Of a stretch of DNA of 64,000 nucleotides, positions 1 to 64,000 are shown one piece after another. A program made the translations under genes and the position numbers. How positions within the stretch are numbered: position 1 is the stretch's first letter; every line of letters begins with the position of its first letter. Under the pieces are notes generated by a model. The model was given only the letters and a program-made list of their open reading frames with translations. It made no database searches and was not told the DNA's origin. The stretch lies in assembly GCA_963666425.2 (NCBI GenBank), contig OY762825.2, positions 2,528,001-2,592,000 of the forward strand, in the 5' to 3' direction. The DNA is from Bacillota bacterium. GTDB lineage: Bacteria; Bacillota; JAAYKD01.

Positions 1-1633
1 TTTCATCCAGAAAACAAGTCTGGAAAGAACCGGTATGAGAATCCCAAGGTTCGGAAACCACCAGATCAGCGCCGAGTTTGCGCAGCGTTTGAATTGTTTC
101 GAGGCGGATGCGGTCTTCCATTAAGATGGTGGTGTCGTTGATAAACCCATACATCCGCGGCAGATAACCGGCAGTATAGGGATCCATCTTGTAAAAGAGA
201 AGATTGGTCAGCATCTGTGCCTGAGAGAAGGACGGATTACCGGGACTGCCGGTCATCAGCACCGGCTGACCATTTTTAAACAACAGCGTATGTCCCATGA
301 TCAAACGGGTGCGGGCGCCGGGGACCAATTTGATCTGCATCCCTTCGAAGCCATTGGCGGCGGCAGAACTGCCGCCCATCGGTACGCCGCCTACCACTGC
401 ACCGGCAATGCCACTGCCTTGAATGGTATTCATGATTTGCAGCCAATTGCCGTAGGTATCGACAATGCTGATTTCACAGCTGCCACAGGAAGCTTTCGGC
501 CGATCATCGGAAGCAAAACACTCACTGACCAGACTGCCGCGTGGACCGGGTTTGACAGTCAGTTTCATATGTTCGCTTAAATCGACTTTTGGTTTGTTGC
601 TTTCGATCAAACGGGCAAGGTAAGCGTGATAGGCAGGATCACGGAAGAGATCAAAATCCGGATTGGCTACGACGGTGTCATTCATATAACCGGTATGGAA
701 ATTCCCGATGCGTAAAGCTTGTGCCATATAATAGAGGTGTTCGCCGGAATAAGGTTCGTATTGCTCAAGATGCAGCTGATCCAGAATTCCTAAAATCAGG
801 GCTTGCTGCTGCCCTTGCTGCTGTGGTAAAGCCAAACAGGCAATCTCGTAATCTTTGACCCGAAAACGGTACGGTTCTACCCAGCGGGGTGGATTTTCCG
901 TCATATGAGCCAGATTGATCTGCCAGCCGAGCGAGTTGGCCTTCGCCACATACGCTTTTGCCCAATCGCCCTGAATCATATAGTCGGGTCCTTCCTTGGC
1001 GATCCCACGCAAGGTATCACCCAAACCCGGTTTCGGGAAACGTTCGCCGATTTTTACCAAACGTCCGTTGGGTTTGAAGTATTCTCTGGCTTCAGGGTAA
1101 TAGGTAAAGACAGCATGCATGTCCATGGTCGCTTCACGCTCAAATTCGGAAACATGATTGCCGTGATCTGCCCACCAGATCGCTTCTTCGCATAAATCGC
1201 TCCAGCTGAAGCTGCCATAACGTTCATGCAAAGCCTTGAGACCGGGAGCAAAGCCGGGAATGGAAGAGGCCATCGGAGCGGCACCCCAGCCGGCGCCGGG
1301 TCGGGCAGGCATGGGACGATGCAAAGCTAAGCCGCTGGGAAAGGTAGAGGTGCTGTCCAATTGAACTGTTTGGCGCGTTTTGGCATCATAATAGAGCGCA
1401 GTCACTGTACCGGCAAGGTTTGTCATATAAGGTTCTAAAACACCCTGCAGCAAACAGCCGGCAATTCCCGCATCGACGGCTGTGCCGCCTTTTTCCAGGA
1501 TCTGCAGCAAAGAGTAGGTAACCACCGCATTATCGGAACTCACTGCGGCTTTTACTCCTTTTACTGTATGTTTGGAAGCAGAGCCGGGCAGCCATCTGGC
1601 TTCGGAAAGATTAATTTCACGAGGGTTGAGCAT
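1..1633 (-). CDS. Gamma-glutamyltransferase (Ntn-hydrolase) family protein, runs off the left edge
   Basis: Not in the ORF track; both ends translated by hand. ATG at 1633 with GGAGG upstream. Reads MLNPREINLS...AAVSSDN...ILEKGGTAVDAGIAGCLLQGVLEPYM, and in the same frame SIVDTYGNW and TGSPGNP, which are GGT-family motifs. Confidence 0.85.
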   Translation of the reverse strand, partial: MLNPREINLSEARWLPGSASKHTVKGVKAAVSSDNAVVTYSLLQILEKGGTAVDAGIAGCLLQGVLEPYMTNLAGTVTALYYDAKTRQTVQLDSTSTFPSGLALHRPMPARPGAGWGAAPMASSIPGFAPGLKALHERYGSFSWSDLCEEAIWWADHGNHVSEFEREATMDMHAVFTYYPEAREYFKPNGRLVKIGERFPKPGLGDTLRGIAKEGPDYMIQGDWAKAYVAKANSLGWQINLAHMTENPPRWVEPYRFRVKDYEIACLALPQQQGQQQALILGILDQLHLEQYEPYSGEHLYYMAQALRIGNFHTGYMNDTVVANPDFDLFRDPAYHAYLARLIESNKPKVDLSEHMKLTVKPGPRGSLVSECFASDDRPKASCGSCEISIVDTYGNWLQIMNTIQGSGIAGAVVGGVPMGGSSAAANGFEGMQIKLVPGARTRLIMGHTLLFKNGQPVLMTGSPGNPSFSQAQMLTNLLFYKMDPYTAGYLPRMYGFINDTTILMEDRIRLETIQTLRKLGADLVVSEPWDSHTGSFQTCFLDE

Positions 1634-1760
1634 AAGATACCTCCTTTAAAATGATGATGCAGTTTTTTTCGACTGGGGGCTCGAAAAAACCTTTCTTAAA
1701 TCTTTGGCAATCGAAGAATTTCCATGAAGCGACGGCAAGAGCACACAGGTCTGGTATTGA

Positions 1761-1789
1761 TTGACAGAGCGCAGCGCGCATGCTATGAT
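1761..1789 (+). promoter_or_regulatory. Sigma-A promoter for fRMsr (TTGACA-17 bp-TATGAT, extended -10)
   Basis: TTGACA at 1761-1766 and TGcTATGAT ending at 1789. Confidence 0.7.
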
Positions 1790-1853
1790 ACAAAACAAAA
1801 TGATGCCATGCAGGAAGCAACAGTTTGCTGCACAACAGGAAGGATGGAAAGCC

Positions 1854-2342
1854 ATGATCGAAATACAATCGGATTATCCCACAACAAAGCCGGAATTATA
1901 CACTTTACTGCAGCAGCAATTGCGAGCGTTAGTGGAAGGGGAAAGACACTCTATCCCAAATTTAGCCAACACCGCAGCGCTCTTGGCCGGCGCCTTACTC
2001 AAGATCAATTGGGTCGGTTTCTATTTAATGACAGATGGCTATTTGCTGTTGGGACCGTTCCAGGGTAAACCGGCTTGTCTTCGGATCGCTTTGGGCAGCG
2101 GGGTTTGCGGAACTGCGGCGGCTTTGGACGAGACGCAGCGGATAGCCGATGTTCATTGTTTTCCCGGGCACATCGCCTGCGACTGTGCTTCCAATTCTGA
2201 GATTGTGATTCCGATTCATGCAGACGGCAAGGTCATTGGGGTGCTGGATATCGACAGCCCTTTCCCCAATCGTTTTGACGAAGAGGATCAGCAGGGTTTG
2301 CAGGAGTTGGTTCGTATTCTGGAGGCAGCCTGTTCTTGGTAA
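1854..2342 (+). CDS. msrC: GAF-domain free methionine-R-sulfoxide reductase (fRMsr)
   Basis: Motifs NWVGFYL, LGPFQGKPAC, GVCGTAA, FPGHIACD, SEIVIP, GVLDIDS. ATG 1854 chosen as the start. Confidence 0.92.
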   Translation: MIEIQSDYPTTKPELYTLLQQQLRALVEGERHSIPNLANTAALLAGALLKINWVGFYLMTDGYLLLGPFQGKPACLRIALGSGVCGTAAALDETQRIADVHCFPGHIACDCASNSEIVIPIHADGKVIGVLDIDSPFPNRFDEEDQQGLQELVRILEAACSW

Positions 2343-2418
2343 TGCTGCGCAGGAATTACTGCAAACTAAAAAAACTGCAGCCACAGGAGTGTCTTTGAAT
2401 TCCTTCTGATTCCAATGC

Positions 2419-2447
2419 TTGACATCGTGCTCTGTATTTGGTATAAA
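2419..2447 (+). promoter_or_regulatory. Sigma-A promoter for the lar leader/operon
   Basis: TTGACA (2419-2424), 17 bp spacer, TGgTATAAA (-10 at 2442-2447). Confidence 0.75.
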
Positions 2448-2453
2448 GGAAGT

Positions 2454-2630
2454 AAGATGCGCAGGAAGTGCATCAAGACCGCCAGAAGGCGAATCGATGG
2501 TTTTAAGATGCAGTCGACGTCTTTGCTTGGTAAAAAAGCCAAGCGCAGCCGCTTGATGCAGATTGGTTCACTTTCAAAGCAAGTAAAATGAAGTCTGAAG
2601 GCTTACAATTTTTGTAGGCCTTTTTTTTTT
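2454..2630 (+). ncRNA. Structured 5' leader (candidate riboswitch/attenuator or sRNA) ending in an intrinsic terminator
   Basis: A 9-bp stem TGCATCAAG (2469-2477)/CTTGATGCA (2552-2560) encloses three hairpins. Terminator AAGGCTTACAA/TTGTAGGCCTT plus T10 at 2598-2630 lies just before the larE RBS. Confidence 0.55.
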
Positions 2631-2643
2631 CAGGGAGGAAAAC

Positions 2644-3387
2644 ATGGATCTGAAGACTTTTTTTCAAATCAATCCAAAAGTAGCTTTGGGCTTTTCCGGT
2701 GGGGTGGATTCATCTTATTTACTCTATGCCGCCATCACTTACGGTGCTGATGTCAAAGCCTATTTTGTACAGACTCCTTTTCAACCGCAGTTTGAATTGG
2801 AAGATGCCAAACGCATTGCAGCGCAGCTGAAGGCGAATTGGCAGGTTTTGCCGTTGGATGTTCTGCAGGATTGCCAGGTGACAGCCAATAACAGCCAGCG
2901 CTGTTATTTTTGCAAGCAACAGATTTTTGGTAAACTGGCAGCGCAAGCCGCAGCAGACGGCTATTCTGTGATTATCGATGGCACCAATGCTTCGGATGAT
3001 CTGACCGATCGCCCCGGTATGCAGGCGCTGCAGGAAATGCGGGTGCTTTCGCCCTTGAGAGAATGCAAAATCAGCAAGGCTCAAATACGGCAGCTGTCCA
3101 AAGAAGCAGGACTTTTTACCTGGGATAAACCAGCTTATGCCTGTCTGGCCACCCGCATCCCCACGGATACGCCAATTACCGCAGAATTGTTGGTCAAAGC
3201 GGAGCGTGCTGAATCCGTCTTGTTTTCTTTGGGATTCACTGATTTTCGCGTGCGGCAATTGGGAGAATACGCACGAATTCAAGTGCCATCGGACCAATTT
3301 TCAGCCGTTATCGAAAAAAGAGAGGCAATTTTTCAGGCGCTGGCGGCGGATTACAGTGGGATTTTACTTGACCTTAAGTCAAGATAA
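2644..3387 (+). CDS. larE: ATP-dependent sulfur transferase LarE (nickel-pincer cofactor), probable [4Fe-4S] type
   Basis: PP-loop FSGGVDSS, RCYFCK, DGTNASD..RPG, WDKPAYACLATRIP; adjacent to larB and larC. Confidence 0.92.
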   Translation: MDLKTFFQINPKVALGFSGGVDSSYLLYAAITYGADVKAYFVQTPFQPQFELEDAKRIAAQLKANWQVLPLDVLQDCQVTANNSQRCYFCKQQIFGKLAAQAAADGYSVIIDGTNASDDLTDRPGMQALQEMRVLSPLRECKISKAQIRQLSKEAGLFTWDKPAYACLATRIPTDTPITAELLVKAERAESVLFSLGFTDFRVRQLGEYARIQVPSDQFSAVIEKREAIFQALAADYSGILLDLKSR

Positions 3388-3399
3388 GGAGCAGTGAGC

Positions 3400-4160
3400 A
3401 TGGATAAACAAGAGATTTATCAGTTGCTGCAGCAGGTCAAAACAGGGACGCTGACCCCGGAAGAAGCGGTTTTGTTATTGAAGATGCAGCCGTTTGAAGA
3501 TTTGGGTTATGCAAAGGTAGATCATCACCGTGGTTTGCGTCAAGGCGTTGCCGAAGTGATTTACGGAGCCGGTAAAACTGCCCAACAAATTGCCGGTATT
3601 GTTGCTTCATTACGCAGTGCAGGTCAGAAAACAGTCCTGATTACCCGACTTAGTGTGGAGGCAGCGGATTTTCTGGCAAGTCAGCAAGCGGAATTTACTT
3701 ATTATACAATTGCCAGAGTTGGTATCGTCGGTCAAATCCCGCTGCCACGTGTACCGGGGAAAATTATCATCGCCACGGGTGGGACCAGTGACATGGCTGT
3801 GGCAGAAGAGGCAGCTCTGACCGCCGAAGCGCTGGGCAATGAGGTAATCCGCCTCTATGATGTAGGTGTTGCCGGCTTGCACCGCCTATTGTCCAAGCTG
3901 GATGTGCTGATGCAGGCGCGGGTGGTGATTGCAGTCGCTGGTATGGAGGGAGCGCTCGCCAGTGTCGTTGGCGGTTTGGTAGATTGTCCGGTGATTGCCG
4001 TGCCGACTAGTGTGGGTTATGGTGCCGCGTTTGGCGGCTTGGCGGCTTTGCTGGCCATGCTGAATTCCTGCGCCAGCGGTGTGAGTGTAGTGAACATCGA
4101 CAACGGTTTTGGTGCGGGTTATTTAGCGAGTATGATCAATCAAATAGGGGAGTTGAAGCA

Positions 4161-4164
<4 letters not shown>
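3400..4164 (+). CDS. larB: NaAD carboxylase/hydrolase LarB
   Basis: [60 protein letters not shown]. Confidence 0.95.
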
Positions 4165-5441
<1,277 letters not shown>

Positions 5442-5695
5442 AAGAAGATAAGCAAGAGGCTCCGAAACAGGCTGCAATAACAGCAGTTCCGGAGCCTTTA
5501 TTCTCAACTGCAAAGAATGAAAATTTTACATAAATACAGGAATCCGGCAGCAGTATCTTGAATAAAACAAAAAATATTCGTCCCAAAAATAAAATAGGTT
5601 TTAAGTCTGCTCAAACAAGCAAAAGTTTTTTTACAGGTGCATGAGAGTGACCAGTAAAAGGATTTGAGAGAGAGCAGAATCAGGAGAGTGATGTC

Positions 5696-5875
5696 ATGGA
5701 TTTTTTCGTAAGTAATCTTTTCACTTTGTTATGTTTGGTGATCTCTATTTTCTTTATTTGGCAAAGCCGGGATGCGCGGCACCTTTCATTTCGTCGTTAT
5801 GGTTATCTTTTCTTGGCTGTTGCGACCGGTTTCTTTTTCTATGGAATTTATAGCTTGCTTCGCATGATAGCATGA
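5696..5875 (+). CDS. Small 59-aa membrane protein with two predicted TM helices
   Basis: AGGAGAG RBS; MDFFVSNLFTLLCLVISIFFIWQSRDARHLSFRRYGYLFLAVATGFFFYGIYSLLRMIA*; followed by a terminator. Below the ORF-track cutoff. Confidence 0.6.
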   Translation: MDFFVSNLFTLLCLVISIFFIWQSRDARHLSFRRYGYLFLAVATGFFFYGIYSLLRMIA

Positions 5876-5890
5876 GAAGAAGCAGAACGA

Positions 5891-5932
5891 CAAGCGGTAA
5901 AACTGTATTTAGAACAGTTTCACCGCTTTTTC
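5891..5932 (+). terminator. Intrinsic terminator after the small ORF
   Basis: AAGCGGTAAAACTG...CAGTTTCACCGCTT followed by a T run. Confidence 0.65.
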
Positions 5933-6032
5933 ATTTTCTGTTTCCGGCAGCAGGTAGATAACCAGGTGAAAGAGAAATAGTAGGATCAGTTGTCTCGATC
6001 AGGAGCAAGATTTGTGATGAGGTGAGGGAAAA

Positions 6033-6818
6033 TTGCATATTATTGTATGTATTAAGCAGGTACCGGGAACGATGAAGGTGGAAGTAGATCCAGAAACCGG
6101 GGTTTTGAAGCGGGAAGGGATTGCCAATAAAATGAACCCGTATGATTTATTTGCTTTGGAAACCGCTTTACGCTTGAAAGAAGCAATCGGAGCCAGGGTT
6201 ACTGTAATATCGATGGGACCTCAACAGGCAGCATCTGTCATCCGCGAAGCCTATTGGATGGGGGTAGACGCAGGTGTGCTGCTGAGTGATAGGCGTTTTG
6301 GCGGTGCTGATGTGCTTGCTACTTCCTATACGCTGGCACAGGGAATTCGAACCTTGGCTGTGGCCGACTTGATTCTTTGCGGTAAACAAACGACAGACGG
6401 TGATACGGCACAGGTTGGGCCTGAATTGGCGCAATGGCTCAAGATACCGAACTTGTGTAATGTCCTCGAAATCCAGGCAGGCGAGAGGGATGCTGAAGTA
6501 AAAATTGATCTCAACCAAATCATACAAACCGTTCGGATCAAATACCCTTGCCTTTTAACCGTTGAAAAAGACATTTTCATGCCGCGGTTACCTTCTTATC
6601 GTTTAAAAAAAGCTACCGCACAATGGACGATCAAGGTTTTGAGCCTGGATGATCTTGCGGACCGGGATGCGCGTCATTATGGCTTAACTGGTTCAGCAAC
6701 CCAGGTTGAGCGAATTTTCCCGCCGCAAGCGGAGGGTGAGCATGAGATACTGCAAGGCAGCGGACGCAGTTTGGCGGCGACTGCCGCGGAGAAATTGCGG
6801 CTGCATGAGCTGCTCTGA
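6033..6818 (+). CDS. etfB: Electron transfer flavoprotein beta subunit (LctB-like)
   Basis: IIVCIKQVP, NPYD..ALE.AL, SMGP, GADVLATS, CGKQTTDGDTAQVGP (bifurcating-type motif). TTG start. Confidence 0.93.
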   Translation: MHIIVCIKQVPGTMKVEVDPETGVLKREGIANKMNPYDLFALETALRLKEAIGARVTVISMGPQQAASVIREAYWMGVDAGVLLSDRRFGGADVLATSYTLAQGIRTLAVADLILCGKQTTDGDTAQVGPELAQWLKIPNLCNVLEIQAGERDAEVKIDLNQIIQTVRIKYPCLLTVEKDIFMPRLPSYRLKKATAQWTIKVLSLDDLADRDARHYGLTGSATQVERIFPPQAEGEHEILQGSGRSLAATAAEKLRLHELL

Positions 6819-6843
6819 GTTAAAAGACTGGAGGGTCTAAAAG

Positions 6844-8034
6844 TTGGCAGAATTAAAGATAAATCAAGACAAGGTAGTTGACCGATATAAACTTATCGGT
6901 CTATGCCCATTCCAGGCGCTTTACATCGATGAAACAGGAAGTATTGCACTAAATGATCGCTGTAAGCTCTGTAAACTCTGTTTGAAATTTTCTGATGGTG
7001 CGATCGAACTGGTGGAGGAAATTGAACCAAAACAAGATTTCAGTTGCTGGAAAGACCTGGCAGTCTATTTGGAATGCCAGAATGGTAAAATTCATCCGAT
7101 TGCTTGGGAATTGGTGGGCAAAGCCCAAGAACTTGCGAAACAGTTGCATCAGCGCGTTTGTGGTGTTTTGATCGGTATGGATTTGGCAGCACCAATTGCC
7201 GAAGCGAAAAAATACGGTTTGGATGAATTGGTGATCTATGAAGCAGAGGAACTGCGCTATTTTCGCATTGAACCCTATACGGCAGCCTGGACGGATTTTA
7301 TTATTGATAAGAAACCTAATATCATTTTAATCGGCGCAACAAATTTAGGCCGTTCCTTGGCACCCCGGCTTGCTGCTTGCTTTTCTACCGGATTAACGGC
7401 GGATTGCACGGTTTTACGTGTGGAAAGTGACGGCGCACTGGTGCAGATCCGGCCGGCTTTTGGCGGTAATATTATGGCACAAATCAAAACGCCAGGCAGC
7501 AGACCGCAGATGGCAACCGTGCGTTATAAAGTGATGCAGGCTGCGCTGCCGAATGCTGTCAAAATACCGAACATTGAGTTCCGTCAACTGGCCCAAACAC
7601 AGCTTGTTTCTGCCATCACACTGCTGCGGATGGAAGCGAAACCGCCGGTGCAGGATATCAGTGACGCTGAAGTCATTATTGCAGTCGGTCGGGGTGTAAA
7701 ACGGCAGGAGGATCTGAAGTTGATCGGGCAATTGGCGGATCGTCTGAATGCAACCTTAGCCTTTAGCAGACCAATGATCGAAGCAGGCTGGGCGGATGCG
7801 CGGCAGCAGATTGGTTTATCCGGCAGAACGATCAAACCGAAATTGCTGATTGCCTTAGGAATTTCCGGCTCGGTGCAGTTTGTGGCCGGGATGAGCGGTT
7901 CTGCTTATACAATCGCCGTCAATACGGATGCCCAAGCTCCGATTTTTCAAGTTGCGCATCTTGGTTTGGTGGGGGATTGCTTTGAGTTTGTCAGAGAATT
8001 ATTGGCTATCCTGGATGAAAAGGCAGGTGTTTGA
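6844..8034 (+). CDS. etfA: Electron transfer flavoprotein alpha subunit with an N-terminal Fe-S domain (LctC-like)
   Basis: N-terminal CPF...CKLCKLC; GLTADCT, RPAFGGN, RPQMATVR, QIGLSG, GISGSVQF. Confidence 0.93.
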   Translation: MAELKINQDKVVDRYKLIGLCPFQALYIDETGSIALNDRCKLCKLCLKFSDGAIELVEEIEPKQDFSCWKDLAVYLECQNGKIHPIAWELVGKAQELAKQLHQRVCGVLIGMDLAAPIAEAKKYGLDELVIYEAEELRYFRIEPYTAAWTDFIIDKKPNIILIGATNLGRSLAPRLAACFSTGLTADCTVLRVESDGALVQIRPAFGGNIMAQIKTPGSRPQMATVRYKVMQAALPNAVKIPNIEFRQLAQTQLVSAITLLRMEAKPPVQDISDAEVIIAVGRGVKRQEDLKLIGQLADRLNATLAFSRPMIEAGWADARQQIGLSGRTIKPKLLIALGISGSVQFVAGMSGSAYTIAVNTDAQAPIFQVAHLGLVGDCFEFVRELLAILDEKAGV

Positions 8035-8035
8035 A

Positions 8036-9442
8036 ATGCAGACTTATACACGAATGACTTCGGAGCACCTGATTGCTCTGCGTCAGATCCTGGCAGCGGA
8101 ACGAGTGCTGACGGGTGATGAGATTGCGGCAGAATATGGCCATGACGAACTGTCCGGCATGATTGTGATGCCTCAGGTTGTTCTGCAGCCGCTGTCTACT
8201 GCTGAAGTAGCCGGAGTGCTTCAGTTTGCCAGCGAACAGCGTATTCCCGTGACGCCGAGGGGACAAGGAACCGGTTTGGTTGGCGGCTGCGTACCTGTTT
8301 GCGGCGGAATTACGCTGGATATGAGTAAAATGAATCGAATTTTGGAACTCGATATGGATAACCTAACCCTGACAGTGGAGCCTGGTGTTCTCTTGATGGA
8401 TGTCACCAAGTTTGTTGAGGAGCGGCAGCTTTTTTATCCGCCGGATCCGGGAGAGAAAAGTGCCAGCATCGGCGGTAATATATCTACGAATGCCGGCGGT
8501 ATGCGGGCTGTAAAATACGGCGTTACCCGGGATTATGTTCGTGGCTTGGAAGTGGTTTTGGCAAACGGTACCATTCTCAACCTCAATGGCAAGGTCGCGA
8601 AAAATTCTTCTGGTTATGATCTGAAAGATTTGATCATTGGTTCGGAGGGGACGCTGGCTGTCGTGACCAAAGCAATTTTGAAATTGCTGCCTTATCCGTC
8701 TGAAACAATCAGCTTATTGATTCCCTTTGCCGATTTGAAAACCGCGATCAATACGGTGCCTTTGATTCTGCAGTCCCGCACGAATCCGGTGGCGGTGGAG
8801 TTCTTCGAACGCGAAACGATCATAGCCGCGGAGCATTTTCTGGGTAAACATTTCCCGGATCATTCAGCACCGGCCTATTTACTGCTTAGTTTTGATGGCA
8901 ACAGCCCGGCAGAACTGGAGCAGATCTATGAGACAGCAGCTGATTTATGTTTAGATAACGGCGCTCTGGATGTGCTGATTGCAGATACGCAGGAGCGTAA
9001 AGAATCTATTTGGAGTGCCCGCAGTGCTTTTCTGGAAGGTATCAAGGCAGCAGCCGGTGAAATCGACGAATGCGACGTGGTGGTACCACGGAAATTGGTG
9101 GCTGAGTTTATGCAGTTTGCCCATGGTTTAGAAGCAAAATACGGCGTTGGGATCCGTGGCTTCGGACATGCCGGAGATGGAAATCTGCATATTTACGCAA
9201 TGCGGGAAAACATGCAGGAATCCGACTGGCAAAAAGGGAAGAAGGCAGTTATGGCAGCGCTTTACCAACAGGCAGCGCTCTATGAAGGTCAGGTTTCTGG
9301 GGAACATGGCATCGGATGGGAAAAACAGGAGTATTTACTGCAGCGTTTAGGGAAAGCGCAGGTTTGCTTAATGCAGGCGGTGAAACAGGTATTCGATCCT
9401 TCTGGTATCTTAAACCCTCAGAAGATTTTCAAACTCGCATAA
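8036..9442 (+). CDS. FAD-linked D-lactate/glycolate dehydrogenase (LctD/GlcD family)
   Basis: PRGQGTGLVGG, PPDPG, GGNISTNAGG..AVKYG, SEGTL, GHAGDGNLH, GEHGIG. ATG 8036 follows the etfA stop. Confidence 0.9.
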   Translation: MQTYTRMTSEHLIALRQILAAERVLTGDEIAAEYGHDELSGMIVMPQVVLQPLSTAEVAGVLQFASEQRIPVTPRGQGTGLVGGCVPVCGGITLDMSKMNRILELDMDNLTLTVEPGVLLMDVTKFVEERQLFYPPDPGEKSASIGGNISTNAGGMRAVKYGVTRDYVRGLEVVLANGTILNLNGKVAKNSSGYDLKDLIIGSEGTLAVVTKAILKLLPYPSETISLLIPFADLKTAINTVPLILQSRTNPVAVEFFERETIIAAEHFLGKHFPDHSAPAYLLLSFDGNSPAELEQIYETAADLCLDNGALDVLIADTQERKESIWSARSAFLEGIKAAAGEIDECDVVVPRKLVAEFMQFAHGLEAKYGVGIRGFGHAGDGNLHIYAMRENMQESDWQKGKKAVMAALYQQAALYEGQVSGEHGIGWEKQEYLLQRLGKAQVCLMQAVKQVFDPSGILNPQKIFKLA

Positions 9443-9561
9443 AATCATGGTGATTGCAGGAGCAGCCAATTGGAAATTCAGCTGAATAGTCAATCTGGAT
9501 GGTGGCTTGCAGTCAGGCGACGCAGTCATCGGACCGATCTGGTTGGGAGGGAGAAAGTAAG

Positions 9562-10869
9562 ATGCTGTTTCAAAACATTGCTTTTCTCGATGAGCATAAC
9601 AACGTGATTCCAAACGGTTATGTTGCTGTCGAGAATAGGAGAATTGCCTATACAGGCGAGACACCGCCGCAGGGCGATTTCGGTGAATGCTACTGTGGCG
9701 AAGGAAAACTGTTGCTGCCTGGATTTGTCAACAGCCACAGCCACACGCCGATGACGCTGCTGCGAGGCTACGGAGAAAACATGGCGTTGGCGTCTTGGCT
9801 GAACAATTGCGTTTTTCCGTTTGAAGCACACTGGAAGCCGGCTGAAATCTACTATGCTACCCTTTTGGGCATTGCCGAAATGGCTCGTTTCGGTATTGTC
9901 TCTACGACGGATATGTACTATTTTGTGCCCCAGATCGCGGATGCGTTTTTATCAGCCGGCATGAAGGCAAATCTTTCTCATACCATCGTCGGTACTTACG
10001 GCGGCGATTTTAACCGTTCACCGGTCAGTCTGGAAACCAGGCGGGTTCATTCGGAGTATCACGGCGCCGATGACGGCTTGATCCGTATTGATGTTGGTTT
10101 ACATGGCGAATATACTACCGATGAAAAAATGGTCAGAGGAGCAGTGAGTTTAGCCAAGGAGTTACAAACAGGGATTCACGTGCATCTTTCTGAAACCAAA
10201 GAAGAAACTGAGGGCTGCCGCAGCCGTCATAAAGGGTTTACTCCTGTGCAGTATTTTAATCGCTTGGGCCTTTTTGATGTACCGGTTACAGCAGCGCACG
10301 GAGTTTGGCTGGAAGCGGAAGATTATCCAATTTTACAGGAACATCAGGTAACCGTGGCGACCTGTCCCAAGAGCAACCTGAAACTGGCGAGCGGGATTCT
10401 GCCTTATCTTACTTTGAAGCAAGCCGGAATTCGGGTTGCTTTGGGAACCGATGGTGCAGCCAGTAATAACAATTTAAATATGCTGGAGGAAATGCGCTTT
10501 TTTGCTCTCCTGCAAAAAACCAAATATAACGACCCCACTTTAGTCACACCGACAGAAGCGCTGCAGGCCGCTACCGTCAATGGCTGGCAGGCGCAGCGGC
10601 GTGAGAACTGCGGTATCCTGGCAAAAGGTTATCGGGCAGATTTGACGGTTCTGGACACAACCTCACCCTCCTGGCAGCCGGTTCACCAAATGCTGAGCAA
10701 TCTGCTCTATTCAGCCAGCGGCAGTGATGTTTGCCTGACGATGGTAGACGGCAAGGTAATTTATCGGGATGGCTGTTATCCCACCATTGATCTGGAACGG
10801 GTTTACTTTGAAGTAGAAGCTGCAAAAAAAAGAATTTTAGGCGAACTGAAAATGGAATCAGCACGATAA
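9562..10869 (+). CDS. mtaD: Amidohydrolase, 5'-methylthioadenosine/S-adenosylhomocysteine deaminase family
   Basis: PGFVNSHSHTPMTLLRG, DMY, HVHLSET, CPKSNLKLASG, LGTDGAASNNNL. Confidence 0.8.
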   Translation: MLFQNIAFLDEHNNVIPNGYVAVENRRIAYTGETPPQGDFGECYCGEGKLLLPGFVNSHSHTPMTLLRGYGENMALASWLNNCVFPFEAHWKPAEIYYATLLGIAEMARFGIVSTTDMYYFVPQIADAFLSAGMKANLSHTIVGTYGGDFNRSPVSLETRRVHSEYHGADDGLIRIDVGLHGEYTTDEKMVRGAVSLAKELQTGIHVHLSETKEETEGCRSRHKGFTPVQYFNRLGLFDVPVTAAHGVWLEAEDYPILQEHQVTVATCPKSNLKLASGILPYLTLKQAGIRVALGTDGAASNNNLNMLEEMRFFALLQKTKYNDPTLVTPTEALQAATVNGWQAQRRENCGILAKGYRADLTVLDTTSPSWQPVHQMLSNLLYSASGSDVCLTMVDGKVIYRDGCYPTIDLERVYFEVEAAKKRILGELKMESAR

Positions 10870-10933
10870 AGTCACAGGGAAACCAAGTTCTGCCAGACAG
10901 TGGAAAGCAAAACCTAAAAGCAAAAAGAATTAT

Positions 10934-10985
10934 GGCAAGATCTGAAATCCGAAAGGATAACTTGATTCAGATCTTGCTTTTTTGT
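10934..10985 (+). terminator. Intrinsic terminator after the deaminase gene
   Basis: GCAAGATCTGAA...TTCAGATCTTGC followed by a T run. Confidence 0.65.
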
Positions 10986-11120
10986 TGAATCATGTCAGTG
11001 CAGCCAGAAACCATCGGTGAAAGAAAATTCATTTGCATGCGAAGCAAATCCGAAAGGAATTGAGCAATCTTTGTAGAATATAGTTGCGATTTTATTTATT
11101 TTAGCGAAGGAGGGACCGAT

Positions 11121-12569
11121 TTGAAAGAAAAAATCCTAGGATTGTTGGCTTTTCTAAAAGAAAAGCAAGTGGATTATGCCGATCTGCGTGTCAATGAGAT
11201 TTTACAGGAGAATATCCAAACCGAAAATCTGAAGGTGCAGAGCTTAAGCACCACCACATCCTATGGTTATGGTATCCGTGTTTTTGTGGATGGTTCGATG
11301 GGATTTGCCGCTTCGCAAGACTTTTCTCAAATGGAAGCGACTGCTTTGCAGGCACTGGCGATTGCCAAAGCCAGCCGTTTGGTGCAAAAAACTCCAATTA
11401 AACTGGCAGCAAAACCGGTCGTCGTGGATCATTACGAAACTCCAATTGAAATTGATCCGTTTACCGTAGCAAAACAGGAAAAATTGGAACTGCTGTTTAC
11501 GGCGGAAAAAGCCATGCGCCAGGCGGCTCCTACAATCTTCCGCACCCACGGTGCTTTGGGATTCCGCAAAGAATATAAGATTTTTGCCGATACCGAAGGA
11601 TCTTATATCAGCCAAACCTTGGTGGAATCTGGCGGCGGGATTGATGCGGTTGCGGTCGCCAAAGGCGAAATGCAGACACGCAGTTTTCCCAATTCAGCCA
11701 GAGGCAACTATGCGACGGCCGGTTATGAGTTTGTGCGTGATCTGCAATTGGTGGAAAACAGCGCCAGAGTGGCGCAGGAAGCGGTGGCTTTGCTGACAGC
11801 AGAAGAATGCCCTTCCGGTTATTTCGATTTGGTTATCGATCCCAGTCAGCTGACCCTGCAGATTCACGAATCGGTGGGACACCCGCTGGAGCTCGACCGT
11901 ATTTTAGGTTATGAAGCAGGATACGCCGGCACATCATTCATCAGTACGGATATGCTGGGTAAATTTCATTACGGCTCTCCCATGATCAATATCATTGGGG
12001 ATGCTACCTGCCCGGGCGGACTCGGGACGTTTGGTTATGATGATGACGGCATTGCCGCTCAGCGCATCCCGCTGATCACCAATGGCGTGGTTGAAAACGT
12101 GCTGACCAGCCGCGATACGGCGGCAGTAGCGCAGCTTTTGCCGAATGGTACCGCCAGAGCGGATGGTTGGGCCCGGATTCCTATCGTCCGCATGACCAAC
12201 ATCAGCTTGCTGCCCGGTGACTTTGAACTGGATGAACTGATCGGCGGTGTGCAATACGGTTTCTATCTGGATATTAATCAAAGCTGGTCGATTGATGACC
12301 GCCGCACAAATTTCCAATTTGCCACAGAAATCGCCTATGAAATTAAAGACGGTAAACTGACGGGCAAGATTTTCAAGAATCCGCTTTATACCGGTATCAC
12401 ACCTGAATTTTGGAACAGCTGCGACGGCGTGGCGAAGGCGAAATACTGGAAACTCTTTGGCACGCCAAACTGCGGCAAAGGCGAACCCGGGCAAGTGGCG
12501 CATGTGGGACACGGTTCCGCACCGGCCCGCTTCAGAAAGATAAAGGTAGGTGTGGCTGATGTTCAGTAA
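11121..12569 (+). CDS. tldD: TldD metalloprotease subunit
   Basis: HESVGHPLE (HExxxH), YDDDG, PIVRMTN, CGKGEP. Confidence 0.9.
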   Translation: MKEKILGLLAFLKEKQVDYADLRVNEILQENIQTENLKVQSLSTTTSYGYGIRVFVDGSMGFAASQDFSQMEATALQALAIAKASRLVQKTPIKLAAKPVVVDHYETPIEIDPFTVAKQEKLELLFTAEKAMRQAAPTIFRTHGALGFRKEYKIFADTEGSYISQTLVESGGGIDAVAVAKGEMQTRSFPNSARGNYATAGYEFVRDLQLVENSARVAQEAVALLTAEECPSGYFDLVIDPSQLTLQIHESVGHPLELDRILGYEAGYAGTSFISTDMLGKFHYGSPMINIIGDATCPGGLGTFGYDDDGIAAQRIPLITNGVVENVLTSRDTAAVAQLLPNGTARADGWARIPIVRMTNISLLPGDFELDELIGGVQYGFYLDINQSWSIDDRRTNFQFATEIAYEIKDGKLTGKIFKNPLYTGITPEFWNSCDGVAKAKYWKLFGTPNCGKGEPGQVAHVGHGSAPARFRKIKVGVADVQ

Positions 12570-13902
12570 ATCAGAATTGTATCAGATGATTGATTGGGCT
12601 GTTGCGGCAGCCGGACAGCATCCAATTCTTGTGCTCGCCAGCAGTTCAGCCGAAGGGCTCACCCGTTTTGCCAATTCAGAAATCCATCAGAATGTCTTTG
12701 AAGATGTGACCGATCTGCGGATCACAGTGATGGGAAAACAGAAAAAGAGTCAGGTTACCACCAATAAAATCACCCGGCAGGGGATCGAGCAGGCGGTAGC
12801 GGAAGCCATTGAAAATCTGAACTTATTACCGGAAGGGGAAGAGATTCCCGCTCTGGTGAACCAACCGGCTGTCATGGAAATGGAACGTTTCAATCAGGCG
12901 CTGGCGGATGAATTTTCTGCCGAACAAAGAGCGCTGCGTCTGGGAGAGCAATTGGATCAGATTCATCTGCCATATAAGGCTTACGGTCAGCTCTCCTATG
13001 GTGAAAGCGCATTGGCTCTGGGAAATTCAGCTGGGATTCGCCGCTATTTCAGAAGCAACAGCGCCAATTGCAGTGTGCTGATCTCACACGAAAATGGCGC
13101 TTCCGGTTATGCCAGCTCGGTCGCGACCCGAGGCGGTGAACTGGAATTGGCAGCCGCTTTCCGGCGTGCCGATCAAAAAGCACAGGCCAATCAAGCACCG
13201 ATTGACCTGGATATCGGTGCCTACACAGTAATTTTAGAACCCAATGCTGTTTTTGATCTGCTGATGTACACCACGCTTTTGGGATTCTCCGGTAAAAGTC
13301 TGCAGCAGAAAAGCAGTTTCTTAACGGATCGTTTGGGAGAAAAAATCTTTGACGAAAAACTCAGCATCAAAGATGATTGGGAAAACGAAAACGCCCTCGG
13401 AATCCCGTTTGATTTTGAAGGTTCTCCGCGGCAAAAACTAAACTTGATTGATCAAGGGATTGCCAGAGAAGTCGCCTACGATCTGGCCAGCGGCGCCAAA
13501 GCCGGTGTTGCCAGCACAGGACATTCTGCCGGGATGGATATGTTTGGAGCGATTCCCATCAATATCGTCGTCACTCCGGGTGAACAAACACTGCAGCAAA
13601 TCATCGCCGAAACCAAGCAGGGCTTACTGGTTACTCGTTTTCACTATATGAATCCGGTCAATCCGCGTCAAGCCCTGTTAACCGGACTGACACGGGACGG
13701 GTTTTATCAAATTGAAAACGGTGTGGTGACTGCCGCTGTGAACAACATGCGCATGACCGAAAGTATGCTGAAAGCGTTCAACCAAATTGAGGCAATCAGC
13801 AGCGACTGCGAGCGGCTTTCCGCTTTTGTCGGCAATGTTTATGTTCCGGCAATGAAGATCAATCAATTCCATTTCACCGGCAAGACCGGTGTGAAGAAAT
13901 AA
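12559..13902 (+). CDS. pmbA: TldE/PmbA family subunit
   Basis: TRFANSEIHQN, PFDFEG, TGLTRDG; overlaps the tldD stop. Confidence 0.85.
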   Translation: MFSKSELYQMIDWAVAAAGQHPILVLASSSAEGLTRFANSEIHQNVFEDVTDLRITVMGKQKKSQVTTNKITRQGIEQAVAEAIENLNLLPEGEEIPALVNQPAVMEMERFNQALADEFSAEQRALRLGEQLDQIHLPYKAYGQLSYGESALALGNSAGIRRYFRSNSANCSVLISHENGASGYASSVATRGGELELAAAFRRADQKAQANQAPIDLDIGAYTVILEPNAVFDLLMYTTLLGFSGKSLQQKSSFLTDRLGEKIFDEKLSIKDDWENENALGIPFDFEGSPRQKLNLIDQGIAREVAYDLASGAKAGVASTGHSAGMDMFGAIPINIVVTPGEQTLQQIIAETKQGLLVTRFHYMNPVNPRQALLTGLTRDGFYQIENGVVTAAVNNMRMTESMLKAFNQIEAISSDCERLSAFVGNVYVPAMKINQFHFTGKTGVKK

Positions 13903-13927
13903 CGATCGGATCGATCTCTTGCTCAAT

Positions 13928-13974
13928 GCGTCCGTACGAAAACCATGATTGTGGGTTTCGTGCGGACGTTTTTG
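13928..13974 (+). terminator. Intrinsic terminator after tldE
   Basis: CGTCCGTACGAAA...TTTCGTGCGGACG followed by TTTTT. Confidence 0.7.
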
Positions 13975-14075
13975 CTGTAGAAACAAGTTGAAGCTGCCGT
14001 TGGTTTTGAGTTCTGATGGCACACAGAGGAGCAATTAAAAAAGATTTCAGAAAATCGGATTTTAAAAGGTTAATC

Positions 14076-14104
14076 TTGACAAAACTGCCAATTGGATGTA
14101 TAAT
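14076..14104 (+). promoter_or_regulatory. Consensus sigma-A promoter upstream of the carD-like gene
   Basis: TTGACA (14076-14081), 17 bp spacer, TATAAT (14099-14104). Confidence 0.85.
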
Positions 14105-14201
14105 AAACCCATCAAGCGAACGAATCAGAGATAAAACAGACGGAATTTTCTTAAAATAGGTGCGAATCCGATCAACGGTACAAGAATAAAGCAATGAAAA
14201 C

Positions 14202-14260
14202 AACGTGCAGTTTGCTGAGCGGAACGTAAGTCCAGTTGTGGCAAACTGTACGTTTTTTTT
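14202..14260 (+). terminator. Terminator-like hairpin inside the carD leader
   Basis: ACGTGCAGTTTGC...GCAAACTGTACGT followed by a T run. Confidence 0.6.
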
Positions 14261-14363
14261 GCCTTGATGTTTGGTCTTAGGATTGCAGTGGTTTGGCGGA
14301 CATCAATCGGCTGAATCAAAACAAACCAAAGACCCTGTCTACCCTAGGGAAGGAGTAAGGAGT

Positions 14364-14891
14364 ATGATTATGCTAACAATCAATACCTATGTTGTCTACG
14401 GTACTAACGGTGTTTGCCAGATTACTGGGATTAAGAAAGAAAAGTTCGGTGGCAGTGAGAAAGAATATTATCTCTTGAAACCGATCAATACGGAAGGCTC
14501 GATTATTTATGTACCGCTGGATAATGTAATGCTCACTTCTAAAATTAAAAACCTCCTTAGTCTGGATGAGATTCATGAATTGATTAAACACATGCCGGAG
14601 GAACAAATAACCTGGATCGCGGATAGTAAGCTCCGCGGTGAGAAATATAAAGATATTTTTGGCCGCGGCGATCGCCGGGAACTTGTTTGCATGATGAAGT
14701 CCATTTATCGTCAGAAAAAAGACCGCACCCGGGAAGGCAAAAAACTGTGGTCCGGCGATGAAAAAGCCTTGAATATAGCGGAGAAAATTCTCTTTGATGA
14801 ATTTGCTATTGTTTTGAATATTACCCCGGAACAGGTGGCTCCGTTTATCTATCAGGAACTGCAAGCCAATGGTGATACAGATCAAACCTGA
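14364..14891 (+). CDS. CarD/TRCF-RID family transcriptional regulator
   Basis: YVVYGTNGVCQI..I, YYLLKP, IYVP, and C-terminal AEKILFDEFA.VL; AGGAG RBS. Confidence 0.85.
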   Translation: MIMLTINTYVVYGTNGVCQITGIKKEKFGGSEKEYYLLKPINTEGSIIYVPLDNVMLTSKIKNLLSLDEIHELIKHMPEEQITWIADSKLRGEKYKDIFGRGDRRELVCMMKSIYRQKKDRTREGKKLWSGDEKALNIAEKILFDEFAIVLNITPEQVAPFIYQELQANGDTDQT

Positions 14892-14954
14892 TTGCTGCCT
14901 GCAATCAAATAACGTGTGGGTCAGTCTGTAGGGAAACAGCAGGTTCAGAATGGG

Positions 14955-15640
14955 GTAGGGAACGGTCTTGACCGTTCCCTATAATTTACACATGGGACAT
15001 CAATTGTTTTCAGCACCAAGCGAGGGAATAATTATAGCCTAGCGCAATAGCAGGATGGCGCAAAGGTAGGGAACGGTCTTGACCGTTCCGCACGCAGCTT
15101 TTTACGATGATTGTGCAAGGAGTACGAACGCGCAAAGGTAGGGAACGGTCTTGACCGTTCCGCACGCAGCTTTTTACGATGAGTGTGCAAGGAATACGAA
15201 CGCGCAATGGTAGGGAACGGTCTTGACCGTTCCGCACGCAGCTTTTTACGATGAGTGTGCAAGGAGTACGAACGCACAATGGTAGGGAACGGTCTTGACC
15301 GTTCCGCACGCAGCTTTTTACGATGATTGTGCAAGGAATACGAACGCGCAAAGGTAGGGAACGGTCTTGACCGTTTCAAGTGTAACATGATTTAATTATC
15401 ATCGCAAAACGATGGTACGTAACGCTAGGACGGAGTCACGCGGAACGGTCTTGACCGTTCCGCTACGCAGCTTTTTACATAGTGATATCAACACCGCAAA
15501 ACGAGGATGCTACGCTGGGACATCAATTGTTTTCAGCACCAAGCGATGGAATAATTATAGCCTAGCGCAATAGCAGGATGGCGCAAAGGTAGGGAACGGT
15601 CTTGACCGTTCCGCACGTAGCTTTTACGAAGACTGTGCAA
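14955..15640. repeat. Cluster of GTAG-type REP-like palindromes (GTAGGGAACGGTCTTGACCGTTCC), including a 72-bp tandem array
   Basis: Copies at 14955, 15066, 15138, 15210, 15282, 15354, 15441 (lacks GTAG) and 15589. The central five are spaced exactly 72 bp apart. The block at about 14994-15108 is duplicated at about 15517-15630. Confidence 0.9.
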
Positions 15641-15732
15641 GTACAAAGGACGCTCATTAGTGTAGAGAAACGGTTTCTGGAGTTGGAGAAGCTTTTTCGT
15701 AGAGCAGTAAGGATTGCTTTGCAGAACAAATC

Positions 15733-15780
15733 AAAAAATCACGGCGGCAGTCTGGCATGCTGCCGTGATTTCTTATTTTT
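15733..15780. terminator. Probable bidirectional terminator between the repeat array and tgt
   Basis: AAAAAATCACGGCGGCA...TGCTGCCGTGATTTCTTATTTTT. Confidence 0.6.
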
Positions 15781-15960
15781 ACTGTTCATAAAGAAAGGAT
15801 CCTAAAAACACAAGGCTGCACAGGAGATTGACTCAAAGAGCAAGAAATAAGAGAGAAACCTAAAAGCGGCCGGTTTGGCAAGGCAGTTTCGCTCTGCTGA
15901 CGCCCTGCCGGAAAAAATTCTGTAAGCAACAAGCGGAAAAATAGAAAATGAGGAATGAAT

Positions 15961-17070
15961 ATGGAAAATAAACTCGTATTGCCGCATGGAACCGTAAGAT
16001 TGCCGGCATTTTTCCCGGACGGCACCTATGGTGTGGTGCGTTGCCTGGATATGGAGGATCTGGAACGCTGTCAGGTTCAGGGCATTGTAATGAACAGTTA
16101 TCATTTACTGACCAAACCCGGCTTGGCGACGATCAAAGCGGTGGGCGGGCTGCATGCTTTTACCGGTTGGCAGCATCCGATCCTGACAGACTCCGGTGGA
16201 TTTCAAGTTTTTTCATTAATACGTCAAAATCCTAAATTCGGTGAGATCAGAAAAAATGAAATTGTTTTCCGGCCGGATAATAGCAATGAGAAGATCGTTT
16301 TCACTCCGGAAAAATGTATTCAGGCACAGTTTACATATGGCTCGGATATCATGATGTGTCTGGACTACTGCACGCAACCGGATGACAGCGATGAAGTCAA
16401 CCAATTCTCAGTGGAAGTCACAGTAGCTTGGGCAAAGCGCTGTAAAGCGGAGTACCTTGTGCAGATGAAGGCGAGAAAGATCGATCCCGCTAAACGGCCG
16501 TTGCTTTTTGCGATTATCCAGGGCGGCGGCAACAAAACAATGCGCAAATGGTGCGCAGAACAGCTGAAAGAAATCGGTTTTGACGGTTATGGTTTTGGCG
16601 GTTGGCCGATGGACAAAGAGGGCAAGCTCATCGAGGATATCCTGCATTTTACAGCGGACTTAATGCCGGATGAGACGCCGAAATATGCGATGGGTCTGGG
16701 CAAACCGGAAGACATCGGCGCCTGTATCAAGATGGGTTATAATTTGTTTGATTGTGTGATTCCCACCAGAGAAGCCAGACATAATCGGCTGTATGTGTTT
16801 GACAGCGACAATGCCAGCGATGCAGCCAATTATCATTATCATTACATTATGGATGATACCCATTACCGCGATCCGCAGCCAATTTCAGAGCAGTGTGACT
16901 GCCTGACTTGCCGCCGTTATTCCAGAGCATATCTGAGACATTTATATAAAGTAGGCGACTCACTCGGTTTCCGCTTGGCGACCCTGCATAATGTGCGTTT
17001 CTATACCCAGCTGATGGAGAAATACCAAGCTGAGAATATACAGGCTGGGGACACTGATGAGAAGCGTTGA
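15961..17070 (+). CDS. tgt: tRNA-guanine transglycosylase (TGT) family protein, divergent base pocket
   Basis: NSYHL, LTDSGGFQVFSL, LDYC, IIQGG, FDCVIPTR, Zn motif CDCLTC...LHN. Confidence 0.88.
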   Translation: MENKLVLPHGTVRLPAFFPDGTYGVVRCLDMEDLERCQVQGIVMNSYHLLTKPGLATIKAVGGLHAFTGWQHPILTDSGGFQVFSLIRQNPKFGEIRKNEIVFRPDNSNEKIVFTPEKCIQAQFTYGSDIMMCLDYCTQPDDSDEVNQFSVEVTVAWAKRCKAEYLVQMKARKIDPAKRPLLFAIIQGGGNKTMRKWCAEQLKEIGFDGYGFGGWPMDKEGKLIEDILHFTADLMPDETPKYAMGLGKPEDIGACIKMGYNLFDCVIPTREARHNRLYVFDSDNASDAANYHYHYIMDDTHYRDPQPISEQCDCLTCRRYSRAYLRHLYKVGDSLGFRLATLHNVRFYTQLMEKYQAENIQAGDTDEKR

Positions 17071-17851
17071 GGAGATCGACTGCCTGATCCGCGCTGCCAA
17101 GAAATATACCGGCTTATCTCCTGAGCTGATCACACGAATTTGTCAGCAGGAATATCTCAAATATAAAAAAGAAAAAGATTTGCTCAAAGCGATTCGAAAA
17201 GAGATCCATATCATTTATGGATCTTATCTTAAGGAAGATGCAATTCCTGACTTGCGGCAGCTGCTTGTATCATGGCAGCCGGCTGACGGCTCGCCGGCGG
17301 AATTAGCCGACCAACTGCTGCAGTTGCATGCGTCTACGCGGGAACGCTTTCCGGAAATCAAAGAATTCTATGCGCATTTGAGCGGTTTTCTGCGGCAAGA
17401 GGATCGGGTGCTGGACTTAGGCTGCGGTTTAAATCCCTGTGCCATCTACTGGTTCCCGGCCAGACCATTGAGTTATTGCGCATATGATCTCAATCACGCG
17501 ACGGCGGAATTACTCAATCTTTTTTTCCAAAAATCCGGTCAGACAGACTACCTGGCAGGCGCAGCTGATTTAATCCAAACTACACCAGCAGCCGAAGCGG
17601 ATCTGGTTCTGATGCTCAAACTCTTTCCTGTTTTGGAACAGCAGAAAAAAGGCAGAGCGTTTGAACTGCTCTCGCAGCTACAGGCCAGCCGTTTTGTCGT
17701 TTCTTTTCCAACGCGCAGTTTGGGCGGGAAACGCAAAGGGATGGAAAAATTCTATAGCGAATTCTTCCTTAGCCGGTTGCCCAGCGAATTTTGCGTCGTC
17801 CGTTCTTTTCAAATCAGCAACGAACTTGTTTTTTTGCTGCAAAGAGTTTAA
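17057..17851 (+). CDS. ArmA/Rmt (FmrO)-family 16S rRNA m7G1405 aminoglycoside-resistance methyltransferase
   Basis: Family motifs LHASTRER, VLDLGCGLNP, LMLKLFPVLEQQ, VVSFPTRSLGG, NELVF; 264 aa. Confidence 0.9.
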   Translation: MRSVEEIDCLIRAAKKYTGLSPELITRICQQEYLKYKKEKDLLKAIRKEIHIIYGSYLKEDAIPDLRQLLVSWQPADGSPAELADQLLQLHASTRERFPEIKEFYAHLSGFLRQEDRVLDLGCGLNPCAIYWFPARPLSYCAYDLNHATAELLNLFFQKSGQTDYLAGAADLIQTTPAAEADLVLMLKLFPVLEQQKKGRAFELLSQLQASRFVVSFPTRSLGGKRKGMEKFYSEFFLSRLPSEFCVVRSFQISNELVFLLQRV

Positions 17852-17904
17852 TTTTACTGTTCCTGTCTCCATTCATCAATTTGCATGCAGAGGAAAGAGA
17901 AAAT

Positions 17905-18834
17905 ATGATCGACAACCGTGGAATATTGTATATTGTAGCGACACCGATCGGCAACCTGGCCGATTTTTCTCCCCGGGCTATTGAAATCTTAAAAAGTGTA
18001 GATTTAATCGCTGCCGAAGATACGCGAAATTCGAGTCATTTATTGCAGCACTTTGCTATCGAAACCAAGATGATTTCTTATCATAAATTCAATGAGCAGC
18101 AGAGGGCGGCGTCTTTACTGCTGCGTTTGCTGAACGGAGAGAATCTGGCGGTCATTTCGGATGCCGGCACACCCTGCATCAGCGATCCGGGCAGCCTGCT
18201 GATTCAAGAGGCGATCAAGGCACAGATCCAAGTGATCGGGATTCCGGGTGCCTGCGCCATGCTGACAGCGCTTTCCATCTGCGGCTTTAATCTGCAGGAA
18301 TTCTACTTCGGTGGTTTTCTGCCACGCAAGAAAACCCTGATCGAGCAGGAATTCCGCAAGCGGATCGCAACGCCGCAGTGCACCTGCGCTTGGTATGAAT
18401 CGCCGATGCGCCTGAAAGCAACTTTAGCAGTGCTTTGCCAGGCAGCCCCTCAGGCGGAGGTATGTCTCTGTAATGACCTTACCAAGAAATTCGAACGGAG
18501 TTATCATGGCACGGCGCCGGAAGTAGAAAAAGAAGTGATGAGCAATCCGGATTATCAAAAAGGTGAGTATGTTCTGGTTGTCAGCTTTGCCAAATTGTCT
18601 GCCGCAGTCAATGAGGCTGAAACAGGCGCAGAAACAATCTGTCATGAAGCGAAACTGGTACAGATCATGCAGCAGCAAAACTGCTCTCTGCGAGAGGCGA
18701 TGCGAGTTTTTTATCAGATGAATCACGGCAAACTCGGTAAAAAGGAAATTTACCAAGCCGGCTTGCACTTGAAGCAATTATGCCTCGGTGGTGATGCGGA
18801 AGCGGAAATACAAGAAGAATCGGATTGTCTTTGA
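17905..18834 (+). CDS. rsmI: 16S rRNA (cytidine-1402-2'-O)-methyltransferase RsmI
   Basis: LYIVATPIGNL.D, AAEDTR, ISDAGTPCISDPG, IPGACA, GFLP, YESP.R, LTKKFE, KGEYVLV. Confidence 0.93.
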   Translation: MIDNRGILYIVATPIGNLADFSPRAIEILKSVDLIAAEDTRNSSHLLQHFAIETKMISYHKFNEQQRAASLLLRLLNGENLAVISDAGTPCISDPGSLLIQEAIKAQIQVIGIPGACAMLTALSICGFNLQEFYFGGFLPRKKTLIEQEFRKRIATPQCTCAWYESPMRLKATLAVLCQAAPQAEVCLCNDLTKKFERSYHGTAPEVEKEVMSNPDYQKGEYVLVVSFAKLSAAVNEAETGAETICHEAKLVQIMQQQNCSLREAMRVFYQMNHGKLGKKEIYQAGLHLKQLCLGGDAEAEIQEESDCL

Positions 18835-18860
18835 ACAAAATGAACAGATATAATAAGGAA

Positions 18861-20681
18861 GGGGCTGTAGCAAAATGAAAAATTGCTACAGTCTCTTTTT
18901 GATGCTCCAGTATCATTTTTCACAAACGAAAAACAAGCTAATACGAAAAACAGCAGACAGAAATATAAAGGTCAGATAAAATCTCACCCAAATACAGGAA
19001 ATATTCTGATTTTTACTATTGTTAAGCCGTAAGTTTTTTAAACAATTGTCTGCCGGTGCGATTTTGTTGAATCTTGTTGTGTAATTTGTTGATGTTGTAG
19101 CCCATTGCCACCAAAAGAATCTCTGCCAAAACCTTTTTATTGCCGCGGAGCAGGAACTGACGGAAGCCGTAATCCTGCTTGATCACGCCGAAGGCTCCTT
19201 CTGACTGAATGGAACGATTCATCCGCAGCAAGATCCCCTTGGCACTGGTGATCCGCTCCAGTGACTGTTGACGCTGCTCAATGAATTTCTTGGAGACCTG
19301 CAGTTTCCTGTTTCCCTTCGATCGGGTGCATTTCTTTTTATAGGGACACGTTCCGCAATCCTCACATGCGTAGTAGGTGATCTCACTTTCAAAACCAGAC
19401 TTGCTCTTACGTTTGCCTGTATAAACTGCTCTGAGCTTCTTTTCAGCCTGACAGGTGTATTCATCCAGTGTCTTGTCATAGGCCATGTTTTCCCTCAGCG
19501 CCATGTTGCTCTTGTATTTCTTCGTTTTAGACCGCTCATAATTTTGAGGCTTAATGTAACACTGTGTGGTTTTATTTTCAAAAAAGGTGTAATTTTCCTC
19601 GCTCTCATAACCCGCATCCGCTGTGACATCTTCGTAACTTGTCCCCAGATGTGATTCCATATTTTCCAGCAAGGGTATGAGTGTAAGCTGATCGCTGCGC
19701 TCACTGGAAACCTGGACACCTGTAATATATTCACCTTCCACTCCAAGTTGGATGTTATAACCCGGTTTCAATTGCGCGTTACGCATATGATCGTCTTTCA
19801 TATGCATGAAAGTCGCATCCGGATCAATTTTAGAGAAGCTATTCCGCCCTTGGAAGGTCGTTTGATATCCGGCATACTTTTCTTTCCGGCCGAGCAGTTC
19901 CCGAAGCTGCTCGATATCCCTTTGCAACTCGCTTTTTCGCTTGCCCTTGCCGTAGACAAACGGTGCGGTTATCCGGCGCTCGAGGATCTGCAGCAAATCT
20001 TCCGACGTTTCTGCCAGAATACCGTATTTTGCAGACAGCTCAGGCAGCCACTTCGACAGTTTGTCAAGTAGCCTGCTTTCATATTTCGTCGTGCTTTTTT
20101 TCCAGACAAAGCTATACTTGTTCGCATTCGCTTCGAGTTTTGTCCCGTCTACAAACAGATGCTCAAACTTGATTTCACTCAAGTTTGCCAGCTTTTTCAC
20201 CAATTGGTAGAAAAGCTCCTCACCGCATTTTGTCAGCCGTTTACTTCGAAAACGCGCGATTTCGCTGTGGTTAGGTGCTTTTTTTCCATTGAGCAGCCAG
20301 ATGAAATTGATATCTCGCTTACATGCCATGGCGATGGCGCGGCTGGAAAAAATGCCTTGCATACTGGCATATACCATTAGCTTCAGCATGGTAACGGGAT
20401 TTGTTGCCGGGCGACGGCCTGTGCGTTGATATGCTCTCCAAAGCGGGGTCTCATCCATCTCCTCCATTATTTCGTCTAAGAGCCGCACACTGTCATCTGC
20501 AGGAATTATTTTCTCAGCAAAAAATTCGTCAAGTTTTAGTTGCACATTTCTTTTTTTCGTGCCATAATGGACACGGTGTAGTGGTTTTTTCACGATTCAA
20601 TTATACCAAAAAAACAGAGCCTTGTGTCTGCTTTTCGCAGCCACTTGGCTCTGTTTTTTTAGGCTGTTTTGCTACAGCCCC
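18861..20681 (-). mobile_element. IS1182-family insertion sequence
   Basis: Terminal inverted repeats GGGGCTGTAGCAAAA (18861-18875) and TTTTGCTACAGCCCC (20667-20681), extended by flanking AAGGAA/TTCCTT, enclose a single transposase. Confidence 0.88.
19022..20593 (-). CDS. IS1182-family DDE transposase
   Basis: GIFSSRAI, PNHSEIARFR, FVDGTKLEANANKY, SKIDPDATFMHMK, LKPGYNIQ, ADAGYESEENY, RSIQSEGAFG. Confidence 0.93.
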   Translation of the reverse strand: MKKPLHRVHYGTKKRNVQLKLDEFFAEKIIPADDSVRLLDEIMEEMDETPLWRAYQRTGRRPATNPVTMLKLMVYASMQGIFSSRAIAMACKRDINFIWLLNGKKAPNHSEIARFRSKRLTKCGEELFYQLVKKLANLSEIKFEHLFVDGTKLEANANKYSFVWKKSTTKYESRLLDKLSKWLPELSAKYGILAETSEDLLQILERRITAPFVYGKGKRKSELQRDIEQLRELLGRKEKYAGYQTTFQGRNSFSKIDPDATFMHMKDDHMRNAQLKPGYNIQLGVEGEYITGVQVSSERSDQLTLIPLLENMESHLGTSYEDVTADAGYESEENYTFFENKTTQCYIKPQNYERSKTKKYKSNMALRENMAYDKTLDEYTCQAEKKLRAVYTGKRKSKSGFESEITYYACEDCGTCPYKKKCTRSKGNRKLQVSKKFIEQRQQSLERITSAKGILLRMNRSIQSEGAFGVIKQDYGFRQFLLRGNKKVLAEILLVAMGYNINKLHNKIQQNRTGRQLFKKLTA

Positions 20682-21173
20682 TTCCTTTTTTATTCTGCAA
20701 AGGCTGAATACAACAATGATCAGCATTGAATACAAGAGATCAAATCAGCAAGGCAGCGCTGCGGATCATTTTGCTCAGTCATTGATACGGATCGTTGCTC
20801 GGTTGTTATTGATGGTAGACTCAAAGTTGCAATCGATATCTAAAAGATTTAAAAGCGATACAAATTGTCCAATTTAGTTTACTTTTTCAAATTCAACAAA
20901 AAAAAGAGAGTATTTGCCGTTGACGAATGAGAAAATGATAAAAGTTCAAGCGTAATTTTTCTTATAATTAAATATATCTGTAGAAATAGATCTTTACCGC
21001 TTTTAGAAATTACTTATCGTGAAAATACAATTTTTAAAAAAAGAGGAATTTAGTGAATATTACCTAATTATGTTGTGGTTATTCTTTTAGTTGAATATTG
21101 GTGATGTTTCTGAAGTTTTTTTTACGATCGCACCGAATTTTAGGTTGACGCTTGCAGTAAAAGGGGGATTTGT

Positions 21174-23036
21174 ATGGATCAAACGAATGATCAAGTTGTC
21201 CATCTGCGGTATTCACTGAGAAGCAATCTTCTTTTTATCACGAAAGTAATTCGACAGCACCAGCCTCTTGTGATTCCGGCGATTTTTCTACGGGGTCTCC
21301 TGCAAGCCGGGTTGCCTATTCTTACGATTTATCTTACGAAAACAGTGCTTGATTTTTTCTCTTTATCGGAGCGCGTAAATACTGACCTTGTCGGTACTCT
21401 AGCAATGATGATCTTGATTTTATGGCTCGGCCGAACTGCGTCGAATGCTTTAGAAAAATGGCTAGCCATGCACGCCAACCGCAATCGGCATTACTTATTG
21501 CAGAAAATCGAAAACAAGGTTTTCACTATGGATTATGTCAATGTAGAAGATCCGGTTGGTCAACGTGCTCGTCAGCGAGCAATTCGGGCGATCAATTCTG
21601 ATACTTCCGGCGGAGAAGCGATGATCGTTCATTTTGGGGATCTTCTGCAGCACGGTTTTGGATTGGCATTCTTTGCAGCTTTCGTTGCGGTACTGAACGT
21701 TTGGATCTTGCTGGCACTCATTTCTGCATCACTGCTCAGTGTCTGGTTAACGCGGCTGGCTCAGCTTTATGAAGCTCGCCATAAGAGCGAAGAAAGCGTC
21801 ATTGAGCAGCGCTTGAATTACGTCCGCGAATGCGCGGTTCAGTATGAAAGTGCGAAAGACATTCGCTTATTCTCCATGTCCGCATGGTTTGTTGATTCTC
21901 TGCGCAAGAACACAGTGCAGATTGCTCTCTGGAAGCGTCGGATCCTTACCCGCTATTTTCTGGTGGATGCTGCCGGCGATTTGATGAATTTTCTGCGTGA
22001 TGGAGCCGCATATTTTTATCTGATCAATCAAGTCATCCATGGCTTTCTGACCCCTGGGGAGTTCACTTTTTATTTTGCCAGCATTGCAGGTATTTCCAAC
22101 TGGACGAGTCAGATGAACAGAGATCTGACACTGCTCAACAAAGCCAGCCTCGATATTGGTTATCTGCGCAGCTATTTGGATATTCCGGAGCATTCTTCGG
22201 TAACAAATGCTGCGAAGGTTCAATTTAGCAAGAACGTGGTACCTGAAATCCTCTTCGAGAACGTTTCTTACCGCTATCCGGGCGCAGCTGTTTGGACGCT
22301 GCATGACGTCAATCTTCGAATTCGTCCCGGAGAAAAACTGTCGATCGTCGGATTGAACGGGGCAGGCAAGACAACCCTAGTCAAACTGCTCTGTGGTCTT
22401 TATCAACCGACTGAAGGAAGAATTTTGCTTGATCATCTGGACATCTCCTCATTCAATCGTGAGGAATATTATCGCCTTTTTTCTGTTGTCTTTCAAGAAA
22501 TTCGAATTTTAGCGCTCGATGTCCAACAAAATATCGCTCTTTGTCTAAAGGAAGACATGGATCGTGCGCGCATAGAGCGAGTTATAGAGCAAGTAGGCTT
22601 AACACAAACTATAGCGGCTCTGCCACGTCAAGCAAAGACCCCCTTGACCCGAACATTAGAGCAAGATGGTGTGCTGCTATCGGGTGGGCAAGCGCAAAAA
22701 CTCTTATTGGCGCGCGCTCTCTACAAAGATGCTCCGGTGGTAATTCTCGATGAGCCAACCGCTGCCTTGGATCCCTTGGCCGAAGCCGAGCTTTATCAAG
22801 ACTTCAGTCGACTTGTTGAAGGGAAATCTTCGATTTTCATTTCTCATCGTCTGGCAAGCACTCGATTTTGTGACCGGATCGCCTTGCTGAAAGATGGCCG
22901 CATCCATGAACTTGGCAGTCATCAGGAATTGTTGGATCTTGGGGGAGAATATGCTCATATTTTCGAGGTTCAAGCTCGTTATTATCGCGAGAACAAAGAG
23001 GTGAGTGATTTTGATAAAAACGAAAGCAAACATTAG
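21174..23036 (+). CDS. ABC exporter, fused permease/ATPase (subunit 1)
   Basis: N-terminal TM region; GLNGAGKTT, LSGGQ, ILDEPT, ISHRL. Confidence 0.9.
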   Translation: MDQTNDQVVHLRYSLRSNLLFITKVIRQHQPLVIPAIFLRGLLQAGLPILTIYLTKTVLDFFSLSERVNTDLVGTLAMMILILWLGRTASNALEKWLAMHANRNRHYLLQKIENKVFTMDYVNVEDPVGQRARQRAIRAINSDTSGGEAMIVHFGDLLQHGFGLAFFAAFVAVLNVWILLALISASLLSVWLTRLAQLYEARHKSEESVIEQRLNYVRECAVQYESAKDIRLFSMSAWFVDSLRKNTVQIALWKRRILTRYFLVDAAGDLMNFLRDGAAYFYLINQVIHGFLTPGEFTFYFASIAGISNWTSQMNRDLTLLNKASLDIGYLRSYLDIPEHSSVTNAAKVQFSKNVVPEILFENVSYRYPGAAVWTLHDVNLRIRPGEKLSIVGLNGAGKTTLVKLLCGLYQPTEGRILLDHLDISSFNREEYYRLFSVVFQEIRILALDVQQNIALCLKEDMDRARIERVIEQVGLTQTIAALPRQAKTPLTRTLEQDGVLLSGGQAQKLLLARALYKDAPVVILDEPTAALDPLAEAELYQDFSRLVEGKSSIFISHRLASTRFCDRIALLKDGRIHELGSHQELLDLGGEYAHIFEVQARYYRENKEVSDFDKNESKH

Positions 23037-24882
23037 GCAGATCATAGCGGATGATTGGCGGATGATTCGCTTCAGCTTGAGATGTGTGAATCAATACGAT
23101 AGAAGGGCAATCCCTGCAATGTTAGCGCTGGCGATCGTGGAAATTGTAACGCCATTGATCAATTTATTCTTTACTGCGAAAATTCTCGATGCCTTGTTGG
23201 ATGCAGAGCAAAGAAAGTATATCTTTTCTTTGGCTATCTTGACGGTTTTCATAAATCTGGTCTGTGTCCTGCTGCGTCATGGATTGGACCAGATGCGAAC
23301 CTATTTCAGAGCAAAAATTGCGCAGGAATCAGATAATACTGTTGCTGAAAAGTTCACCTCAATCAGTTACGAACTCATGGAAAATCCGCAAACGAGAGGG
23401 AATTATGTCAAGTACCATAATTATGATATGTGGTATGGCGGCGTATTTATGGTGGTGGAACATTTTTTTACGATGGTGCAAGAGGGTGGAGGACTGCTGG
23501 TTTCCGGCGGCTTGATCCTGAGGCTGTTCAGTTTAGCAGCGGTGGGAGGTAGAGGGGGATTGCTCGGATTTTTCGATTCACCCTTTGCTTCAATGCTTTT
23601 ACTTGCTGTCTTTTTTACGAGCATTGTGATCAATTTTCGAGCCGACGCAGATTCCGCAAGCGCAGGACTCGCTTATGAAAAAAGTATGGAGAGCAAAAAC
23701 CGCAAATTTTCCTACTATGCTTTCGAGCTGCCCAATGATTACCATTTTGGTAAAGATATCCGATTATATCATATTGCCGAATTGCTTAATGACGAACTCG
23801 ACACTTTTTTTCAAGCTTCGCATCTTCAACGGGCAGGTTACACGCAAAATGTGATAAAAAATGATTCCTTCAGCATAGCTGCCACAACTTTTTCCATTGG
23901 TTTTTCTTACATTTTTATCGTGATGAAGGCAATTTTGGGGACAATTACCACGGGTGCTATCGTGATGTATATGGGTATTGCTGCAAATTTTAGCTCGGGC
24001 ATCAGCAGATTCAACGCGGTTATCTCAGAACTCCATTTATGCAGCCAGATGATTCTGCCATTTCGCAATATCATAAATCTAAGCTCCCCAACAGAGCAAG
24101 GTTGTCTGCCTTTACAGAAAAGCACAGAAGCTCAATATGAAGTTGAATTCCGGCATGTGATTTTTCGTTACCCCGGTGCAGATACACCTGTTCTGAAAGA
24201 TATTTCTTTCAAAATTGCGAAAGGCCAACACCTGGCGGTGGTTGGCTTAAATGGATCGGGAAAAACAACGATGATCAAGCTGCTATGTAGATTATATGAT
24301 CCGAATGAAGGGGAGATTCTCATCAACGGCAGGGATATTCGTTCTTACAATTTACAGGATTATCTCGCTCTGTTGGCCGTGGTTTTTCAGGATTTTCAAT
24401 TGTTTTCCTTCTCTGTAGGGCAAAATGTTGCCGTCGATCGGAATTATGATCCCAAACGCGTATGGCAGTGTCTTGCTCAAGCGGGAATTGAAGAGCGTGT
24501 GCGCAGCATGCCTCACGGTTTAGAGACGATTCTCTATTCGTTTCTCGATGCCGGGGGCATTGAAATATCGGGAGGAGAAGCGCAAAAACTAGCGATTGCT
24601 CGTGCTCTTTACAAGGACGCACCCATCATTATTCTGGATGAACCCACCGCTTCACTTGATCCGCTTAGCGAGAATGAGATCTATACTCACCTAAACGAAA
24701 TGATTACCGGTAAAACCGCTGTTTTTATCTCTCATCGCCTTTCCAGCTGCCGCTTCTGTGATGAAATACTCGTGGTTGATGAGGGGAGAATTGCACAACG
24801 AGGCAGCCACGACGCTCTTCTGGCAGAAGAATCAGGACTCTATTTTAAAATGTGGCAGACACAAGCGAGTTATTATAAGTAA
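23005..24882 (+). CDS. ABC exporter, fused permease/ATPase (subunit 2)
   Basis: TM region; GLNGSGKTT, ISGGE, ILDEPT, ISHRL; overlaps subunit 1. Confidence 0.9.
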   Translation: MILIKTKANIRQIIADDWRMIRFSLRCVNQYDRRAIPAMLALAIVEIVTPLINLFFTAKILDALLDAEQRKYIFSLAILTVFINLVCVLLRHGLDQMRTYFRAKIAQESDNTVAEKFTSISYELMENPQTRGNYVKYHNYDMWYGGVFMVVEHFFTMVQEGGGLLVSGGLILRLFSLAAVGGRGGLLGFFDSPFASMLLLAVFFTSIVINFRADADSASAGLAYEKSMESKNRKFSYYAFELPNDYHFGKDIRLYHIAELLNDELDTFFQASHLQRAGYTQNVIKNDSFSIAATTFSIGFSYIFIVMKAILGTITTGAIVMYMGIAANFSSGISRFNAVISELHLCSQMILPFRNIINLSSPTEQGCLPLQKSTEAQYEVEFRHVIFRYPGADTPVLKDISFKIAKGQHLAVVGLNGSGKTTMIKLLCRLYDPNEGEILINGRDIRSYNLQDYLALLAVVFQDFQLFSFSVGQNVAVDRNYDPKRVWQCLAQAGIEERVRSMPHGLETILYSFLDAGGIEISGGEAQKLAIARALYKDAPIIILDEPTASLDPLSENEIYTHLNEMITGKTAVFISHRLSSCRFCDEILVVDEGRIAQRGSHDALLAEESGLYFKMWQTQASYYK

Positions 24883-25180
24883 TAGATAATATTATTAAAG
24901 CGCTTACAGATACCGGAGCTGCGCTGCGAAACTTTTGTTGGAATAACTGTAACCAAATAAACAACACCCATGTGGTAAAACATGCTTATTACTTTCCCAT
25001 CCTCTGATGATTTATTAGTATGGGGAGGGGATGATTTGATTGCTTATGCATAACACAAAAATGCAGCAGGATTCAATTCCTGTTGCTTTTTTATTTTGCT
25101 TTCTTAGCTTACGATGTAATTTAGAGAATTCGTAGCCTGGAAAACTTTTTCGCAAGATGCTGCCTTTGAAATACAGAAAA

Positions 25181-25245
25181 TTTATGTTTTCTTAACGTAT
25201 TTCTCTGATCCCTTAATCCCGTCTTAATCGCTTCATCGCTATAAT
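25181..25245 (+). promoter_or_regulatory. Putative kdp promoter with a T-rich KdpE-box-like element
   Basis: TTTATGTTTTCTTAAC upstream of TATAAT (25240-25245), with no consensus -35, as expected for an activator-dependent promoter. Confidence 0.4.
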
Positions 25246-25301
25246 GAGGTACAGATTGGAAACCGAAATATCAGTCCGATCAATCCAAAGGAGTGAGCAG
25301 T

Positions 25302-25391
25302 ATGGGAGTCGTTTTGGCAGTTTCGTCGGTCATCGCGTTGTCCTTGTTTATTTATTTATTTTATGTTTTGTTCAGAGGTGAAAATCTATGA
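25302..25391 (+). CDS. kdpF: K+-transporting ATPase subunit F
   Basis: [38 protein letters not shown] (29 aa, YL.Y.L...E motif); overlaps the kdpA start (ATGA). Confidence 0.85.
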
Positions 25392-27082
25392 AGCAAATTT
25401 TGACTGAGGATATCTTTTTTTTGTTGGTATTGATTGGTTTGTCAATTCCACTTGGGATTTATATTTCTAAAGTAATGACAGGACAGAGGACGTTTTTAAC
25501 ACGCTTGTTATATCCTGTCGAACACGGTGTTTACAGGATTATGGGAATCCAAAACGAAGAGGAGATGACACCGAAGCAATACGCCCTCTCTATGCTGACT
25601 TTTAGTGCGTTCGGATTTGTCTTTTTATTTGCCATCCAATTGCTGCAAAAATACCTGCCGCTCAATCCTGAACATGTCGGGAACGTCGGTTGGGATCTTG
25701 CCTTCAATACAACTGCAAGTTTCGTATCCAATACAAACTGGCAGGCTTATGCAGGCGAGTCTGCTTTATCTTACCTGACGCAGAGTTTTGGGCTGACCGT
25801 ACAGAATTTTCTGTCAGCTGGTGTCGGCATTGCAGTTATGTTTGCACTGATCAGAGGATTCATAGCAAAACAGCGAATAAAAATAGGCAATTTTTGGGTG
25901 GATATGATCAGGGTTACACTCTGTGTGCTGATTCCCTTATCATTGGCATTGGCTATTGCCCTCGTATCGCAGGGAGTTGTTCAAACACTGAATCCCTATA
26001 TTCAAACAGCCATGCTTGAGACTGGAACTACACAGGTTATACCACTGGGGCCGGCGGCAAGCCAAATTGCTATCAAGCAACTCGGTACCAACGGAGGCGG
26101 ATTTTTCGGAGCGAATTCGGCTTATCCATTAGAAAATCCAACAACTTTTTCTAATTTCCTTGAGCTTCTTGCCATCCTGTTAATACCGGCTGCCTTATGT
26201 GTAAGTTTCGGAAAAGCGGTGAAAGACTCGAAGCAGGGCAGGACAATCTATGTTGTTATGCTGATTTTTTTCATCATCTCTACTGTAGTTGTAACAGCAA
26301 GCGAACTTTATACAGCACCGGTCTATCAAGGCGTCACAGCAACCGGCAGTATGGAGGGTAAGGAGATCATTCATGGTATTGGTACGTCGGCGCTTTGGGG
26401 TACTGCGACAACTGCTGCCTCAAATGGCTCAGTAAATGCCATGCACGATAGCTTTACTCCTCTCAGTGGAATGGTTCTCATGTTCCTGATGCAGATCGGT
26501 GAGGTTGTTTTTGGAGGCGTTGGGAGCGGACTATATGGCATGCTGGCGTTTGTCATTCTGACGGTTTTCATCGCGGGACTCATGGTAGGGAGAACGCCGG
26601 AATATCTTGGTAAAAAAATAGAACCTTTTGATATGAAAATGGTTTGTATTATTGTGCTCTTTCCCCCGTTGTTAACGCTTTTCGGGGTCACTTTAGCGGT
26701 TAAAATGCCAGAAGTCACGTCATGGCTTACCAATTCGGGAGCGCACGGATTTTCCGAGATTCTTTATGCCTTTACATCGATGGGTAATAACAACGGCAGC
26801 GCGTTTGCAGGGTATGCGGCAAATACTGTCTTTACTAATGTGATAGGCGGAATCATTATGCTGATCGTACGTTTTGTGCCGATGATTGCCACGATTTATC
26901 TTGCTGGTAATCTGGCCAGGAAAAAGCTGGTCGCTGCTGGTGAGGGGACGCTTTCGACGAGCAATACGATGTTTGCTGGCCTTCTGATCGCTATTATTTT
27001 AATTATCGGTGCGCTAACCTTTTTGCCCGCATTGGCATTGGGGCCGCTGGCCGATTATTTTACAACACTAGGTTTGAGGTGA
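25388..27082 (+). CDS. kdpA: K+-transporting ATPase subunit A
   Basis: [55 protein letters not shown]. Confidence 0.97.
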
Positions 27083-27087
27083 GCTAA

Positions 27088-29145
27088 TTGAATAAAAAAA
27101 ATCCACAAACAAAAATATACATTGACGCTGTCAAACAAGCCCTTAAGAAGCTTTCACCCAAGGTTCAGATCAAAAATCCGGTCATGTTCGTTGTTTATGT
27201 CGGTGCGATCCTTACCTCGGCACTTTGGCTGCTTTCCTTTGTGGAAATCAGGGATGAAAACGCTGGGTACACCTTCACGATTGCAATGATCCTATGGTTT
27301 ACAGTGCTGTTTGCCAACTTTGCGGAAGCCATTGCCGAAGGCAGAGGCCGCGCTCAGGCGGATACGCTGAGGAAATCACGCAAGGACGTAAAGACTAGAA
27401 AATTGAAATCCGCAGACAGCATCGACGAGTATGATGAGGTACTTTCCAATACCCTAAAAAAAGGTGATATTGTCTATGTCGTGGCCGGAGAGCAGGTTCC
27501 AACGGATGGTGAAGTCATCGAAGGAGCCGCGTCAGTGGATGAAAGCGCCATCACCGGCGAATCCGCGCCGGTCATTCGTGAATCGGGAGGTGACAGGAGC
27601 GCTGTTACCGGCAGCACGACGCTGATTTCAGACAGCTTGATCATCCGCATCACCTCCGAACCTGGAGAAAGCTTCCTTGACAAGATGATCGCGATGGTAG
27701 AGGGAGCTTCCCGAAAAAAAACTCCCAATGAAATTGCTTTGCAAATACTTTTGGTCACGCTAACCATCATCTTTCTTGTGGTAACTGTGACATTGCTGCC
27801 ATTTTCTGATTTTGCCAGTAAACAAGCCGGAGCAGGTCATGCCATTTCCATTACAAATGTGATTGCATTACTTGTATGTCTGGCGCCGACAACAATCGGA
27901 GCCTTTCTGTCTTCTATCGGTATCGCAGGGATGAGCAGACTCAATCAAGCTAATGTCTTAGCCATGAGTGGGCGCGCAATTGAGGCGGCAGGAGATGTTG
28001 ATATACTTCTTCTTGACAAGACGGGTACGATCACGCTTGGTAATAGACAAGCAAGTGAGTTTATGTCAGTGAACGGAATTACGGAGCAAGCTCTTGCCGA
28101 TGCGGCACAGTTGTCTTCACTTGCAGATGAGACTCCCGAAGGCAGAAGTATTGTGATCCTGGCAAAGGACCGATTTAACATCAGAGGACGTGACCTGTCC
28201 AAGTTGGACGCTTCTTTCGTGGAATTCACGGCAAAAACGAGGATGAGCGGGATCAATTACCAGAGTAATGAGATTCGCAAGGGAGCTGCGGAAGCCATCA
28301 AAGCATATGTGCTTGAGAAAGGTGGTATTTATCCGGAAGAATGCGAAAATATTGTAAAGCAGATCGCACAGCAAGGTGGAACTCCGCTTGTCGTAGCAAA
28401 AAACGCTGTTGTACTTGGTGTTGTTTATTTAAAAGATATTGTTAAAAAAGGTGTCAAGGAACGATTCAGTGATCTACGGAAAATGGGTATTAAGACGATC
28501 ATGATCACCGGTGACAATCCAATGACGGCTGCGGCAATTGCGGCAGAGGCGGGGGTGGATGATTTTCTCGCCGAGGCCACTCCGGAAGCAAAGTTGAAAC
28601 TCATCCGGGATTACCAGGCTAAAGGTCATCTTGTTGCCATGACCGGAGATGGTACCAATGACGCGCCCGCGTTGGCGCAAGCCGATGTAGCGGTGGCAAT
28701 GAATACTGGGACGCAGGCAGCAAAAGAAGCTGGAAACATGGTCGACCTGGATTCCAACCCGACAAAGCTGATTGATATCGTCCGTATCGGAAAACAGCTG
28801 TTAATGACTAGAGGAGCACTGACCACTTTTAGTGTTGCTAACGATATTGCCAAATACTTTGCGATCCTGCCGGTCATTTTTTTCGGAATCTATCCGCAGC
28901 TCCAAGCTCTTAATTTCATGAAATTGACCAGTGCGACAAGCGCAATCCTTGCTGCCATTATTTACAACGCGCTGATTATCATCGCGCTGATTCCGTTGGC
29001 ACTGAAAGGTGTTAAGTATCGTGAGACATCGGCAGGTAATCTTCTGAAACGAAACCTGCAAATCTATGGATTGGGTGGCATCATAGCCCCTTTTCTGGCG
29101 ATTAAATTGCTTGATATGCTGCTTACTGTATGTGGTATCGTGTGA
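27088..29145 (+). CDS. kdpB: K+-transporting ATPase subunit B
   Basis: [28 protein letters not shown]. Confidence 0.97.
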
Positions 29146-29158
29146 GGTGAATGACAAA

Positions 29159-29725
29159 ATGAAAACGACAACGAAATTGCTTCGGCCCGCGTTTTTCAGC
29201 TTTCTTATCTTGACTCTGCTTTGTGGAGTGATTTATCCGGGAATTGTCACGATTGTTGCTCAGGTGTTTTTTCCTGCTCAGGCAAATGGTAGTGTCATAG
29301 CAATTACTTTGCAAGATGGTACTGAAAGATTATACGGCTCTGAACTGATTGCTCAGGTCTTTACAAAAGCGGAGTACTTAATTGGGAGACCATCTGGTAC
29401 TTCAAATTTGTCTCCCGTCAGCGAGAAACAGGAAAAACTGGTAAAAGAGCGAATAGAATGGTGGCATCAATTTGACCCGAACAACATCGCCAACATACCA
29501 ATGGACCTTGTAACAGCTTCCGGCAGCGGAGTTGATCCGAACATTTCACCGGCAGCGGCGGAATATCAAGTTGCCAGGATCGCAAAATCTCGTGGTATCA
29601 GTGAAGAAAAAGTAAGAGAGGTCATCGAGAAATATACGACCGGGAAATTTCTCGGTATCTGGGGTGAAGAAGCAGTCAATGTTCTGAAGGTCAATTTGAC
29701 GCTTGACAGTCTGCTCAAAGAATAA
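29159..29725 (+). CDS. kdpC: K+-transporting ATPase subunit C
   Basis: QANGS, GSELIAQ.F, DLVTASGSGVDPNIS, VNVLKVN. Confidence 0.95.
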   Translation: MKTTTKLLRPAFFSFLILTLLCGVIYPGIVTIVAQVFFPAQANGSVIAITLQDGTERLYGSELIAQVFTKAEYLIGRPSGTSNLSPVSEKQEKLVKERIEWWHQFDPNNIANIPMDLVTASGSGVDPNISPAAAEYQVARIAKSRGISEEKVREVIEKYTTGKFLGIWGEEAVNVLKVNLTLDSLLKE

Positions 29726-29760
29726 TCAAATTATAATCTCAAAGCATTGAGGTGAATATC

Positions 29761-32472
29761 ATGATAGGCAATCATGACGGAAGACCAAACCCAGATGTTT
29801 TGCTGGAGCGAATTCAATCCGACGAAGAGGAAAAAGTAGGCAAGCTGAAGGTGTTTTTCGGATACGCGGCAGGTGTAGGCAAAACATATGCCATGCTGGA
29901 CGATGCAAAGGAACAATTTAAAAACGGTGTCGATGTCTTGGTCGGATATGTGGAACCACATACACGGCCTGATACGATGCGATTACTGGAAGGACTACCA
30001 ATACTGCCTCCGCTCGTTGTTCCGTATAAAAACCTGCAGCTTAAAGAATTCGATCTGGATGCGGCGCTTTTACGCAAACCTAAACTGATTCTAGTCGATG
30101 AGCTCGCTCACACAAATCCTGTGGGAGTTCGAAATAGAAAAAGATATCAGGACATTGAAGAGCTTCTCAAAGCGGGAATTGATGTTTTTACGACCATCAA
30201 TGTACAGCATATCGAAAGCCTGAATGATGTAGTAGAGGATATTACTAAAATTCAGGTGAAAGAAACTGTACCCGATTCTATCTTCGACAAAGCTGACATG
30301 GTAAAGCTCATTGATATTGAACCTGACGAGCTTTTAAGGCGTTTTGAGAACGGCAAAATCTATTCTCCTGAAAGAGCAGAGATGGCGCGCAATCATTTCT
30401 TTATCAGAGAAAACCTACGGCTTTTACGAGAAATTGCAATGCGCAAGGCAACGGACCGAATCAGTCACGGCAATCAAAATGAATTGAAAATGGCAGAAAA
30501 AATGGCCAGCGCAAAAATTCTTGTCTGCATCGGCACTTCTCCATCCTCCGCCAGATGCATCCGGTGGACGGCGAGGACGGCTGAGGCTTTTCATGCATCC
30601 TGGGTTGCGGCCTACGTTGAAGCGATTGACAACCGATACTTAGCTGAAAGTGAGAAAAAAAATATCAAAGCCAATTTCGATTTGGCGGAACAGCTTGGTG
30701 GAGAAATTGTGACACTGAATGGTGACGATCTTGCAGCAGTGGTTTCCGAATATGCCCGGCTTTCGGGAATCACGAATATTGTCGTAGGTAAAAGCAGAAA
30801 CAAGAAGACACTCAAGAATTATTTCGAAATTGATCTTGAAGATAAGCTCGTTACCCTTCTGCCAAATGTTGAAATTCATATCATCCCCAGCAATCCATCG
30901 CAAAAGGCCTATAAGAAGGCAAGAAAAAGGCAACATGGCCCGAGTGTTTCCTTTTCTGTAGCCGACACATTAAAAACCTTAGGCTGCTTAATTGCGGCAA
31001 CCCTGATCTGCAAAGTTCTGCAGGTACTGAATATTGGTGATCAAAACATCATCATGGTCTATATCTTATCTGTTCTGGTTGTTTCCCGAATGACGATGGG
31101 TTATGCTTATGGTGTGATCGCATCCATTCTCAGCGTACTTACTTTTAACTTTTTCTTTACTGTGCCTTATTATACGTTCAATGCAATTCAACCAGGTTAT
31201 CCGGTCACATTTCTCGTTATGCTGCTGATCGCGCTGATCACAAGCGCCCTCACTTTTCGGGTAAAAGCACAGGCGCAGTTGGCTGTACAGCGTGAAAGGC
31301 GCACAGAGGTTTTGTATGAAATCAATAAAAAGCTACTAGCCACAAGAGGTCTTGACAGTATAGTGGAACTGACCAATGAAAATATGATAGAGATATTCAA
31401 GCGCTCTACCATTTTCTATACTATGGATCCAGAAAACCATTCAAATGGAAGCGTCATGCTGCAGTCACCCGAAGACAACGATGCTTCATTTTTGCTTACA
31501 GAAGATGAACGTGCGGTTGCGCATTGGGTATTCGTGAATCAGAAAAACGCCGGCGCAGGAACAGATACATTGATGGGAGCAAGCGCATTTTACATACCGG
31601 TTATTTCTCAGAGCAAGGTCCTGGGAGTGATCGGACTTTCATGCATGAAAGGGGAGCTCGATCAGCATAGCCGACTATTCCTGCAAATGATTCTGTCACA
31701 GGTGGCAATGGCTCTGGAACGACAAAGACTAACTGATGAGCAACGGCAGATATTAATTGAATCAGAAAGAGAAAAGATGAGAAGTAATCTTCTCAGGTCG
31801 ATTTCGCATGACTTACGCACTCCATTAATGTGTATTTCCGGTGCAGTATCAGCCATTCTTGAAAGTGGTGAAACACTTGATAAAGGAACTCATGACAAAT
31901 TTTTAACCAATATCAGAGACGATTCTCTGTGGCTGATTCGCATGGTCGAAAATATACTGTCCGTAACGCGCATTAGCGAAGGAGCTGCGAGCGTTTCGAA
32001 AGTACCTGAGGCAGCAGAAGAAATTGTTGCTGAGTCTGTCAGTCGCATTCGTAAGAGATTTCCTGACAGGAAGATCGCTGTAAAGGTACCGAATGAATTT
32101 TTGATGGTTCCTATGGATGGAACTCTGATCGAACAGGTTATGATTAACCTATTGGAAAATGCCATTAAGCATTCAAAAGAAGATTCTCTGATTGAGGTTA
32201 CAGTCTACAAAAATGGAAATGCAGCTGTTTTTGAAGTGATTGACAACGGAGAAGGAATTGCGGTAGAGGATCTTCCCTATTTATTCGAGAATAATTTACC
32301 GAACAAGAAAAACAGCTTGGACTTATCAAGGGGAATGGGAATCGGATTGTCTATCTGTATGTCGATTATAAAAGCGCATAAAGGGAAACTGGAAGCAGTC
32401 AATAAAACAGATGGCGGCGCAATTTTTCGCTTTATTCTGCCGCTGAAAGAAGAGGAAAGCAATGCAGAATAA
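29761..32472 (+). CDS. kdpD: Sensor histidine kinase KdpD
   Basis: GYAAGVGKTYAML, VDELAHTN, Usp domain, four TMs, SISHDLRTPL, NLLENAIKH, GMGIGLSI. Confidence 0.96.
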   Translation: MIGNHDGRPNPDVLLERIQSDEEEKVGKLKVFFGYAAGVGKTYAMLDDAKEQFKNGVDVLVGYVEPHTRPDTMRLLEGLPILPPLVVPYKNLQLKEFDLDAALLRKPKLILVDELAHTNPVGVRNRKRYQDIEELLKAGIDVFTTINVQHIESLNDVVEDITKIQVKETVPDSIFDKADMVKLIDIEPDELLRRFENGKIYSPERAEMARNHFFIRENLRLLREIAMRKATDRISHGNQNELKMAEKMASAKILVCIGTSPSSARCIRWTARTAEAFHASWVAAYVEAIDNRYLAESEKKNIKANFDLAEQLGGEIVTLNGDDLAAVVSEYARLSGITNIVVGKSRNKKTLKNYFEIDLEDKLVTLLPNVEIHIIPSNPSQKAYKKARKRQHGPSVSFSVADTLKTLGCLIAATLICKVLQVLNIGDQNIIMVYILSVLVVSRMTMGYAYGVIASILSVLTFNFFFTVPYYTFNAIQPGYPVTFLVMLLIALITSALTFRVKAQAQLAVQRERRTEVLYEINKKLLATRGLDSIVELTNENMIEIFKRSTIFYTMDPENHSNGSVMLQSPEDNDASFLLTEDERAVAHWVFVNQKNAGAGTDTLMGASAFYIPVISQSKVLGVIGLSCMKGELDQHSRLFLQMILSQVAMALERQRLTDEQRQILIESEREKMRSNLLRSISHDLRTPLMCISGAVSAILESGETLDKGTHDKFLTNIRDDSLWLIRMVENILSVTRISEGAASVSKVPEAAEEIVAESVSRIRKRFPDRKIAVKVPNEFLMVPMDGTLIEQVMINLLENAIKHSKEDSLIEVTVYKNGNAAVFEVIDNGEGIAVEDLPYLFENNLPNKKNSLDLSRGMGIGLSICMSIIKAHKGKLEAVNKTDGGAIFRFILPLKEEESNAE

Positions 32473-33175
32473 GCCGTTAATTTTAATCGTGGAAGATGAA
32501 GATGTAATCAGCGATTATATCTCCACTGTACTGGCTGCAAATGGCTTTCATTCAATCAAAACCTCGAAAGGCAAGGAAGCTGTTTCAATGGCAGCATCAC
32601 ATGGTCCTGATCTGATTTTGCTTGATTTGGGGTTGCCTGATATGGATGGTCTGGAAGTTCTGAAAATGATCCGGCAATGGACGGGACTTCCGGTGATTGT
32701 TGTTTCTGCACGGGGACATGAGCGAGAAAAAGTGGAAGCACTCGATCTCGGAGCGGATGATTATATCACAAAGCCATTTGGTACGGCAGAATTGCTGGCG
32801 AGAATTAGAACCGGACTCCGTCACCGCCAGAATCTCATAGAGAGCAACGGTTCTGACAGTGGAAAAATCACAACGCGAGAGCTCGAAATTGATTATGGCA
32901 AAAGATTGGTACTGTTAGCCGGAAAGGAAATCCATCTGACACCGACGGAATATAAAATAATCGCTCTTCTTTCTCGATATATCGGAAAAGTATTGACACA
33001 TGATTTTATCATGAGAGAGATATGGGGCCCTTTTACAAATGATACTGATTCGAGCGAGATACAAGCACTACGTGTTAATATGGCGAATATTCGAAGAAAG
33101 CTTGAAGTGAATCCCGGAGAACCGGTGTTTATTGTGACAGAGGTTGGAGTTGGCTATCGGATGACAGAAGAGTAA
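32462..33175 (+). CDS. kdpE: Response regulator KdpE
   Basis: LLDLGLPDMDG, GADDYITKPF, HLTPTEY, LRVNMANIRRKLE, GVGYR. Confidence 0.95.
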   Translation: MQNKPLILIVEDEDVISDYISTVLAANGFHSIKTSKGKEAVSMAASHGPDLILLDLGLPDMDGLEVLKMIRQWTGLPVIVVSARGHEREKVEALDLGADDYITKPFGTAELLARIRTGLRHRQNLIESNGSDSGKITTRELEIDYGKRLVLLAGKEIHLTPTEYKIIALLSRYIGKVLTHDFIMREIWGPFTNDTDSSEIQALRVNMANIRRKLEVNPGEPVFIVTEVGVGYRMTEE

Positions 33176-33258
33176 TCAAGAAAGAATTGCTGCATTTTAT
33201 TGATGATTCGATTCGGTCCTGATTTTTCATAAATTCAGTTTCTGTTTTGCATTTCACC

Positions 33259-33287
33259 TTGACTATGAGAGAGAAAAAGCATACAAT
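33259..33287 (+). promoter_or_regulatory. Sigma-A promoter for glnS
   Basis: TTGACT-17 bp-TACAAT. Confidence 0.65.
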
Positions 33288-33349
33288 CTTGATAGTACAG
33301 CAGAAAAGCGTTCCGCTTTTCGCTGAAAATAAACAAAGGAGGAAATGCC

Positions 33350-35074
33350 ATGGCAGACGTGTTGGAAAATACCAACCAGATGGTGAAAAGCGAAGCTTCC
33401 ACCTCAAGCAATTATATCCGTGAGATCATGTTGGAAGACATCAAAAATCAGAAAAACGGTGGCGCGATCCAAACCCGCTTCCCACCCGAGCCCAATGGCT
33501 ATCTACACCTTGGCCACCTGATGGCGCTGGTCGCTGATTTTGGCTTAGCAGAAGAGATGGGCGGCAAATGCAACCTGCGGTTTGACGATACAAATCCCGA
33601 TGCCGAAGAAAAGGAATTTGTTGACAATATTATCGAAGACATCCACTGGATGGGTTATGATTACGAAGACCGGCTTTTTTATGCCTCCGATTATTTCGAG
33701 AAGCTCTATGGTTTTGCCGTACAGTTGATCAAAGATGGGGAAGCCTATGTCGATGATCTTAGTATGGATGAAATGCGGGAGCATCGCGGCACCTTGACAG
33801 AACCGGGTATCGATTCCCCTTGGCGAAACCGCAGCATCGCAGAAAATCTCGATTTATTCCAGCGCATGAAGAATGGCGAATTTGCGGAAGGCAGCCGAAC
33901 ACTGCGAGCGAAGATCAATATGAAGGCCGGCAATGTCAATATGCGTGATCCGGTTATTTATCGGATCAAAAACGCGCCGCATCATCGCTCCGGCACGAAA
34001 TGGCATATTTATCCGATGTATGATTATCAGCATCCTCTTTCCGATGCCATTGAAGGCGTGACCCATTCCATGTGCTCTCTGGAGTATGTTGATCACAACG
34101 AGTTATATCGTTGGTTTATCGATCATGTCAAATGGCAGCAGACACCCGAGGACCATGTGCCATATCAGTATGAATGGTCCCGCCTGAACATTACCGGTAC
34201 GATTATGAGTAAGCGGAAACTACGCAAACTGGTGATGGAAAACTGGGTCGACGGCTGGGATGATCCGCGTATGCCCACCATCTGCGGACTGCGCCGACGC
34301 GGTTACACACCTGACGCTTTAAAAGATTTTATTTATCGCTGCGGCGTCTCACGTTCGCCGAAGACGGTGGATGCGGCTCTGTTGGAGCATTGTATTCGGG
34401 AAGAATTGAATGCCAGCGCCGTGCGGGCAATGGCAGTACTCAATCCACTCAAGGTGATCATCAGCAATTATCCGGAAGAAAAGATCGAAATGCTGGAATT
34501 GGAGAACAATCCGGAGAATCCGGCAGCGGGAGTGCATCTGCTGCCTTTCTGCCGTGAATTGTATATTGAGCAGGAAGATTTTATGGAAGATCCGCCAAAG
34601 AAATTCTTCCGTTTGCGTCCGGACGGGGATATCCGTTTGAAAGGTGCTTATATCATTCATTGTGACGAAGTGATCAAGAATGAACAGGGTGAAGTCATCG
34701 AGCTGCACTGCAGCTATGATCCAGACAGCAAGAGCGGTGGCTTAACAGCCGGCCGTAAGGTTAAAGGTACTTCACATTGGGTTTCTGCCCGCCATTGCCG
34801 TACCGTCAATGTGCGTCTCTATGATACCTTGTTCACTCGCGACAATCCGGAAGATACGGAAGAAGGTCAGGATTTCACGGCTTTTGTCAATCCGGATTCT
34901 TTGAAAGTATTAAACAACTGCAAAGTCGAACCGCGTCTGGCGGAAGCCAAAGGTGGCGAGCGCTTTCAGTTTTTGCGTCAGGGTTACTTCTATGTGGATC
35001 ATACAGACTTTGCCAAAGGTGATTTGGTCTTCAACCGAATTGTCGGTTTGAAGGATTCCTGGCTGAAAAAGTAA
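33350..35074 (+). CDS. glnS: Glutamine--tRNA ligase (GlnRS family), divergent
   Basis: TRFPPEPNGYLHLGH, LRFDDTNP, YPMYD, MSKRKL, GWDDPRMPT, FQFLRQGYF. Confidence 0.88.
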   Translation: MADVLENTNQMVKSEASTSSNYIREIMLEDIKNQKNGGAIQTRFPPEPNGYLHLGHLMALVADFGLAEEMGGKCNLRFDDTNPDAEEKEFVDNIIEDIHWMGYDYEDRLFYASDYFEKLYGFAVQLIKDGEAYVDDLSMDEMREHRGTLTEPGIDSPWRNRSIAENLDLFQRMKNGEFAEGSRTLRAKINMKAGNVNMRDPVIYRIKNAPHHRSGTKWHIYPMYDYQHPLSDAIEGVTHSMCSLEYVDHNELYRWFIDHVKWQQTPEDHVPYQYEWSRLNITGTIMSKRKLRKLVMENWVDGWDDPRMPTICGLRRRGYTPDALKDFIYRCGVSRSPKTVDAALLEHCIREELNASAVRAMAVLNPLKVIISNYPEEKIEMLELENNPENPAAGVHLLPFCRELYIEQEDFMEDPPKKFFRLRPDGDIRLKGAYIIHCDEVIKNEQGEVIELHCSYDPDSKSGGLTAGRKVKGTSHWVSARHCRTVNVRLYDTLFTRDNPEDTEEGQDFTAFVNPDSLKVLNNCKVEPRLAEAKGGERFQFLRQGYFYVDHTDFAKGDLVFNRIVGLKDSWLKK

Positions 35075-35127
35075 GTAGGATCCGTCGGATGCGGCAAGAA
35101 AATGTATGACGAATTTGAAAAATACTC

Positions 35128-35156
35128 TTGTCTTTTCTGTGAAGATGCGGTAGAAT
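35128..35156 (+). promoter_or_regulatory. Sigma-A promoter for the ABC solute-binding gene
   Basis: TTGTCT-17 bp-TAGAAT. Confidence 0.6.
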
Positions 35157-35186
35157 GAAGCTATCCAAATTTGAAGGAGGGTATTC

Positions 35187-36566
35187 ATGATGCGCAAAAA
35201 ACTTTTGGCTGTGCTGCTGGTTGTGATGATAGTTTTAACGGCAGGTTGTGCCCCCAAAGCTCCGGAAGTGAAACCTGTAGCTCTTACCATCTGGCATTAT
35301 TTCAGCGGGGCACAAAAAGAAGCTCTGGATGCAATTGTAGCCGATTTTAATGCTACCGTCGGAAAAGACAATAAGATCACTGTGACTGCTGAAAACCAAG
35401 GCACAACGGCAGACCTGCAAAAGAAAGTTCAGACTGCAGCCGAAGCTGGTTTAGCGAATTTGCCTGACATTATCCATGGCTATCCGGATATTACAGCTAC
35501 CCTGCACGCGAAAGGCTTCATTGCCGATATAGGAAGCTATGTTACCAAAAAAGATGCCGGTGAATATGAGGTTTCGTCAAATGAGCTAGCCGATTATTAT
35601 GAGGGATTCATTGCAGAAGGTTCACAGTTTGAAGGCGGCGCATTCCGCTTGATGCCGATTGCCAAATCCAGCGAATTGTTATTCTTGAACAGAACTCTGT
35701 GGGATAACATCAAAGGGCAAATTGGCTGCACCGATACAGATCTGACAAATTGGGAAGGCATTGCCAAAGCCGGCAAAGCTTACACCGCAAAAACCGGTAA
35801 AGCGTTCTTTGGCATCGATTCCATGGCCAATTTCTTCTATTTGAGCGGCTATCAGCAAGGCATTGAATTTGTCACACCGGGCAAGTTTACCTCCAACGAA
35901 GCAGCCGAACAAAAGATTTATAATTTTGTAGCTGACGGGATTGCCAATGGCTGGTTAGTCACAAAAGACGCCAATAAAAAATACAATTCCGATTTCATGA
36001 ATGACGGCACTGCCGTCTGCTATGTTGGTTCCAACTCCGGTACTACCTACCTTAATCCCAAAACAGATAAGGGTCAAGCTACCGAAGATACGTTGAATTG
36101 TTTGTCCTATCCTGTCTGGACTGGCGCTACAGCGGCAGTGATCCAACAGGGTGCTGGTATGTCCATCGCGAAAAAGGGCGAAGATAAGGAAAAAGCAGCT
36201 GTTAAATTCCTGTTTTTCCTGACCAATGCCGCCAATACAGCCAAATTCTCGATGACCAGCGGTTACCTACCTGTGCGCAAAAGCGCTTCTACCAACAAGA
36301 CATTTTCTGATTTCTTAGCCGGAAAAGATGCGGCTGGGAAAGCGCTGGACGTGAAATCAGCCAAAGTATCCATGGCTGTCAATGCGGTTTTGACCCAATT
36401 CAAGACTTATAAAACCTATTACACACCGGCGTTCACCAACTCCAATGTCATTCGCGATAAGGTTGATGAGCAGATGAATAAAATCGTAGCTGGAACCTAT
36501 ACTGATTTCCAAACTTTCTATACGAATCTGAACACCGAAGTGCAGAGCATTATCACCGGCAGATAA
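35187..36566 (+). CDS. ABC solute-binding lipoprotein (UgpB/sugar family)
   Basis: Lipobox LTAGC; IWHYFSG, LPDI, P..KS, QQGAG, SGYLPVRKS. Confidence 0.85.
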   Translation: MMRKKLLAVLLVVMIVLTAGCAPKAPEVKPVALTIWHYFSGAQKEALDAIVADFNATVGKDNKITVTAENQGTTADLQKKVQTAAEAGLANLPDIIHGYPDITATLHAKGFIADIGSYVTKKDAGEYEVSSNELADYYEGFIAEGSQFEGGAFRLMPIAKSSELLFLNRTLWDNIKGQIGCTDTDLTNWEGIAKAGKAYTAKTGKAFFGIDSMANFFYLSGYQQGIEFVTPGKFTSNEAAEQKIYNFVADGIANGWLVTKDANKKYNSDFMNDGTAVCYVGSNSGTTYLNPKTDKGQATEDTLNCLSYPVWTGATAAVIQQGAGMSIAKKGEDKEKAAVKFLFFLTNAANTAKFSMTSGYLPVRKSASTNKTFSDFLAGKDAAGKALDVKSAKVSMAVNAVLTQFKTYKTYYTPAFTNSNVIRDKVDEQMNKIVAGTYTDFQTFYTNLNTEVQSIITGR

Positions 36567-36788
36567 ACTTCGGGATGGATGAGACTGTATCAAGAAAAGA
36601 ACCTGTTCCGTTTTTACGACGGGACAGGTTTTTTTAAAAGTACAAACGGCTGCAGCAAACTTTCCGCGATGCAGCGGAAGGATTCCACTCTGGCAAAGTA
36701 TAATAGTAAGACGACATGGTTTTGTAACAGAAGATACAGGTGCAAGTTCCAATCGATAAAAATGATTCACAAAAAGGAGCGATGTGCG

Positions 36789-37856
36789 GTGCGCATAAAA
36801 CTAGAGAATGTTACAGTTCGGTTTAAAGATAGAAAGAATCCTAAAAATGAAGTTCTGGCTGTGAATCATGTGAATTTGGAAATCCCCGAAGGGAAATTGA
36901 TCTGCTTGTTGGGGCCATCCGGCTGTGGGAAATCGACCACCTTGTTTGCGATTGCCGGCTTGCAGGAATTATCGGAAGGAAAGATCTATTTTGGCGACGA
37001 CGATGTTACCAATCTGGATACACAGGAAAGAGGCATCGGTTTGGTATTTCAAAACTATGCCCTTTACCCGCACATGACGGTAGCGGGTAATATTTCTTTT
37101 CCTTTGAAAAATGCCAAATGGAGTAAGGAAGCCATCGAAGCACGGGTGAATGAAGTAGCAAAAATCGTGCAGATTGGTGAATTGCTGGACCGCAAACCGG
37201 CTCAGCTTTCCGGCGGTCAGCAGCAGCGGGTAGCCATTGCACGTGCTTTGGCCAAAAACCCGAAGATTTTACTGCTGGACGAGCCCTTATCGAACCTAGA
37301 TGCCAAATTGCGTCACAGCACGCGCGAAGAAATCAAACGAATTCAAAAAGCAACCGGGATCACAACCATTTTTGTGACCCATGATCAGGAAGAAGCGATG
37401 ACGATTTCCGATGAGATTGTGATCATGGAGGCGGGTTCTTTCCGTCAGCAGGGACAGCCGCAGGATGTCTATGAGAAGCCTTCCAGCATTTTTGTGGCAG
37501 GTTTTATCGGTTCACCGACTATGAATTTCTTTGAAGGACGCTTTGAAAATAACGGAGTCTGGGTCGATCAGTATCGGATTGCCAGTCATTCCGGTCAGTC
37601 TGGCAAGGTGATTGTCGGGGTCAGAGCAGAATCGATTCGCTTGGCGGAGCAGGGGCTAAAAGGTCATGTCACCAATGTCGAATTATTGGGCAGAGAACGC
37701 ATGTGCCGGGTCGTGCTGGAAAATGGGGTAGCAGTCGCTATGGTCACCAGCATTGATACCATCATTGAAGATGAATCGGATATTGTGGTCGATTTTGCCC
37801 CAGGGAAAGTCTACTTGTTCGACAGTGAAACTGGCTTAGCTTTAACGAGGATATAG
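36789..37856 (+). CDS. CUT1 ABC importer ATPase (MalK/UgpC type)
   Basis: GPSGCGKST, VFQNYALYPHMTV, LSGGQQQR, DEPLSNLDAKLR, THDQEEAM. GTG start after AAGGAG. Confidence 0.92.
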   Translation: MRIKLENVTVRFKDRKNPKNEVLAVNHVNLEIPEGKLICLLGPSGCGKSTTLFAIAGLQELSEGKIYFGDDDVTNLDTQERGIGLVFQNYALYPHMTVAGNISFPLKNAKWSKEAIEARVNEVAKIVQIGELLDRKPAQLSGGQQQRVAIARALAKNPKILLLDEPLSNLDAKLRHSTREEIKRIQKATGITTIFVTHDQEEAMTISDEIVIMEAGSFRQQGQPQDVYEKPSSIFVAGFIGSPTMNFFEGRFENNGVWVDQYRIASHSGQSGKVIVGVRAESIRLAEQGLKGHVTNVELLGRERMCRVVLENGVAVAMVTSIDTIIEDESDIVVDFAPGKVYLFDSETGLALTRI

Positions 37857-38734
37857 TGATGCAAAAACACGGATTTCGTAAAGCCCTGCCTTTCTTATTG
37901 CCTGCAACATTGATTTTATCTGTTTTTACGTTTTATCCGCTGGTCGACGCGTTGATTCAGAGTTTCAACCGCCTGCCCAATCCGGAACATTATGAATTGT
38001 CATTAAAGACTTACCAATGGTTATTTCATGATGCCAGCTTTATCAGCTCAGTGAAAAATACATTGCTCTATACAGCGGTGACCGTCCCGGTTTCGATTGC
38101 GATTTCGCTGTTGATATCCGCGCTGCTGACCTCGGTTACCCGTCTGCGGGTTTTCTTTCAGACGGTTTATTTCCTGCCTTATGTTACTTCTGCTGTCGCC
38201 GTCGCCTTTACCTGGGGTTACCTATTCAATGCCGATTACGGTTTAATCAATATGATCTTAAATCATCTATTTGGCATTGCCAGCATCCCCTGGATTAAAG
38301 ATCCGCAGTACGCGATGTCTGCCGTGATTATTTTTGGCGTCTGGCGCTCGCTCGCTTTTAATATTCTAATTTTAACGACCGGAATGCTATCGATCGATCC
38401 ACAGTATTATAAGGCTGCCAAAATCGATGGAGCCAATACAGCCACCACATTTTTTAAAATCACGCTCCCGCTCTTGTCGCCGATCCTTTCTTATGTCTTT
38501 ACGATCGGATTGATCAATGCTTTTAAAGTCTTTACAGAAGTTTATGCCTTGATCGGCAGCTATGCCCGGGTCTATCAGGCCAATACCATGGTCTTCTATA
38601 TTTTTGATCAATTATGGATTTACCAGGATTACTCTCTGGCTTCCGCCGCTGCCATCGTTTTGCTTGTGATCATTTTGGTCCTGACCGTCTTTTCACGCTG
38701 GTTGTCGGCCAAAACAGATTACAATGCATCATAA
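37856..38734 (+). CDS. CUT1 ABC importer permease (UgpA type)
   Basis: Multiple TMs; YFLPYVTS.VA; EAA-like YYKAAKIDGA. Confidence 0.9.
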   Translation: MMQKHGFRKALPFLLPATLILSVFTFYPLVDALIQSFNRLPNPEHYELSLKTYQWLFHDASFISSVKNTLLYTAVTVPVSIAISLLISALLTSVTRLRVFFQTVYFLPYVTSAVAVAFTWGYLFNADYGLINMILNHLFGIASIPWIKDPQYAMSAVIIFGVWRSLAFNILILTTGMLSIDPQYYKAAKIDGANTATTFFKITLPLLSPILSYVFTIGLINAFKVFTEVYALIGSYARVYQANTMVFYIFDQLWIYQDYSLASAAAIVLLVIILVLTVFSRWLSAKTDYNAS

Positions 38735-38748
38735 GAGAGGAGCGCGTC

Positions 38749-39591
38749 ATGAATAAACTAAAATCTACACTCAAACAAGTCACCGCCAAAACAGCAGCCT
38801 ATGCGATTCTGGGGCTTTTTGCTGTGATCACGCTGTTCCCCTTTTATTGGATGGCAATCACCGCCTTGCGCGATTCCTCCGCTGCCATCACCTGGCCGCC
38901 GGAATTGTGGCCCAGTGAGTTCCATTGGGAGAATTTTAGCAGACTCTTAGCGGCAGCGCCTTTTGGTTTGTATTTTAAGAATTCGGTGATCGTGGTGATC
39001 ATGGATTTATTTGTCAGCCTGATCGTCATGACCTGTGCGGCTTTTGCTTTTGCTCATTATGAGTTTAGAGGCAAAGAAACCTTATTTCTTTTATTTTTAG
39101 CAACCATGATGGTGCCCAGCGAGGCGCTGATCATCACGAATTTCCGTACGGTCGCGGCGTTGGGTTGGTTTGATACCTACCATGTCTTATTCCTGCCTTA
39201 TGTAGCCAGCGTATTTTACATTTATCTCTTGCGGCAGTCATTTGAATCGATCCCGAAACAACTTTATTTAGCTGCCAAGGTGGACGGCTGCACTGATTTT
39301 GGCTATTTTTTGAAAATCTTGCTGCCGATTTCCAAGCCGATGATTATTACGATCGCTATTTTAAAGGTGATCGCTTCTTGGAATTCTTTTATGTGGCCTT
39401 TACTGGTCACCAACACCAGCCGGATGCGGGTAATTTCTTATGGTTTGGTTGCTTTCCAATCGGAAGCGGGCAGCGATTTCCCGCTGATGATGGCTGCCTC
39501 TGTGTTCACTGTCGGACCGATGATTCTGCTTTATTTGATTGCTCGTAAAAAAATCATCGACGGGATTGCCCGCGGCGGTTTGAAAGGCTAG
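38749..39591 (+). CDS. CUT1 ABC importer permease (UgpE type)
   Basis: PFYWM, AAFAFA, MMVP, AAKVDG, WNSFMWPL. Confidence 0.9.
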   Translation: MNKLKSTLKQVTAKTAAYAILGLFAVITLFPFYWMAITALRDSSAAITWPPELWPSEFHWENFSRLLAAAPFGLYFKNSVIVVIMDLFVSLIVMTCAAFAFAHYEFRGKETLFLLFLATMMVPSEALIITNFRTVAALGWFDTYHVLFLPYVASVFYIYLLRQSFESIPKQLYLAAKVDGCTDFGYFLKILLPISKPMIITIAILKVIASWNSFMWPLLVTNTSRMRVISYGLVAFQSEAGSDFPLMMAASVFTVGPMILLYLIARKKIIDGIARGGLKG

Positions 39592-39627
39592 AGTCTGGCT
39601 TATTTTGTAAGGAAACGGGGTTGTCAA

Positions 39628-40596
39628 ATGGCAAATCAACTTGCCTTAAAAATCTGGCAAACGATTGCCGCTTATCAGACCATCATCATTCACCGCCATG
39701 TCATCCAGGATTACGATGCCTTAGGCAGCAGCTTTGGCTTGCAGGAACTGATCCTCTCCGCCTGGCCGGATAAGAAGGTTCACGTTGTAGGGAAAACCGA
39801 CACACGCTTTTTATTGGTACCCGAGAGTGAGACCTTAGCAGCAGAAACCTGGCAGGGAGCGCTCGTGATCGTCTGTGATTGTAATAACAAGGGACGCATC
39901 GATGATACCAACTGGCAGTATGCGGATTTTCTGATCAAGATTGACCACCATGAGGATTTCCAACCCTTCGGCGATCTTTCCTGGGTGGATTCCGCCTATG
40001 CAGCGACGGCAGAGATGATGATTGATCTCTATCTGCAAGGCAAAGACGCTTACCCGCTCCGGTTAACCAAGAAGGCACGCCTTTTCTTCTATTGCGGCAT
40101 TCTGACCGATACCGGCCGTTTTCAATTTGTCCATAAAGCACAAGCCGCCCGTTTATTTAACCATGTTGCTCAGCTGGTGGCGCCTGGTGATCTGTCTCCT
40201 TTTGATATCGGCAATTTGGTTTATCGCTATACCTGGAACGAAGTTCAGATTGACGGTTATATCAAATTGAATTTTCAGCGGCCGGTGGAGCGCATGGTTT
40301 ACATCTGCATCAGTCAGACGGATTTGCAGGAACATGGCTGGTGTTTTGATGAGGTGCGCGGAAAAGTTAACAGTATGATGGGGATTATCGGGGTAAAGGT
40401 TTGGGCTTTGCTGGTGGAACGGGCAGAAGATCAGAAAATCTACGTGGAACTGCGTTCAAACGGACCGGTTGTCAATACCATTGCTCTCAAATATGGTGGT
40501 GGAGGCCATAAATTAGCCAGTGGCTGCAAACTGGATCAATGGCAGCAGGCAACAGCGCTGTTGGAAGATCTCAGGCAGGCAGCTGAGGAAATCTAG
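39628..40596 (+). CDS. nrnA: DHH/DHHA1 phosphodiesterase (NrnA-like nanoRNase/pAp phosphatase)
   Basis: HRH...DYDALGS, KIDHH, TDTGRF, LRS, GGGGHKLASG. Confidence 0.85.
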   Translation: MANQLALKIWQTIAAYQTIIIHRHVIQDYDALGSSFGLQELILSAWPDKKVHVVGKTDTRFLLVPESETLAAETWQGALVIVCDCNNKGRIDDTNWQYADFLIKIDHHEDFQPFGDLSWVDSAYAATAEMMIDLYLQGKDAYPLRLTKKARLFFYCGILTDTGRFQFVHKAQAARLFNHVAQLVAPGDLSPFDIGNLVYRYTWNEVQIDGYIKLNFQRPVERMVYICISQTDLQEHGWCFDEVRGKVNSMMGIIGVKVWALLVERAEDQKIYVELRSNGPVVNTIALKYGGGGHKLASGCKLDQWQQATALLEDLRQAAEEI

Positions 40597-40664
40597 GGTT
40601 CAGGCAGAGAAAAATTAAAAAGGTTTATGCAAAAACGAGAAATCGCGTTTGCATAAACCTTTTC

Positions 40665-41327
40665 TTACGATTGTTTATCCTGACCATAATGATGGCGGAC
40701 ATATTCCTGCATGGCCTGAACCGCGCCGGTGGGCAGCGTCTGCGGCTGACCGATACAGCGAGCCATATAATAAACCTGAGCTGTCATTTCCAATACGGTC
40801 GCTGTCCGAAACGCTTGTTCGAGATTTTCACCGATACAGACGGCGCCATGCGCGCGCAGCAAGCAGGCATTGGCTTGCTTGCCCAAGGTGGCTGCGCAGT
40901 AGGCTGCCAGTTCGGCGCTGCCCGGCAGGGCGTAAGGTGTCACCTCTACCGCAGCACCAAGCACCTGCGCCGCTTCATCTAATACGAGAGGGATTGGTTC
41001 AGCCAGCACGGCAAATACCATGGAGTGCAGCGGATGGGTATGCAGAACGGCATTGATTTCCGGACGGGCCCGATAAACAGCCAGATGCAGTTCTTTTTCC
41101 ATTGTCGGCTTGCGCCAACCACTGACGAGATTGCCGCCGGCATCACAAACTACTACATCCGAGGCTTGAATCGTATCATAAGCCATCGCGCTGGGGGTAA
41201 GGTAGATGAATCCGGTTTCCGGATCACGCAGACTGAGATTGCCCCAGGTTTCTACAGTCAGATTGCTCCGCAGCATGCGCTGACCGGCGGCGACGATTTG
41301 CTGACAAAAATCAATTTTACCTACCAT
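40665..41327 (-). CDS. Class II aldolase (fuculose-1-P aldolase-like; probable deoxy/methylthio-ribulose-1-P aldolase)
   Basis: TWGNLS, TPS, KPTME..LH, HTH, LLRAHG; overlaps the end of mtnA. Confidence 0.85.
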   Translation of the reverse strand: MVGKIDFCQQIVAAGQRMLRSNLTVETWGNLSLRDPETGFIYLTPSAMAYDTIQASDVVVCDAGGNLVSGWRKPTMEKELHLAVYRARPEINAVLHTHPLHSMVFAVLAEPIPLVLDEAAQVLGAAVEVTPYALPGSAELAAYCAATLGKQANACLLRAHGAVCIGENLEQAFRTATVLEMTAQVYYMARCIGQPQTLPTGAVQAMQEYVRHHYGQDKQS

Positions 41328-42406
41328 TTTGCTGCCTCCGCCTGTTTTTGTTGGAAGAGAGCGGCAATCGAAGCGGTGAAAGGCGGCCTGGCAATGCCCT
41401 GTTCTGTAATGATGGCCGTGATGTTTTGCTGTTCGGTCAGGTCAAAAGCAGGATTATAGACATCAATCCCCGGTGGTGCCATCCGCTTTTCATACCACAT
41501 TTCCGTCACTTCTTCCGCTGCGCGCTCTTCAATCGTAATCTCTTTACCGTCGGCCGCCATCCGGTCAAAAGTAGAAAGCGGTGCGCAGACATAAAATGGA
41601 ATTTTATAATAACGAGCTAAAATGCTGATGCCGGCGGTGCCGATTTTATTCACCGTGTCGCCATTGGCGGCAATCCGGTCAGCTCCAACCAAAACCGCTT
41701 GAATCCAGCCTTTTTGCATCACAGAGGAGACCATGTTATCACAAATCAAGGTCGGCTGAATGCCGGCCGCCTGCAGCTCATAGGCAGTCAAGCGGGCTCC
41801 CTGTAACAGCGGCCTGGTTTCATCCGCAAAAACGCGGAAACGATAACCCTGCTCCCAACCCAGATAGATCGGGGCAAGAGCGGTACCGTATTTTACGGTA
41901 GCCAACCGTCCTGCATTGCAATGGGTCAGCAGACCGAAACCATTCTGTAAACAAGTTAAGCCATATTCGCCGATGCGGCGGCAGATTTGGATGTCTTCCT
42001 GCTGGATGCATTCGGCTTGCAGCAGCAATTGCTGTTTGAGCTGAGCGAGAGGTTTCCCTTGATGCTGCAGGAGGGTCGCCTCCATTCGATCCAGGGCCCA
42101 GCATAAATTGACTGCCGTGGGCCGCGCCGTGGCGAGATAGGTCTTGGCTGTCTGAAATTCCGCATAAAAATCCGAGAAGTGTTCGGCTTTGCTGGCGGCA
42201 GCAGCCAGATAGAGTCCGTAGGCGGCTGTAATCCCAATGGCAGGCGCGCCACGCACCTGCAGGGAACGGATCGCCTGCCAGACTTCTTGTGCGGTTTTTA
42301 GCCGCAGCAGTAAAAGTTGGTTGGGCAATTTGGTCTGATCGATGGTGATAATCGAGGAACTATCCGCATCCAGATGGACCGTCTCAAATTCTGCTGTCAG
42401 CTGCAT
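41321..42406 (-). CDS. mtnA: S-methyl-5-thioribose-1-phosphate isomerase
   Basis: DQTKLP, VRGAPAIG, RPTAVNL, LTHCNAG, DETRPLLQGARLT, NKIGT, NPAFD. Confidence 0.95.
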   Translation of the reverse strand: MQLTAEFETVHLDADSSSIITIDQTKLPNQLLLLRLKTAQEVWQAIRSLQVRGAPAIGITAAYGLYLAAAASKAEHFSDFYAEFQTAKTYLATARPTAVNLCWALDRMEATLLQHQGKPLAQLKQQLLLQAECIQQEDIQICRRIGEYGLTCLQNGFGLLTHCNAGRLATVKYGTALAPIYLGWEQGYRFRVFADETRPLLQGARLTAYELQAAGIQPTLICDNMVSSVMQKGWIQAVLVGADRIAANGDTVNKIGTAGISILARYYKIPFYVCAPLSTFDRMAADGKEITIEERAAEEVTEMWYEKRMAPPGIDVYNPAFDLTEQQNITAIITEQGIARPPFTASIAALFQQKQAEAAKW

Positions 42407-42410
42407 GAGA

Positions 42411-42860
42411 TTAACACTCCTGTTTTTCATTGCCTGCCGTCAGTACTTGCGTAATGATCGGAATCAATGATTTTTGTTGGCGTAATTTGGGTTCCAAAAA
42501 TTTCAGCAGGAAAAAGGAGAGGAAAGCAAGAATAATACAACCAATGCCTGAGATTGCCTGTGATGTTTCAAAAGGCAGCGCTCTGGTCAGCCACGCCAAA
42601 AGCAGATAGCCGGCAAACAAAGAAATCAAAGGAGCGCCATAGGTAAGGAGGGCTGCTTTGGAACCGATTTGACCGCTGAAATTAATCTCGACCCGGTCGC
42701 CCACCTGAGCATCGGTCTGATTCAGTGCCCGAATCTGCATTTCAGCGTTTTCGCTGGTCCCTAAAGAACAGGCGCGGCAGCTTTGGCAGGCCGATTGACG
42801 GACTAAATGGACTTCAGCATAGAGACCGTCCCGTTTTGTAACAATACCGGAGGGAATCAC
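42411..42860 (-). CDS. RseC/MucC (SoxR-reducing system) family membrane protein
   Basis: RQSACQSCRAC, GDRVEI, LLTYGAPL, two TMs. Confidence 0.8.
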   Translation of the reverse strand: MIPSGIVTKRDGLYAEVHLVRQSACQSCRACSLGTSENAEMQIRALNQTDAQVGDRVEINFSGQIGSKAALLTYGAPLISLFAGYLLLAWLTRALPFETSQAISGIGCIILAFLSFFLLKFLEPKLRQQKSLIPIITQVLTAGNEKQEC

Positions 42861-43040
42861 AATAAAACTTCCTTTCTATTTGTCAATGGAACCGTCATAG
42901 TCTATTCATAATCTTGTTGAGACCTTGTCATACATGGAAGAAGAAAACATCTATAATTAGAGATTAAGAGAAATTTATTTCTGCCCCCTGACGGCAGCGT
43001 GGTTTCTCTCTATCGAGGAAATGAGAAAGGATGGATAGAT

Positions 43041-43721
43041 ATGTGGTATGATTCAACATTTCTGCTGCTAATCCCTGCCATGCTGATTGCGATGTGGGCA
43101 CAGGCCCGGGTCAGCAGCGCCTTAGGACGTTGGAAAATGGTGCGGTCTGCTTCCGGCTTAAGTGGCGCCCAGACAGCGAGGCGCTTGCTGGATGCGAATG
43201 GCCTGACTGATGTTGCTGTCGAACAGATCAATACCGATATGGGAGATCAATATGATCCGGGTAAAAAAGTGGTCCGGCTTTCGCCGGAAATCTATGGCAG
43301 CTCCAGTGTCGCTGCTTTGAGTGTCGCCGCGCATGAAACGGGTCATGCTCTGCAGCATGCGCAAGGCTACGCGTTTCTTTCTGCGCGCACCGCTGTTTTC
43401 CCTTTGGCCCGTTTTGGTTCCAATGCCGCTTTCCCACTGCTGATCATTGGTTTGCTGTTTAGTTTTGATGCTCTGGTCAGTATCGGGATCGTGCTGTTTG
43501 CTTTTGCCGTGTTGTTTCAGTTAATTACCCTGCCCGTTGAATTCAATGCTTCCAGCCGTGCTAAAATTATGTTAAGAGAACAGGGCTTGGTCGATGCGCA
43601 TGAGCAAAGCGGTGTGGACGAAGTGCTGAATGCCGCTGCTCTGACTTATGTAGCCGCTGCCTTCACCGCCATTATGCAGTTGCTGCGCTTATTGCTGCTT
43701 TCACGCAACAGAAGAAGATAA
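43041..43721 (+). CDS. YugP-like membrane zinc metallopeptidase
   Basis: DQYDP, VAAHETGHALQ, TLPVEFNAS.RA, VLNAAALTYVA. Confidence 0.9.
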   Translation: MWYDSTFLLLIPAMLIAMWAQARVSSALGRWKMVRSASGLSGAQTARRLLDANGLTDVAVEQINTDMGDQYDPGKKVVRLSPEIYGSSSVAALSVAAHETGHALQHAQGYAFLSARTAVFPLARFGSNAAFPLLIIGLLFSFDALVSIGIVLFAFAVLFQLITLPVEFNASSRAKIMLREQGLVDAHEQSGVDEVLNAAALTYVAAAFTAIMQLLRLLLLSRNRRR

Positions 43722-43759
43722 GTCGAAGACTATAGTGAACCGAAGCCAAAAACGAATTG

Positions 43760-43834
43760 AAAAAAGTCCGAAGATGACGCAATGCGGCTGCCCAGTGAAG
43801 GCGCTGCCGCAAGGGATCTCCGGACTTTTTTTTT
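43760..43834. terminator. Bidirectional terminator between convergent genes
   Basis: AAAAAAGTCCGAAGAT...ATCTCCGGACTTTTTTTT. Confidence 0.65.
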
Positions 43835-43858
43835 AGTCTCGGGAAGAAGTTTGTTTTC

Positions 43859-45313
43859 CTATTGCTGGATGACAGTCAGAGAGGTTAAGGTATGATCATC
43901 ACAGACAATATTGCCGCCGGCTTTTTTCACTTCCTGCAGATATTCTAGGATTTCTACATCGATCACTTCTCCCGGCAAGAGGACCGGTACGCCGGGCGGA
44001 TAAACCGTGATGGTTTCCCCACAGATCCGTCCTACTGATTGATTGAAGGGACAGAGCTCATTGTTGGCATACCAAGCTTCTCTGGGAGTCAGCGCAATGT
44101 TCGGCTGCATGGCAGCCCAAGGAGCATCGGTCAGCAGGGGAAGCGGTTCGGCTGTTGTGTCGAGCGAAGCGGCGAAAGAGCGCAGGCAACGCTCAATGCT
44201 TTCAAAATGTTCTTCTTCATCAGCAATCGTCAACATCAACAGAACACCGCCGCTGTCTGCTAACTCCGGTTCCAAACCGTGCAGACGCAGCATATTGGCT
44301 GCCTGGAAACCAGACAAACCATAGAGAGCCGTGCGCAGGTAGAGTTTACTGATATCTTGGCCGGCAGCATTCTGCAGCGGCAATTCATCCAATTCCAGAA
44401 AACGCAAAGGCGTTTCACGATTGAGTCTTTCTTTCATATGCGCCGTCAATTCCAGCATGCGGGTCAATTTTTCCGGTCCATCTGTTGCCATTTGTGCACT
44501 GGCTGCTTCCAGGCTGAGCAGAAGAATATAAGAGGGACTGGTGGTTTGCAAAATGCGCAGAGCAGCCTGAATCCGGGCGGGAGCGATACGGCTGCCTTTC
44601 AGGTGCATCCAAGAGCATTGCGTAAAACCGCTCAGCGTTTTATGCGTGCTTTGAATTACCACGTCAGCACCGCATTCGAGGGCATCTTTGGGCAGCAGGT
44701 TGGAAAAATGAGTGTGCACGCCGTGCGCTTCATCCACCATGACCGGGATGTCATAAGAGTGGATCAAATCGATTTGTTCTTTCAAATAACCGGAAATACC
44801 ATGAAAACTCGGTGAGGTCAGAATCACTAATTTGATATCCGGGTGCATTTCCAGGGCGTGACGCAGATCGTCGACGGTAGGAGGCAGAGCGACGCCGGTC
44901 GTTTTATCCCAAGTTGTGGGCATAAAAACCGGGGTGGCACCGCTGAGAATCAAACCCTGACTGACGGAACGGTGACTGTTGCGCATCAGCAGCACTTTCT
45001 GCCCGGCAGCAGACAAAGCAAAAATGGTGGCCATGATACCGCCGCTGGTGCCGTTGATCAGATAAAAGCTGGTGTCGGCTCCGTAGAGCTTGGCCAATAG
45101 TTCCTGACTTTCTTTCAGTGCGCCAACGGGTTGAGACAAATCATCGGTAAAGGGAAGTTCGGTGTAGTCATAGGCGGCGGCAGCCCCTAAAATGGGTTGC
45201 AGAGCCGGGATGATGCTGCGACCTTGCTTGTGGCCGGGCATGTGCAGTGCAATTCTGCCGGCAGCTTGCTGCCGCTGAATCGCCTGCAAAAAAGGAAGTT
45301 GTATTTCTTCCAT
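43859..45313 (-). CDS. PLP-dependent Orn/Lys/Arg decarboxylase family
   Basis: HMPGHK, NGTSG, RNSHRS, VDEAHG, QSTHKTL, TTSPSY, YPPGVP. Confidence 0.9.
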   Translation of the reverse strand: MEEIQLPFLQAIQRQQAAGRIALHMPGHKQGRSIIPALQPILGAAAAYDYTELPFTDDLSQPVGALKESQELLAKLYGADTSFYLINGTSGGIMATIFALSAAGQKVLLMRNSHRSVSQGLILSGATPVFMPTTWDKTTGVALPPTVDDLRHALEMHPDIKLVILTSPSFHGISGYLKEQIDLIHSYDIPVMVDEAHGVHTHFSNLLPKDALECGADVVIQSTHKTLSGFTQCSWMHLKGSRIAPARIQAALRILQTTSPSYILLLSLEAASAQMATDGPEKLTRMLELTAHMKERLNRETPLRFLELDELPLQNAAGQDISKLYLRTALYGLSGFQAANMLRLHGLEPELADSGGVLLMLTIADEEEHFESIERCLRSFAASLDTTAEPLPLLTDAPWAAMQPNIALTPREAWYANNELCPFNQSVGRICGETITVYPPGVPVLLPGEVIDVEILEYLQEVKKAGGNIVCDDHTLTSLTVIQQ

Positions 45314-45448
45314 CTCGCATTTCTCCTGTCAGCTTATTATAGAAATCGAGCTGCAATTTTTTATGAGAATCATAAAAAGTTGCAGCCCGATAATTATATT
45401 TTATTCAATAGCTGCTGTCAATAGTTTTTCCTAAAAGCCGTAAAACTA

Positions 45449-46297
45449 TCAGATTATTCCTTGGATTTTCATGGCTTTTAGAACATTGCCCATCAGAATC
45501 GCCGTGGTGAGAGAACCAACGCCGCCTGGGACCGGAGTGACTTGCGCAGCGACTTGCATCGCTTCGTCATAGTTGACATCGCCGACCAAATGATCGCCGA
45601 TTTGACTGATTCCGGCGTCGATCACGACAGCACCGGGTTTAATCATATCACCGCGAATCAAATTGGGTTTCCCGGTGGCGGCGATCAGGATATCTGCCTG
45701 TAGGGTGATGAATTTGACGTCTTTGGTTTTGGAACGGCAGACGGTCAAGGTGGGCAATTCTCTTAAAAGCAGAGGAACCAATGGTTTGCCGACGGTGGCA
45801 CCGTAACCGACCATGACGATATGCGGCTGCAGCAAATCAACACCGCACTGATGGATAATTTCCAGAACCGACTGCGGCGTGGCGGGAAAGAGCCAATCCT
45901 GTCCGCTGAGCAGGTAACCCATGGAAACCGGGGAAGCACCATCTACATCTTTTTCTGGTTTGATCCAGGTGACGGCTTCTTTGGCGTTCATGCCTTTGGG
46001 TAAAGGCAGCTCCAGCATGATGCCGTGTACGGCAGGGTCCTGGTTCAAACTCTCAATCAATTCCTGCAGGGCAGCCATACTGGTATTGGCCGGCAGGATA
46101 TAATCGGCGAACTCAATGCCGGCTTTGATGCAGGCGTTCTTTTTGGAGCGTAAATAAGCTGCAGATGCTTCGTCGTCACCGACTAAAATAACGGCCAATT
46201 TCGGTTGGATTTTGCGTTCTTTTAAAGCAGTGATCTGCACTGTCAATTCTTTACGCATTTTGGAGGCGATGGCTTTGCCATCTATCATTGTTCCCAT
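45449..46297 (-). CDS. folD: Methylene-THF dehydrogenase (FolD family), divergent
   Basis: IDGK, LAVILVG, YLRSK, KDVDG, ADILIAATG, VIDAG, TPVPGGVG. Confidence 0.9.
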   Translation of the reverse strand: MGTMIDGKAIASKMRKELTVQITALKERKIQPKLAVILVGDDEASAAYLRSKKNACIKAGIEFADYILPANTSMAALQELIESLNQDPAVHGIMLELPLPKGMNAKEAVTWIKPEKDVDGASPVSMGYLLSGQDWLFPATPQSVLEIIHQCGVDLLQPHIVMVGYGATVGKPLVPLLLRELPTLTVCRSKTKDVKFITLQADILIAATGKPNLIRGDMIKPGAVVIDAGISQIGDHLVGDVNYDEAMQVAAQVTPVPGGVGSLTTAILMGNVLKAMKIQGII

Positions 46298-46330
46298 GAG
46301 AGGTCTTCCTTTCTGTCCGGTGATAATAAA

Positions 46331-48352
46331 TTAGAATAGCTTCCAGGCAATCAGGTTCATTGCAGCCAAGACATCAAAATAGCGGCTGGCGGCTTTGCTG
46401 CAATCAAACCCTGTTTCCAAACGGGTCAAACGACAAATCTCAGCAACGGATCGGGTTCCATCGGTCCAATACAGCAGTTGTGTGCTGCTGCGCTGCAGCA
46501 AAGGTTCTTCTGCCAGTAATTGACGATAGCGTACTTGTACTTCTGCCGGTTGTTTCTCAACCATTCCCCGGGCATTGAAAGGTCCGCGGAAGAGACGTAC
46601 CGGCACAGCGTCGGATTTTTCATCGCTGTTCGCTGCCTGCTTTTCATCTGTCAAGTGGATTCCCAAAGCTATTTGCTGCTCTTTCAACACGGCATCGGTA
46701 TAATCCTGCATCAGTTTGCTTTGGCGTTTGCAAGAGCGCAGAAACGCTTGCTTGCTCTTGCCGATAAACCGCTGGAAATCTGCCATTTCTGCTTGCTTCA
46801 ATTCGCATTGATAGCGGACCTGGGCAGCTGTGTCCTGATAAAGTGCTGACTTTTCGGCTGTATTTTGCTGCAGACTAGCAGCCAGATCCAATTTCAGCAG
46901 CTGATCGATATGATGGATATAACTGGCTCGGCTGAGCGCCAAAATCCAATCGGCATCCTGTTCGGTAAGATTCGCCAACAAATAAGCGTAGGTCCCGCTC
47001 ATACAGCCAACACGGTAGAGCATCTTCGGATCGACTTTATCTAAGGTATCGGCGCTGGTATGATAGAATTTATCCGGCCATTGGATCAGCATCGGAGAGG
47101 GAATACCAACCGTTGGATCTGAGAGAACATAATGGTCGCTGCCACCGGAGAAGGGAGTCACCGCATATTTGAAAAGCGCATAGCTGGTGCCGCCGGAAAG
47201 GTTTTTGGCTTCCTCTGTGACTGCCTCCAGCACATTGGCCATCAGATCACCGACAAATGATTTTGCTGCCTGCGGCGGATATTCCACCACCAGGGGTCCC
47301 TGGCAGAGTTCCTGCTTTTCACCGACCATGTCCAGATTTAAGCCCGCTAAAATCCTGGGGATGCGTTCTTCGTTTTGCGCCAGGTAGGCGAAGGTGCCGG
47401 TCATTTCCGGGACCAGCAAAAAGCGAATGCCGCGTTTGGGTTTCTTGAGTTTGCCGCTGTCAATCAATGTCTGCAGGGTGCGGGCTGTTTCCAGTAGGAC
47501 ACCTACACCGGAAGCATTGTCGTTGGCCGAAGCCTGTGGATGGCAAAGGTGAGCAGTCAGGATGATTTCTTCCCGGCTGCTGCCCGGAATGAACGCGCTG
47601 ACATTTTCGATCGCACCCGGATAGAGTTTCGCATCGACACAGGCTTTGGCGCTGAGATAAGGAGAGGAGGCGCTGCCGGCCAGGTAAGCAGCTTTTTGTT
47701 TCTGGCAAAGTTTTTTCAGTAAATCGCCTTGCTTGGGTGAAAGCGCAAAACCAAAGCATTGTTTTTCATGGCCGGTCCACCAAAAAGAGGTATAAAGGAT
47801 GGCGTCCGGAATATCAAAACGATGGCGGACGATGGGGAATTCCACCATGCGTTCACTGATCAGCCCAAGCGCACCGCGTTTTTCAACAGCCCAAGCGCGG
47901 ATTTTATTCCAATCGCCGTCGGAAAAAACGAGCGCGCCGTGAAAATCGATCTCGGGGTAAAGTGCTTCGTCATCCCCCTTTTCCAGCCAAATAATCGGAG
48001 CGACCAAGCCTGCAGCCGGTGTTCGGATGCTGCGCTGGATGACAGACATTTTTTCAGCTGAAAAATCGCAGAGACGGATCGGTGATTCTCCTAAAAGATC
48101 AAGCGTTGCTGAGCGGCATTCCCATTCTTCAAACATGCACTGCGTCCAATAAGTTGTTTCGAAATTAGAGGGATAGGAGAGAATCTCGGCTTTGACGCCA
48201 GCCGAACGGAATGCTTCCAAGCAGTAATGTGCCGCGGCGCGATAGCCCGGACTTGCCTGAATCCGATGATGTTGACTAACCTCTGCCACATGATGAAAAG
48301 ATTTTTGGCCGGAAAACTCATTTTGAATCAAAGGTAAGATCGAACGGATCAT
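46331..48352 (-). CDS. M28-like aminopeptidase / DUF4910 family protein
   Basis: HHRIQAS, TAHLCHP, ANDNASG, PEMTG, NLDMVG, GSDH, YHTSADT; C-terminal winged-helix-like segment. Confidence 0.75.
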   Translation of the reverse strand: MIRSILPLIQNEFSGQKSFHHVAEVSQHHRIQASPGYRAAAHYCLEAFRSAGVKAEILSYPSNFETTYWTQCMFEEWECRSATLDLLGESPIRLCDFSAEKMSVIQRSIRTPAAGLVAPIIWLEKGDDEALYPEIDFHGALVFSDGDWNKIRAWAVEKRGALGLISERMVEFPIVRHRFDIPDAILYTSFWWTGHEKQCFGFALSPKQGDLLKKLCQKQKAAYLAGSASSPYLSAKACVDAKLYPGAIENVSAFIPGSSREEIILTAHLCHPQASANDNASGVGVLLETARTLQTLIDSGKLKKPKRGIRFLLVPEMTGTFAYLAQNEERIPRILAGLNLDMVGEKQELCQGPLVVEYPPQAAKSFVGDLMANVLEAVTEEAKNLSGGTSYALFKYAVTPFSGGSDHYVLSDPTVGIPSPMLIQWPDKFYHTSADTLDKVDPKMLYRVGCMSGTYAYLLANLTEQDADWILALSRASYIHHIDQLLKLDLAASLQQNTAEKSALYQDTAAQVRYQCELKQAEMADFQRFIGKSKQAFLRSCKRQSKLMQDYTDAVLKEQQIALGIHLTDEKQAANSDEKSDAVPVRLFRGPFNARGMVEKQPAEVQVRYRQLLAEEPLLQRSSTQLLYWTDGTRSVAEICRLTRLETGFDCSKAASRYFDVLAAMNLIAWKLF

Positions 48353-48813
48353 ATTGTCACCCCTTCTTGTTTATTTGCTGTTAAATTCTGTTTGATGCGT
48401 CTAGATTCCTTGTTGCCTGCAGGAAAAAGGTTGCCTAAGGTCAGCGGGGGCAAAATGAAGACTGCTGGTGGCAATTGGCTGATACTCCTCGAAAAGCATA
48501 TCTTACCGGATCCAGAGAGGGAGAGAAATTTCTGAAAGCGGGTAATGATCTGCTGAATCAAGCCAAGAATTGACTCACAAGCAGGGGCCGGTCGTAACCA
48601 GAGTTTTCTATCTATTTTATTGTTCCTGCGAGTTGAAAAGCTGGCGAAGTAAAGCTCTTTTCGTCGGGAACTGTATCATTGACCAAATCGGCAATGTAAG
48701 GCAGGATTTCGTTTGGATATTACGGAATTATGTCGAGTATAATCTAAATGGTGTCATATGCACTGGGTGAAATGAAACCTTGAAGGAAATCTTGGGTGCA
48801 TAGGACAGAAAGG

Positions 48814-49974
48814 ATGAAAACGGTGAAGACGATCGACGAATCAGCACTTTTACAGTATATGAATGAGCATGAACAGGAGATTATTACCGAGCTGTCCAGT
48901 CTGGTTGTCATGAATTCCTATACCTATGCACCGGAAGAGGTCAATCGGTTTGGTAATTGGTTGTGCCTGCAATTCCAGCAAATGGGATGTCACACCGAAA
49001 TTCTTCCATCCTGCAATTCGAATTATGGCAATCACATCAAAGTGACCTTCGGTCATGCTGAGGATCAGATTTTGATCTTAGCGCATATGGATACCGTCTT
49101 TCCGAAGGAAGAGACCAAAGCCGGGTCTCTGCATATAGAAAAAGGCCGAGCATACGGTCCCGGCGTGTTTGATATGAAAGGCGGCATTTTACAGCTGCTC
49201 TGGGCGGTACGGTTGATTCGGCAGAATGGGTTGGAGCCGAAATACCAGGTCTGTATGATCATCAGCAGCGATGCGGAAGCCGGTGGGACAACCGCTCGAA
49301 AATATGTCGAAACGGAAGCAATGCACAGCAAAGCGGTGTATGTCTTGGAATCGGCGGTAGGAGAAACCGGGGAGCTGAAAAAAGAGCAGCATGGTACAGG
49401 CCGTTATAAGATGACGATAACCGGTACCGGCGGACATCCCGGCCGTTATCTGCCGACTACTTCCGCTATCCAGGAACTGACCTTTCAGATTCAACGTCTG
49501 CACAGTCTCTCGCATCCCGAGGATGATGTGATTGTCAATGTCGGCCAAATTTGGGGCGGCAATACAGTCAATACCATTTCAGCCAATGCCACTGCTTTGA
49601 TCGAATTGCGATTTCTCGATGCAGAAGAAGGGAAACATACCGAGGAGATCATCTTACGCAGTCAGCCTTTTACCAATTGTCGGGTAGAAGTGAACGGCGG
49701 CATCATTCGGCCTTCTTTAAGGCGCAATGCGGATACGCAAAGGCTGATGTGCATGGTCAAACGTTTGGGTGCTGTGATTGGTCTGCATTTTAAAGACGGA
49801 GCAATCGGCGAAGCCAGTGATGGTAATTATGCTGCAGCGCTTGGCGTACCTACGCTGGATGGTTTGGGACCGGTTGGCGGCGGTGCGCACAGCGGCGACG
49901 AGTTTATTGAGATCCGGTCAATTGCGGAGCGGACCGTATTACTAATTTCTATACTCTGCAAGGGAGAAGTATAG
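48814..49974 (+). CDS. M20 peptidase, glutamate carboxypeptidase (CPG2)-like, atypical active site
   Basis: AHMDTVFP, GPGVFDMKGG, DAE in place of DEE, PTLDGLGP.GGGAHS. Confidence 0.8.
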   Translation: MKTVKTIDESALLQYMNEHEQEIITELSSLVVMNSYTYAPEEVNRFGNWLCLQFQQMGCHTEILPSCNSNYGNHIKVTFGHAEDQILILAHMDTVFPKEETKAGSLHIEKGRAYGPGVFDMKGGILQLLWAVRLIRQNGLEPKYQVCMIISSDAEAGGTTARKYVETEAMHSKAVYVLESAVGETGELKKEQHGTGRYKMTITGTGGHPGRYLPTTSAIQELTFQIQRLHSLSHPEDDVIVNVGQIWGGNTVNTISANATALIELRFLDAEEGKHTEEIILRSQPFTNCRVEVNGGIIRPSLRRNADTQRLMCMVKRLGAVIGLHFKDGAIGEASDGNYAAALGVPTLDGLGPVGGGAHSGDEFIEIRSIAERTVLLISILCKGEV

Positions 49975-50156
49975 CTTTTTTTAGACGATACTGTATTGAT
50001 CATTCTTTTTTTGTCTTTTCCTATTTTTCTACAGAATCTTTTAATGATTTCGACAAACTCAGCAATCAGGCGAGAAAGGGGAAGAGGATGCTTCTCTCGA
50101 ATTGATAGACGTTTGCGGCATATCGCCGTGTAAAAGTTGAAGGAGGAGTTTTTAAC

Positions 50157-51836
50157 ATGGATTTCAAATCTGATATCGAAATTGCACAGGAAGCAACACC
50201 CCAAGATATTCGTCAGATCGCTACAAAACTGGGATTAAGAGAAGACGATATCGAGCTTTACGGAAAATATAAAGCGAAAGTGGACTATAATTTGCTGAAA
50301 GAAACCCGGAAAGACGGCAAACAGGCAAAATTAATTTTAGTCACCGCGATCAATCCGACCCCAGCCGGCGAAGGCAAAACCACAACGAGTATCGGTCTAT
50401 GTGATGGTCTGGCGAAAATCGGCAAAAATGTAGCCATCGCTCTGCGTGAACCTTCTTTGGGTCCTGTCTTTGGTGTCAAGGGCGGTGCTGCCGGCGGCGG
50501 TTATGCTCAAGTCATTCCGATGGAAGATATCAACTTACATTTTACCGGTGACTTCCATGCGATTACTGCTGCCAACAACCTTTTAGCTGCGATGATCGAC
50601 AATCATATTTACCAAGGCAATGAATTAAGAATTGATACCCGTCGGATTACCTGGCGCCGCTGCATGGATATGAATGACCGTCAGCTGCGTTTTGTCGTCG
50701 ATGGTTTGGGCGGCAAGAGCAATGGCACCCCAAGAGAAGACGGTTTTGATATTTCGGTTGCTTCTGAAGTCATGGCGGCCTTCTGCCTTTCCAATGACTT
50801 AATGGACTTAAGAGAAAAACTCGGCAACATCATGGTAGCTTACAATGTGGACAACGAACCGATCTATGCCCGCGATCTGAAAGCACATGGCGCCATGGCC
50901 GCTTTGCTGAAGGATGCCTTAAAGCCAAATTTGGTACAGACCCTGGAAGGTACCCCTGCGTTTATTCACGGCGGTCCCTTTGCCAATATCGCTCATGGCT
51001 GCAACTCCATCATCGCCACCAAAATGGCGATGCATTATGCCGACTATGTGGTAACAGAGGCTGGTTTCGGCGCCGATCTTGGTGCGGAGAAGTTCTTTGA
51101 TATCAAATGCCGCAAAGCCGGTCTGACACCGAACGCAGTTGTGATCGTGGCGACCATCCGGGCCTTGAAATACAATGCCGGCGTAGCCAAAGAAGACTAC
51201 AGCAAAGAAAACCTGACCGCAGTGGAAGCCGGTTTGCCGAATCTACTGAAGCATGTAGAAAATATGACGCAAATCTATCATATGCCCACCGTCGTTGCCT
51301 TGAATCATCGCACCAGCGATACTCCGGCTGAAATTAAACTGGTAGAAGATAAGTGCAGAGAATTGGGCGTTAACGTTGTCTTGAGTGATGTCTGGGGCTT
51401 AGGCGGCGAAGGCGGCAAAGATTTAGCCAATGAAGTGGTACGCCTCTGCGACTTAGAGAATCATTTCCAATTCTGCTATGAAGACGGCAAAACACTGAAA
51501 CAAAAAATCAATGCCATCGCAACCCGGGTTTACGGTGCCGGTCAAGTGGATTTCTCTGCTGCTGCCAGCCGTGAACTGAATAAAATTACCAAAATGGGCT
51601 TTGCCAATTTACCTATTTGTATGGCAAAAACCCAATATTCCCTGACCGATGATGCCAAAGTAGTCGGCCGTCCGGAAGGATTTACCATCAGTGTCCGCGA
51701 TGTCGTGCTGAACTCCGGCGCTGGCTTTGTAGTTGCCGTCACCGGCGATATTATGAGAATGCCTGGCTTGCCAAAAGTTCCGGCTGCGGAAACCATTGAC
51801 GTTGACGAAACCGGCAGAATCAGAGGTTTGTTCTAA
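50157..51836 (+). CDS. fhs: Formate--tetrahydrofolate ligase
   Basis: [54 protein letters not shown]. Confidence 0.97.
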
Positions 51837-51940
51837 ACTGAAGTTCGATTGTTTTATAGCAGGGCTGTTTCACTTTGTGAGACGGCCCTAAAATAAAAGG
51901 ATCTTTCTGAAGCAAAATGACGCGAGAGGAGTGTTTTCTA

Positions 51941-52570
51941 ATGAATTTACGTGAATTGCGTACCGATGAATTTGTGGCGGAATTGGCATCCAAAGCACCA
52001 GTACCGGGCGGCGGCGGCGCAGCTGCGCTGATCGGCGCTCTGGGTTCCGCTTTGGGTTGTATGGTTGTCAATCTGACCTCCGGTAAAAAAAAGTATGCCC
52101 AATATGAAGCGGATTTGCAGCGCATGCTGACGCGCCTGACTGAGTTGTATCAGGGTTTGCTGCAAATGATCGACGACGACGCAGTCGCTTTTTATCCCTT
52201 GTCACAGGCTTACGGCATCAAAGCGGTTACGGAAGAGGAGAAAGCTGCCAAGCAGAAGCTCCTGCAGGCTGCCTTACAGCATGCCAGCCTGGTGCCGATG
52301 CAGATCGTCCGCACTTGTTATGAGGGAATTACCATTCAGGAAGAACTGGCAGCGAAAGGTTCCCGCTTGGCGATCAGTGATGTGGCGTGCGGCGTTCAGG
52401 CTTTGCGGACCGGCTTATTGGCTGGTCGGGTCAATGTCATGATCAATTTGGGCATGATTGAAGATCAGGAATTTGTCGGCCAGATGAAAACTGAATTGGA
52501 TAACCTGACGGAAAAAGGGGTCAAAAAGGCCGATGATATTTTCCGAACAATTGAAGCTGAACTGATGTAG
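51941..52570 (+). CDS. fchA: Methenyl-THF cyclohydrolase FchA (cyclodeaminase/cyclohydrolase family)
   Basis: LASKAPVPGGGGAAA, MVVNLT.GKK, DD..AF, ISDV, NV.INL; directly follows fhs. Confidence 0.85.
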   Translation: MNLRELRTDEFVAELASKAPVPGGGGAAALIGALGSALGCMVVNLTSGKKKYAQYEADLQRMLTRLTELYQGLLQMIDDDAVAFYPLSQAYGIKAVTEEEKAAKQKLLQAALQHASLVPMQIVRTCYEGITIQEELAAKGSRLAISDVACGVQALRTGLLAGRVNVMINLGMIEDQEFVGQMKTELDNLTEKGVKKADDIFRTIEAELM

Positions 52571-53210
52571 CATCGTATAATAAAGAAGGGGCTGGAGCAT
52601 ATCAAGAAATGCTGCAGCTCCTTTTCCATAACTTTTCGGCGCTCGTTATTCGGTAAAATGACATTACTATTTGTAAATAGATAAGAAAAACCAAATGCCA
52701 GATGGAAAAGTCCAACCCGAAAGGAAGAGCATTCTGGTTTTGTTATGATGCCATAATACATATTGATTTCATTCGATGCACTGTTTACACTTGCTTTTTC
52801 TCAGTAGTGATTTGCATCTCAAAGTTAGATTTTATGTAAGTGATACACTGCCATCAGCAAGGACTTTTTCTCAGCGAAATATTCAAAAGTTTCAATTGCA
52901 CATTTTATTTTTTGTGCCATAATGAACATGATACGTTGATTTCTCATCAGTCAATGAGTCCAAGAGCAGAACGCATAGGTTTTTTTAGTTATTTATCAGG
53001 CTTCTACTGCAATTTCAATGTAACAATTTACTTGCTTTTGATTTTCATGAGTTGATTCAATGCGTAAAAAAACCCGGATTTTGCATTTTGAGGATATTGA
53101 AAATCTGTATAGAAGAGCGGTTTATTAGTGTTCAACATTTAAGCCAGTTTTGGATGAATTTTAAAAATGACCGCAAAGCGATACAACTAGAAAGAAAGGT
53201 AGTAAGTATC

Positions 53211-54104
53211 ATGTACAATCCACAACTTGAAACCTTCATTCGGGTAGCGGATGCTGGGAGTTTTAGCAAAGCGGCAGAACAATCCTATATAACACCTACT
53301 GCGGTGATTAAACAAATTAACATGCTGGAAGCGAAGCTTGGTGTGCTACTTTTTGAACGAACACATCGAGGTTTGAACTTGACAAAAGCTGGTACTTCAT
53401 TGTATAAAGACGCGAAATACATGATTCAATACAGCAAGGACTCTGTGATACGGGCAAAGAACGCTCTACAAGAAGACAGCAATACCATTCGTGTCGGAAC
53501 TTCTGCCATGACACCGGCAAAAATCCTCGTAGATCTTTGGCCGAAAATTCATGAACCGTATCCCGAAATCAAGTTTCAACTTATCCCTTTTGAAAACACA
53601 CCAGAAAATGCAAGAGAAATATTAAGGAATCTTGGTCAGAACATTGATGTTATTGCAGGAATCTTTGACGATATACTTTTGGATGTGCGTAACTGTGCAG
53701 GCTTTGAGCTTTCAAGAGAACCTCTCTGTTGTGCCGTCTCTATACATCACCGCCTTGCTGATAAGAACAGATTGACAGTTCAGGATTTGTATGGAGAAAA
53801 TTTGATGCTGATGCATCGGGGATGGAGTCATTCTATAGATCAACTTCGGGATGACATTTTGGAACACCATAGACAGATTCATCTGGTAGATTTTGATTTT
53901 TATAGCGTTGATATCTTCAATCGCTGCGAAAACAGCAACGACATTCTTATGGCAATTGCGGGATGGGCCAATGTCCATCCACTATTGAAAGTGATTCCTG
54001 TGGATTGGGATCACTCCATTCCCTATGGTCTGCTCCATTCGCTCAAGCCATCTGAAAAGGTGAAGCGTGTCCTTGCGGCGATTCAAACGGTATTGCAGCA
54101 ATAA
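53211..54104 (+). CDS. LysR-family transcriptional regulator
   Basis: LETFIRVADAGSFSKAA..YITPTAVIKQI..LE..LGV.LF.R. Confidence 0.92.
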   Translation: MYNPQLETFIRVADAGSFSKAAEQSYITPTAVIKQINMLEAKLGVLLFERTHRGLNLTKAGTSLYKDAKYMIQYSKDSVIRAKNALQEDSNTIRVGTSAMTPAKILVDLWPKIHEPYPEIKFQLIPFENTPENAREILRNLGQNIDVIAGIFDDILLDVRNCAGFELSREPLCCAVSIHHRLADKNRLTVQDLYGENLMLMHRGWSHSIDQLRDDILEHHRQIHLVDFDFYSVDIFNRCENSNDILMAIAGWANVHPLLKVIPVDWDHSIPYGLLHSLKPSEKVKRVLAAIQTVLQQ

Positions 54105-54300
54105 TGAAATGGAAGCCATAACCTTTGAGTATAAGCTAACGAACAAATCGAGACTTCTCTGGAAGGCTCGATTTGCTTATAATACAAATGTAAGAAATGA
54201 TTATCAGGTGTGAGCAAAACAAGAAAAGGATTGTCATCAATGATAAATGACCGATAAGGGCATTTTTTAGTCCGAATAAATCGATCAAGGAGGTTGGAAG

Positions 54301-55014
54301 ATGGATAAGCCGTTTGTCGTTTGTCACATGCTGGCTTCTCTCGATGGGAAGATTGATGGTGATTTTATGGTTGCTCCCGAAAACGCGCCTGTTCTGCAGG
54401 AATATGGGAAGCTTCGTGTTTCTTATGCATGCCAAGCCACACTTTATGGAACGGTCACAATGGAAGGCAGTTATTCCGAAACTCGTATGTCGGAATTACC
54501 AAACAGTAGAATGCTCTATCCGAAAGAAGACTATCAAGCTCCTACTGACGTAAAAAACTATATCGTTTCTATTGATCCAAAAGGAATTTTGGGATGGAAA
54601 TCTAAGTATATCGAGAGAAAAAATCGCCCCAAATCCCATGTGATCGAAGTCCTTACTGAGCAGGTTTCTAACAATTATCTGGCATATCTTCGACAATTTG
54701 ATATTTCTTATATTTTCGCAGGCCAAGATCAACTTGATTGTAATGTAGTTCTGTATAAATTAAAAACAGTGTTCCAAATTGATCGCTTGATGATTGCTGG
54801 AGGTGGTCTGATGAATTGGTCATTCCTTCAGGACAATCTGATTGACGAGTTGAGTCTCGTTATCTCACCTTTGGCAGACGGTAACCGAAAGGCTGTTTCA
54901 ATTTTCGAAAAAGCGGAGTTCCTCCCCGACAGAACACCAGCAGTTTTTACTCTGAAAGAGGTAAAACAAATTGAAGGAGATGGACTTTGGTTACGTTATT
55001 TACTGAAGCGATAA
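54301..55014 (+). CDS. RibD C-terminal / dihydrofolate reductase-like protein
   Basis: CHMLASLDGKIDG, LMIAGGG.MNWSFL...LIDELSLV. Confidence 0.85.
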   Translation: MDKPFVVCHMLASLDGKIDGDFMVAPENAPVLQEYGKLRVSYACQATLYGTVTMEGSYSETRMSELPNSRMLYPKEDYQAPTDVKNYIVSIDPKGILGWKSKYIERKNRPKSHVIEVLTEQVSNNYLAYLRQFDISYIFAGQDQLDCNVVLYKLKTVFQIDRLMIAGGGLMNWSFLQDNLIDELSLVISPLADGNRKAVSIFEKAEFLPDRTPAVFTLKEVKQIEGDGLWLRYLLKR

Positions 55015-55029
55015 GGAGGGTATATACTA

Positions 55030-55350
55030 TATTGAATTCTTAAGGGACTTGAACACTTCTTCAGACAGACTTGGCTGCAGATGCAGGGGGCGAACTTGCC
55101 TGCATCGCACAAGCAATAATGAGATAATCGACCTGGTTGTCTGTGGCGAAGGCTGGAGACAAGCATAGCCTGTAAGTCAATTTGTTGCTGTTTGCATTTA
55201 CGTATAAAATCACGTGCAGTGACGTAAAAGCTCACTAAGCTGGCTTCTGGAAAACACCAAAAACTGCTGATACACGGCACACAAAGCCGGAAGGTAAGTT
55301 ATTGATGAGACACAAAATCCTATGGAAAAGTCTGCTATATTTGGCGGGTT
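55030..55350 (+). pseudogene. Degraded cupin-domain gene remnant (tentative)
   Basis: An AAGGAGG RBS with no intact ORF behind it. One frame reads LH....EIIDLVVCGEGWRQA*, which resembles the cupin motif L.V..G.GW.Q. Confidence 0.3.
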
Positions 55351-55387
55351 AAGAAGAATCAATAACAACGATAAGGAGTAATGCATC

Positions 55388-55945
55388 ATGAGAAAAAATT
55401 ACGGAAAGAAAACCTGGTTTTACCCATTACCGGTTCTGATTATTGGTACTTACAGTGAGAATGGTAAAGCAGATGCTATGAATGCAGCTTGGGGTGGCAT
55501 TTATGATCGTGATCATGTTGTGCTCAGCCTTGGTGCAGGGCACAGAACCACACAGAACATCAAAACAAAAGGTGCGTTCACCGTGAGCTTTGCTGATATC
55601 TCTCATGTTGTGCAAGCAGATTATGTTGGATTAGTTTCTGCAAAAGATGTGGAAGATAAAATGGAACAGGCTGGATTCCATACTAGTAAAAGTGAGTTTG
55701 TGGATGCTCCCATTATTGATGAATTGCCCTTGACATTAGAATGCAAGCTCGTTAAAGTGAACGAAGATGGAAAAATCATTGGCGAAATTGTCAATGTCAA
55801 CGCAGATGAACGCATTTTAGGTGAGGATGGAACAATCGATCTGGCAAAGCTTCAGGTTATTTCCTTTGATCCGGTTCACAACGCCTACTTAATGCTGGGT
55901 GAAAAGGTCGGTAATGCTTTCCAGGATGGAGCGGTGCTGAAGTAA
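55388..55945 (+). CDS. Flavin reductase / flavoredoxin family
   Basis: YPLPVLIIGTY, AMNAAWGG, FTVSFA, DYVGLVS, APII.E.PLTLEC. Confidence 0.88.
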   Translation: MRKNYGKKTWFYPLPVLIIGTYSENGKADAMNAAWGGIYDRDHVVLSLGAGHRTTQNIKTKGAFTVSFADISHVVQADYVGLVSAKDVEDKMEQAGFHTSKSEFVDAPIIDELPLTLECKLVKVNEDGKIIGEIVNVNADERILGEDGTIDLAKLQVISFDPVHNAYLMLGEKVGNAFQDGAVLK

Positions 55946-56195
55946 CCGAAAGGCTTATACTGCACCATAGGTGGAGATTCCAGAACATTTTGTTTGCGGT
56001 TTCATTTGAGAAGAAATTTTCTTAAAAAACAAGTTATAACCTTTATTGTTATAAACAAGCAAGGGTTGTTTGTTGACTAAATCTTGGAACGGCTGATATT
56101 AAATAGGTTGATTCGTCTAGATTTGGTTTATGAAAATGATATTGAGATGAAAAAGTAGTTGCAGCAATTTTATTTTTAGCTGCAACTATTTTTTA

Positions 56196-56687
56196 CTAAT
56201 TATAATACTCTTTTCTCAAACCGAATTCCGCCGATTCGACCCAATCTTCTGCCTGTTTCAGTAAAGCGGCAAGCTCTTCCAAAACCTCATAATGATGCTT
56301 CTCTTGATTGATCAGATAGGTGAAAAGTTCTTTTTCCATGCCGGCTTCCGGATCGGCTGCGTGTTTGCTATAAAAATCAATGCTTTGCTTTTCTTTATCG
56401 AGCGCGATGCGGTAAAAATCCAATTGACTGGGATTTTCTTTGCCCTTGATTTTTATTTTTGCAATATCCTGGAAGATATTTTTAGCTTTGCTTAAAGTCT
56501 CCGAATCCGGACATTCGTAAGCTAAATGATTCAGTTTGTGGCTGAGCAATTGAGCATGCATCTTTTCGTCATCCGCCAGCATCCGGCAGACGACATTGAG
56601 ATTATTCTGCGTATAAAGCTCTGCTTGTTCCCGGTAATATTTTTCTCCGTCCTGTTCCATCTGGATGGCAAATTCTAAAACGTTCAT
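56196..56687 (-). CDS. Ferritin-like (rubrerythrin-type diiron) protein
   Basis: AIQMEQDG..YY, LADDEKMH, ALDKEK.S..FY, LINQEKHH (paired ExxH motifs); ATG 56687. Confidence 0.85.
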   Translation of the reverse strand: MNVLEFAIQMEQDGEKYYREQAELYTQNNLNVVCRMLADDEKMHAQLLSHKLNHLAYECPDSETLSKAKNIFQDIAKIKIKGKENPSQLDFYRIALDKEKQSIDFYSKHAADPEAGMEKELFTYLINQEKHHYEVLEELAALLKQAEDWVESAEFGLRKEYYN

Positions 56688-56706
56688 CTTCTGTCCTTTC
56701 TTTAGA

Positions 56707-56760
56707 GCCAAGGGGACGGGGGTTGTGGCACACCTGTGCCACAACCCCCGTCCCCTTGGC
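56707..56760. repeat. Perfect 26-bp inverted repeat (REP-like, GGGACGG/CCGTCCC core)
   Basis: GCCAAGGGGACGGGGGTTGTGGCACA-CC-TGTGCCACAACCCCCGTCCCCTTGGC. Confidence 0.85.
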
Positions 56761-56766
56761 ACAAGC

Positions 56767-56955
56767 CTATTCGAGAGAAATTGCGCTGACAGGGCAGGAT
56801 TCTTTGGCTTCTTTGGCACAGGCTTCCGACACTGCCGGAATCAATTCCGCGATGGCGACCGCCTTGTCTTCAAAATCCATTGAAAATACTTCCGGACAGA
56901 TGGATTTACACAGACCGCAGCCGATACAGGAGTCTCTGTCTACCATGGCTTTCAT
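56767..56955 (-). CDS. Monocluster [4Fe-4S] ferredoxin
   Basis: CIGCGLC..ICPEVF ... CPVSAI; GGAGG RBS. Confidence 0.92.
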   Translation of the reverse strand: MKAMVDRDSCIGCGLCKSICPEVFSMDFEDKAVAIAELIPAVSEACAKEAKESCPVSAISLE

Positions 56956-56993
56956 ACTTGTTTCACCTCCGTTTTTTTGATGCTGAGCTAAAT

Positions 56994-57329
56994 TTATACT
57001 GTCTCGATACCAATGAAAAGGTCGGTTCCTTCTGTTTTCACCGGATAGCTGTGAAGATCGGTTGCTTTGACCTTGATAAATAGCAGTTTTCCGCTTTGCA
57101 CTAATTTACCATTGGTTACATCATAAACGGAGCCATGCCGCGGGCAAATAATGTGAGTGCCCTCCAAGGTTCCCTCAGCCAAAGACCCTCCCATGTGCGA
57201 ACAGCTATTATCAATGGCATAATAGCTGTTGGCCAGATTGGTCAGCAGAATATCTTTTCCATGATAGGTGATTTTCATCTTTTCTCCCGGGTTCAACTGA
57301 TTGGTATTGGCAACTTTAATAAACTCCAT
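56994..57329 (-). CDS. Rieske [2Fe-2S] ferredoxin
   Basis: CSHMGG.L ... CPRHGS.YD; GGAGG RBS before ATG 57329. Confidence 0.9.
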   Translation of the reverse strand: MEFIKVANTNQLNPGEKMKITYHGKDILLTNLANSYYAIDNSCSHMGGSLAEGTLEGTHIICPRHGSVYDVTNGKLVQSGKLLFIKVKATDLHSYPVKTEGTDLFIGIETV

Positions 57330-57553
57330 TCGGAACCTCCTTTCTAAAATATACAAGAATTTCATATTGTACGAGAAGATACTACCAGATCCAACACTAA
57401 TTCTACCATAGAGAGATATTTTTGTCAATCGGCAACAGGCTGAACAAGAATTTGGTTTTTTTAATCGGTTGCTCCGGCAGCAGCTGATGAGAGAAAAAGA
57501 GAGTGACACGGTCTTGTGCCACTCTCCATCGATTTTATTCGGTTTTAGGCAGC

Positions 57554-60019
57554 CTATTTGATGCCGGCGCTTAAGATGGCATTGAAGATCAATTTATAGG
57601 TGTTATGCGCCTGCGCCCGATAGATGGGATTAAAAGCGAAGCAAACGATGCGGCCTTTACCCATGGGGATTTCACAGAGGGCGCTGCGGCCGTTGAGCTG
57701 TGCCTGCGGATCCAGCATCCAACCGGAAAGCAGGAGGTTGGAACTGGGATAATGAGCGAGAACCGTACCGCTGTCAACCGATAAAGCGCCGGAGCGTTGG
57801 AACCAGATGGGTTCTTCTTTTTCGGCACCCCAGGTTACCGGGTGTTCATTATTGACGCAGACGCGCAGCAGAGAGCCGGGAATATAAAAATCTTTGGGAG
57901 GTAATTTCGCTAAGATGTTCTTGGCGGGGATCCCGAGTGTCTCAATGGCATAATCAACAGCGTGATCGATTGCGATCAGAACACCGCCGGCTTGGACAAA
58001 GTCTTGCAAAGCCGTGGCACCCGCTTCTCCCAGACCACCAAAATAGGGAGCGGGGACCATGTTTTCCGGTAAGCCTTCCTGAATCCGCTGCGCCATCATA
58101 TTCGGCAGGATCAAGGCATCATATTTTTCAATCAGGTTGCCCGCCTGAATCAGCTCATTGCTGGGGCTTTCGAAATCGAAGTGGAATTGTTCCAAGACAA
58201 AACGCAGCCAGCCTTCATCCATTTCACCGGTCCAACTCTTGTATAGACCGAAGCGGACGGGACGCAGACTGCAGGTAGGCAGTCCATTCTCCCAGGGTGT
58301 AATTACAAGACCTTTTTCTGCCCAGTCCTGCATGAATCTCGTTAGGCCGACCTGGGTTGGGATTACCCATAAACCGGCGGGGAGCACAACCTCTTTTGTT
58401 TCAATGGTTTTGGTCAGACGTTCTACCCTGAAGCCATTTTGCAGTAAATCATTGACAAAGGCAAAGCCGTCGTTCAGTTTGGGGTCAACAATATAGCAGG
58501 AAGCGTCAGTGCGGGGTGCTGCAACGGCTTTCGGTGTCACATCAGAGAGGCGTGTCATTGCAACGGTCAGCGGTTCTGTGACTGTTACCGTATCAATGCC
58601 CATTAAGAGACCTTGCGTAAATGCGGTGACATCATAGGGACGTTGGGGCGGCCCACCGGGATATTCACGGATATCGGGGTAATCCTGGATCTCCAACAAA
58701 CATTTCGCAAAAGCAAAATAAGGCTGATCGGCAGGAATAATCACAGAACCGGCAGCATAAGTCTTGCCATTGAAGCTGAAGGCTTGATCCGCCGTATAAA
58801 GTTCGACTTGCCCGATATGGAAGATGCGCAGCAAGCGGTAGACGCTGTCTGTCGCTCTTTGTCCGGCAGGAATCACAAAAGCATAAGGCGCTCCTTGATG
58901 GTTCACTGCTTTGCGGCCAATCTGTAGGAAGTTGCGCAGCCAGGTTTCCCGGTTGCGGGCAGCATGCGTGAGTAAGGCTTCGGTCGCCAGACGTTCATAT
59001 TCGATGATATCAGAAAGATGCCATTCACCGCCGGTCCAGGGTTCAGGGAAGTTCCAGGCGCGCACTTTTCCGTCATAGCCGATACCGGTCGTTAATTCTT
59101 CGAATTTTACGTTAACCGGTGTGGCGATTTTACAGGAGGCTGCTTCAGTCAGGATACGGATGCCGCCGTGGGTATGTTGGAAGGCGCGCGCCGGATTCCA
59201 GGCATCATAAATGCCGTGGATCAGGACGCCTTTTTTATCCTGAGCGGTGAGTTCCTGCGCCATGGCAGAGCCGATCCAGACAATTTCCTGCTGAATGATC
59301 GGATCAACATTTGGCTCAATGGGATCGACATAAGGCGGAATAAAGAAACGGGCGGCAGTAGTTCCCATTTGATGCATATCATAGATGATTTGCGGATGCC
59401 ATTCGTTATGGATTTCCTCAATCGTCAGGCGATTTTCCACTTGGCTGAAGGTATACCAATCGCGGTTGTTATCATGCCCGACGTATTTTTGATAGAGCCA
59501 AGGCATGATGCCGCCTTCATAGGGGGTATCCAGATTCTTACGGTACCAATCTGTAATCATCTGATGTCCATCCGGATTTAAGGAAGGAACCAGTACTAAA
59601 ATAACGTTGTCCAAAATTTGTTCCGCATTTGGCATCGTTGAGGCAGCCAGGGAGTAAGCCAGTGCCATGCTGTATTCGGGTCCGGCGATTTCGGTAGAAT
59701 GAATTCCGCAGGAAATCATCACAATCGTTTTGCCGATACGAATCAATTCCTTGGCATCCTCGTCGGATAAACCTCTGGGATCAGCCAGCCGTGCTTGATT
59801 TTGACGATGAGTTTCCAGATGCTTCATGTTGTATTCCGAGGAGATGATCAGGTTGATAAAAGGTTTACCTTCGGTGGATTTTCCCATTTCGGTCAGTTTA
59901 ACCCGTTCGGATGCCGCAGCCAAGTGTTCAAAATAGGCCAGCATTTGCGGCCAATCTGCCAGCGTGCGGTCACTGCCCGGCTCAAAGCCTAGAAATTCCT
60001 TCGGTGTCATGAGCTGCAT
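57554..60019 (-). CDS. M14 zinc carboxypeptidase-like protein with a C-terminal GATase-like domain
   Basis: GIHSTE (HxxE), NPDG, DNNRD, DMHQMG; C-terminal MDEGWLRF, FVQAGG; no signal peptide evident. Confidence 0.82.
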   Translation of the reverse strand: MQLMTPKEFLGFEPGSDRTLADWPQMLAYFEHLAAASERVKLTEMGKSTEGKPFINLIISSEYNMKHLETHRQNQARLADPRGLSDEDAKELIRIGKTIVMISCGIHSTEIAGPEYSMALAYSLAASTMPNAEQILDNVILVLVPSLNPDGHQMITDWYRKNLDTPYEGGIMPWLYQKYVGHDNNRDWYTFSQVENRLTIEEIHNEWHPQIIYDMHQMGTTAARFFIPPYVDPIEPNVDPIIQQEIVWIGSAMAQELTAQDKKGVLIHGIYDAWNPARAFQHTHGGIRILTEAASCKIATPVNVKFEELTTGIGYDGKVRAWNFPEPWTGGEWHLSDIIEYERLATEALLTHAARNRETWLRNFLQIGRKAVNHQGAPYAFVIPAGQRATDSVYRLLRIFHIGQVELYTADQAFSFNGKTYAAGSVIIPADQPYFAFAKCLLEIQDYPDIREYPGGPPQRPYDVTAFTQGLLMGIDTVTVTEPLTVAMTRLSDVTPKAVAAPRTDASCYIVDPKLNDGFAFVNDLLQNGFRVERLTKTIETKEVVLPAGLWVIPTQVGLTRFMQDWAEKGLVITPWENGLPTCSLRPVRFGLYKSWTGEMDEGWLRFVLEQFHFDFESPSNELIQAGNLIEKYDALILPNMMAQRIQEGLPENMVPAPYFGGLGEAGATALQDFVQAGGVLIAIDHAVDYAIETLGIPAKNILAKLPPKDFYIPGSLLRVCVNNEHPVTWGAEKEEPIWFQRSGALSVDSGTVLAHYPSSNLLLSGWMLDPQAQLNGRSALCEIPMGKGRIVCFAFNPIYRAQAHNTYKLIFNAILSAGIK

Positions 60020-60169
60020 AACAAACTACCTCCTTAAAAAATCAAATTGCATAAATACTCCTTAATCTTTCGTGACGGGAAACAATTTCCCTGCCTGTCA
60101 ACGATAAATAAATGAAAAACCGCAGACAATGAAAGAGATCATTGCCTGCAGTTTCTTTTTAAGAACTTG

Positions 60170-60838
60170 TTACAAGACAGAGCGTAAAGCATAAGCGGGG
60201 GCTTCTCGGCGTGAATCGGGGACGGAATAATTTTTGACTGTCTGATAAAAAGTGTGCATTGCCTGCAGCGCCAAAAAAACCTGGTTGAGTTGTTGATCGT
60301 TGAGCGAATAAAGAAGATCCTGCAAGCAAAGCAAGATAGCAGAAGGCAGATAATATTCCGGTTCGCTGGCAGAGAAAAGAAATTCCGTATTCATCGTACC
60401 CTGTGGTAAGGTAACCTGCAGCAGAGTAGTGACCTTATTGATGATGGCAGCATGGCTGCTGTCGCAGAGCAGCAATTCCAGATTCTTACCTAAAATATTG
60501 ATCCGTTTTTCCATCGTTGCTTCATTCTGCAGCATAAAGGGAATCATGGAGTCAAGATAAGCGACAAGCTGGTTCGCTTCTTCCAAACCGGTCAATTGAA
60601 ATAGTACTTCGGCATAGGTGACTAAGAATAGATGCAGCTGCAAACGAAAGACTTCATAATCAGGATCCAGACGATGAAACTCAACGCAAGCTCGCTCTCG
60701 CTGAAAATAACTGACTTGCAAGCTGGCAACCGTTTGGATTTTCAGGCGGGGAGGAACTGGCGGAGGTGTGAGCGGAATGCTCGGTTTTGCTGTCTCGTTA
60801 TTTTTTTTAAAGATCGAGCCAAAATTACTGTTCTGCAT
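60170..60838 (-). CDS. Hypothetical protein
   Basis: ORF of about 222 aa with a GGAGG RBS before ATG 60838 and a Pro-rich N-terminus; no family recognised. Confidence 0.6.
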   Translation of the reverse strand: MQNSNFGSIFKKNNETAKPSIPLTPPPVPPRLKIQTVASLQVSYFQRERACVEFHRLDPDYEVFRLQLHLFLVTYAEVLFQLTGLEEANQLVAYLDSMIPFMLQNEATMEKRINILGKNLELLLCDSSHAAIINKVTTLLQVTLPQGTMNTEFLFSASEPEYYLPSAILLCLQDLLYSLNDQQLNQVFLALQAMHTFYQTVKNYSVPDSRREAPAYALRSVL

Positions 60839-60877
60839 AATGAAACCTCCACTGTGGTAGCGCATTGATAGCGGCAA

Positions 60878-61327
60878 TCAGTCTTTTATTTTAACAATCA
60901 TTTCGATTTCAACGGCAATGCCCTCCGGTAATTCAGAAACCCCAATGGCTGAGCGAGCATGTTGTCCGGCTTCGCCAAATAAGTCAAGCAAAAGCTGTGA
61001 AGCGCCGTTGAGAACTTTCGGCTGATCGGAAAAGCCATCAGCCGATCGAATAAAACCGAGTAATTTCCAAATTTCTTCAATACGGTCCAAATCCCCGATT
61101 AAAGATTGGATGGCTGCCAGGCAATTGATCACAGCTTCCCTGGCTGCTGCTTGACCAATTGCAATGCTGAAGTCACTGCCGACCCGACCGACATAACTGC
61201 GGGAGCCGCAACCGCTGGTATAGATCAGATTACCGACCTGTTTGGCTGGGCGGTAGATCCCCAGAGGAGCAACAGGCGGCGGCAGGACGATACCCAATGT
61301 TTTTAGACGGCTTTCGATGCTTGACAT
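60878..61327 (-). CDS. RidA/YjgF (Rid) family protein
   Basis: LP....P.G.Y.P, YTSG, QPKVLNGAS, HARSAIGV.ELP..IAVEIE. Confidence 0.9.
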   Translation of the reverse strand: MSSIESRLKTLGIVLPPPVAPLGIYRPAKQVGNLIYTSGCGSRSYVGRVGSDFSIAIGQAAAREAVINCLAAIQSLIGDLDRIEEIWKLLGFIRSADGFSDQPKVLNGASQLLLDLFGEAGQHARSAIGVSELPEGIAVEIEMIVKIKD

Positions 61328-61686
61328 GTTCCTCATCCTTTTCATTTTTACTTAATTTCTGCATCGTAAAATGGTTGTCCTGCCTTTTTTTGAAAAACAT
61401 TATAAAAAATGTCATTTTTGTTTTTAATACGAAGTTTTTTAGACCATTTACCGAACAGACAACTTGGTTTATGCTCGAGCTATTAAGGCGTATTCAGAAG
61501 AAGCATCTGTCTCGCAAGGCCAATGCCGGATGCGCAGCTGTCGGATTCCGTTCTGTGACCCTTCTGAGAAGGAGTCTGATCCTTCGAGAGTGAAAACATT
61601 AGAAAGCTATGTTTGAATTTCGCTTTGAGCAGCGGTTTGTGACCGGACAAGAGTAACCGGTCAGCAGAAAGAAGGTTCTTTGATCT

Positions 61687-63081
61687 ATGGAAGATGCTCG
61701 TACGGCTCGCCTAACGGAGATGGAAGCCATCACAACCAAAGAAATGCGCAGCAAGATTTTCGATATGGCGTGGCCGGCCACAGTAGAAGCCGTTTTACAA
61801 ATGATGATTGGTATGGTCACCTCCGCGATGATCGGTCAGGTCAGTACCGTTGCCATCGGAGCCGTTGGTTTAGGCAAACGCATCACCCAATTGGTTTGGG
61901 CGTTGTTTGCCGCTATCGGCACCGGCTCCACCGTCATGGTAGCCCGCTCGATCGGTGCGGGCAATCAGAAGGCAGCCAATCGTTTTGCGGAACAGGCGAT
62001 TACCTTAACCTTAAGTATTATTTTAATCCTAACCCTGGTGCTTGTGCTGTTTCCCGGCCGCTTGATCTCGCTTCTTTATGGGTCCACCGGCGAATTATTG
62101 GAAAACGCCACTCTGTATTTAAAAATTACGGCACTGGGTGTGCCGTTTATGTCGATTACCCAGGTGGTAGGCGCACTGATGCGCGGTGCGGGGAATACAA
62201 GGGTACCGATGGTGGTTGCTTCCACCATGAATGTCATCAATGCAGGTTTAGGTTATCTCTTGATTTTTGGTAAATTCGGTCTGCCCGCCATGGGGTTGAG
62301 AGGGGCAGCCTGGGCGATGGTGATTGCACAGGTGATCGGCGGTTTTATGGCGCTTTATATTCTGTATTTTCGTCAGAGCAGTCTGTCACTGCGCTTTACC
62401 GGTTTGCATTTTGTCTGGAAGGATACCAAACAGATCCTGAATATCGGTGTACCAGCTGCGACTGAAAACTTGTTTTTGCAATTTGGCGGGATTATGCTGA
62501 CCTCCCTGGTAGCCTCTTTTGGTATGGTTTCGTTGGCGGCGCATCAGCAGGGTATGACGGCGGAATCACTGTCGTATATGCCCTCTACCGGATTTTCCAT
62601 TGCGGCTACGGCATTCGTCAGCATGTCGGTTGGCGCCGGTTCGATCCCTTTGGCGCAGCGTTATATGAAAGAGCTGATCAAATTAGATCTTGCGCTGACG
62701 GCTTTTACGGCTTCCATCCTCTTGTTCTTTCCCAAAGTGGTCTTCACGTTACTGAGCAATGATCCGGCGGTGGTGAACCTGGGTGCGAAATACTTAATTT
62801 TAATGGGAATCTGCCAAATACCACAGCAGATGACCGGGTTGCTGAACGGAGCGTTAAGAGGGGCGGGAGACACCAAAGCAACTATGGTGATCAGTTCCGT
62901 CGGTTATTGGCTGGTTCGTTTGCCGCTGTCTTATTTATTATCCCGTTATTTCAATCTAGGTATCATGGGTGTCTGGTATGCCATGACCATTGATATTTTC
63001 GTCCGGTTTGCCATGAGCTTTACGCGTTATCAAATTATGGGAACCTGGAAAAAGAAAGCTCTGCAGGATACGATTAACTAA
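61687..63081 (+). CDS. MATE family efflux transporter
   Basis: About 12 TMs; MAWP, MRGAGNTR.PM, LIFG.FGLP.MG..GAA, LRGAGDT. Confidence 0.93.
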   Translation: MEDARTARLTEMEAITTKEMRSKIFDMAWPATVEAVLQMMIGMVTSAMIGQVSTVAIGAVGLGKRITQLVWALFAAIGTGSTVMVARSIGAGNQKAANRFAEQAITLTLSIILILTLVLVLFPGRLISLLYGSTGELLENATLYLKITALGVPFMSITQVVGALMRGAGNTRVPMVVASTMNVINAGLGYLLIFGKFGLPAMGLRGAAWAMVIAQVIGGFMALYILYFRQSSLSLRFTGLHFVWKDTKQILNIGVPAATENLFLQFGGIMLTSLVASFGMVSLAAHQQGMTAESLSYMPSTGFSIAATAFVSMSVGAGSIPLAQRYMKELIKLDLALTAFTASILLFFPKVVFTLLSNDPAVVNLGAKYLILMGICQIPQQMTGLLNGALRGAGDTKATMVISSVGYWLVRLPLSYLLSRYFNLGIMGVWYAMTIDIFVRFAMSFTRYQIMGTWKKKALQDTIN

Positions 63082-63084
63082 AGA

Positions 63085-63135
63085 AAAACCTTTGCGGCAG
63101 CATAGCAAGGTATGCAAACCGCAAAGGCTTTTTTA
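63085..63135. terminator. Bidirectional terminator between MATE and the helicase
   Basis: AAAAACCTTTGCGG...CCGCAAAGGCTTTTTT. Confidence 0.65.
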
Positions 63136-64000
63136 TACTTGATAGAGTGAAGATGGCAAATCGCGCAAACAATCAGCAATGCTGCCGCTGTAATAAACAG
63201 CAAGACGATGCAAAGGGCGAGTTAGCGCAACGTAAAGCAGATGTCGATCCGCTTTGCTGTTGCTGTAGATGGTATTTTCGGCGTCTGCCACAAAGCAGGC
63301 GTCAAATTCCAGGCCTTTGGCCAGGAACACCGGCAAGACCACGATTTTACTTTGATATTGATCGGTCTCCTCGGTGATGAGTTCCACTTCCCCGGGCAAA
63401 AGAGCCTGCAGGGCATGGTATAATTTCTGGCAGTTTTGGCTGCCTTTGCATAAGACAGCAAAGGTATTCAGATCGGCATGCTGCTGCCAGATTTTGATTT
63501 GCGTCATGACCGCCGCCGCTTTTTGCTGCCAGGCTTTATTGCCGGCCGCAAAGCCGTGCAGAACCGGTAAATCACCGGTCTGACGCACCGCTTCCGCAGC
63601 GGTTGTGTTTTCCTGCAGAAGCAGGGTATTCGCTAAGTCGATGATTTCTGCCGAACTGCGGTAACTGCGTTTCATTTCACGGTAAACGATCTGCTTATCA
63701 TGGATGATATCATCCATCAGACTGCTCCAATCGGTCAGACCGCGCTGCGGATAGATTCCTTGCGCTAAGTCGCCGACGATGGTCATGGAAGTGGTATCTC
63801 CCAATAAACGGCGGATCATAAAAAACTCCGCCAGGTTTAAATCCTGCGCTTCATCGATGACAACATGGATATACTGGTCTTTTAAGCCGTATAAATGTTC
63901 TTTCAAACGCAATAAAAGAGCGAGATCTTCCTGATCCAGATGGCTGACCGTGCGATTATGATGGTACACCATGGCATTACGCAGTTCTGCTGACAATTCC
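63133..64000 (-). CDS. HelD/UvrD-family SF1 helicase, C-terminal part
   Basis: VIDEAQD, VGDLAQ, SYRSS.EI, KGLEFD, LYVALTR; open at the right edge. Confidence 0.85.
   Translation of the reverse strand, partial: ELSAELRNAMVYHHNRTVSHLDQEDLALLLRLKEHLYGLKDQYIHVVIDEAQDLNLAEFFMIRRLLGDTTSMTIVGDLAQGIYPQRGLTDWSSLMDDIIHDKQIVYREMKRSYRSSAEIIDLANTLLLQENTTAAEAVRQTGDLPVLHGFAAGNKAWQQKAAAVMTQIKIWQQHADLNTFAVLCKGSQNCQKLYHALQALLPGEVELITEETDQYQSKIVVLPVFLAKGLEFDACFVADAENTIYSNSKADRHLLYVALTRPLHRLAVYYSGSIADCLRDLPSSLYQV

Follow-up and report, generated by a model that had tools for sequence, protein, structure and literature searches.

A chromosomal tgt-rmt-rsmI cassette in a Bacillota bacterium: a second-copy transglycosylase, an Rmt-family methyltransferase, and co-variation of RsmI with Rmt

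Introduction

Enzymes of the Rmt family give resistance to aminoglycosides, and acquired G1405 methyltransferases overcome nearly all of those in clinical use. On clinical plasmids a tgt gene is found upstream of rmtB2, rmtD1, rmtG and, in truncated form, rmtE2. The rmtG array of Klebsiella and Enterobacter plasmids reads rsmH-tgt-rmtG-truncated rsmI, while the rmtD1, rmtE2 and rmtB2 arrays place tgt and then rmt in the same order, with a metallophosphoesterase between tgt and rmtB2. A review places rmtG together with rsmH, tgt and "rsmL" in one operon (PMC9311965), and the plasmid rsmH-tgt-rmtG-rsmI operon is thus already in print. Our literature search, which covered neither Doi 2008, nor Bueno 2013, nor reference 101 of PMC9311965 (which may say more on the rmtG operon), found no published description of the transglycosylase clade, pocket signature and RsmI co-variation presented below.

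According to Lioy 2014, ArmA impedes methylation of C1402 by RsmI. A cryo-EM preprint on RsmI bound to the 30S subunit has the G1405 base hydrogen-bonded by R196 and stacked by W202, and reports that R196A alone causes no loss of E. coli RsmI activity in vitro. DpdA, as reviewed in Hutinet 2016, is a tgt paralog for which gene neighborhood pointed to a new substrate; it is archaeal-TGT-like, carries its zinc motif in an extra domain, and is encoded in DNA metabolism gene clusters.

Results and Discussion

Gene order and family assignments

The window, meaning the whole 64,000-nucleotide stretch analyzed, encodes on one strand, between 15961 and 18834, a TGT-family transglycosylase, an Rmt-family 16S G1405 N7-methyltransferase, and RsmI. 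Upstream, at 15736..15771 on the plus strand, a consensus scan and the sequence itself give a terminator-like hairpin, its 14-bp stem leading into a run of T, which likely closes the preceding unit and sets the 5' boundary of the operon. The transglycosylase, a tRNA-guanine transglycosylase paralog designated TGT2 here and placed by family profiles, alignment and a tree, occupies 15961..17070 (plus strand). Its open reading frame as listed runs from 15955 to 17070 (371 aa, plus strand), but translation more likely begins at the ATG at 15961, which has the better ribosome-binding-site spacing, with GAGGA (15950-15954) 6 nt ahead of it. The methyltransferase, which has the FmrO fold and is recognized by profiles and motifs, is encoded at 17057..17851 (plus strand, 264 aa), so that its start lies inside the end of TGT2 with a 14-nt overlap that takes in the tgt stop (17068-17070). 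RsmI, the 16S rRNA C1402 2'-O-methyltransferase by profile match, follows 53 nt after the end of Rmt (17851) at 17905..18834 (plus strand), with a ribosome-binding site before its ATG. An IS1182-family transposase, again by profile match, neighbors the cassette outside the operon at 19022..20593 (minus strand). An Rfam scan of 13800-21200 returned no family, and so gave no sign of a riboswitch or leader ahead of tgt2; a promoter scan from the hairpin to the tgt2 start gave no convincing sigma-70 site. All three proteins exceed their NCBIfam cut-offs (TIGR00430, NF000466 and TIGR00096). The initial annotation had been made from sequence without database searches, and its three co-oriented genes, overlap, gap, and four methyltransferase motifs were all reproduced, with family scores far beyond chance.

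The window Rmt scores 261 bits against NF000466 (cut-off 250, with residues 11-262 matched to profile positions 7-254) and 138.8 bits against the FmrO model PF07091 (cut-off 27). Solved m7G1405 methyltransferases align with it end to end: 6pi9 at 175 bits, 3frh (RmtB) at 138, and Sgm at 121. Its motifs read HASTRER, DLGCGLNP, LKLFPVLEQQ and SFPTRSLGG, and residues invariant between it and RmtB2, RmtD1, RmtE2 and RmtG comprise H91, S93, T94, E96, R97, D120, C123, G124, N126, P127, D144, K188, G224 and M229. It shares with RmtA-H, ArmA, Sgm and FmrO membership in NF000466, full-length alignment, and the HxSTxER and DxxCGxNP motifs, but differs from them in being chromosomal and in standing in an operon with rRNA modifiers. 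Family membership predicts that it places m7G at G1405 of 30S subunits and would block 4,6-disubstituted aminoglycosides. All five 16S copies of the host match the bacterial small-subunit model, and in the one copy read the CCCGUCA stretch around G1405 is normal, with the target base present. The FmrO-type gene occurs once in the whole genome.

A catalytically intact TGT2 with an altered base pocket

The genome contains two TGT genes, of which the housekeeping copy adjoins queA and scores 569.7 bits against PF01702, whereas TGT2 scores 338.4-339 bits and lacks the queA linkage. TGT2 nevertheless passes the equivalog model TIGR00430 (336.7 bits, cut-off 306.75). Bacterial Tgt is usually linked to queA and acts with preQ1 on G34 of the tRNAs for Asn, Asp, His and Tyr; TGT2 is the copy placed among rRNA modifiers. 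A housekeeping TGT is still present in all four TGT2-bearing genomes checked, where TGT2 is the second copy. In a tree built with a housekeeping comparison set of 95 rows, which also served for the pocket columns, 73 of 76 signature-bearing TGT2 rows form one clade with support 91, and none of the 95 housekeeping rows falls inside it. The transglycosylase had been proposed as a third, unknown modifier; as a second copy in a distinct clade, it keeps that reading alive.

Relative to the Tgt enzymes of Zymomonas mobilis and E. coli, TGT2 belongs to the same fold family and retains the catalytic Asp102 and Asp280, the guanine-binding Asp156, Gln203 and Gly230, and the zinc site, but has a changed pocket. 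In Z. mobilis numbering, D102, D156, Q203, G229, G230, D280 and the four zinc ligands (Cys318, Cys320, Cys323 and His349) are kept in 70 of 70 TGT2 rows. The segment L231-A/S232-V233-G234-E235, which we take from the Z. mobilis structural literature to discriminate guanine from preQ1, is replaced in TGT2 by W-P-L/M-D-x, with tryptophan at 231 in 69 of 70 rows, proline at 232 in all 70, and aspartate at 234 in 67. The window pocket reads G-G-W-P-M-D-K, residues 231-235 being W-P-M-D-K. Further changes are V45 to D, P160 to H, L259 to A and M260 to L, all at what that literature presumably defines as pocket positions, while T285, R286 and R289, presumably RNA contacts in the Z. mobilis enzyme, remain unchanged. 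In a scan seeded with TGTs, 56 of 68 sequences of non-W-P type read L/V/F/M-[SA]-VGE. Judged by its sequence, TGT2 has kept the catalytic residues of a transglycosylase while its base pocket has been rebuilt.

Co-occurrence of TGT2 with Rmt

The loci examined for linkage were the best 80 of at least 573, that is, those most similar to the query; they are dominated by Chloroflexota and are not a random sample. Within these best 80, 67 loci, drawn from several phyla, have a TGT2 gene on the same strand that ends upstream of Rmt at a distance of no more than 400 nt, and 13 loci have no adjacent TGT2; among those of the 80 with enough upstream DNA, TGT2 precedes Rmt in 65 of 76. The stop of TGT2 and the start of Rmt overlap in 46 of 60 pairs, with start codons chosen heuristically. 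Pairwise distances of the two proteins across 61 loci correlate with a Mantel r of 0.90, reached by none of 2000 permutations. From the opposite direction, the TGT-seeded scan found Rmt just downstream of 10 of 13 W-P-type TGTs (nine of 12, plus locus L273) and three W-P-type TGTs with no Rmt alongside, but no Rmt within 3 kb of any housekeeping-type TGT carrying L/V/F/M-[SA]-VGE. TGT2 and Rmt are inherited together, their frames usually overlap, and TGT2 most likely works in the Rmt pathway. A complex prediction for TGT2 and Rmt, with 61 alignment rows each, scored 0.00 and speaks neither way on binding.

A rival reading is that TGT2 is no longer an enzyme and either binds RNA, helps in assembly or does no more than provide promoter and translational coupling for rmt. 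In its favor, most stop/start pairs overlap, clinical Rmt enzymes do function without TGT2, and only a truncated tgt remains at rmtE2. We consider this quite improbable, given that Asp102, Asp156, Asp280 and the zinc ligands persist in all 70 rows. TGT2 is moreover better conserved than Rmt (mean column identity 54% versus 38%), which together with the intact catalytic residues speaks for an enzyme kept active by selection.

Other genes recur in these operons. Within the same best 80 of at least 573 loci, RsmI adjoins in 24, rsmH lies upstream in six, 18 have an RsmF-type gene downstream (and one more an N-terminal fragment of it), and RsmE follows in one; a second Rmt-like gene is another partner in cassette-type operons. 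Since Rmt is normally found in an operon with other modifiers of the decoding center, m7G1405 appears to have a physiological role beyond resistance. We regard the cassette as probably a chromosomal instance of a widespread operon whose three genes serve to modify 16S helix 44 at its top, the decoding center. By family membership, Rmt would make m7G1405 and RsmI would 2'-O-methylate C1402, three bases away. The m7G1405 mark would then probably be constitutive on host ribosomes, with aminoglycoside insensitivity a by-product.

Could Rmt instead be a plain resistance gene, for self-protection or acquired, that landed by chance between translation housekeeping genes, with tgt and rsmI functionally unrelated to it? 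The resistance known from Rmt-family enzymes, the flanking IS1182 transposase, the patchiness of the cassette in the phylum (TGT2-type genes in five of 301 sampled genomes), and an rsmI that, as sole copy, doubles as housekeeping gene would all fit. The tgt of the cassette, however, is not the housekeeping copy but falls in a clade of its own and has a rebuilt pocket, its association with Rmt recurs across phyla, and RsmI is altered at its G1405 contact alongside Rmt, as described below. Aminoglycoside uptake is poor in strict anaerobes, so that drug selection would be weak if the host is one. We judge a plain resistance gene of this kind unlikely. For self-protection in an aminoglycoside producer specifically, no biosynthetic genes were found in 101 ORFs around the best 80 of at least 573 loci and in window positions 12000-23000, and that explanation was set aside; in contrast to producer enzymes, the window Rmt stands, over the region read, in no context of aminoglycoside biosynthesis.

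As a further rival reading, TGT2 might be a tRNA enzyme that replaces a guanine, at position 34 or elsewhere in the tRNA, with some base that is not preQ1 and so retunes decoding on m7G1405 ribosomes, which would be why it travels with Rmt. Its score against TIGR00430, its intact catalytic and zinc residues, and its retained T285, R286 and R289 are compatible with this, as is the observation of Lioy 2014 that G1405 methylation affects translation accuracy. No QueC above cut-off was found in the genome, which therefore depends on salvaged bases, a further point in favor. On the other hand, the recurrent operon partners (Rmt, second Rmt-like, RsmI, RsmH, RsmF and RsmE) are all enzymes of 16S helix 44, queA adjoins the other tgt copy, and the housekeeping TGT has been kept beside TGT2. 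We hold a tRNA substrate to be possible but less likely than not. More speculatively, TGT2 could be the first guanine transglycosylase to act on rRNA, working with Rmt on helix 44. N7-methylation might make G1405 cationic and a good leaving group, and the rebuilt, more acidic pocket (Trp-Pro-x-Asp, and Val45 to Asp) might then recognize and exchange m7G1405. If so, captured resistance methyltransferases would represent one detached step of a two-enzyme hypermodification of the decoding center, to which RsmI, and perhaps RsmF and RsmH, would be co-adapted.

DNA modification of the DpdA type was set aside, as TGT2 is of bacterial TGT type and has no DNA-metabolism neighbors; unlike DpdA, it clusters with rRNA methyltransferases. 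The parallel lies in the route to discovery: gene neighborhood led to DpdA and to 7-deazaguanine in DNA, and TGT2, conserved and with a rebuilt pocket, may likewise have an activity that is new to this closely studied family.

RsmI and the Arg196 column

The window RsmI is the only match in the whole genome to TIGR00096, at about 222.6 bits (cut-off 167.9); its score is among the lowest in the phylum, most of the 37 other sampled matching genomes giving 229-297 bits. Its alignment with E. coli RsmI spans residues 4-230. Like the E. coli enzyme it exceeds the family cut-off and keeps Lys200, which E. coli RsmI requires for activity, but it differs at positions 196, 197 and 202: Arg196-Glu197 becomes Asn-Asp, and Trp202 becomes Phe, still aromatic. 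Because R196A alone does not lower activity in vitro, the enzyme can do without Arg196, and losing it could be neutral; for the same reason membership in the RsmI family is not in doubt.

Among 146 distinct RsmI sequences, Arg196 is present in one of the 53 from Rmt-bearing loci or genomes versus 82 of the 93 from Rmt-less genomes, the arginine being absent in the other 11. The column ranks first of 216 on both association measures. The exception on the Rmt side is G064, an Rmt-bearing genome that retains Arg196. Within the family of the window, two Rmt-less genomes (G002 and G004) have Arg-Glu, while the window and a genome of the same genus (G001) have Asn-Asp. Two clades hold most Rmt-linked RsmI, and the RsmI tree offers only six independent pairs on supported branches; about four show Arg opposite to Rmt, about two show no difference, and none runs the same way (sign test, median p 0.125). 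The association between Rmt and loss of Arg196 rests on few independent events.

Co-variation and the published structure together suggest that in Rmt-carrying lineages RsmI has given up the arginine that hydrogen-bonds the G1405 base in the E. coli enzyme. Loss of Arg196 would let C1402 methylation proceed on subunits already carrying the cationic m7G1405. The statement in the initial annotation that ArmA hinders RsmI methylation of C1402 agrees with Lioy 2014, and Arg196 against m7G1405 offers a residue-level, testable explanation for that published clash. The initial annotation had pictured the linked RsmI as a paralog adapted to m7G1405 ribosomes and had called for a check for separate housekeeping copies. 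For tgt such a copy exists, next to queA, but for rsmI none does; the cassette gene, being the only copy in the genome, is therefore not a paralog, although the kind of change foreseen is indeed found at a G1405-contact residue.

Distribution and relation to clinical arrays

The same-genus genome G001 has the same gene order, with identities of 93%, 88% and 90% for the three proteins, and two genomes belonging to a different family in the phylum, G049 and G137, have tgt2-rmt-rsmI as well. These genomes bear out the proposal of a chromosomal cassette with conserved order. To call it native requires a qualifier, since both Rmt and TGT2 are absent from the same-family genomes G002 and G004, where the Arg-type RsmI lies in a different gene context. 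That pattern suggests acquisition of the cassette in full and loss of the rsmI present before it: the cassette probably reached the genus by horizontal transfer, displacing that gene. GC content does not signal foreign origin (0.474 in the cassette bin versus 0.44-0.51 in flanking bins).

An upstream tgt, noted in the initial annotation for rmtD and rmtG plasmids, was seen for rmtD1 and rmtG, and the synteny comparison found the tgt-rmt order common to plasmids and window; the rmtG array shares the full tgt-rmt-rsmI order. The plasmid arrays differ in that IS26, IS91 or ISCR-type elements interrupt them and their rsmI is truncated, and the window for its part lacks rsmH. The window Rmt is 31-40% identical (maximum 40.3%) to clinical Rmt and ArmA proteins, and only 31-36% to those of the rmtG, rmtD1, rmtE2 and rmtB2 arrays. 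It falls short of every named clinical subfamily cut-off (RmtA-H and ArmA, 500-550 bits), its best scores being 185.8 bits for RmtE and 175.2 for RmtF against cut-offs of 500-525. At 31-40% identity it is therefore not the direct source of the clinical enzymes, and the suggestion of a reservoir of clinical rmt genes was too strong, as only the accessory genes are closer.

Plasmid tgt products are 56-70% identical to the window TGT2, compared with about 39% for enterobacterial housekeeping tgt, and the truncated tgt beside rmtE2 reaches 70-71%. Of practical use for resistance surveillance is the stronger conservation of tgt and rsmH compared with rmt; in this sample the two genes point to gut Clostridia-type cassettes as nearest to the rmtB2, rmtD, rmtE and rmtG arrays, with no donor identified. 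For the accessory genes of rmtD, rmtG and rmtB2, the closest chromosomal relatives in that sample come from other Clostridia MAGs (TGT 70-74%, RsmH 70-71%), and for the rmtE tgt they come from the window and G001, at 71%. The rsmI stump of the rmtG array is 46% identical to residues 8-83 of the window RsmI.

Composition of the cassette and of its host genome

Three genes make up the cassette, all on the forward strand: tgt2, encoding a TGT paralogue (15955-17070, with an RBS-spaced ATG at 15961); rmt, encoding a 264-residue Rmt-family 16S rRNA G1405 N7-methyltransferase (17057-17851); and rsmI, running from an RBS-preceded ATG at 17905 to 18834. The ORF listing agrees with the co-oriented arrangement described in the initial annotation, with an overlap of 14 nt between tgt2 stop and rmt start and a gap of 53 nt before rsmI, and all four of the Rmt motifs quoted there are found in the protein. 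Each product scores above its NCBIfam cut-off: TGT2 with 336.7 bits to TIGR00430 (cut-off 306.75), Rmt with 261 bits to NF000466 (250), and RsmI with 222.6 bits to TIGR00096 (167.9). In Pfam, TGT2 matches PF01702 (339 bits) and Rmt matches FmrO (138.8 bits). A consensus scan places a terminator-like hairpin with a 14-bp stem 5' of the operon (15736-15771), and an IS1182-family transposase gene lies on the opposite strand directly 3' of rsmI (19022-20593; NF033551, 374.7 bits). An Rfam scan of 13800-21200 matched no family.

Farther upstream are two large ORFs of 482 and 450 residues, a putative TldD/PmbA-type pair (11121-13902), and a gene for a CarD_TRCF_RID-domain protein (14271-14891); their order is kept in G001, a genome of the same genus. 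The DNA separating the operon from the CarD-like gene includes a 72-nt tandem repeat (15058-15375; 4.4 copies, 96% matches), each unit of which has one inverted repeat and a pair of promoter-like hexamers.

The 3.2-Mb assembly contains two TGT genes, one scoring 569.7 bits and the cassette copy 338.4 bits, and only one match each for RsmI and the FmrO family. The cassette tgt is therefore a paralogue, and the cassette rsmI is the sole housekeeping copy; a separate housekeeping gene exists for the former and not for the latter. The higher-scoring tgt directly follows queA (G000:C1:181075-183434), forming with it the classical queuosine pair. QueC matches stay below the cut-off in this genome (best 27.8 bits versus 150.3), and the host probably salvages queuosine precursors. 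A housekeeping TGT is retained in all four TGT2-bearing genomes checked (463-509 bits, versus 314-321 bits for TGT2). All five 16S rRNA gene copies fully match the bacterial small-subunit model, and the one copy inspected has the universal surroundings of G1405.

Conservation of the tgt2-rmt module

A scan with the Rmt alignment, taking one genome per species, returned at least 573 loci with relatives, of which the 80 most similar were kept. These best 80 come mostly from Chloroflexota, with others from Clostridia, Treponema, Muribaculaceae, Chthonomonadales, Patescibacteria and Proteobacteria. In 67 of the 80, rmt is preceded on its own strand by a TGT2-type gene that ends no more than 400 nt away; restricting the count to loci with sufficient upstream DNA gives 65 of 76, and L029 adds one more at 520 nt. 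The gene order proposed at the outset as a decoding-centre operon is thus widely conserved in its tgt2-rmt pair.

Other neighbors recur among these best 80 of at least 573 loci. RsmI is adjacent in 24, nine times on the window's pattern, downstream of rmt, and fifteen times upstream of tgt2; rsmH lies upstream in six. A second Rmt-like gene comes next in 18. When 101 flanking ORFs were compared with Pfam, an RsmF-type methyltransferase (PF01189 plus the RsmF N-terminal domain) was found directly downstream in 18 of the 80, with an N-terminal fragment in one more, and RsmE downstream in one. The recurrent partners, RsmI, RsmH, RsmF, RsmE and the second Rmt, are therefore all enzymes of the top of helix 44. 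A cryo-EM preprint on RsmI and the 30S subunit counts four P-site methyltransferases of that subunit: RsmE, RsmF, RsmH and RsmI (PMC12407886). Judged by gene order, the cassette appears to be a conserved decoding-centre operon.

Many Chloroflexota-type loci, including L077, L085, L087 and L101, read rsmI-tgt2-rmt-rmt2-rsmF, and the second Rmt-like gene is of the FmrO family, under the Rmt cut-off (162-190 bits versus 250). In five of the best 80 loci (L059, L096, L098, L102 and L105) smpB, encoding the tmRNA partner, lies upstream of the Rmt gene or cassette, and L083 has a ribosomal protein S6 gene downstream.

The pairing also holds when approached from the other side. Of the 80 loci returned by a TGT-seeded scan, thirteen have the Trp-Pro signature described below, ten of which have Rmt directly downstream (the exceptions being L262, L265 and L275); no Rmt lies within 3 kb of any TGT with a housekeeping-type segment. 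With start codons picked heuristically, the tgt2 stop overlaps the rmt start in 46 of 60 pairs. TGT2 is the more conserved of the two proteins, with a mean column identity of 54% versus 38% for Rmt. Their pairwise distances are correlated (Mantel r 0.90, equalled in none of 2000 permutations), a result compatible with co-inheritance of TGT2 and Rmt, and for which shared ancestry alone would also suffice.

A distinct TGT clade with an altered base pocket

Aligned with Z. mobilis TGT, whose numbering is used here, the window TGT2 retains Asp102, Asp156, Cys158, Gln203, Gly229, Gly230, Met260 and Asp280, together with the zinc ligands Cys318, Cys320, Cys323 and His349. Asp102, Asp156, Gln203, Gly229, Gly230, Asp280 and the zinc ligands are present in all 70 TGT2 rows. 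At Leu231-Ala/Ser232-Val233-Gly234-Glu235, TGT2 instead has Trp (69/70), Pro (70/70), Leu or Met, Asp (67/70) and a variable residue. In a tree of 171 TGTs, with groups set by this signature and the signature columns left in, 73 of the 76 signature-bearing rows form one clade free of housekeeping rows (support 91). In clade and in copy number alike, this TGT is a distinct second gene beside the housekeeping one.

Each of 322 alignment columns was ranked by its power to discriminate 73 TGT2 rows from 95 housekeeping rows. The top-ranked changes include Val45 to Asp, Gly234 to Asp, Leu231 to Trp, Leu259 to Ala, Val233 to Leu or Met, Ser/Ala232 to Pro, Pro160 to His, Phe155 to Leu and Met260 to Leu. 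Following structural work on the Z. mobilis enzyme, we take these residues to line the base and ribose-34 pockets, and residues 231-235 to be the switch that distinguishes guanine N7 from the side chain of preQ1; with proline at position 232, the backbone NH that otherwise reads N7 would presumably be lost. TGT2 thus has the look of an active transglycosylase whose base pocket appears systematically rebuilt and more acidic. Its neighborhood points to 16S helix 44 as a candidate substrate. A tRNA substrate would also be allowed, since TGT2 passes TIGR00430 and keeps Thr285, Arg286 and Arg289. For DpdA, an earlier tgt paralogue, a DNA role was assigned from gene neighborhood, according to a review of the family (PMC5699537).

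Further TGT variants fall outside the TGT2 clade. L271 (a gammaproteobacterial MAG) and L274 (a Falkowbacteria MAG) have G-A-R-P-I-D, and L275 has G-G-W-P-V-K-E; no Rmt gene lies within 3 kb of any of the three.

Relationship to clinical Rmt enzymes and plasmid arrays

The window Rmt can be aligned over its full length with m7G1405 methyltransferases of solved structure (6pi9, 175 bits; RmtB, 3frh, 138; Sgm, 121), as it does with the ArmA and RmtC structures, and shares its family-invariant residues with RmtB2, RmtD1, RmtE2 and RmtG. Scores to the named clinical subfamilies (best RmtE 185.8 and RmtF 175.2 bits) fall below cut-offs of 500-525. A search of 72,556 plasmids gave 1595 matching records, all under 60% identity, the best being RmtF1 at 40.3%. 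The protein therefore belongs to the family and is not the source of a known clinical gene; the proposed reservoir of clinical rmt genes holds for the cassette family and fails, at that identity, for the window gene. The Rmt tree in a preprint (bioRxiv 10.1101/712810) already contains uncharacterised homologues from Chloroflexi.

The accompanying tgt genes are closer. In the best 16 plasmid records, plasmid tgt genes show 55.7-70.2% identity to the window TGT2, versus about 38-40% for enterobacterial and other housekeeping tgt. All six plasmid records opened have tgt directly upstream of an rmt gene. The upstream tgt attributed to rmtD and rmtG in the initial annotation is seen in both, as tgt-rmtD1 and as rsmH-tgt-rmtG; the latter is followed by a short methyltransferase stub that is an RsmI N-terminus (46% identity to window RsmI residues 8-83). 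On other plasmids, rmtE2 is preceded by a 5'-truncated tgt, and L021 (Providencia rettgeri plasmid CP118864) reads tgt-metallophosphoesterase-rmtB2, an intervening gene that was not seen in the other arrays. A review makes rmtG an operon member with rsmH, tgt and "rsmL" (PMC9311965), and the Kp13 genome paper has a tRNA ribosyltransferase CDS upstream of rmtG (PMC3904158).

Within a comparison sample selected for similarity to the window, the closest relatives of the accessory genes in the rmtD1, rmtG and rmtB2 arrays come from cassettes of Clostridia MAGs, among them Oscillospiraceae and Christensenellales (TGT 70-74%, RsmH 70-71%), and RmtD1, RmtG and RmtB2 themselves reach only 40-46% to those cassettes. 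The truncated tgt beside rmtE2 is nearest to the TGT2 of the window and of G001 (71%), and RmtE2 has 36% identity to the window Rmt. No donor of the clinical arrays can be named from this sample.

Sporadic distribution and origin

Within the window's phylum the cassette is patchily distributed. Among 61 relatives searched, only the window's own genome and G001 have Rmt above the family cut-off; G049 scores 185 bits. TGT2-type genes (at least 47% identity) occur in five of 301 sampled genomes (G000, the window's own, with G001, G049, G097 and G137), each with Rmt beside TGT2; the others have TGT matches of only 37-45%. G001 keeps the whole cassette neighborhood, including the upstream genes; past its rsmI, no match was found to window ORFs of at least 120 residues from 5000-32000. 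Rmt and TGT2 are absent from two genomes of the same family (G002 and G004) and one of the same order (G007), whose RsmI proteins have 39-42% identity to that of the window and lie in unrelated gene contexts. The G001 RsmI belongs to an 18-tip clade, all Rmt-bearing, in which Bacillota, Chloroflexota and Spirochaetota are intermingled (support 92), and the window RsmI is taken to belong there too. We infer that the genus gained the cassette, rsmI included, by horizontal transfer and lost its original rsmI. GC content shows no trace of such entry.

In the phylum of G061 (Chloroflexota according to locus titles), FmrO genes were found in 15 of the 81 genomes sampled, a tally that counts G344, an unpublished genome left out elsewhere. 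In Flavonifractor porci and Flintibacter porci (L042 and L043; genome G064), an intact-looking rmt stands amid remnants, a 54-residue piece of tgt interrupted by a TGA and a 143-residue rsmI stump, with a housekeeping TGT and an Arg196-type RsmI elsewhere in G064. These cultured gut isolates seem to carry a cassette that was gained recently and has since decayed.

Loss of RsmI Arg196 tracks the presence of Rmt

The ArmA interference with C1402 methylation cited in the initial annotation agrees with Lioy et al. (2014). In the cryo-EM preprint on E. coli RsmI and the 30S subunit, the G1405 base is contacted by Arg196 through a hydrogen bond and by Trp202 through stacking; neither R196A nor W202A alone causes an appreciable drop in activity, and the double mutant loses about 70% (PMC12407886). 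Where E. coli has Ala-Arg196-Glu-Leu-Thr-Lys200-Thr-Trp202-Glu, the window RsmI has Cys-Asn-Asp-Leu-Thr-Lys-Lys-Phe-Glu.

In the comparison with the window's phylum, Arg196 is present in 30 of 30 RsmI proteins from Rmt-less genomes. It never occurs among the 41 that come from Rmt loci or Rmt-bearing genomes (adjacent in 27 cases, at the same locus and non-adjacent in 11, elsewhere in the genome in 3), which carry Asn (25), Cys (10) or others (6). Within the window's own family, G002 and G004 have Arg-Glu and G001 and the window Asn-Asp. In the phylum of G061, Arg196 occurs in none of 13 RsmI proteins from 12 Rmt-bearing genomes, versus 52 of 63 from Rmt-less ones; the remaining eleven from Rmt-less genomes carry His (4), Lys (3), Ser (2), Asn (1) and Cys (1). 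After pooling and removal of duplicates, 146 distinct proteins remain, with Arg196 in 1 of 53 Rmt-bearing versus 82 of 93 Rmt-less. The sole exception to the rule is G064, with its decayed cassette, whose single housekeeping RsmI retains Arg196. Of 216 columns, none is more strongly associated with Rmt than that of Arg196 on either measure used; by one measure Glu197 ranks second and the Trp202 column falls within the top ten.

A FastTree phylogeny of RsmI, with the Arg196, Glu197 and Trp202 columns left out, has two large Rmt-linked clades, and Rmt-bearing non-Arg tips are nested within Arg-type clades in four places (L218; L215; L195 with L214; L060). We read the non-Arg, Rmt-linked RsmI as representing five or six separate origins. 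Relatedness among the sequences qualifies the association: over the tree Rmt status changes 10 times and Arg196 8 times, and only six independent pairs lie on supported branches; in about four Arg runs opposite to Rmt, in about two there is no difference, and in none do they run in the same direction (sign test, median p 0.125).

We consider it fairly probable that RsmI has adapted to the presence of Rmt through loss of Arg196. The earlier conjecture of an RsmI paralogue adapted to m7G1405 ribosomes gives way as to the paralogue, the gene being single-copy, and gains, through a G1405-contact change that tracks Rmt across phyla, the form of a specific, testable claim. Rmt enzymes, the plasmid rsmH-tgt-rmtG-rsmI array, the Chloroflexi homologues and the ArmA-RsmI interference are already published; our literature search did not find in print the TGT2 clade and its pocket signature, the near-obligate TGT2-Rmt pairing in different phyla, the broader clustering that takes in RsmF, RsmH and RsmE, or the co-variation of RsmI Arg196.

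Four of the best 80 of at least 573 Rmt loci have two rsmI genes each, and some cassette-adjacent RsmI copies have Leu or Met in place of Lys200; true RsmI paralogues are therefore present in other lineages.
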